Shown one piece after another: positions 1-32,000 of a stretch of 32,000 nucleotides of DNA (its first letter is position 1; every line of letters starts with the position of its first letter). The notes below the pieces were generated by a model. The model searched no databases, was not told the origin of the DNA, and saw only the letters and a program-made list of their open reading frames with translations. Made by a program: the position numbers and the translations under genes. This DNA is from an uncultured archaeon. GTDB lineage: Archaea; Asgardarchaeota; Thorarchaeia; Thorarchaeales; Thorarchaeaceae. Location of the stretch: positions 139,532-171,531 of the forward strand of contig CAZYLT010000004.1 in NCBI GenBank assembly GCA_964648855.1, written 5' to 3'.

Positions 1-2
1 CA

Positions 3-569
3 ATCGAATTTGATAATCTCGCCTTCTACGCCAAGTGGATCGACTCTGCAGGGTATTCCTTTGATCTGAAGGGGGAGGAAGATATGTTCTCCCTATCAGG
101 TTCAGTTGAGGATGGCAAACTGGTTGCAGTAACTAGGTTGTTGGATAATGATGCACGTTCACGGTATATGCCCCTCTTCGGTGGTACATACGTGCTTACA
201 GACTTCAAAATCACACTGATAGACGAAGCAGTAATCGACTATGGCAATGTAGAGATTGAGGTAGTGAAGTCTGCCAATGAGTTCACTGCTCGCGATGCAC
301 AATTAGTCAGCGAAAAGAATCTGACCTATGAGAGCGACGAAAAATACCTTCAAATCTCATCATCCATTCAAACGCCGTTAGTTGTACTTGTAGATGCCTT
401 CGTTGCTGTTACGCTTTTTGGTGGGGTAAGCGTCACCGCTATACTCGTCTTATTGCATGTTCGCGGGCGTATTGAATTACCAATTGATAGGCTCAAAGGA
501 ATCATAGGTGGACAAAACAACGGAAACGAAGAACGCCCCTCACGTATCGAACCAAAGCATAGAGCATAG
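3..569 (+). CDS. C-terminal part of a hypothetical surface/extracellular protein with a C-terminal membrane anchor (5' truncated by window)
   Basis: Frame is open from position 3 (IEFDNLAFYAKWIDSAG...) into the 84..569 ORF. Hydrophobic segment LVVLVDAFVAVTLFGGVSVTAILVLL is followed by a short charged tail. Confidence 0.7.
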   Translation: MEFDNLAFYAKWIDSAGYSFDLKGEEDMFSLSGSVEDGKLVAVTRLLDNDARSRYMPLFGGTYVLTDFKITLIDEAVIDYGNVEIEVVKSANEFTARDAQLVSEKNLTYESDEKYLQISSSIQTPLVVLVDAFVAVTLFGGVSVTAILVLLHVRGRIELPIDRLKGIIGGQNNGNEERPSRIEPKHRA

Positions 570-617
570 TTTTTTGGGTGCGTCTCTACGATTGCACTCG
601 TCTGTCCTAGAGCAAGG

Positions 618-624
618 TTTAAAA
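618..624 (+). promoter_or_regulatory. TATA box of the 5S rRNA gene
   Basis: TTTAAAA about 27 nt upstream of the 5S start at 651. Confidence 0.7.
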
Positions 625-650
625 CATCAAATCGAATTTCTCATTCTTGA

Positions 651-766
651 TGGCGGCCATAGCACATGGGTCTTACCTGATCCCATTCTGAACTCAGAAG
701 TCAAGCCCATGAGCGTTGAGGGAGATGTGCGGTGCGCGAGCCCGTGACAGGCCCTCAAGCTGCCAC
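651..766 (+). rRNA. rrf: 5S ribosomal RNA (stand-alone)
   Basis: TGGCGGCCATAGC 5' end pairs with GCTGCCA 3' end. Conserved CCTGATCCCATTCTGAACTCAGAAGTCAAGC core. About 116 nt, followed by a T-run. Confidence 0.95.
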
Positions 767-866
767 TTTTTCCAGTTTTACCATTACTCCTCAATTTTGT
801 TGCTCTCTCTGCAGGAACCCAATGTACTAACAGAAACGATTAAGTGATAACTTTCAGCAGTCCGCA

Positions 867-2000
867 GTGATTTACATGCAACTCCCAGGTCAAGAGACCG
901 GCGAATTCAGCTGGATCATAAATATCGCATTTTTTGCATTTATCATACTAATGAGTCTCTACGGAACCAAGATTCAGCTCTGGCAGATGCTCAAACAAAT
1001 TGAGTCAGGTCTCATTGAACTTAAGAAAATGGCAATTGAATCAAGACAGACGGCCATTGATACCTTCAAGCAGTATGGAAAATCAGAGGAAGAAGTTGCT
1101 ACTGACATAGACAAATGGTTGGATTACTTCACCATAATGCCTGTAGACCTTGACCCAGCAGGTGTATTGAAACGATTGGATCATATCTTAGATGAACGTC
1201 GCGACAGGTTCCAAGAATTTGTGTCCTCTCTTGCTCCAGATGCGACAGAATCTCAATGCCAATCCCTTGAGAACACACTGGAAGTAACTCAAGTGCTCGG
1301 GTTAATCTTCAGAATTGTAAGGCACTTCTATATCCTTGGGAAAAAGACCGGGAGTCAGATAATTATCATGCAGGTCCATATGCAGATGCCTGAACTACTT
1401 AAAATCGCGAAAGCATACTATGACGCTCTCGATGCCTTCTCTGCTGGTAAACCAATTGGCGATGGCATCGGCCCTCTAGCTGTAACGAAATTTGCTAGGG
1501 AGATGGGTGCTACGCCCGATTCATATATTCAGGAGGTTTCTCGAGAAGTAGGATATTACCCTATTGAATTTGAGGAACGTACAATCTATGCTGTTCGAGC
1601 AACAGGTCCTGGGGGTACTGTTGGAAAGCCTGGATTTGCAGTAAAGAATCTTATAGAACAGAATCAGGGACAAATCAAAAGAATAGTGACTATCGATGCT
1701 GCCCTCAAGCTTGAGGGAGAGGCACTTGCCCGTGTATCAGAAGGCACAGGCGCAGCTATTGGGGACCCCGGTCCTGAAAAATATGCAATAGAAGAAACTG
1801 CAACAGAGAACGGTATTCCTCTAGAAGCAATAGTAGTCAAACAGGACGAAGCCGCAGCGGTTGGCGTGATGGATAAGCGCATCCTTGATTCGGTTACAGA
1901 AGTCATCGAACGCATTAAGAAGGCAATAAGAATCCGTACCCAGCCAGGAGATAAAGTTATTTTGGCCGGGATCGGCAACACAATTGGAATAGGGCTTTGA
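867..2000 (+). CDS. DUF1512 family membrane-anchored protein
   Basis: N-terminal TM helix; family motifs PVDLDPAG, PIGDGIGP, GPGGTVGKPG, IDAALKLEGE, GIGNTIGI. Confidence 0.85.
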   Translation: MIYMQLPGQETGEFSWIINIAFFAFIILMSLYGTKIQLWQMLKQIESGLIELKKMAIESRQTAIDTFKQYGKSEEEVATDIDKWLDYFTIMPVDLDPAGVLKRLDHILDERRDRFQEFVSSLAPDATESQCQSLENTLEVTQVLGLIFRIVRHFYILGKKTGSQIIIMQVHMQMPELLKIAKAYYDALDAFSAGKPIGDGIGPLAVTKFAREMGATPDSYIQEVSREVGYYPIEFEERTIYAVRATGPGGTVGKPGFAVKNLIEQNQGQIKRIVTIDAALKLEGEALARVSEGTGAAIGDPGPEKYAIEETATENGIPLEAIVVKQDEAAAVGVMDKRILDSVTEVIERIKKAIRIRTQPGDKVILAGIGNTIGIGL

Positions 2001-2010
2001 GGTGGAATAG

Positions 2011-2382
2011 ATGGGTGTATTATCTAAAATTCTAGGTGCAATTCTCTCGGGCGTTGGTGGTATTATCCTCTTTTTCGGATTTAACGCTGATCCAGGCATG
2101 TCATACATCTGGCTATTTATAGGGATACTTGTAATGTCAATGGGCTTCAGCTTGATAACCGGTGGTCGAAAGAAACCTGAACTTGAACCACCTCCACCAA
2201 CAATAACTGAAATTCATTGTACGGATCCTGAGTGCGACTTCAAAGAGCTTCGCGATTTTGAGAAGGATGACTATATTCTCAAACCTTTGGATGCAAAATG
2301 TCCAAAATGCGGTGGAAAAATGGTCATCGAAGGTGTGTATATAGTCAGAGAAGAGGACGAAACTGAAGAAATTAAGATCTAA
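2011..2382 (+). CDS. Small membrane protein (2 TM) with C-terminal Zn-ribbon
   Basis: Two hydrophobic helices, then CTDPEC...KCPKCGG. Starts 10 nt after the DUF1512 stop, preceded by GAGGTGG RBS. Confidence 0.8.
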   Translation: MGVLSKILGAILSGVGGIILFFGFNADPGMSYIWLFIGILVMSMGFSLITGGRKKPELEPPPPTITEIHCTDPECDFKELRDFEKDDYILKPLDAKCPKCGGKMVIEGVYIVREEDETEEIKI

Positions 2383-3296
2383 TCATTGCTGGTCAGTGTA
2401 ATAGTTTCATCTTCACCAACGAAAACCGTATGTTCCGATTGCGAAACAGGGCGTCCTTTCTTAGATATCTGTACTGGATGTCCTCGTATAGCTCCGACCT
2501 TCAGGAGCTCTCTCATCTCAGCCAACAGGTCTATGCTTTCGGATTTTACTCGAATCCATCTAGTTGTGAATGGAAATGGCCCGTATTTTTTTCGTAAATG
2601 AATACGCAGCTTCTCTGTCACTCCATTTAGCTCGACCTTTTTTCCCGTATTTGAGAAAATGTATACAAGGTCGCTATCAATGACTTCTCCTACTCCACTG
2701 GTAGCATATGGTTCAATGGCATAACACTCATCGACTTCAATATTGGGTGAGAACCTCTTCCCAACATTTGGAACACTCTTATTCGCATGAAGCCTATTTC
2801 TCTCTATTTGGTGACCGGAGAGGTTTCTAATTGGCTTCAGACCGTATTGCTTCAGAACACTCTCAATCTTCTTGCCAATATCGCCAAGAGATGTGTTGGG
2901 CCTGAATAGAGAGATTGCCTCTCTTAGAGCATCCTCTGTTGCACATACAAAACCCTCAAGTTCACCATCCAAATCCACCGTCTTTGCAGTATCTGCAATG
3001 TAGCCATTTACCTGAACACCAAGATCCACTTTAACTAATCCTGAGTCCGGAATACTACGTTGGTCTCCTATTGGAGAGGTATAATGAGCTGCGAAGTTAT
3101 CTATGGACACTGTACAGGGAAAGGCTGGGCGTCCTCCATACTCGACGATTTTATCTTCTGCAAACCTACAAATCTTAGCCACCTTGACCCCCGATTCCAC
3201 AGCTTCTATCGTTTCATTTAGTACTCTTGCGGCTATTTTTCCCGCCTTGATGTGCTCAGTAGTAGGTTGACTCATGATTTTGTTCTCCATGATCAT
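2379..3296 (-). CDS. map: Type II methionine aminopeptidase (copy B)
   Basis: AAHYT, KVDLGVQVNGYIADTA, LSGHQ, LHA, AIEPY, SEHT: all metal and substrate ligands present, plus the type II helical insert. Confidence 0.93.
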   Translation of the reverse strand: MIMENKIMSQPTTEHIKAGKIAARVLNETIEAVESGVKVAKICRFAEDKIVEYGGRPAFPCTVSIDNFAAHYTSPIGDQRSIPDSGLVKVDLGVQVNGYIADTAKTVDLDGELEGFVCATEDALREAISLFRPNTSLGDIGKKIESVLKQYGLKPIRNLSGHQIERNRLHANKSVPNVGKRFSPNIEVDECYAIEPYATSGVGEVIDSDLVYIFSNTGKKVELNGVTEKLRIHLRKKYGPFPFTTRWIRVKSESIDLLAEMRELLKVGAIRGHPVQISKKGRPVSQSEHTVFVGEDETITLTSND

Positions 3297-4204
3297 ACTG
3301 TTTCATTACTTCTTCTTGTGCTTACTATAGCCTTCTCTTCGCTAACAAATATGGTATGTTCAAACTGGGAAACCATGCCACCTTGTCCCTCAATTAAGAC
3401 GGGGTAAGATCTCAATATACCTTGGTGAGTTAGAGTGTTGATGGCAGCATTCACGTCAACACCCTTTACTTTTCCATGAAGCCACCTTGATGCCCAAGGA
3501 AGGGTACCGAATGCGTTTCTGGCAGTATCTCTCACACGACGTGATTTTCTATCTGTCTTCTTATTCTTCTTCATATCGTTTGAGTAGATATATACCTCCG
3601 GTGCCGCTTTGATTGTTCCATTGCCATCTGTGGCAAATGGTTCAATTGCATAGGTTTCCCCCATCTTCATTCTGCTTGTGAATTTAGACCCAATATTCGG
3701 GACATTCTTTCCCGCATGCAAAGACCAAGGTTTCATTTGGTGCCCAGATAGCTGATGTATAGGAACCAAGTCATGGTCCTTAATCACCCGTTCAATAATG
3801 GAGCCAATTTTTCCGAGCTTGACTCCTGGTTTAACCACATCAATCGCTGCATTCAGGGCATCTCTTGCCGCAATTATGTAGTTATGATAAGAGCCGTCCA
3901 AGTCAACTGTATATGCAGTATCAGATAAATGACCATTTACATGAGCGCCAATATCCACCTTTACCAATCCTGTTTCTGGAAAGACACGTTTGTCTCCATA
4001 TGGGCTGGTATAGTGAGCTGCCTCTTGATTTAGTGAAATATTACAGGGAAAAGCTGGACGTCCTCCGTAAGCAATTATTTGTTTCTCAACGAGTTCACAT
4101 ATTTTCAGGACAGATTCGCCCGGTTTTACATGTTGAATTACCTTGTGCATAACTCTCGCTGCAATCCTTCCAGCTTTGATAAAATCAGGATGCGGTTCCA
4201 TCAA
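3293..4204 (-). CDS. map: Type II methionine aminopeptidase (copy A)
   Basis: AAHYT, KVDIGAHVNGHLSDTA, LSGHQ, LHAG, AIEPF, QFEHT. Confidence 0.93.
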   Translation of the reverse strand: MMEPHPDFIKAGRIAARVMHKVIQHVKPGESVLKICELVEKQIIAYGGRPAFPCNISLNQEAAHYTSPYGDKRVFPETGLVKVDIGAHVNGHLSDTAYTVDLDGSYHNYIIAARDALNAAIDVVKPGVKLGKIGSIIERVIKDHDLVPIHQLSGHQMKPWSLHAGKNVPNIGSKFTSRMKMGETYAIEPFATDGNGTIKAAPEVYIYSNDMKKNKKTDRKSRRVRDTARNAFGTLPWASRWLHGKVKGVDVNAAINTLTHQGILRSYPVLIEGQGGMVSQFEHTIFVSEEKAIVSTRRSNETV

Positions 4205-4355
4205 TAACGTTTCACCACTGACACTCTCAGTAGGACGTCTAATACCCTTACAAGGAATTCGATTAAGTCATTAAGAATCAAGCAAACACTGTCGATTGGC
4301 GTGACGAAAGATAGAAGTGTATGTGATAAGGAATCCCTAGTGAGGTAGACAACTA

Positions 4356-5030
4356 ATGGAAATTACCTATCTTGGTCACTCCGCATTTCAGATTGAAGCA
4401 GATGGAAAAACAATCTTTCTTGACCCTTGGTTAGGTGACCCTGAATCACCTATGACTGTAGACTCCGTGAATAATGCCGATATATGTTTAGTAACCCACG
4501 ATCATGGTGATCATGGGTATTCAGAAGCAGTTGAAATCTGCAAAAAAACCGGGGCATATTTTGTTGCCATAAATGAATTGGCTTTGAAGGCAAAGTCAGC
4601 AGGGGTGAAAAATGTCCATACTTTAAACATCGGGGGAAGTACTGAGATAAATGGTGCAGTCGTCACATTAGTACAAGCTTTTCATTCCTGCAAAATAGGT
4701 GCACCAACTGGGTTTATCATCCAACTCAAGTCCGGTACTGTTTATCATGCTGGGGACACGGGCATCTTCTACGACATGAAAATTTTCGGAGAGATGTATG
4801 ATATCGATCTTGCAATGCTGCCAATAGGATCTTACTACACGATGTCAATAGAACAAGCATCTAAGGCAACCAGTCTAATCAATCCGAAAGCAGTAATTCC
4901 AATGCATTACAATACATTTCCAGTGATTGAAGCCGATCCTGATGAATTCAGGAAACTGGTATCAGAAGAATCACCTGAAACCAGGGTAGAAGTTCTCGAC
5001 ATTGGCGAAACGAGAAATATCAATCTGTGA
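4356..5030 (+). CDS. Metallo-beta-lactamase fold metal-dependent hydrolase (UPF0173/UlaG-like)
   Basis: ITYLGHS, THDHGDH, YHAGDT, LPIG, IPMHYNTFP. Confidence 0.9.
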   Translation: MEITYLGHSAFQIEADGKTIFLDPWLGDPESPMTVDSVNNADICLVTHDHGDHGYSEAVEICKKTGAYFVAINELALKAKSAGVKNVHTLNIGGSTEINGAVVTLVQAFHSCKIGAPTGFIIQLKSGTVYHAGDTGIFYDMKIFGEMYDIDLAMLPIGSYYTMSIEQASKATSLINPKAVIPMHYNTFPVIEADPDEFRKLVSEESPETRVEVLDIGETRNINL

Positions 5031-5347
5031 GCTATTTGCCCACCCGTAAGAATAATGTGGTCGATGCCTGTATCCCAGCACACTAACTCCCAGAATCACA
5101 GCATCGGATTGTATCCGGCTCCTCTGAGCTGTCTCGTGTCGGGTTAATAAAGCATCGACCTACCCGCCAATGTGCGAGGTCTGGGTGACCTACAAATCAT
5201 CTACGGAGCAATGCCCCTTATCATATAGGTCCGTTTTACCTCACTTTATTGGTATTCGGCAGGCTATCATCTAGGCTGTATCCCATTCCTTGCGCAACAC
5301 CTCATCGAGCGAGTCTCAGTGCGCCCTCGTGAATGGGCGATTACTCC
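5030..5347 (-). ncRNA. Unassigned ~310-nt highly structured ncRNA candidate
   Basis: No ORF. At least 8 helices whose G-U pairs work only on the minus strand. 5' and 3' ends pair. TATA-like TAATAAAAA on the minus strand at 5372-5380. Confidence 0.6.
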
Positions 5348-5769
5348 TAGACACATTACCCTACTCATTTGTTTTTATTAGCATTGTCACAGGACGAAAG
5401 TACCAGAGTCATTCTTTGATTCAATCAGATGGCGACAGCGACATGTTCAAAAGGAATAATGACTGAATGGCCGGCAGGACTGACTCGACCAATATCGATT
5501 AGGTCCACAAAATCATCAAATCATAAAAGCCGTGGAAAACCACCGGCAAATATCGAGTACATGTGGAATAGTTATCATTACTCATAACTTGAGATTATTA
5601 TCATCATATACTCATCACATTACGATTATCACAAACACACGTCAGAAATGCTACGAAATCGTTTCCAAGCGAAGTTAGGTCAAATAGGCCCGAGCAGTCT
5701 TACTCGTAGAAGAAGAATCACATGTGAGTGAACTCGGTACAAGGTGGGGAGAACGGCACACACAAGGAG

Positions 5770-7044
5770 ATGTGCATAAAAATAGGTGCAGGTGACTTTG
5801 ACTCGAGTACTGCAAAATACGTAATTCGAGCAAAGATTGAGATTGACGGAGTAGTAGACAAACCCGACGTTATCGGTGCAGTCTTTGGACAAACTGAGGG
5901 CTTACTAGGAGAAGACCTCGATTTAAGAGAACTTCAGCGTACTGGGCGAATTGGCAGGATACAAATCGCTATCAAGTCAAAAGGAGGCAGTAGCAGGGGA
6001 GAGGTAGTTATACCTGTTTCTCTGAACAAGACAGCAACTGCAATACTGGCAGCAGCGTTAGAAACTGTGGATCGAGTAGGCCCCTGCTCTGCAAAAGTAA
6101 CTCTTCAGAAGCTGGAGGATATTAGAGGAGCAAAACGAAGAAGGGTAGTGAGTAGAGCCATATCCATTCTTAAGGGCTGGGAGGAAGAAATTGCCCCTGG
6201 AACTGAGGAAATCACTTCAGCCGTATCCAAAGGGAGAAGACGAACTGTGGCAAAATACGGGCCGGATAAGCTGCCTGCAGGTCCGGATTTCTCCAAAGCT
6301 GATGAAATTATCATAGTGGAGGGGCGTGCGGATGTCATTAATCTCTTGAAGAGCGGCATTACAAACACAGTCGCAGTAGAAGGGACAAATATCCCAAGGT
6401 CGATTTCCAGTCTAACCAAAGAGAAGGACAAGAAGGTTGTGGCCTTTCTAGATGGTGACAGGGGTGGCGATTTGATCCTCCGTGAGTTGATGCAAGTCGC
6501 AGACGTAGATTTCATAGCTCGAGCCCCAGAGGGGAAGGAAGTTGAGAATCTGACTCATAGAGAGATTACCAAGGCGTTACAGGCCCAAATTCCAGCAGGC
6601 GAAGCCTTGTCCATTGTGAGCAAAAAACCCTCAAAGGAGCCAGAGAAAGCAAAATCGGTTTCTAAAGAGAGAAAGAAACCAGCAAAGACCGCTTCCAAAC
6701 CCGAGAGGCGAGTGCGACGAACTAGACGCGAATCCAAACCCACTAAGCCACGAGCATCTGTGGATACAGAGTATATTAAAAAATTGGACGATTTGAAAGA
6801 ATCATTCAAGGCAGTTATCTACGATGAGAATAAGGATGTAATCGAAGAATGTGGGGTAGCTGAACTTGCCAAGAAACTTGAATCGATGGACAAAATATCG
6901 ACAATCTTGTTTGACGGGGTCGTAACACAGAGAATCGTAGATAAAGCAGAGGAAAAAGGTGCAGAACTGATCATTGCAGCTGCCATATCCGACATTGAGA
7001 ACAAGCCAAAACAGATGACAATTCTAACATATGAAGACCTGTAG
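5770..7044 (+). CDS. dnaG: Archaeal DnaG (TOPRIM, exosome-associated DnaG-like protein)
   Basis: KYVIRA...GVVDKPDVIGAVFGQTEGLLG, IIVEGRADV, FLDGDRGG, DGVVTQR. Start uncertain (ORF open from 5728). Confidence 0.95.
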   Translation: MCIKIGAGDFDSSTAKYVIRAKIEIDGVVDKPDVIGAVFGQTEGLLGEDLDLRELQRTGRIGRIQIAIKSKGGSSRGEVVIPVSLNKTATAILAAALETVDRVGPCSAKVTLQKLEDIRGAKRRRVVSRAISILKGWEEEIAPGTEEITSAVSKGRRRTVAKYGPDKLPAGPDFSKADEIIIVEGRADVINLLKSGITNTVAVEGTNIPRSISSLTKEKDKKVVAFLDGDRGGDLILRELMQVADVDFIARAPEGKEVENLTHREITKALQAQIPAGEALSIVSKKPSKEPEKAKSVSKERKKPAKTASKPERRVRRTRRESKPTKPRASVDTEYIKKLDDLKESFKAVIYDENKDVIEECGVAELAKKLESMDKISTILFDGVVTQRIVDKAEEKGAELIIAAAISDIENKPKQMTILTYEDL

Positions 7045-7221
7045 TCAGCTGTTCCCGAGAATATCTCGAATGTCTAGACAGAAGAAAAAGGCGTCTTCAG
7101 AAGCCCTCAATCGGAATACCCAGGAAGTGCTATTCCGCATTTTTTATTTGGGTATTATATCGGGCAATGCAGGAGGAATGGCTCTTGAAAAGGGATCATG
7201 ACGATTTGGAGATAGATACAA

Positions 7222-7665
7222 ATGACAAAAGTATTCTCAACAACCCTAAATAGGACAGATAAGGCAAAAATTCACGAAATAGGAATTAACGGGTCTCAGA
7301 AAGTGGATGTAGTCCCTCCACCAATGATGGCAGACCATGAAGGAACTACGAGTCCTCATCATCTTTTCCTTGCATCTGTTGGCGGTTGTGTTAACCTGAT
7401 TTTTGAAATAGCTCTGGAGCGCGCTAGACTCGAACTCATGGATTTAGAATCAACAATAATGGGAAATTATGAAACAGAGGAAGATACCCAAAGGAGTTAC
7501 TTCTCATCAATTGAACTTGAAACAACTGTCACCGTTCCTGAAGGCACATCGGAGAGTAAACTAGAGAGGCTATTCAACGTCGCCCAGGAAAATTGCCCGA
7601 TAGGCAACTGTCTGATTGGTTCTTGTGTGAAATTGATTACAAGATTGAATGTTGTCTTCGGTTGA
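7222..7665 (+). CDS. OsmC/Ohr family protein
   Basis: SPHHLFLASVGGC and AQENCPI: the two conserved Cys of the family. Confidence 0.85.
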   Translation: MTKVFSTTLNRTDKAKIHEIGINGSQKVDVVPPPMMADHEGTTSPHHLFLASVGGCVNLIFEIALERARLELMDLESTIMGNYETEEDTQRSYFSSIELETTVTVPEGTSESKLERLFNVAQENCPIGNCLIGSCVKLITRLNVVFG

Positions 7666-7780
7666 CTGACTCAAGACACTCATTTAGAGGGGCTATGCCC
7701 CTTCCTTACTCATTTTTCAAGCAAACAAGAAACGAAATAAACTGTGTATTACTCACAGTTAATTCTATCAACTCGCAGAC

Positions 7781-9250
7781 ATGATTTGGAAGAAACATAC
7801 TTCGGAGTCTGAGAGATTGTCCTCACTCATCAAGGAAATTGAATCCACAAGGGACTTACGACCAGTAAGAGATCCATTCCAAAAGATAATAGGACAACAG
7901 AAAGCAATATCGCTCGTAAAATCCGCAGTAGCACAGCGACGACATATTCTTCTTTGTGGCGTTCCTGGAATTGGAAAATCTATGATTGCAAAGGCTGCAC
8001 AGTCATTGCTTCCCCTGGCAGAAACAGAGGTTTACATTCAGGAGAACAGAGCCCATCCTGAACGTCCACAGGTTTTCATCTCGAAATCAGATGACTCTAG
8101 AATTCAACGGTCCTCATCCTCGCCTGTCCACCAGTCATTCATCAGGCCAGAAGACTTGCCATTCGAAATAGCAGTCAAGATGGGTCATCGTTGTCCAAGA
8201 TGCAAAGCATTAAGCTTACCAGAACAGAAAATCTGCATGGACTGCGGAAGTCCAAAGCGAAGCATATGGCAATCCTCCGATTCATACCAAGGTCTTCTTC
8301 ATGCATTGGATGTCATTTCTGAGCCCGCTCTTGAAACGATCACGACTGTAGACACTATCGGTGGAATCGAGTATCAGACCAGCTACAGGCGTAGCGAAAG
8401 TCTCTCCATTACAGTAACTCGTACACCGGTTTCCGAGAATTCTGATGAGGCTACTCCAGTGGCCTCACAGAACTCAAGACTACTGATATCTCGCGATACG
8501 AATCGTTTTGTTTGTGTTAGTGGTAGAAGCCCTGCCGAGCTTCTAGGTGATGTGAAACATGATCCATATGGTGCTGCAGAAGATTTGGCAAAAGCCCCCT
8601 ATGAACGTGTAATTCCTGGGGCCATTCACGAAGCTCATGAAGGAATATTATACGTTGACGAATTGGCTGCGTTAGGGGAATATCAGAAACATCTTCTAAC
8701 GGCGATGCAGGACAGATATTATCCAATACTAGGTCACAATCCGCATAGCTCAGGCGCATCGATTCGAGTAGATGCAGTGCCTTGCAACTTCATTCTCTTT
8801 GCCTCTTGTAACCCCGAAGACATTGAACAGATAATCCCCCCGCTTCGCTCCAGAATACGCGGTTATGGCTATGAAATAATGCTGAATGCTACAATGGAAC
8901 AGAGCTCTGAAAACACATCCGAGATAATCAGGTTTGCAGCACAAACAATTTACGAGGATGGTCGCATCCCCCACATTTCTAAGGACGGACTACATGCACT
9001 TATTGATGTGGCAAGTGATATCGCATACCATATTGATGGTCAGAAGGACGCACTCACCCTTCGTCTTAGAGAGCTGGGTGGAGTAATCCGTGTCGCAGGA
9101 GATCTCACCGTTCAAGCTGATGAAGAGTTGATTAGCTCAACTCAAGTTGAAGAGGCAAGGGAGATAGTCTTCGGTTTAGAAGGCCATATGTCTTCCACAA
9201 GGCTTTCTACTGCAAAACAAACCGAGCCTTACGGAGACTATTTCTTTTAA
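7781..9250 (+). CDS. LonB-type AAA+ ATPase lacking the protease domain and TM segments, with Zn-ribbon insert
   Basis: IIGQ, Walker A GVPGIGKS, LLGDVKHDPYG, GAIHEAHEGILYVDE (Walker B), PLRSRI, LTLRLRELGG. CPRC/CMDC insert. Ends before any Ser-Lys protease domain. Confidence 0.85.
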   Translation: MIWKKHTSESERLSSLIKEIESTRDLRPVRDPFQKIIGQQKAISLVKSAVAQRRHILLCGVPGIGKSMIAKAAQSLLPLAETEVYIQENRAHPERPQVFISKSDDSRIQRSSSSPVHQSFIRPEDLPFEIAVKMGHRCPRCKALSLPEQKICMDCGSPKRSIWQSSDSYQGLLHALDVISEPALETITTVDTIGGIEYQTSYRRSESLSITVTRTPVSENSDEATPVASQNSRLLISRDTNRFVCVSGRSPAELLGDVKHDPYGAAEDLAKAPYERVIPGAIHEAHEGILYVDELAALGEYQKHLLTAMQDRYYPILGHNPHSSGASIRVDAVPCNFILFASCNPEDIEQIIPPLRSRIRGYGYEIMLNATMEQSSENTSEIIRFAAQTIYEDGRIPHISKDGLHALIDVASDIAYHIDGQKDALTLRLRELGGVIRVAGDLTVQADEELISSTQVEEAREIVFGLEGHMSSTRLSTAKQTEPYGDYFF

Positions 9251-9277
9251 CCGACCGTTGAAGTCCTTGGTGTTACA

Positions 9278-10363
9278 GTGAAAGTCCGCCGTTATCTGAA
9301 GGATGGAAAAGTCAAGATCAAGCTGGAGTCTCTTGATGACCTTTGGCACTTGTACAATGTCATCTCTCCCAATGACATAGTCATCTCCAGAACAAGTCGG
9401 AGAGTACGTATTGGAAATGATGATGCTAGGAAACAAGAGAGTATCCGGAAGACCATGGTTTTGAAAATACAGGTCGAAGATGTTGCTTTTCACTCATTCT
9501 CCAATCGCGTCCGCATCAAAGGCACTATCCTGGAAGGTCCGGAGGACCTAGTTAGCATTGGATCCTATCATACATTCAATATGGAGGTTGGAAACAGTCT
9601 CACCATAATAAAGGAACATTGGCCTAAGTTTGCATTGAAACGCCTAAAGGAGGCAGAAAATGCGAAAGTAAGTCCTCTTGCATTGATTATAACCATTGAA
9701 GACGGCTCTGCAGAGATTTTCCTCGCTGCAGACTTCGGGATAAGAGAAGCCGTTAGCATCACTACCAGCATATCCCGAAAGAGAGGTAGTCAAAAGGCCC
9801 ATGATGCCACCATGAGGGAGTTTTATGGCGATGTTACCATGGCTGTTCGTTCGCAGCTTGAGCAAAATAAGCCCAATATAGTTGTAATTGCAGGACCTGG
9901 GTTTGTGAAAGATCATTTCAATGACTATCTTCAAGACTCTGGCATTCCAAATCTTCCTCCGATTATGGTGGAGAGCACAAATACGACGGGCATTCCCGGA
10001 GCAAAAGAGATTCTGTATCGTGGAGTCATCTCCAAAGCTGTTCAGGGAATAAAACTAGAAAAAGAAACACAACTCATAGAAGAAATCTTGGAAAATGTGG
10101 GTAAGGGCAATGGACTTGGAGTCTATGGCCCGGATGATGTTCAACGCGCTGTACAATATGGCGCTGTAGAAGAATTACTGATCACCGACAAGAAATTGCG
10201 TGAAGGAACCGAGAAAGAACGCCGGCGAATGGATCAGCTGATTCGGGATACAGAGAAAACTCGTGGAAACTTCCACATTGTATCAACCGAACACCCGGCT
10301 GGAGATCAGCTTGAAAATCTTGGCGGAATTGCTGCTCTTCTCCGCTTCCCCATCGGTGTCTAA
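9278..10363 (+). CDS. pelA: Pelota/Dom34 ribosome rescue factor
   Basis: ESLDDLWHLYNVI, GSYHT, IAGPGFVK, YG..V..A...GAVEELLITD, GGIAALLRFP. Confidence 0.97.
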   Translation: MKVRRYLKDGKVKIKLESLDDLWHLYNVISPNDIVISRTSRRVRIGNDDARKQESIRKTMVLKIQVEDVAFHSFSNRVRIKGTILEGPEDLVSIGSYHTFNMEVGNSLTIIKEHWPKFALKRLKEAENAKVSPLALIITIEDGSAEIFLAADFGIREAVSITTSISRKRGSQKAHDATMREFYGDVTMAVRSQLEQNKPNIVVIAGPGFVKDHFNDYLQDSGIPNLPPIMVESTNTTGIPGAKEILYRGVISKAVQGIKLEKETQLIEEILENVGKGNGLGVYGPDDVQRAVQYGAVEELLITDKKLREGTEKERRRMDQLIRDTEKTRGNFHIVSTEHPAGDQLENLGGIAALLRFPIGV

Positions 10364-11475
10364 ATCGGTTCAAAAAGAACCTGTAACCGATCCCAAGAGG
10401 GATATTCGTGCGCTATTCCCATTTCAACAGGAAATGCACCAGATAACTCCTCTTTCAGCTCAGGTGCAACGGTTTCTAGAATCCAAGGAGCAATCTCTAT
10501 CCTCCTTCGGTGCTCATCAAGATTGACTAAATCTGCAGGCACATCGAATTCTTCTCGCACTATCTTTGATATTCTACGTAAATCGTCAATTTTCATGCAT
10601 TCGCCATGTCCGCCTCTGATGACCCCTAGAACCAAGATTGGTTCGTCCTCTTGTTTCTCTTCTAGGGCACGAATTGTCCTTTCAAGTCTTCTTTCAAGTC
10701 GTTTTCTGAGTTGGACATTATCCTTGAATTTAGCAGAACAAAAATGCAACGAAGTGTAATCCAATTTTCTGCTTCCCCATTCTATTACCGAGATGGCAGT
10801 TTCTCTACTACCAGCTATGCTCGAACTGCTCAAATTCGTCAATCGCATTCCCATGGCTATCAATTTTTGAAAATTGGTTTCACTAGCCTCCAGTTCATTA
10901 ATGTTGAAGAAGTCAATTTTCAAATCATCTGCTCTCTTTGCTATGTTGATCAGATTCTTTTCTTCTCCAGGAATAACCGGTAGCTCCAACCCTGTCACCA
11001 TGTCCAACGAGAGCGCATTTTCGATGCCAGACCAGTCATCGTCTTGAGGATGAAATCTGATTTCATCGAGCCCTGCAGATTGCAGTTGCCTTAATGTATC
11101 AATATCCACGCCATTCTGACTGGTATAGAGGTGAACATGAAACTCCTCCCCAAATTTCTCTTTTAGAAAAGAGATGTACGTGAGCGTGCGGTCAAGTCTG
11201 CACAGAGGATCCCCTCCACTAACCCCAACACCATGCGCCCCGATTGCATTTGCCTCTTGGAAAATATCAAGTACTGTTTCCACAGGCATTTCATCAGCAA
11301 ACACAACATCTCTTCCCGTCTTCTCCTGCGATAGTGGGCAGTAGTAACAAGAACTATCACAAAGTCCCGTGACAAACAAGACCATTTTGGTTCCATTTGA
11401 ACAGAGCTTACACCCCTGAGGCAAATCTCCAACTAGTAACGATTCGCCCTGTAACTTTCGAATAGTTCTCCTCAT
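10360..11475 (-). CDS. Radical SAM protein (archaeal COG2108-like, unknown function)
   Basis: LPQGCKLC...K.VLFVTGLCDSSCYYCPLS (CxxxCxxC), SGGDP, GLDEIRFH, NINELE. Confidence 0.88.
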   Translation of the reverse strand: MRRTIRKLQGESLLVGDLPQGCKLCSNGTKMVLFVTGLCDSSCYYCPLSQEKTGRDVVFADEMPVETVLDIFQEANAIGAHGVGVSGGDPLCRLDRTLTYISFLKEKFGEEFHVHLYTSQNGVDIDTLRQLQSAGLDEIRFHPQDDDWSGIENALSLDMVTGLELPVIPGEEKNLINIAKRADDLKIDFFNINELEASETNFQKLIAMGMRLTNLSSSSIAGSRETAISVIEWGSRKLDYTSLHFCSAKFKDNVQLRKRLERRLERTIRALEEKQEDEPILVLGVIRGGHGECMKIDDLRRISKIVREEFDVPADLVNLDEHRRRIEIAPWILETVAPELKEELSGAFPVEMGIAHEYPSWDRLQVLFEPI

Positions 11476-11481
11476 TTTTGA

Positions 11482-12180
11482 TCATACTCTTCTTTTCATA
11501 GTTCGGCGAATAGCTGGGTCTCTGTCTATGAGCCTTTTTGCTAATTCCTCAAAAGTCTGATTCTCAGCAACTACCTTGGACAAATATACACCAGTCCTTC
11601 CTACTTGATCCCTACGAGTCAAAACTCTGACGCGTTCTCTTGCCACTGATGGACTAACTCCCAGCTTTTTGGCTACAAGATTTTCGTATCCGATGACACC
11701 ACTCTCAATGTGTCCTTTCTCTGTGGGTTGAATGAGAATCAACCTCTTATCAACGCCTGCAACCCTCCTTTTCTTCACTATTTTTTCCTCGTCAACTTGT
11801 CCTCCCCACTTATAGAACTCAATCTCTCTGCTCATCATCTTGAAGAGAGGGAAACTGACGACAGTCTTTCGGTCCAAATGAATATGGGCCTTTAGAACTG
11901 AGGATGGTGTTGCCTGAACAATTTCTCTAAGTATGCCTTTTCCGAGGACCATCTCTATTTTGTAACTAGGGGCAACATAGGGAATTATGATGTCAATATC
12001 CGATGAATCAGTAACATCTCCTCTTGCTAATGATCCATATACCCAGCCACGAATGTTTACACTCTTCAGTTTTTCAAGCACTTGGAGAGCTCTCTCTCTA
12101 AGGCGAGCCAATAATTTCCATTGCTCCTTACTATATACTACAGTTCTTTCCTCATGAAGCTCTTCAGGTTTCTCTGTCAA
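11482..12180 (-). CDS. DNA pol beta superfamily nucleotidyltransferase (archaeal COG2413-like)
   Basis: YGSLARGDVTDSSDID motif; RVAGVDKRL and ERVRVLTRRD.VGRTGVY family motifs; TTG start. Confidence 0.88.
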   Translation of the reverse strand: MTEKPEELHEERTVVYSKEQWKLLARLRERALQVLEKLKSVNIRGWVYGSLARGDVTDSSDIDIIIPYVAPSYKIEMVLGKGILREIVQATPSSVLKAHIHLDRKTVVSFPLFKMMSREIEFYKWGGQVDEEKIVKKRRVAGVDKRLILIQPTEKGHIESGVIGYENLVAKKLGVSPSVARERVRVLTRRDQVGRTGVYLSKVVAENQTFEELAKRLIDRDPAIRRTMKRRV

Positions 12181-12193
12181 TTATCGTGACCTC

Positions 12194-13123
12194 TCACTTA
12201 CCACGAATTTCTTTGAGCATCTGGCATGCTTTGCAGAGACCCGATGGTGTGGGCTCTCCGCATTCGATGCATTCAGAAAACTCAATTCCATCGGAATTTT
12301 GGGCAACCATATCTGCAATAGTTTCACCAGACCGAAGTACGGCAAGAAGTGTGCCAGGCCGCTCGTATTCCATTTCGTTAAGAAAATTCCGCACGTCATT
12401 CCGGTAAGCCTCACCCGCATATGGACATGGAACATCATGATAGGGCAGCATTAAATGATACGAGTATACCACGATATCTCTCTCTGAAATCTCTGTTAAT
12501 GGTTTAACCCTTGGAACAAAGCCATCTATCGTATCTTCTCTTCTTCGTGATGTTCGTGCAATACGAATGCTCTCTCCACGTAATATATTCATTAGAATTG
12601 TTTGGGACTCATCATCTAGATTATGCCCTGTGGCAATAACATCTGCATTGAGGTCTTTTGCTGCCATATTGAGTGCATTTCTTCTGAGAACACCACAGTA
12701 TGAACAAGCACCCAGAGCGTCATCAGTCCGCGATTCAATTATTTCATCCAGCGTACTACCGAATAACTTCTTGAATGAATAAACCTCAAGATTGAGATTC
12801 AATGAAGAAGAGAGTTTCCTTGCTGCCTGTAATGCCTTGTCCCTATACCCAGAGATTCCTTCATCAATGGTAACAGGCATTAATTCTGCATTAGGATATC
12901 TCCTCTCTATCCTATGTAAAACATCAAGCAGTACTGCGCTATCCTTCCCACCAGAAATTGCGACGGCAATTCTATCGTCTTCTCGAAGCATCTGTTGTGC
13001 ATTGATTGCCTTTCTTACCCGGTCTATGGTTGTCTTAACCATGCAGTCTTGGCACAATCGCTCTCCAGTGTATCTTCTGAGATAGACCGCCTCATTGCTA
13101 CATTTTGAGCACTTGACTTGCAT
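12194..13123 (-). CDS. ncsA: tRNA 2-thiolation protein NcsA/Ctu1/TtuA (TIGR00269-like PP-loop ATPase)
   Basis: N-terminal Zn finger, PP-loop SGGKDS, CSYCGVLRR, TGHNLDD, CPY, C-terminal CxxC-CxxC. Confidence 0.9.
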   Translation of the reverse strand: MQVKCSKCSNEAVYLRRYTGERLCQDCMVKTTIDRVRKAINAQQMLREDDRIAVAISGGKDSAVLLDVLHRIERRYPNAELMPVTIDEGISGYRDKALQAARKLSSSLNLNLEVYSFKKLFGSTLDEIIESRTDDALGACSYCGVLRRNALNMAAKDLNADVIATGHNLDDESQTILMNILRGESIRIARTSRRREDTIDGFVPRVKPLTEISERDIVVYSYHLMLPYHDVPCPYAGEAYRNDVRNFLNEMEYERPGTLLAVLRSGETIADMVAQNSDGIEFSECIECGEPTPSGLCKACQMLKEIRGK

Positions 13124-13222
13124 GTGTCTTATCTCCTACAGAGAATGTTTTGACAAAATACTGTTAAAACTGGTCAGGTATGATGCCAATCCTACCCAAG
13201 TACCACCTTCTAGTACTCCAAC

Positions 13223-14389
13223 CTAGAACAGACCCTTCCCCGTGACAAATGAGAGAATGATACTGAGTAATACAATACTAAGTGAAAGTATTCTCATAGG
13301 CCAAACAATCCGCTTGATTGTGGTTTCATTATCAGTAACAAGACGAAGTCCATCCTGTAACATTCGATCTCCATCAAGAGCCGGAATGGGAAGAAGGTTG
13401 AATAGTGCCACTGAAAACAGGATTAGAAAGCACCAGAATACAACCTGCTGAAAATGGAAAGCAAACATTGGGTCGAGGAATAGGTCCCAGCCCGGTTTAG
13501 GCTTCCAATAGTCGGCGCCATAAACTCCAATATACCCCCTCGTTTCATTTTGGTCTGATGAACCTAGTACCACGGTAACGCTTTCCTCAAGCGTAACAAT
13601 GGTAAGAGTATCACCTGCATTTGCATCTGCCATGAATTGTGAAACTTCATTCCAAGTTTCAATGGTGGTATCATTTAGGCCAATGATCACATCCCCCACC
13701 TCTAACGCTTGGGCAGCAGGAGTTCCTGGTGCAATATCGTAGATATACGCCCCGCTGGGAGGACTATATCCTATTGATAGAACCGCTGGCATATTGATTA
13801 GCAATATGAAAAAGAAGAAGCCCCAAATAAGATTGGAATAAGAACCTGCAGCTAACATTCGCAGTCTGGGTTTTGGGCCCACCTTTTCCTCGAATGTTTC
13901 CTCATCTGGTTCCACAAATGCGCCGAATAAAACCAGAAAGAAGAGCAATCCAGAGCTCTTTATGGGAATATCATCTTTGGCTGAGGCTAACCCGTGGGCG
14001 AATTCGTGAGTAATGAGTGTGACCGCCAAGGCAATTATCATATACACTAGAGGAAGGCCAGTAATAGTAACGCCCGGAATAATCGGAACTACTCCTCCAG
14101 CGGTTTCAGGCTGGAGAAAGAACCGCAGCAAATTCTCTCCGAACATATAGAATCCAAATGCCATCCCTACAAAACTTACAACCACTCCTATATTGAAAAA
14201 TGCTCGTGGAAACTTTTTTCCAAGCCTAGTTAGAAATGCATTAAGACGTTTTGTCTTCCACATCAAGAAGAATGGTGTACCTGCCTCGACTCCCTTCTCA
14301 CTCAGCTTTTCAATCCCAACAGCCTGTGCCACTATATAGATTGCAATGTAAATCCCAAAGATGATCAAGAATGTGGTCACAATATCCAT
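13223..14389 (-). CDS. Site-2 protease (M50) with PDZ domain
   Basis: HEFAH, GAFVEPD, AAGS..N, PDZ-like PAAQALEVGDVI, NLLPIPALDG. Confidence 0.93.
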   Translation of the reverse strand: MDIVTTFLIIFGIYIAIYIVAQAVGIEKLSEKGVEAGTPFFLMWKTKRLNAFLTRLGKKFPRAFFNIGVVVSFVGMAFGFYMFGENLLRFFLQPETAGGVVPIIPGVTITGLPLVYMIIALAVTLITHEFAHGLASAKDDIPIKSSGLLFFLVLFGAFVEPDEETFEEKVGPKPRLRMLAAGSYSNLIWGFFFFILLINMPAVLSIGYSPPSGAYIYDIAPGTPAAQALEVGDVIIGLNDTTIETWNEVSQFMADANAGDTLTIVTLEESVTVVLGSSDQNETRGYIGVYGADYWKPKPGWDLFLDPMFAFHFQQVVFWCFLILFSVALFNLLPIPALDGDRMLQDGLRLVTDNETTIKRIVWPMRILSLSIVLLSIILSFVTGKGLF

Positions 14390-14595
14390 ATTGATTCACT
14401 TCATCTGGCCTGAGGTTTTGATAGATGGCCTTTGATACGTCTAATAATGGTTGCGTACTAGGAGATTCCTAGGCGACAGAAAAGGGAATGCAGCAAGTCA
14501 AGCTGGACCGCAACCCTCATAAAGCGAACTCTCGAATCTCCGATTTGTCCGATATGTGGACGGTCATAACAACTCCAAAGTAGGCGGAAGTACAA

Positions 14596-14979
14596 TTGCC
14601 ATTTAAACTTGTAATCAGTGATCCCGGAACTGCAACTGCTGTGCAGTATGAACTAGATGATGCAAAAACAAATGCCCTGATTGGCAAGAAGGTAGGAGAA
14701 ATTGTTGAAGGAGATGTTATAGGCCTGCCCGGTTACAAACTCAAGATTACAGGTGGCAGCGATAGTTCAGGATTTCCCATTAGGCCCGATATGCATGGCA
14801 GAGGAAAGAGAAGAATATTAGTTAGAGGGCCACCAGGTTTTCAGCCAAAACGAGAAGGCATTGCACGAAGAAAGACGGTACGTGGTCGTGAATTGGGAAA
14901 TGAAATCTCCCAAGTCAATATGCGTGTTGAAGAAAAAGGTAGCACGCCACTGGAAGAACTTGTTATCAAGGCTGCATGA
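14596..14979 (+). CDS. rps6e: 30S ribosomal protein S6e (eS6)
   Basis: FKLVISDP, LKITGGSDSSGFP, RRKTVRG; TTG start. Confidence 0.97.
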   Translation: MPFKLVISDPGTATAVQYELDDAKTNALIGKKVGEIVEGDVIGLPGYKLKITGGSDSSGFPIRPDMHGRGKRRILVRGPPGFQPKREGIARRKTVRGRELGNEISQVNMRVEEKGSTPLEELVIKAA

Positions 14980-15117
14980 AATTAATCCTGTGTATGCCAT
15001 TGTAGGCAAAAGTCTGAAGAGTCTTTTAGTGGCTTAACAGTACCGCGAAATCCATATCTTCTTATGGGAAACTTTGAACTGACCTCAATAGGCCGTGCAA
15101 GTGGAAGTGAACAATAG

Positions 15118-16356
15118 ATGACCAAATACAAAGGACAATCAGAGGTAAACATCGGCGCTCTTGGTCATGTTGACCATGGAAAGACCACGATGGTGAGCTT
15201 TTTGACCGGTGAGTGGACAGACCGTCACTCCGACGAAGTAAGGCGCGGAATTTCTATTAGGTTGGGCTATGCTGCAACGGTTCTTCAGAAATGCAAGAAA
15301 TGTCCTGAACCCGAGGCCTATACCACATCCCATTTGGCTAAGGATGGAAAATGTCCTAAATGTGGCGGTGATTTGGAAGTATTACGAGAAATATCATTTG
15401 TAGATAGCCCGGGTCACGAATCGCTGATGGCTACATGTCTCAGTGGTGCCAGCCTAATGGATGGGGCCATTCTAGTTATTGCGGCAGACGAACCTTGTCC
15501 TATGCCTCAAACATCCGAGCACTTGCATGCACTAGAAATTGTTGGTGTCAAGAACATCATTATTGTTCAGAACAAGATTGAGTTAGTCACAAAAGAGGAG
15601 GCAACGGAGCACTACAAACAAATCAAGGATTTTGTGAAAGGCACCGTTGCAGAAAACGCACCAATAGTCCCCTTTTCTGCTGTATTCGGAGCCAACCACG
15701 ACCTTCTTATCCAGAAAATTCAGGAGGTCATTCCTACTCCTGAACGAGAAGAAGATGCCCTGCCAAAAATGTTTGTCGCACGGTCCTTTGATATTAACCG
15801 ACCTGGGACGGGGCCTGATGATTTGCAGGGTGGAGTAGTAGGCGGATCCATAGTACAGGGGAAGCTTAGTGTAGGGGATAAGATTGAGATTGTACCAGGT
15901 GCGCGAACCGACAAGGGGTTTGAGCCCATTGAGGCAAATATCCTGAGCCTACGCTCTGGTAGTGGTAATAGATTAGATGAAGCCCATCCAGGTGGGCTCA
16001 TAGGTGTTGGAACAAAACTAGATCCATCTGCGACACGAGCTGACCGATTGGTGGGCAATGTCGTGGGACAGGCAGGGAAAATTTCAAAACCAATTGAGAA
16101 AATTATGATTGAACCACATCTCATGGAACGAGTTGTTGGCTCAGAATCAAAGAGAGCTGTAGAAAACCTCCGTCTTAATGAGCCGCTGATGCTTGTTGTA
16201 GGGACTGCAGCCACTGTCGGTGTTATAACGAGACTTCATGGTGACGAAATTGAGCTCTCTCTAAAACGGCCCGTTGTGGCTGAAGAAGGTCAGAGAATCG
16301 CTATCGGCCGCAGAGTTGAGAACAAGTGGCGCCTGATAGGTTATGCCGAGGTCTGA
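15118..16356 (+). CDS. eif2g: Translation initiation factor 2 gamma subunit
   Basis: [19 protein letters not shown], Zn knuckle, [25 protein letters not shown]. Confidence 0.98.
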
Positions 16357-16365
16357 CCGTTCAAT

Positions 16366-16788
16366 GTGCGTGTGAAGGTTGTGCCGAAAGAAGTAATCAT
16401 TGATACGAATTTCCTCACTGTACCTTCTCAATTCAATGTGGATATTTTTTCCGAGGCAGAACGGCTCTTAGACGGACGTCTCCAGTTTGTGGTTCTAGCT
16501 GGGTCTTTAGAAGAAGTTGAAAAGAAACTGCAGCAGGCAACAAAAGTCAAGGAGAAACGTAAATTCCGAATGGCAAGAGAGCTAGCAACCAGGTGCGAAA
16601 TAGTTGAGCCAGATAAAAGGATTGCAAGTCAGCCAGTAGATGACCAGATACTAGAGTATGCCACTTCTGTATCTGGAGTGATTGCAACAAATGACCGCGC
16701 TCTCAGACAACGTGCAATAAGAAACAATATCCCTGTTATCTATCTCCGAGGAAAAAAGCGACTAAGTCTTGAAGGCATCGTTTTGTGA
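16366..16788 (+). CDS. PIN-domain nuclease (Fcf1/Utp24-like)
   Basis: IIDTNFL, VDD.IL, IATNDRAL; conserved position after aIF2gamma. Start may be GTG 16381. Confidence 0.9.
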   Translation: MRVKVVPKEVIIDTNFLTVPSQFNVDIFSEAERLLDGRLQFVVLAGSLEEVEKKLQQATKVKEKRKFRMARELATRCEIVEPDKRIASQPVDDQILEYATSVSGVIATNDRALRQRAIRNNIPVIYLRGKKRLSLEGIVL

Positions 16789-16917
16789 TACGTGTCACAA
16801 GTTTTTTATGGACTCCAAGTTGTGGCAGCGATGAGCCGGCGTATTCAGTCTCAATTAGTTTGTCACCGAGATCTGATTGTTCTGCGATTAATCCGTTGAT
16901 TCAAGGAGTCTCTCCAA

Positions 16918-17508
16918 ATGTATTCAGTTGTAACAGTACGTGACGTTGTTCGAATTCCTCCTAAGGAATTTGGTGAGCCTATCGAAAAGGCCGCACTAAT
17001 CCACTTACGCAAGTCCAGTGAAAATGTGCTTGACCGTGATATTGGATTGATGATTGCAGTCATAGATATCGATGAAATTGGACAAGGACGTTTAATGCCA
17101 GGAGATGGTGCAACCTATCATACTGTCGAGTATGAGGTACTTGTCTTCAAGCCAGTACGAGGCGAAATCGTTGAAGGAAATGTTGTTGAACTAATGGATT
17201 TTGGCGCCTTCATCAGAATGGGGCCTCTGGATGGTCTCTGTCACGTGAGTCAGATTTGTGATGACTTTATTACGCAAGATCCGAAAGGCAACTCTTTACT
17301 CGGTAAAGAAACACAACGTACTCTCACAGAGGGAGATCAGGTCCGTGCTAGAATAACATCCATCAGTTTTGAGTCTGGTAATCGGTCTGGCAAGCTCGGT
17401 CTAACTATGCGACAGCCCTTCTTGGGAAAAATTGGTCCTGATTTATCCTGGATAGAAGAAGATGTTGAAGCTGCTCGGGGCGAGAGTAAAAAAGAGAAGA
17501 AGAAATAG
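16918..17508 (+). CDS. rpo7: DNA-directed RNA polymerase subunit Rpo7 (E')
   Basis: VRIPP..FG, GDGATY, FGAFIRMGPLDGLCHVSQI, LTMRQPFLGK. Confidence 0.97.
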   Translation: MYSVVTVRDVVRIPPKEFGEPIEKAALIHLRKSSENVLDRDIGLMIAVIDIDEIGQGRLMPGDGATYHTVEYEVLVFKPVRGEIVEGNVVELMDFGAFIRMGPLDGLCHVSQICDDFITQDPKGNSLLGKETQRTLTEGDQVRARITSISFESGNRSGKLGLTMRQPFLGKIGPDLSWIEEDVEAARGESKKEKKK

Positions 17509-17526
17509 AATAGAGTTGGAGATATT

Positions 17527-17739
17527 ATGGCGAAACCTAAAGCATGCCGTGAGTGTCATTATCTCACCACAGAAAACATGTGCCCGAATTGCAATAGCAC
17601 GAATCTTTCAACTTCGTATACTGGTATTGTGGTAATTCTGCCAGGGAAAAATCCCAAGGAAGACCCGAAAGACGCATCTTACGTTGCAAACCGACTGAAT
17701 ATCTCTAAGCCTGGAAAGTACGCTCTTAAGGTTAGATAG
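17527..17739 (+). CDS. spt4: Transcription elongation factor Spt4 (RpoE'')
   Basis: KACRECH...CPNC, G.VVI, PGKYALKVR. Confidence 0.95.
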   Translation: MAKPKACRECHYLTTENMCPNCNSTNLSTSYTGIVVILPGKNPKEDPKDASYVANRLNISKPGKYALKVR

Positions 17740-17842
17740 TAACCATATCGTTTTCTTGACGGTGGTGAAAGCTTTATTAGCCGACTCCAAGTCGGCTGCG
17801 TGTCACATCCTGTTGGTGACATATTTTCAGAGTGTGAGAAGA

Positions 17843-18136
17843 ATGAAAATTGAAGTACTCCAAGAAATCCAAAATAAGCCTCTTGGAAGAAAGGAAGTTG
17901 AGTTTAGGCTTGAACACAGAGGGAGCACCACCCCCAGCAGAGATGATGTTCATAGCAAGATTGTGGCCCAGTATGATGCTGATCCTTCCACTGTTGTGAT
18001 TAAGGTACTTGAGACAAAATTTGGGGCAGGTATTTCCACTGGAGAAGCAAGGATATACGAGAATCCCAAACAGATGAACAAGGTAGAACTCAGGCATATC
18101 ATTGACAGACATGCTAGTAACAAGGCAGAGGAGTAG
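17843..18136 (+). CDS. rps24e: 30S ribosomal protein S24e (eS24)
   Basis: From ATG 17843: MKIEV...NKPLGRKEV, TPSR, TKFG...GEARIY. Confidence 0.93.
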   Translation: MKIEVLQEIQNKPLGRKEVEFRLEHRGSTTPSRDDVHSKIVAQYDADPSTVVIKVLETKFGAGISTGEARIYENPKQMNKVELRHIIDRHASNKAEE

Positions 18137-18143
18137 ATTGAAT

Positions 18144-18305
18144 ATGGCACACGATTTATACAAGGTAGACTCCAAGACCGGAGAGGTAACTTCAACAAAG
18201 AGGCCCTGTCCACGCTGTGAAAAGGGGACCTATCTAGCTGAGCATTATAATCGGTATTCATGTGGTCGCTGCGGTTACACCGAATTCAAACGAAACGAAA
18301 AATAG
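18144..18305 (+). CDS. rps27ae: 30S ribosomal protein S27ae (eS31), no ubiquitin fusion
   Basis: From ATG 18144: LYKVD...CPRC..G.YLAEH..RYSCGRCGYTEF. Confidence 0.95.
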   Translation: MAHDLYKVDSKTGEVTSTKRPCPRCEKGTYLAEHYNRYSCGRCGYTEFKRNEK

Positions 18306-18348
18306 CTATTCAGTACGCGCTCTCTTTTTTGACAAGTCTTATAGAAAA

Positions 18349-18606
18349 TTAGGCGGATACTATTGCCATTATCCATCTTGAAAAAACCAAAACCCCAATG
18401 ATTGCAGTCAATAACACGTTAACAAGAAAGAATCCTGGAAGATAGATTTCGACTGTTGCAGAAAGAATAAGAGCCACTGGAAACGTAATTATGAATGGAA
18501 GGGTTGTAACAGTTAGAGAAACCTCCTCGCTTGAAACCATCATATTTACTAGCGTGACTAGCCAGATAATATAGATTGATGCAATAATTGAGATTTCCAA
18601 TAACAT
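18349..18606 (-). CDS. Small hypothetical membrane protein (3 TM)
   Basis: Three hydrophobic helices; likely start MLLEIS at 18606. Confidence 0.65.
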   Translation of the reverse strand: MLLEISIIASIYIIWLVTLVNMMVSSEEVSLTVTTLPFIITFPVALILSATVEIYLPGFFLVNVLLTAIIGVLVFSRWIMAIVSA

Positions 18607-18752
18607 GCTTCTTACACCATATTGAATTTTCATCCTAATTGGTCTTCTATGCCTTTTGAAGGCTGCTGATTGTTTTTATCCATCATATTTTTCAAAATTG
18701 GCGGAGGGGGACAAAAACTTGTGTCAATATAGCAGGTTTCTCTTCGCTCCAT

Positions 18753-18767
18753 GAAAACCCTTAATAC
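18753..18767 (+). promoter_or_regulatory. BRE/TATA of the tRNA-Met(i) gene
   Basis: GAAAACCCTTAATAC about 30 nt upstream of the tRNA. Confidence 0.6.
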
Positions 18768-18796
18768 CTCATTAGAAACAGTCCCGCAATAGAAAC

Positions 18797-18910
18797 AGCG
18801 GGTTGGGGAAGCCTGGCCTATCCCGCGGGGCTCATAAGTGCATGAACACTTCTGAGTTCTGCGATTGGGACACCCCGAGATCGTACGTTCAAATCGTACA
18901 CCCGCTACCA
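18797..18910 (+). tRNA. Initiator tRNA-Met(CAT) with 35-nt intron at 37/38 (18837-18871) and encoded CCA
   Basis: A1-U72 acceptor stem AGCGGGT/ACCCGCT; anticodon stem CGGGG/CCCCG; loop CT-CAT-A; T arm GTACG-TTCAAAT-CGTAC; BHB helix CUCA/UGGG. Confidence 0.96.
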
Positions 18911-18949
18911 CTTTTATTCTTTCGAACTGAATATACATCTATGAAGACA

Positions 18950-19171
18950 CTAATCAAATCTTAAATTAGAGAATTTCGCAAGATAGTGTTTGATTCTACA
19001 CATCATACGGTAAAAGAAGGGAACTCGAATTAGACCTGAATCATTGGATTCTTCGTTTCTTTCCAATGTTCTTATTTTGAATTTTGACTGTAGATATCTT
19101 TCATCAAATCTTGAACAATTCGGGTAGTTCTCTGCAGTAATATTCCAAATTCGGAAATTCTCATCGGACAT
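18950..19171 (-). CDS. Hypothetical small protein
   Basis: 73-aa ORF in an AT-rich stretch, no recognisable motif. Confidence 0.3.
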   Translation of the reverse strand: MSDENFRIWNITAENYPNCSRFDERYLQSKFKIRTLERNEESNDSGLIRVPFFYRMMCRIKHYLAKFSNLRFD

Positions 19172-19245
19172 GTATTTTCTTTTTGAACTAGGTTGGAAAC
19201 AATATCACTCTTCTCCTAGTAGCAAATCTTTAGTCAAATGAGATA

Positions 19246-19680
19246 TCATGCCGTTATCTGTTGTGCCGTTATAAATCGGCTCTGGTGAGGAATCATTTCC
19301 CAATTGATAGAAGCTGGATGTTCAAAGCAATGAAGTCCTCGGTATTTGCCAATCCATCTCCAGCAAGAAACTCCTCCCAAATCCTCCAGCTTGTAGAGAT
19401 TGGCCTTTGTCGCACTATACCGTACTTCCAATAGCGTTCCAGATTTCAATTCGGTGGCAAGCTCGTCAATATCTACTACACTCAGCTTTCTCCTTCCATC
19501 GCCATCCGCCGGACCAACTTGAGAAACGTAGTATCGAGAATTAAACCCTGTAATTGGGTCATCTATCACAATTGCCACATGTGGACGAGCAAATGAATCC
19601 CAGTATTTTGGAATGGCTGGTCTTCTGATTACGATGTAGTCACTAATTGGCTCCATTTGTTCTCTCATCGATGCACACAT
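19246..19680 (-). CDS. Hypothetical protein
   Basis: 144-aa ORF with protein-like composition; TATA-like element at ~19717-19725. Confidence 0.6.
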   Translation of the reverse strand: MCASMREQMEPISDYIVIRRPAIPKYWDSFARPHVAIVIDDPITGFNSRYYVSQVGPADGDGRRKLSVVDIDELATELKSGTLLEVRYSATKANLYKLEDLGGVSCWRWIGKYRGLHCFEHPASINWEMIPHQSRFITAQQITA

Positions 19681-19879
19681 GACTAAGCACTCTAAGTTAG
19701 AATCCTGCCTATTGAGATATATAAGCGAGTATCAGATAGCAAGGTGCTGCAGATTGCCAATCTAAGGCAGTTTCGAGCCAACTGACGAGGGTTTCCACTG
19801 GAGTTCTTCCGATATACTATTCTGGCTGTAAGAACACGAACTCACAACTCAGCCGTACTTAACAAATGGACAGAATCAA

Positions 19880-20197
19880 TTACGAGTCCCGCTTTTTGCT
19901 TTCTGAAAAACCAATTATGAGTTTTCTGCCTTCGAATAAGGATCTTGCAATTTTCTCTCTTGCACTAGCTAGCAGACGCCAAATAGTACCTCGTGAAACA
20001 CCCATTTTCTCACCAGCCTGCTCTTGGTACAAACCTTCGATGTCGACCAACCTTAGGACTTCTGCCTCCGCATTGTCCATGTAGATTGGTTTCTCATCCA
20101 ACAAGGGTTCGGGGACCAGTTTTTTTGCGCTTGGTTTTTCTCCTATCTCTGGTTGAATTGGAAATCTACCTCTGCCTCCGCGTCTTCTTCTATGCAT
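19880..20197 (-). CDS. DUF134 family HTH DNA-binding protein
   Basis: EAEVLRLVDIEGLYQEQAGEKMGVSRGTIWRLLASAREKIARSL. Confidence 0.92.
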   Translation of the reverse strand: MHRRRRGGRGRFPIQPEIGEKPSAKKLVPEPLLDEKPIYMDNAEAEVLRLVDIEGLYQEQAGEKMGVSRGTIWRLLASAREKIARSLFEGRKLIIGFSESKKRDS

Positions 20198-20269
20198 TAG
20201 CTCAAGAACCTCATGTTACAATCTGAAACGAATTCTAATTATCTTTTCCGAATGGCAACAACTTAATTA

Positions 20270-20307
20270 TGTGAATATGCACAGATATATATGTGTGATT
20301 ATGCACA
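20270..20307. promoter_or_regulatory. Tandem palindromic operator (TGTGAwTATGCACA x2)
   Basis: TGTGAATATGCACA at 20270-20283 and TGTGATTATGCACA at 20294-20307, between divergent DUF134 and DUF5320-like genes. Confidence 0.7.
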
Positions 20308-20331
20308 AATAATACACAGGCGATGTAGATA

Positions 20332-20634
20332 ATGAGTTATGCACCATACGGTTATGGTCGCGGTAGAGGCGGTCGCGGCAGAGGAATGTATCCAGGCAAT
20401 GGGCCATTTAGTCATTTACCTCCATGGGAAAGACCTGGATGGATATATGGTCCCGGCTCATGCTGGTACCTCGGCCTTAGAACTGACGCAGCAGGAACAT
20501 CTGTACCTGTTGTTGATAATGTAGAAGCTCTCCGACATCAGAAAGACCTACTCGAAACCCAACTCGCTTCCATATCCAAGACCCTTGACCAAATTAATTC
20601 CAGACTGGATGAGCTTGAAGGAAAAAACGAGTAA
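20332..20634 (+). CDS. DUF5320-like Gly/Arg-rich protein with C-terminal coiled coil
   Basis: GYGRGRGGRGRG...PPWERPGW..G.G.CW; C-terminal heptad L..Q...LE.QL..I...L..L. Confidence 0.75.
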   Translation: MSYAPYGYGRGRGGRGRGMYPGNGPFSHLPPWERPGWIYGPGSCWYLGLRTDAAGTSVPVVDNVEALRHQKDLLETQLASISKTLDQINSRLDELEGKNE

Positions 20635-20653
20635 GAACCTGAAGGAAGACGAA

Positions 20654-21520
20654 TCATGAACCACTCAGGCTCATGATTTCCTTCCACATATTTTCAAGAA
20701 TATTTACAATCTCATGATTCGGAGCAAACTCTGGAAGTGTCTGAGCTGCAACCATAGACTTTGTCATGATGGGATCAAATGGTACTTTTCCTAGCATCGT
20801 TACTCCTATACTCTCAGCAGCCCTCTCTATTTCTGCTGATTTTTCTTCATTCAAGTCGAACTTGTTGATTATCACTAATGGTTTTACCTTGAATTGGAGC
20901 ATCAATTCAATGATTCTGTTCATATCGTGAATCCCACTGGGAGTCGGTTCAGTCACAACGACTCCTGTAGAGAGTCCCGTGACTGTAGCTATGACCGGGC
21001 AACCAATTCCTGGAGATCCGTCAATGAGAATATGATTGATATTTCGACTAGTTGCCATATTCTCAGCTTGTTTCCTGACTGCTGTAACAAGTTTTCCTGA
21101 GTTTCCCTCACCAGGCAATAGTCTTGCGTGCGACATTATTCCAAATCTAGTATCCGACTTGAATAGGTGCCCAGATACCCTCTCTCTCATTTCAATAGCA
21201 TCTTCGGGGCAGACATACACACAAACCCCACACCCCTCACATGCAATTTTGTTTACATCTGGTGGGGTGATGGCATCAAAACGACACTTCTCCTCACACA
21301 AACCACAATAACTGCAGAGGGCCGGGTCAATACATGCAACAGTGGAGCTTATGAACTCATTTGAATTTATGATGTTTGGACGTAGCAAAATATGAAGATC
21401 AGGAGCATCAACGTCACAGTCTGCAAGAACCTTGTTCTGTGCTAGGGCTGCAAATGCTGCTGTTATGGTAGTCTTCCCAGTGCCGCCTTTTCCACTAAGG
21501 ACTGCAATTTCGTCAACCAT
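20654..21520 (-). CDS. MinD-superfamily P-loop ATPase with inserted 2[4Fe-4S] ferredoxin (COG1149)
   Basis: SGKGGTGKT, DCDVDAPDL, CxxCxxCxxxC twice, DGSPGIGCPV, VTEPT; start MVDEIA at 21520. Confidence 0.93.
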   Translation of the reverse strand: MVDEIAVLSGKGGTGKTTITAAFAALAQNKVLADCDVDAPDLHILLRPNIINSNEFISSTVACIDPALCSYCGLCEEKCRFDAITPPDVNKIACEGCGVCVYVCPEDAIEMRERVSGHLFKSDTRFGIMSHARLLPGEGNSGKLVTAVRKQAENMATSRNINHILIDGSPGIGCPVIATVTGLSTGVVVTEPTPSGIHDMNRIIELMLQFKVKPLVIINKFDLNEEKSAEIERAAESIGVTMLGKVPFDPIMTKSMVAAQTLPEFAPNHEIVNILENMWKEIMSLSGS

Positions 21521-21521
21521 A

Positions 21522-22352
21522 TCAAGCCCCCTCCCTGATTCTATCAATCAAATCTACAAATGCCGATTGATATTCTTCCATTTCACTTACAAACGGAATC
21601 CCCTTGGAGTAAAGCTCTGCAATCTTCCTATCGAATGGAATTTTCATTAGAAGTTCTACTCCCCTCTCTTCTAGGAATTTTTCCACTTTTTCATCACCAA
21701 TCCCATCTCTATTGATTATCACGCCGTAGGGGGTGCTAACTGAGTCAACTGTTTCAATGGCCATTTCCAAATCGTGTAAACCAAAGGGAGTAGGTTCAGT
21801 AACCATGATGACATAGTCGCTGTCCTCAACTGTTTCAATTAGAGAACATGAGGTACCTGGAGGCGCATCGAGAATATTGAGTTTATCTTCCTCTATGTTT
21901 CGCTTTACAGCTTTAATCAGAGGAATTGAGATGGGCTCTCCCACATTCAATTCGCCATATACCAACTTAATGCCATCAGCTGTAGAGGTGCGAGTCTCTC
22001 CTATCTCTCGGTTGTCCTCTGATATGGCATTTTCTGGACATACCAGCGCGCACCCGCCGCAAGAATGGCACATCTCCTTATAGACTAGGACCTCATCTTT
22101 TCCCACAAAGAGTGCGTTGAACTCACAGAAATCTGCGCACTTTCCGCAAAGAGTGCATAGCTCGGCATCAACTACGGGCACAGGCACAAGAACCCTCGTA
22201 ATTGTTTCACTACTAGTCTTTAGTAAAGTGTGTGCATTAGGCTCTTCAACATCACAGTCCAATAATATGGCATCTTCACTTGAAAGCGCCATATTCACCG
22301 CAACGGTTGTCTTACCAGTCCCACCTTTTCCACTTGCTACGGTGATGATCAA
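21522..22352 (-). CDS. MinD-superfamily P-loop ATPase with inserted 2[4Fe-4S] ferredoxin (COG1149)
   Basis: SGKGGTGKT, DCDVEEPN, two ferredoxin motifs, DAPPGTSC, VTEPTPFG. Confidence 0.93.
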   Translation of the reverse strand: MIITVASGKGGTGKTTVAVNMALSSEDAILLDCDVEEPNAHTLLKTSSETITRVLVPVPVVDAELCTLCGKCADFCEFNALFVGKDEVLVYKEMCHSCGGCALVCPENAISEDNREIGETRTSTADGIKLVYGELNVGEPISIPLIKAVKRNIEEDKLNILDAPPGTSCSLIETVEDSDYVIMVTEPTPFGLHDLEMAIETVDSVSTPYGVIINRDGIGDEKVEKFLEERGVELLMKIPFDRKIAELYSKGIPFVSEMEEYQSAFVDLIDRIREGA

Positions 22353-22380
22353 GGGTTTTCCTCCTGCATCAACCTATCTT

Positions 22381-22743
22381 TTAACGGTGATGAGCATCGG
22401 CACACCCTTCTGTCAGCTCATCCAATTTGTTCTCTTTGTAGGCATCAAGGATGCTGCTGATTTCCCTAGTAGTTGCACGTAATACAGCAACATTTCTATC
22501 TTGGAAACTACGAATTCCTCTGGGCCCCATGCCACTCACAATAATTACGTCAGGATCCAGACTCATGACATTATCATGAGCATGACCGCGTCCTCCCGCA
22601 TGCTCTCCTCTATTGGGATGCACCGTCTTTTTGACCGTGTCATCTATAACATCGATGGCTGCAAAATAGGGTGCCCTGCCAAAGTGAGCTGCTAGATAGT
22701 TACCTTCTTCATCTTCAGTTGGAATCACTAACCTCTTCTTCAT
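22381..22743 (-). CDS. NifB/NifX family metallocluster-binding protein
   Basis: From MKKRLVIP at 22743: HFGRAPYF, GMGPR, C-terminal C..AHH. Confidence 0.9.
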   Translation of the reverse strand: MKKRLVIPTEDEEGNYLAAHFGRAPYFAAIDVIDDTVKKTVHPNRGEHAGGRGHAHDNVMSLDPDVIIVSGMGPRGIRSFQDRNVAVLRATTREISSILDAYKENKLDELTEGCADAHHR

Positions 22744-22750
22744 ACTAATT

Positions 22751-23164
22751 TCACCTTCCTCTTCCACCGCGACCTCGCCCACCGCCCATACCTCTTCCTC
22801 GACCCATGCCTCGATGGGCTGGCCCTGGCTGCTGTATTGTACTCATATTCCCTTCTCTAAATCTTTCTATAGTATCCTTTACCGTTCCCGAAGCACCCCC
22901 ATAGACAGCAGTTCCCGCGGCATTTAGAGCTTGGAATGCATTAGGGCCAACGCTCCCCGTTATTACTGCACTAACGTTCTTTGATGTAACAGTCTGAGCT
23001 GCCGTAATTCCTGCACCGCTTGATGCTGAAACAGCTTGGTTAGACAATGCTTCAAAGTCCATCGACTGAGTATCAACGATGATAAAATACGCGCATCTTC
23101 CAAATCTTGGATCAACGGGTGCATTGAGATTGTCACCAGTTGATGTTATACAAATTCTCGGCAT
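22751..23164 (-). CDS. NifB/NifX family metallocluster-binding protein with RGG tail
   Basis: RFGRCAYF, GAGI.AAQ, G.VGPNAF..L; tail GMGRGRGMGGGRGRGGRGR. Confidence 0.92.
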   Translation of the reverse strand: MPRICITSTGDNLNAPVDPRFGRCAYFIIVDTQSMDFEALSNQAVSASSGAGITAAQTVTSKNVSAVITGSVGPNAFQALNAAGTAVYGGASGTVKDTIERFREGNMSTIQQPGPAHRGMGRGRGMGGGRGRGGRGR

Positions 23165-23180
23165 TTTTTACACCTTTAAG

Positions 23181-23221
23181 TGAATCATAATCCATTACCC
23201 TGTTATGAATCCAGATTCATA
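23181..23221. promoter_or_regulatory. Tandem palindromic operator upstream of the NifX operon
   Basis: TATGAATC-CA-GATTCATA (23204-23221) plus degenerate TGAATCATAATCCA (23181-23194). Confidence 0.55.
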
Positions 23222-23319
23222 TAAACCCTACTGAATGTATGTCGTTACCGTGCAGAATACTATTAGGTCAAGTTTATCTCAGTGTAGGAGTTTCGTATCA
23301 ATATAGGAAGAATCTGACA

Positions 23320-24537
23320 ATGGGATTTAGCATCGGAATCGTTGGAAAACCGTCATGTGGAAAGACCTCATTCACCAATGCTGCGTGTATGACAGATTTC
23401 AAAGTGGGCAGCTACCCTTTTACCACAATTGATGCCAACGTAGGTGTCGCACATGTTCGGTCCCAATGTGTCTGCGAAGATTTTGATGTTCAGGACAACC
23501 CTCAAAACTCACTCTGCATTGAGGGAACCCGTCTTATCCCAGTCAAATTGATTGATGTTGCTGGCTTGGTTCCAGGTGCTCATGAAGGTCGTGGGATGGG
23601 CAATCAGTTCTTGGATGACCTGAGTCAAGCCGATGTTCTCATTCACATTGTTGACGCTAGTGGGTCCCTTGATTCAGAAGGTCAGGAAACTGAGGGTGGC
23701 TCTTATGACCCTGTGAATGATGTTGAATTTCTAGAAACAGAAATAACTCAATGGATGCTGGGAATTGTAACAAAAGACTGGAAGAGAATCACCTCCAAGG
23801 CACGATCCGAGGGGGCAAAACTAGAAGATCTCCTTCTAAAGAAGATGTCCGGACTTCAAATTACAAGGGGTCACATTCTGAAAGCAATACGAGAAACAGG
23901 GCTCAGCGCCCAGGAAGCGAATAAGTGGTCTGAGGAAGATATCCTTCAATTTGTGCGTCAACTCAGGCTTATTTCAAAGCCAATAATAATTGCAGCCAAT
24001 AAGATTGACAAACGGGGGGCTGAAGAACACCTAGAACGTCTTCGACAGGCATATCCCAATCAGATGGTGGTGCCTGTCAGTGCATTGGCTGAGAAGATTT
24101 TACGCGACCTAGAGAATAAGGGAATCATATCCTACATCCCAGGGGACGAAGATTTCGACATCATAGACTCTGACAAATTGGCTCCTGGAGAAATTGCTCA
24201 GCTGGAAAAAATAAAGAACGAGATACTTCAAAAATTCGAGGGCACCGGAGTTCAGAGTATTCTCAATAAAGCAGTCTTTGATTTTCTCAACATGATCGCT
24301 GTTTACCCCGTTCACGATGCAAACTCACTGACGGACAGTGACGGTAATGTCCTACCCGATGTATATCTTGTTCCAGAAGGAACAACGGCGAAACAATTCG
24401 CAGGAGTCATTCATTCTGACTTGGAGGAATCCTTCTTGCATGCCATTGATGCTAGGACCAAGATGCGAATATCCGAAAAGCACATTCTCAAGGACGGAGA
24501 TGTCATCAAGATTGTAAGCACCAAGGGCTCAAAGTAA
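23320..24537 (+). CDS. ychF: Obg-family translation-associated NTPase (archaeal YchF/Ygr210-like)
   Basis: From MGFSIG at 23320: GKPSCGKT, YPFTTIDAN, DVAGLVPGA, NKID, C-terminal TGS domain. Confidence 0.93.
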   Translation: MGFSIGIVGKPSCGKTSFTNAACMTDFKVGSYPFTTIDANVGVAHVRSQCVCEDFDVQDNPQNSLCIEGTRLIPVKLIDVAGLVPGAHEGRGMGNQFLDDLSQADVLIHIVDASGSLDSEGQETEGGSYDPVNDVEFLETEITQWMLGIVTKDWKRITSKARSEGAKLEDLLLKKMSGLQITRGHILKAIRETGLSAQEANKWSEEDILQFVRQLRLISKPIIIAANKIDKRGAEEHLERLRQAYPNQMVVPVSALAEKILRDLENKGIISYIPGDEDFDIIDSDKLAPGEIAQLEKIKNEILQKFEGTGVQSILNKAVFDFLNMIAVYPVHDANSLTDSDGNVLPDVYLVPEGTTAKQFAGVIHSDLEESFLHAIDARTKMRISEKHILKDGDVIKIVSTKGSK

Positions 24538-24611
24538 ACGAAGAGTTGCCCATCTCTGCAATCCAGAGATTTCTGCCAACTTATGTGCTGAAGGCTTGTA
24601 TCACTGAATGA

Positions 24612-25148
24612 CTACTCAATCTCTTCCCCGATACTCCAGTATTCGCCAGTGAGTGGAATGTATGTAAATGGCGCCGCTACGCTCAAGTCAAGACGTCCCT
24701 TAGAATCAAGTACCTCCTGATCCATATGGACCGCAACAACTTCTGCAATGAAAAGGTCGTGAACTCCGACGTTGACGATCTGTGTGACTTCTGCTTCGAT
24801 ATTCAGGGGGCACTCTTCTATCATTGGGGCTGATACCTTTGTCGCGTCTACGGGCGTCAGACCACATTCATCGAATTTGTTGTATTCTCTGCCAGACCGA
24901 GTTCCACAAAATACAGCAGCATCTATCAAGTCACGACTTGGGATATTTACAACGAAGTCTCCCGCTTCTTTGATTAAGTCATAGCTATATCTGTTTGGAC
25001 GAACTCCTATTGCTATACTCGGAGGCTCACTACAGACGTTGGCTGCCCAAGAGAGAGTGATTATATTCGGTTGCTTTTCGTGTGCGACACTAACTAATAT
25101 TACTGGACATGGGATAATTGCTGTTGATGGTTTCTTCTGGTTCTTCAT
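24612..25148 (-). CDS. Flavin reductase family protein (flavoredoxin-like)
   Basis: PCPVILVS, FVVNIP, CGTRSGR..KF, I.ECP.N.E, G.HDLFIAEV. Confidence 0.9.
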   Translation of the reverse strand: MKNQKKPSTAIIPCPVILVSVAHEKQPNIITLSWAANVCSEPPSIAIGVRPNRYSYDLIKEAGDFVVNIPSRDLIDAAVFCGTRSGREYNKFDECGLTPVDATKVSAPMIEECPLNIEAEVTQIVNVGVHDLFIAEVVAVHMDQEVLDSKGRLDLSVAAPFTYIPLTGEYWSIGEEIE

Positions 25149-25250
25149 ACGAATACCGGTGTCTTCTCCGGTTTATGAAAGTGGTGCTTTCATCAGGTTT
25201 AAGTCGAGGTATTGAATTGCATTGCTCAAGAATTAAGGAAGGTTCTACCA

Positions 25251-26162
25251 ATGGCACGTGTTTTAGTATCAGATCCTATAGCTAACTCAGCTGTGAAGAC
25301 GATAGAGGACGCCGGTATCGAACTGGTGCATAGAAACCACGAGAAAGACGGACCTCTTGAAGAACTAATCAAAGGGTTCGATGGAATCATCGTACGAAGC
25401 GCAACCAATGTGACTCGAGAGGTCATTGAGGCTGCAGATCAACTGAAGGTCATCGTTCGAGCAGGCGTTGGCTTGGATAATGTCGACCTTGAGGCGGCAT
25501 CAGATAATGGTGTCGAGGTATTGAATACCCCTGAAGCCCCAACTGTTTCAGTAGCGGAGATGGTCTTCTCACTTATGTTCGCATTAGCAAGAAATGTGAC
25601 TCAAGCTGACAGCTCAATGAAGGATGAACGATGGGAAAAGAAAAAATTGAGAGGCGTCGAGCTCTGGAAGAAAACACTCGGTATAATCGGATTCGGAAGG
25701 ATTGGTCAAGAAGTCGCTCGTCGAGGTACGGCATTGGATATGAACGTCATTGCCTACGATGTGATTGATATCGAAAAAGCCTGCAAAGAAACTGGAGCAA
25801 CCTCTGTTGATTTAGAGAGAACCATCACTGAATCGGACTACCTATCTCTCCATGTTCCACTTATTCCTCAGACCAGAGGTATGATAGGGGTGGCGGAACT
25901 GAAGAAGATGAAGGAAACAGCTTTCATCATCAATACAGCCAGAGGCGGTGTTGTGGATGAAAGTGATCTTCTAGGGGCTTTAGACAAGGGTCATATAGCC
26001 GGTGCAGGACTTGACGTTTTTGAAAACGAGCCTCCTACCGATTGGACTCTTATGAAGCATCCTAAAGTAGTAGCTACTCCTCATCTTGCATCTTCAACTT
26101 ACGAAGCTCAGGATAGAGTGGGAGAGCTTACTGCTGAAAAAATCATCGAGTTCTTCAAATGA
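25251..26162 (+). CDS. serA: D-3-phosphoglycerate dehydrogenase-like 2-hydroxyacid dehydrogenase (no ACT domain)
   Basis: IVRSAT, RAGVGLDNVD, GFGRIG, INTARGG, LDVFENEP, TPHL. Confidence 0.85.
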   Translation: MARVLVSDPIANSAVKTIEDAGIELVHRNHEKDGPLEELIKGFDGIIVRSATNVTREVIEAADQLKVIVRAGVGLDNVDLEAASDNGVEVLNTPEAPTVSVAEMVFSLMFALARNVTQADSSMKDERWEKKKLRGVELWKKTLGIIGFGRIGQEVARRGTALDMNVIAYDVIDIEKACKETGATSVDLERTITESDYLSLHVPLIPQTRGMIGVAELKKMKETAFIINTARGGVVDESDLLGALDKGHIAGAGLDVFENEPPTDWTLMKHPKVVATPHLASSTYEAQDRVGELTAEKIIEFFK

Positions 26163-26224
26163 GAGGAAAAAAAAATTAGAGGGTTCAAATCGTTACACCT
26201 TTAAGCAAATGATTGCGGGAATCA

Positions 26225-26335
26225 CTTGACTCAGCAAAGAAGCTGAGCCCTACAGATTCCTTTGTGTTGGCGGATGTGTCCGCAGGGATGTGGCCTTGAC
26301 CGGCTGAACCACAAACAAAGAGAATGAATCACGAC
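26225..26335 (+). promoter_or_regulatory. Structured 5' leader of rpl15e (candidate r-leader)
   Basis: Several hairpins between a TATA-like TTTAAG (~26200) and the ATG at 26353. Confidence 0.55.
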
Positions 26336-26352
26336 AAAGGATATAGTAATAG

Positions 26353-26934
26353 ATGGCAGCTTACAAGTACATGAATAAAGAATGGATTCGGGAACAGAAA
26401 GAACGCTCAGAGATTGTTCGAGAGCGGCTTATTATATGGAGAAAACAGGGTAATGTTGTCCGACTGAAGCGCCCAACGCGTCTTGGGCGCGCACGAAATC
26501 TCGGGTACAAGGCTAAGCAGGGTTATGTTGTCGTACGAATAAAGACCGGCCGTGGCCCTCGCGAAAAGCCACGACCACGCATGGGCAGAAAGCCCCGTAG
26601 TCTGGGTGTGAATAGATATACCCCACAGAAATCACGTCGTTGGATTGCTGAAGAGCGTGTTGCAAAGAAGTTTCCGAATCTTCGAGTTCTAAACTCCTAT
26701 TGGGTAGGGTCTGATCACAAACATGTTTGGCATGAAGTGATTCTTGTAGATCCAAATCACCCTGTGATATACAATGACCCCGAAATCAACTGGATTTGCG
26801 ATGATAGGCAGAAGGGCCGAGAAAGCCGCGGATTGACCTCTGCAGGCAAGAGCAGTCGTGGTCTAAGGAAGAAGGGGATCGGGTCAGAGAAAACCAGGCC
26901 TAGTCTGAAATCCAAGGGTAATCGCGGAAAGTAG
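26353..26934 (+). CDS. rpl15e: 50S ribosomal protein L15e (eL15)
   Basis: RPTRL.RAR.LGYKAKQG, IAEERV, NL.VLNSYWV, EVILVDP.HP, RGLTSAG. Confidence 0.98.
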   Translation: MAAYKYMNKEWIREQKERSEIVRERLIIWRKQGNVVRLKRPTRLGRARNLGYKAKQGYVVVRIKTGRGPREKPRPRMGRKPRSLGVNRYTPQKSRRWIAEERVAKKFPNLRVLNSYWVGSDHKHVWHEVILVDPNHPVIYNDPEINWICDDRQKGRESRGLTSAGKSSRGLRKKGIGSEKTRPSLKSKGNRGK

Positions 26935-26940
26935 TCTAAG

Positions 26941-27414
26941 ATGAATTCGGGCTCGACATCCTCCGATATTTTCACAGATTATATTGAGGTTCGTGCCCAC
27001 TCGCGGGCTACAGAGGTTCCGGAAAGGGTAGAAGAAGCGATACTCAACGTATTCCAAGACGACTTGAGAGAATACGTGAAGGTAACTCATGACGCTGTTG
27101 AAGGGCACTCTGACAATCCTATTGTAGTAATCAAGGGAGTCCTCAAGAATAAGCGAAGATGCTTAGAACAGCTCAATTATCTAGTTAGCCACTTAGACGA
27201 AGATGACCTGTCATACATTCGCCACACGATGACTCGCAGATTTGATGATAATTGCCGATTTTATCTTAGAATTGATAAACAAGAAGCATATCTAGGAAAT
27301 ATACATCTTGCACAGGTGACAGATATGATTAGTGTTGAGATTCGATTAAGGCAATACCCACGATGCGAGGCCAACTCAGCGATGGAATGGCTTTTTGACC
27401 ATCTCAACAAGTAG
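26941..27414 (+). CDS. Predicted RNA-binding protein (COG1325/DUF54)
   Basis: RATE...V..A, EGH..NPI, FYLRIDKQEAY.G; canonical position in the L15e-RNase P cluster. Confidence 0.85.
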   Translation: MNSGSTSSDIFTDYIEVRAHSRATEVPERVEEAILNVFQDDLREYVKVTHDAVEGHSDNPIVVIKGVLKNKRRCLEQLNYLVSHLDEDDLSYIRHTMTRRFDDNCRFYLRIDKQEAYLGNIHLAQVTDMISVEIRLRQYPRCEANSAMEWLFDHLNK

Positions 27415-27428
27415 GAGCGAAATAGACA

Positions 27429-28112
27429 TTGAATGCAACGGATCTCAATGTGAGAATAAAGCACAAAGATGAGATTCCACATTTTCTTCATATTGCTAAA
27501 CAACTCGGTTTTAACCAGCTTGTGATCCCATCCAACCTGCTGAATTCTTATGAAGAACGCCGAGAAGATATCACACTGTTATCTAGAATTGATATCTCCG
27601 ATGAGAATCTAGGGAAACTGAAGGGAAGACTTCGCCGTTATAGAGAGAAGCATGTAATCATAGCGGTCCAATTATCCAATCCATCTGTGTCAAACTGGGC
27701 TGCCAAGGATGAGCGGATTGATTTACTTACCATGATTCCAACACTGGATTCTGTACATCTAAGACAAAGCACAGCCAAACTTGCATCGAAATCCGGTACA
27801 ACTCTTGAAGTCACCTTGGCCCCGCTCTTAGAAACACAAGGATTCGATCGGTCTAGAACCCTGAAAACCATGAGAGAGAATATTGCCGTTGCAGTTGATG
27901 TAGGTATGAAGATTGTATTATGTAGTGGGGCAAGCGAACCAATGATGATGCGGTCTCCAAGAGGATTATGCTATGCTGGAAAATTGTTGGGACTTGACAG
28001 AACCCTGGCTAAAGCTGCCATTCATGAACGTCCTGTTGAGATAGTACAGTCAAATCTTACAAAACTCACTGGCAAATTCGTTAGACCTGGGGTACAAGTC
28101 TTAGAGAGGTGA
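27429..28112 (+). CDS. rnp3: Ribonuclease P protein component 3 (Rpp30)
   Basis: DL...LGF, A.D.RIDLL, AKLA....LEV.L..LL, SGA.....RSPR; operon context. Confidence 0.88.
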   Translation: MNATDLNVRIKHKDEIPHFLHIAKQLGFNQLVIPSNLLNSYEERREDITLLSRIDISDENLGKLKGRLRRYREKHVIIAVQLSNPSVSNWAAKDERIDLLTMIPTLDSVHLRQSTAKLASKSGTTLEVTLAPLLETQGFDRSRTLKTMRENIAVAVDVGMKIVLCSGASEPMMMRSPRGLCYAGKLLGLDRTLAKAAIHERPVEIVQSNLTKLTGKFVRPGVQVLER

Positions 28113-28116
28113 AGGT

Positions 28117-28428
28117 ATGAGGCCGAATAGGAAAAGATACGTGCGATTTGGGCTTCATCACGGTGATGGGCGAATTAGCAAGCGTCAAATCAATGATGCA
28201 CTGTGGCAGGAACTTCTATCTCTTTTTGGAGAGTCCGGTATTGCTGATACACGATTATACCTCAACGAATATGATGATGAAGAGGGTATAGGTATCCTTC
28301 AATGCAATGCTGTCTACCTTGAACAGGTTATTCAGGCTGCAATTCTGATCCGGGCAATAGATGGAACACCAGTTTCTTTTGAACCTTTGAAAACATCAGG
28401 GACGTTAAAATCCTTGAAATCGGCCTAA
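28117..28428 (+). CDS. rnp2: Ribonuclease P protein component 2 (Pop5/Rpp14)
   Basis: RKRYV.F, LFGE.G, GIL.C, TSGTLK. Confidence 0.9.
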   Translation: MRPNRKRYVRFGLHHGDGRISKRQINDALWQELLSLFGESGIADTRLYLNEYDDEEGIGILQCNAVYLEQVIQAAILIRAIDGTPVSFEPLKTSGTLKSLKSA

Positions 28429-28838
28429 ATACATTGCATCTCTACTTGTTTGATATGCCCATCTTCTAGAAAGAATGCATGGCTTTCCCATGTTCCCTTT
28501 TCCTTAGAAGCAATCAGCCATATTACGGGATTCAAACTCATGTTTTCCCGATCTCTCCTTGATGGACCTGATCCACTCTGATGTGAATGGAATATGCAGA
28601 CCAATTCCTGCCCTCTGCTATCAGCATCTGTGAGAAGCTGGTACTGAGTCATCGGGTCTACTGCAAAAGAGGTACTGGAATCTAGAATATTCTCAACTAA
28701 TTCTATCCTATCAATGCTGACCGCATTCTCATATACACTCCCAAATAGAAGCGCAACTGCCTCTTTCGGAAGCGCTCCTTCTGCATGTTTATGGAGTCTA
28801 TCAAGGTCTTGTTTTCGGAGATTAAGCACATCCACCAA
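28425..28838 (-). CDS. JAMM/MPN+ (M67) metalloisopeptidase, desampylase-like
   Basis: PKEAVALL.G (catalytic E), FHSH...PSRRD, WLI. Confidence 0.88.
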   Translation of the reverse strand: MVDVLNLRKQDLDRLHKHAEGALPKEAVALLFGSVYENAVSIDRIELVENILDSSTSFAVDPMTQYQLLTDADSRGQELVCIFHSHQSGSGPSRRDRENMSLNPVIWLIASKEKGTWESHAFFLEDGHIKQVEMQCI

Positions 28839-28847
28839 ACTAAAGCC

Positions 28848-29297
28848 TCACGCATCAAAGGGAGATTTTACTGTTTCAAGTACAATACATGTTTCAACTT
28901 CTCCCACGCCCGGAACCTTTCCAAGGCGTTTTTCTAAGAACCGTTTAAGTTCAGACAAATCATCCACAGTCACTTTAAGCATGACCCCGCAGGCGCCATC
29001 AAGAAAATAGGCTTCATCTACCTCTTCGTATTCCTTGACTTTCTCGGCAATGGCAGATGCCTGTTTCATCTGTGCTTTGACTCGAACAATCGCACTGATT
29101 TTCCGACCTATCTTCAGTGGGTCCAATACGACCGTAAACCGCTTGATAATGCCCTCCTTCACCAAGCTGCGTACTCTCCGCCGGATTGTGACCTCCGTAC
29201 GATCTACTTCCTCTGCAATCTCACTATAGGAACGTCTGCCGTCTTCCTGAAGCATGGAAATTATCTGTCTGTCGATGTCATCAAGTGTCACGTTCAT
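28848..29297 (-). CDS. Lrp/AsnC family transcriptional regulator
   Basis: LDDIDRQII..LQEDGR.SY.EIA HTH plus RAM domain. Confidence 0.95.
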   Translation of the reverse strand: MNVTLDDIDRQIISMLQEDGRRSYSEIAEEVDRTEVTIRRRVRSLVKEGIIKRFTVVLDPLKIGRKISAIVRVKAQMKQASAIAEKVKEYEEVDEAYFLDGACGVMLKVTVDDLSELKRFLEKRLGKVPGVGEVETCIVLETVKSPFDA

Positions 29298-29431
29298 AGC
29301 CTCGGTTATGTTTCAGTCCTCGAAAAGACCCTCGGGATTCGTTTATCTAGCCGCACATATATCTTACTAAATGCTACATATTCGAGCTGATAAATGTACG
29401 AAGTCGAAAACGAATTCATATCTACATGATA

Positions 29432-30250
29432 TTAAAGAATCTGTAGTTGTTTACCAATGATTGTTTCCTCTTTTTCGGCGAGAGTTGCCACCAGTTCGAT
29501 GTAGGGCAGAAGCTTCTCTGCACTTCTTATCTTCATCTCCAATAGTTCCTGTATCTGGAAGATCCCCGATGCGTTATTCATTTCCACTTCAATTCGAACG
29601 GCCTTCTTTTTACCGGACGTGATTCTTACTCTCTCAATCGACATCGCAGAAGCCGAATGGATGTTCACACTTCCCGCCTCAAATGGGATCCTTGCTCGTC
29701 CCTTTGTCATATCTAACGCATCCGCAATTCCTACTATCCCCGCCTCAATGGTAGTCGGTTCAATGAACTTTTCATGAGAGTACATTGCGTGCAGGATATG
29801 TCCGCGGATGTGTGCTTGTCTCCTTGCTTCGTTAGGATACGCCTTCCTCAATACTCGTGTGATTATCGGAGTTGCTAATGCCACAGAGAACACGTGATGC
29901 TCATCTCGATGCACTGACATTCCAATGTCGTGCAGATATGACGCCATCATCACAATTAATTGGGCATCATCATAGGTTCCTGTTTCCTCTTGAACGATGG
30001 TTGGTTTCAGGTGTTTGCCCAGAGCTTTTAGTAATTGCATGGCATTTTTGACCACTATTAGAGAATGGATGTGTCCGTGATCTGAATACCCCATCCTATC
30101 TATAGCCATACGATTTGCATCTTCGAGAATCATCTGTAATTCGTCGTCATCTTCCATCGCATCAAAAGCTACTCTGCATACTCTGTTATCTTTGAAATTC
30201 TGTCTTACTCTATCTACAAGTGTCTGTCTTTGCTTATGGCCCTTCTTCAT
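29432..30250 (-). CDS. HD-domain phosphohydrolase (COG3294-like)
   Basis: DHGHIH, YLHDIG, H.I..H, ADALDM..GRAR, IH..SA. Confidence 0.88.
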   Translation of the reverse strand: MKKGHKQRQTLVDRVRQNFKDNRVCRVAFDAMEDDDELQMILEDANRMAIDRMGYSDHGHIHSLIVVKNAMQLLKALGKHLKPTIVQEETGTYDDAQLIVMMASYLHDIGMSVHRDEHHVFSVALATPIITRVLRKAYPNEARRQAHIRGHILHAMYSHEKFIEPTTIEAGIVGIADALDMTKGRARIPFEAGSVNIHSASAMSIERVRITSGKKKAVRIEVEMNNASGIFQIQELLEMKIRSAEKLLPYIELVATLAEKEETIIGKQLQIL

Positions 30251-30352
30251 ACTTTATAGGCCCCCTAATTTCATCTTTTGCTAAACTATGTTCTGGTTAA
30301 AATGTGTTAATTCCTCTAAAGCCGTTTCCATATGGATGTTGGTTTTGTATAT

Positions 30353-31237
30353 CTATAAAGGCCCTTCGGCTTTCATATGCACTTGCTGGGTTTCCTTTGC
30401 CTGCTTCTTACCCTTTCTTCGTCGAGAGATGAAATATACTCCTACTATGAGAACATACCCAGCATATGCAGCCACTTCAAGTGCAGAAGGATTTCCATTA
30501 TAACCAAAGAGTGATTTCAAGAGAGCACCAATTGCGCCATTCTCGTGAAGTAATGGATAGCCGCCATCAGCTAGTGGAGCAGGATTGACATCCCAGACCT
30601 CAAGTGGTCCAATGAGAAGAAGTCCTGCCTCTTGGAGTTCGTGTATTCCATATGCTATCATCCCTGCTGCGAAAAGTACCAAAAAAACAGAGGTCCACTT
30701 GAAGAATGCACTAAAGCTGATTCTCAAAGAGCCCCTGTATATTGCATAACCTAAAATCACGGCTGCAATCAATCCAAGAAATACGCCAATATAGGCTCCT
30801 CCTCCCTCTTGAACTACAAGTGCTATCGTAAACAGAGAAAGCTCTACTCCCTCTCTCAGTATCAATGCAAAAGCAAGCACTCCCAGTCCAAACCCTCCTT
30901 TTGCCACCATAGAATCCTTTGCTGCTGATTCTATCTCTGATGATATACTAGAACCAACTCGGTTCATCCAGATTATCATAGTCGTCAAGAGAATCGACGC
31001 GATGATGACTATAACCCCCTCGAAGATTTGTAGAGCCGCCCCTTCAAAGAATCCCCAAATGAGAGATAAAGCTGCAGATACACCTAAACTGGTAATAACG
31101 GCGCCAATCGAACCCAGATATACAAATCTAGATAGATTCATTCTTTTTGTTTTCCGAAGGAACGAAAGCATGACAGCTATTATGAGAGCTGCCTCGATTC
31201 CTTCTCTTACTGAAATTATGAACGGCGCTATAACCAT
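30353..31237 (-). CDS. FTR1/EfeU family iron permease
   Basis: Two RExxE motifs (REGIE, REGVE), 7 TM, AGM...GIHELQEAG, LFGY...P. Confidence 0.93.
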   Translation of the reverse strand: MVIAPFIISVREGIEAALIIAVMLSFLRKTKRMNLSRFVYLGSIGAVITSLGVSAALSLIWGFFEGAALQIFEGVIVIIASILLTTMIIWMNRVGSSISSEIESAAKDSMVAKGGFGLGVLAFALILREGVELSLFTIALVVQEGGGAYIGVFLGLIAAVILGYAIYRGSLRISFSAFFKWTSVFLVLFAAGMIAYGIHELQEAGLLLIGPLEVWDVNPAPLADGGYPLLHENGAIGALLKSLFGYNGNPSALEVAAYAGYVLIVGVYFISRRRKGKKQAKETQQVHMKAEGPL

Positions 31238-31378
31238 CGTGCAAGCCCCTTTAACTATTGTTAATTAGTCGCCCACATTCTGTTAAAAACAATAGGGTAT
31301 GCGTGTGATGATGCGGTCTATTCTGTCACCAGCAGCTGCCACATCAAGATTATTTGCAAATATGTTTGATAATTCATT

Positions 31379-32000
31379 ATGCCCAAGAATGGAGAAACTG
31401 ATGTTGTTGGTTTGGCAAACACTGAGATTGCCAAGGCAGCGAACTTCGACATGGATCTTACAGCAGACACCAAATGGAATGAATTGGATGTTAAGACTCC
31501 GGTTGCGAGAACTGCAGCCACTAAGACAATGCGACTGCTCAAGGAGAGGGGCATCAAAACTATAGATACTGTGATTCCTCTCTGTGAATCTCTCCTTGAA
31601 ACAGGTCAGTGGCCCCATAGAACCATCGCATTCCAATGGATTTTCAGCTTAAAGAACCAATTTCAACCACGGCATTTTGCTACTCTAGAAAAATGGATTA
31701 ATACCTATCTCCACAGTTGGGGGAGTTGTGACGATTTGTGTACTCATTCAATGGGTTACTTCCTCATGAGGTTCCCTCAGGTTGTTGAATCCGTGAAGAA
31801 GTGGGTAAAATCGGATAATCCATACGTCCGACGGGCAGCTCCTGTTTCATTCATCTATGCACTGCGGAGGAGCAAGCTCTTCGAACACATTTTCGATGTA
31901 TCTGATAGCCTGATGCATGATAGCCATCACCATGTTCTCAAGGGATACGGCTGGATGCTCAAAGAGGCGACTCTGCATTTCATGGATGATGTCTTTGACT
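31379..32000 (+). CDS. AlkD-like DNA alkylation repair protein (3' truncated; absent from the ORF track)
   Basis: My translation from ATG 31379 stays open to the window end: WGSCDDLC, W..SDN.Y.RR, V.KG.GWML.E. Confidence 0.85.
   Translation, partial: MPKNGETDVVGLANTEIAKAANFDMDLTADTKWNELDVKTPVARTAATKTMRLLKERGIKTIDTVIPLCESLLETGQWPHRTIAFQWIFSLKNQFQPRHFATLEKWINTYLHSWGSCDDLCTHSMGYFLMRFPQVVESVKKWVKSDNPYVRRAAPVSFIYALRRSKLFEHIFDVSDSLMHDSHHHVLKGYGWMLKEATLHFMDDVFD

Follow-up and report, generated by a model that had tools for sequence, protein, structure and literature searches.

What does a Lon-type motor do once its protease is gone? This question is raised by a gene in a 32,000-nt stretch of DNA from a Thorarchaeia archaeon (contig CAZYLT010000004.1, assembly GCA_964648855.1); the whole stretch is called the window below, and all positions are given within it. 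The gene encodes an ATPase with the motor of archaeal LonB, which has neither a protease domain nor a membrane anchor and carries a proteasome-type aromatic tail. A sequence-only reading of the window had described these features and proposed that the ATPase feeds the 20S proteasome, perhaps in ribosome rescue. Every detail of that description (the ORF, the motifs, the zinc ribbon, the tail and a 27-nt gap to the next gene) proved to be correct. The gene and its parts are laid out as follows.

7781..9250, + strand: soluble LonB-like AAA+ ATPase without protease domain, 489 aa by translation
7958..7981, + strand: Walker A motif GVPGIGKS, residues 60-67; G60, P62, G63, G65 and K66 are invariant in alignment A1
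8036..8530, + strand: insertion domain, residues 86-250, a beta-rich module in place of the LonB transmembrane hairpin (alignment A3)
8192..8245, + strand: Cys4 zinc ribbon CPRC-x10-CMDC, residues 138-155 (C138, C141, C152, C155)
8558..8572, + strand: pore-loop-1 motif HDPYG, residues 260-264; H260, D261, P262, Y263 and G264 are each at least 90% conserved
8645..8662, + strand: Walker B motif ILYVDE, residues 289-294; D293 and E294 are nearly invariant
8843..8875, + strand: LonB signature LRSRIRGYGYE, residues 355-365; R356 is the putative arginine finger
9200..9235, + strand: polar, variable, disordered linker, residues 474-485; positions -7 to -30 are low in information content
9236..9247, + strand: tail D-Y-F-F, residues 486-489, HbYX- or Y-Phi-like, with Tyr at P3 and Phe at P2

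The ORF ends in ...PYGDYFF, with the stop codon at 9248-9250; an alternative TTG start at 7817, preferred by gene callers, gives a protein of 477 aa. The motor motifs are invariant or nearly so throughout the 68 sequences of alignment A1, R356, G363 and Y364 being found in every one of them. T. onnurineus LonB has the identical LRSRIRGYGYE block, and in the alignment to the structure of that protein (3k1j) Y263 lies opposite its aromatic pore-loop Phe (HDPF). The NCBIfam LonB model TIGR00764 matched the ATPase with 300.9 bits (E 1.9e-89), below the curated cut-off of 516.6, and the match was confined to model positions 5-83 and 169-407 of 608. As it ends at position 407, the protease part is absent; the Pfam domain Lon_C (S16 Ser-Lys protease) was likewise not found in the protein. 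The AF2 model (pLDDT 86.8) has as its closest solved relatives the T. onnurineus LonB structures 3k1j (Foldseek E 2.3e-33, HMM E 3.3e-123) and 4zpx (TM 0.87 to the ATPase domain), followed by LonC (Foldseek E ~1e-13). The best relatives overall are Lon, LonC, ComM, MCM and Mg-chelatase-type AAA+ proteins, and the ATPase falls outside the classical AAA clade.

The two transmembrane helices that LonB carries between Walker A and Walker B are missing. Canonical Asgard LonBs show two segments with KD19 >2.7 at about residues 118-160; the maximum KD19 over the whole ATPase is 1.16, and no hydrophobic segment is present. The Cys4 ribbon occupies this region, and all four of its cysteines are invariant in both alignments (68 and 35 sequences). 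Modelled alone, the insertion domain reached a pLDDT of 76.9 and had no convincing PDB match (none in Foldseek at E <= 0.001; best VIA-align Z 5.1). PAS-like sheets scored Z ~4. Because these structural scores lie within noise, we give the domain no fold. Motifs, profile matches and hydropathy together support the previously described soluble, protease-less ATPase derived from LonB and equipped with a zinc ribbon.

This architecture defines a family. Its nearest relatives in the Atlas clusters (scores 0.98-0.99) bear the database label "LonB like ATP-ase no protease domain", and the window protein shares their length of ~440-520 aa, their Cys4 ribbon insert, their lack of a protease domain and their clade. 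In a tree of 46 rows, the protease-less forms split from canonical LonB with an SH-aLRT of 95, the window protein lying inside the protease-less clade. Members are present in four Asgard families, Korarchaeota, DPANN and about 150 of 401 sampled Thermoplasmatota; one carrier, Aciduliprofundum boonei (WP_008084136.1), is in culture, and the clusters P0128, P0130 and P0155 are known from metagenomes only. A search of genome contigs for related loci contributed 7 relevant loci out of 80, the rest being generic P-loop matches. Judged by its sequences, the family is old and widespread in archaea and distinct from canonical LonB. It is large and apparently unstudied: full-text literature searches found no publication on a protease-less LonB-like family.

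We then turn to the tail, whose conservation the sequence-only reading had put forward for testing. In the 120 closest homologues (49-87% identity), P3 is always Tyr, P2 is Phe in 112 and Tyr in 8, P1 is Phe in 109 and Leu in 11, and P4 is Asp in 104, Ser in 14 and Asn in 2. All 120 therefore terminate in Y-[F/Y]-[F/L], and SRDYFF accounts for half of the Thorarchaeial tails. Residues 474-489 have a pLDDT <50 in the model, and the linker varies in both sequence and length. Near-invariance of the final four residues, against free variation at the ~20 positions before them, places the tail beyond chance, even though the loose HbYX rule is satisfied by about 4.7% of the ORFs in the same genome.

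The terminal Hb-[Y/F]-X pattern holds across phyla. With HbYX defined as a small or hydrophobic residue at -3 and Phe or Tyr at -2 (Forouzan et al. 2012, PMC3493965), the Asgard family f16 ends in LYG and f15 in RYG, a Korarchaeota member in YFA, and all 35 Thermoplasmatota loci read in [S/A/G/M/I]-[Y/F]-X, the last residue being free. Several clades depart from the pattern, namely f13 (WNG/WNS), the Anstonellales cluster P0127 and the unassigned cluster P0131 (both DVR) and a Micrarchaeota MAG (HIF), and RYG or DYI tails have a non-hydrophobic -3 residue. The positional pattern at the free C-terminus is nonetheless kept across clades whose tail sequences differ. As aromatic tails are found on each deep branch of the protease-less clade, such a tail is probably ancestral. 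The invariant Tyr at P3 and the Phe or Tyr at P2 of the Thorarchaeial tail agree with the Y-Phi rule for the human 20S, under which a Phe at P2 raises potency 2-3 times (PMC8907193). The paper on the ProEnd HbYX database does not mention Lon. A PIP box (the PCNA-binding QxxLxxFF) was also considered for the tail and rejected, since positions -4/-5 hold Gly, Arg or Asp where a hydrophobic residue would be expected, a conserved Gln is missing, and the tails of other clades are LYG or GYQ. From the alignment to 3k1j, we judge that the C-terminus leaves the motor where LonB runs on into its protease domain. This point presumably lies on the exit face, where a peptidase ring would be met, as the known LonB layout suggests.

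A tail of this kind could also serve the ATPase itself. A stand-alone chaperone or unfoldase might use it for self-assembly or autoregulation, for example to stabilise the hexamer or to plug its own pore. Ring formation of Lon is driven by the protease domain, so that loss of this domain may need compensation; moreover, not every clade has an HbYX end, and an additional aromatic motif (YNYWN / YYFWNEH), conserved 8-10 residues ahead of the Thermoplasmatota tail and itself terminal in f13, hints at more than one contact. For an intramolecular contact, however, the motif would not have to sit at the very C-terminus with its last residue free, an arrangement typical of carboxylate-anchored docking, and a linker this long and variable suggests that the tail reaches another particle. 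We consider self-directed function of the tail unlikely.

If the tail reaches for a proteasome, the genome should be read for one. The sequence-only reading had supposed that the 20S core replaces the lost protease, and profile matches did place 20S subunits in this genome: four PF00227 genes, two encoding alpha subunits (with the alpha N-terminal signature) and two beta. In a 20S alpha subunit of this genome the conserved IEKI motif still has its Lys, the equivalent of K66 in T. acidophilum numbering. 20S genes are present in four other genomes carrying the family as well. The same reading had named a stand-alone Lon protease domain as a possible partner. Neither Lon_C nor a ChlI-type Lon-like domain was found in the genome (94.6% complete), so a separate Lon protease partner was rejected; the weak Lon_C matches in 15 of 85 family genomes sit in unrelated ORFs of ~800 aa. 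The families with HbYX-type tails (f1, f15 and f16) have no canonical LonB, and f13, with its WNG/WNS ends, retains one. The protease-less ATPase is thus the only remaining Lon relative in three Asgard families, which raises the question of membrane LonB replacement there.

Hence, because of its strictly conserved aromatic, docking-type tail, the ATPase may be an overlooked proteasome regulator. The course of events that we propose is that the archaeal membrane protease LonB would have given rise to a soluble, ring-forming AAA+ protein unfoldase, which kept Walker A/B, the arginine finger, the sensor residues and the aromatic pore loop. At the substrate-entry face, the two transmembrane helices would have been lost and the zinc-ribbon/beta domain gained; at the exit face, the S16 protease domain would have given way to a flexible linker of ~15-25 residues and a free tail of the form [small/hydrophobic]-[Tyr/Phe]-X, here Tyr-Phe-Phe. 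Six such tails would then insert into the pockets between 20S alpha subunits, in the manner known from PAN, Cdc48 and AMA, and open the gate. The Lon-type motor would feed unfolded substrates to the 20S core, which takes the place of a protease chamber of its own, and selection of substrates or adaptors may fall to the zinc-ribbon crown. The clients, by gene order (dnaG across phyla, pelota in Thorarchaeia), might come from RNA or translation surveillance, which is the weakest step. Hexamer formation, 20S docking, gate opening and the choice of substrates are what we infer here, and in our judgement the chances that the protein is a Lon-derived unfoldase capping the 20S proteasome are evenly poised.

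Several observations speak against a cap. The three-residue HbYX rule is loose, as its frequency in the genome shows, and it is satisfied too by aP1 and aP0 (LFG), ribosomal stalk proteins whose tails bind translation factors and not the proteasome; several clades, moreover, are off the pattern. Every proven proteasome-activating ATPase known to us (PAN/Rpt, Cdc48, AMA and Mpa) lies within the classical AAA clade, whereas this one is of the Lon (HCLR) clade. The genome already has PAN, with the tail MYG, and two Cdc48 proteins, with the tails GYV and GYI, so that a further cap is not obviously needed. Finally, no proteasome gene adjoins the ATPase gene in the window, at the f15 and f16 loci or in any other locus read. 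Its neighbours in the window are these.

5728..7044, + strand: dnaG (archaeal Toprim/DnaG, exosome cap subunit; Pfam Toprim_4/Toprim)
7222..7665, + strand: OsmC-like gene between dnaG and the ATPase gene (Pfam OsmC)
9269..9272, + strand: GGTG Shine-Dalgarno-like element, 5 nt ahead of the pelota start
9278..10363, + strand: pelota (aPelota/Dom34 homologue), 361 aa, GTG start (TIGR00111; eRF1_1/2/3)

The older, cross-phylum neighbour is dnaG, which gives the oldest and widest gene-order signal of the family. By tblastn it lies directly upstream of the ATPase gene in 26 of 30 loci of the same family as the window, 6 of 7 in f13 and 35 of 35 in Thermoplasmatota, and adjoins canonical LonB genes in only 1 of 15 cases. 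The OsmC-like insertion is found in 9 of the 30 own-family loci, in some genera only, and is absent from the rest. In f15 and f16 the ATPase is retained and dnaG is not nearby; the neighbours there are a SAM methyltransferase, a tRNA-splicing endonuclease, XPB and LigT.

This association suggests a different partner for the motor. It could work with DnaG and the RNA exosome in RNA decay, stripping or remodelling RNP proteins or handing over substrates, and the docking site of its tail would be DnaG, Csl4 or the exosome ring in place of the proteasome. In addition to the gene order, such a role is favoured by DnaG itself, an exosome subunit reported to bind poly(A) RNA (PMC3672285, PMC4227792). 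It is countered by f15 and f16, which keep the ATPase with its LYG or RYG tail away from dnaG, and by a pore loop and motor of the polypeptide translocase type. Furthermore, we know of no exosome interaction made through a C-terminal Hb-Y-X tail. We assign this partnership with DnaG and the exosome a low probability; it and a proteasome cap are compatible ideas.

The downstream neighbour is identified as pelota by TIGR00111 (304.4 bits; cut-off 177.65) and by three eRF1-type domains. It starts 27 nt past the ATPase stop in the window and 27-40 nt past it in the own-family loci, and lies directly downstream in 31 of 31 of these (30 of 30 plus L067). The G-x-T-G of the ribosome-binding element is invariant in 12 aligned ATPase-pelota intergenic regions of the family, which would imply co-transcription of the two genes. 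No terminator-like site was found between them; a scan for sigma-70 promoters and intrinsic terminators is uninformative for an archaeon. Outside the family, pelota adjoined the ATPase gene in none of 49 loci (other Asgard families, Thermoplasmatota and one Micrarchaeota MAG). The expected synteny with pelota thus extends beyond a single genome, but stops at one Asgard family. As a result, the coupling to ribosome rescue did not hold up as it had been stated: its basis is a lineage-specific gene order, and support for it is weak.

It is very unlikely that, at stalled ribosomes, the tail mimics the C-terminus of the ribosomal stalk and recruits, or competes for, aEF1A, ABCE1 or pelota while the motor extracts nascent chains or factors without docking on a proteasome: pelota does follow closely behind its conserved GGTG in every own-family locus, the stalk proteins of this genome end in GLGSLFG and GLGGLFG, which are also Hb-F-X, and stalk tails bind ABCE1 and aEF1A (PMC6125642, PMC6791870), but the tail pattern is kept in the 49 loci away from pelota, the stalk GLGxLFG core and acidic run are missing from the ATPase tail, and the common SRDYFF tail has no Gly.

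Returning to the proposed proteasome cap, its strongest form also appears improbable to us: an ancient extra class of 20S cap that predates the Thermoplasmatota/Asgard split, is wired by gene order to the exosome (dnaG) and to Thorarchaeial pelota, and passes failed products of translation and RNA decay to the proteasome in an RQC-like manner via a eukaryote-like Y-Phi tail.

Comparison with known systems shows where the protein would stand. With archaeal LonB (T. onnurineus 3k1j/4zpx; TIGR00764; MEROPS S16) it shares Walker A/B, LRSRIRGYGYE, the aromatic pore loop and the lid, but it has a zinc ribbon instead of the hairpin, no Ser-Lys protease and a disordered HbYX-type tail, and belongs to a separate clade. 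Like PAN, Cdc48/VAT and AMA (PMC3493965, PMC4192671), it is a AAA+ unfoldase with a flexible [small/hydrophobic]-[Y/F]-X end in a genome with a 20S; unlike them, it has a Lon (HCLR) motor with neither an OB/coiled-coil nor a Cdc48 N domain, and its 20S binding is a prediction. Next to the human/eukaryotic Y-Phi tails (Rpt5, PA200/Blm10 type; PMC8907193), the Thorarchaeial tail, with its invariant Tyr at P3 and its Phe or Tyr at P2, shows the preference measured for the human 20S, although the protein is archaeal, its P1 is bulky (Phe or Leu) and the likeness is one of sequence only. MtaLonC, with its inactive ATPase-like domain, and Lon-like-Ms (PMC3391209, PMC4864567) have also lost or uncoupled one Lon activity; they keep the protease and lose ATP-driven unfolding, whereas this family does the reverse. 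ClpX/ClpP and HslU/HslV likewise pair an HCLR-clade unfoldase with a separately encoded, self-compartmentalised peptidase, but ClpX uses IGF loops and HslU a C-terminal segment on HslV, while the predicted partner here is the 20S alpha ring, contacted through HbYX-type tails.

If the proteasome cap is real, a Lon motor would have exchanged the protease it was built with for the 20S core; two protease systems that are usually treated separately would meet in one hybrid, which would show the modularity of motor-peptidase pairing. The idea is directly testable, since the family includes the cultured A. boonei. The Thorarchaeial pelota linkage would be a candidate route for the disposal of nascent chains from rescued ribosomes. 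The fixed dnaG neighbourhood, in turn, offers a new handle on the long-noted, unexplained gene link between the archaeal exosome and proteasome. The archaeal exosome neighbourhood includes proteasome genes (PMC2588523), and the alpha-SBDS-Rrp4 arrangement is present in the genome studied here.

Two genes of the window need to be placed.
7222-7665: OsmC-like gene, between dnaG and the ATPase gene
7781-9250, + strand: LonB-type AAA+ ATPase, 489 aa by ORF translation

Gene callers offer an alternative TTG start for the ATPase 12 codons downstream of 7781. In Pfam, the protein matched AAA+ P-loop families only, and the NCBIfam LonB model TIGR00764 (E = 1.9e-89) aligned only at model positions 5-83 and 169-407 of 608 with a score of 300.9 bits, which is under the cut-off of 516.6. 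Hence, the protein lacks both the membrane insert and the S16 protease part, and the sequence-only reading was right to describe a protein without a Ser-Lys protease domain. Its account of the motor holds as well. In an alignment of 68 sequences, Walker A (GVPGIGKS) and Walker B (ILYVDE) are conserved, the LonB block LRSRIRGYGYE is kept, and R356 is invariant, as are all four cysteines of the CPRC-x10-CMDC ribbon proposed to stand where LonB has transmembrane helices. Whereas canonical Asgard LonBs contain two segments at or above Kyte-Doolittle 1.6 at about residues 118-160, no 19-residue window of the ATPase reaches a mean of 1.6, so that it lacks any hydrophobic segment. In the alignment with Thermococcus onnurineus LonB, its HDPYG loop pairs with the aromatic pore loop HDPF. 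Translation and the pelota match agree with the protein ending in PYGDYFF, 27 nt ahead of pelota.

An AlphaFold2 model built from the family alignment (mean pLDDT 86.8) found its best solved match in T. onnurineus LonB (3k1j, Foldseek E = 2.3e-33), the isolated ATPase domain of which (4zpx) gave a TM of 0.87 on the target; LonC proteases came next. Residues 474-489 have a pLDDT below 50, and the C-terminal tail is thus predicted to be disordered. When aligned to 3k1j, the C-terminus departs from the motor at the point where LonB runs on into its protease domain. In LonB, the protease domain lies at the exit face of the ring and the membrane hairpin at the entry face. The tail would therefore lie at the exit face and the zinc-ribbon insert, in place of the membrane hairpin, at the entry face, positions deduced from the 3k1j alignment. 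When the insert was modelled by itself (pLDDT 76.9), it folded into a helix, the ribbon and a sheet of three to four strands, for which a comparison with the PDB gave no convincing match.

The DNA comes from a member of the Thorarchaeia (Asgard archaea), a label that the closest homologues share. Among 400 Asgard genomes, full-length protease-less orthologues were found in 80 of 85 members of the own family (f1, in a numbering of GTDB groups from f1 to f33) and in three other families (f13, 11/12; f15, 4/5; f16, 6/6); the remaining families have only canonical LonB (~650 aa) or nothing. About 150 of a sample of 401 Thermoplasmatota genomes contain a full-length orthologue, often alongside canonical LonB, and further members come from Korarchaeota, from MAGs of Anstonellales and Micrarchaeota and from a cultured organism, Aciduliprofundum boonei. 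A quick-search, unrooted maximum-likelihood tree of 73 sequences separated (SH-aLRT 95) 46 of the 47 zinc-ribbon protease-less forms from the canonical LonBs, which were joined by one long-branch protease-less form (cluster P0131). Annotators are aware of the family, as the closest protein-atlas clusters bear the name 'LonB like ATP-ase no protease domain'; a full-text literature search found no paper on it. The metagenomic clusters P0160 and P0175 form a sub-branch that lacks the C-terminal linker and tail and has an eroded pore loop and a degenerate Walker B (LYLPDL or LYISDL); this offshoot has probably lost its ATPase activity.

The 120 closest homologues, at 49-87% identity, all end in Y-[F/Y]-[F/L], with an invariant Tyr at -3, Phe (112) or Tyr (8) at -2 and Asp or Ser at -4, and positions -7 to -30 of the same proteins carry low information. 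The same positional pattern, in differing sequences, is seen in other clades: LYG in f16, RYG in f15, YFA in a Korarchaeota member and, at each of the 35 Thermoplasmatota loci read, Tyr/Phe preceded by a small or hydrophobic residue and followed by any residue (SYE, SYQ, AYQ, GYQ, GYE, GYG, MFH, MFS, MFF, IYG, IYN and similar). This pattern conforms to HbYX as operationally defined by Forouzan et al. (PMC3493965). The Thorarchaeial tail also fits the stricter Y-Phi rule of the human 20S, in which Tyr is required at P3 and Phe at P2 is at least as good as Tyr (PMC8907193). The expected conservation of a terminal Hb-Y/F-X was thus borne out in these groups, but not in f13, where an aromatic motif (..[F/Y]N[L/F/Y/M]WN[G/S]) closes the protein, in the Anstonellales cluster P0127 and the unassigned P0131 (both DVR) or in a Micrarchaeota MAG (HIF); the two clusters with a degenerate Walker B have no tail. 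Thermoplasmatota loci L157-L186 carry a second conserved aromatic motif (YNYWN, YYFWNEH, YNYYN) 8-10 residues ahead of the HbYX-type end, and at f13 loci L053-L061 the protein stops right at such a motif (..NLWNG), without the HbYX extension. Taken alone, the HbYX rule is loose, being matched by 132 of 2799 ORFs of the window's own genome (4.7%), and the argument draws its strength from conservation across phyla at the very C-terminus, not from a single match.

Of the four 20S genes in the own assembly (94.6% complete), two are alpha, and one of these lies in the classical exosome neighbourhood in the order alpha, SBDS, Rrp4 (contig G000:C24, locus L004, 1408-3563). The assembly also encodes one PAN (ending MYG) and two Cdc48 proteins (GYV and GYI). 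The search for a stand-alone Lon protease partner was negative, with no Lon_C or ChlI domain anywhere in this assembly. In the Asgard survey, strong Lon_C matches are absent from f1, f15 and f16, the families with the HbYX-type tail, and present in f13, which is without it. This pattern, which rests on four lineages only, suits a motor that uses another peptidase. The best-supported reading is that the ATPase is a Lon-derived unfoldase, the C-terminal tails of which would dock on the 20S alpha ring, so that the motor could feed the core particle beside PAN and Cdc48. We consider the chances of such docking to be roughly even, because motifs of this class are found beyond the proteasome.

Two ~250-aa ORFs of the own genome have canonical HbYX ends (MYL, G000:C11:40938-41678; LYG, G000:C17:8728-9510) and are candidates for proteasome assembly factors or activators of the PbaA/PbaB type. 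A C-terminal half weakly similar to Lon_C (E ~1e-10, model positions 108-200) is found in ORFs of ~800 aa from 15/85 own-family, 18/19 f14 and 3/3 f4 genomes (e.g. G320, G325-G331 and G343; G329:C10:38170-38481), but not from the window's genome; these ORFs represent a different, putatively Lon-related protein.

A less likely alternative is that the ATPase partners the exosome or DnaG. The dnaG gene lies upstream of it in 26/30 own-family, 6/7 f13 and 35/35 Thermoplasmatota loci but near only 1 of 15 canonical LonB genes, and is a deeper gene-order signal than pelota. In archaea, DnaG binds RNA as a cap subunit of the exosome (PMC3672285, PMC4227792), and proteasome genes in the archaeal exosome neighbourhood are long-noted and unexplained (PMC2588523).

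Pelota (TIGR00111, 304 bits) starts at a GTG 27 nt after the ATPase, with a GGTG ribosome-binding element 5 nt ahead, the G-x-T-G core of which is invariant in aligned loci. It directly follows the ATPase in the same orientation, at 27-40 nt, in 30/30 own-family loci and in the same order in one more Asgard MAG (L067, labelled only 'Promethearchaeota'), and no terminator-like site lies between the two genes. The pair looks co-transcribed in Thorarchaeia, where the suggested coupling to ribosome rescue is possible. However, it is not a property of the whole family, as pelota was found at 0 of 49 loci read outside the own family (14 Asgard, 34 Thermoplasmatota, 1 Micrarchaeota). Less probably, the tail might be stalk-like, engaging aEF1A, ABCE1 or pelota (PMC6125642, PMC6791870); the own ribosomal stalk proteins, ending in GLGSLFG and GLGGLFG, also match the HbYX rule. 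The ATPase might also be a stand-alone chaperone with a tail for self-assembly, again a less likely reading. A PIP-box reading of the tail was rejected.

At 7688-7716, just past the OsmC stop, a T-rich run follows a GC-rich hairpin (AGGGGC-TAT-GCCCCT). This arrangement looks like a transcript end, so that a separate promoter for ATPase and pelota is probable. The OsmC-like gene itself, found in this position in the own genome and eight other own-family loci (among L018-L047; some genera only) and absent from the rest, seems to have been inserted, in particular lineages, between dnaG and an ATPase gene that were paired earlier. The sole canonical-type LonB near dnaG (L156, G044:C309, family f9) is an unusually long ORF (~790 aa) with dnaG ~2 kb downstream. 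In f15 and f16 (L051, L052), a class I SAM methyltransferase follows the ATPase; in f16, a tRNA-splicing endonuclease precedes it, and a HycI hydrogenase maturation protease and a LigT-type 2'-5' RNA ligase lie nearby. RNA-processing genes thus recur around the ATPase family even without dnaG and pelota.
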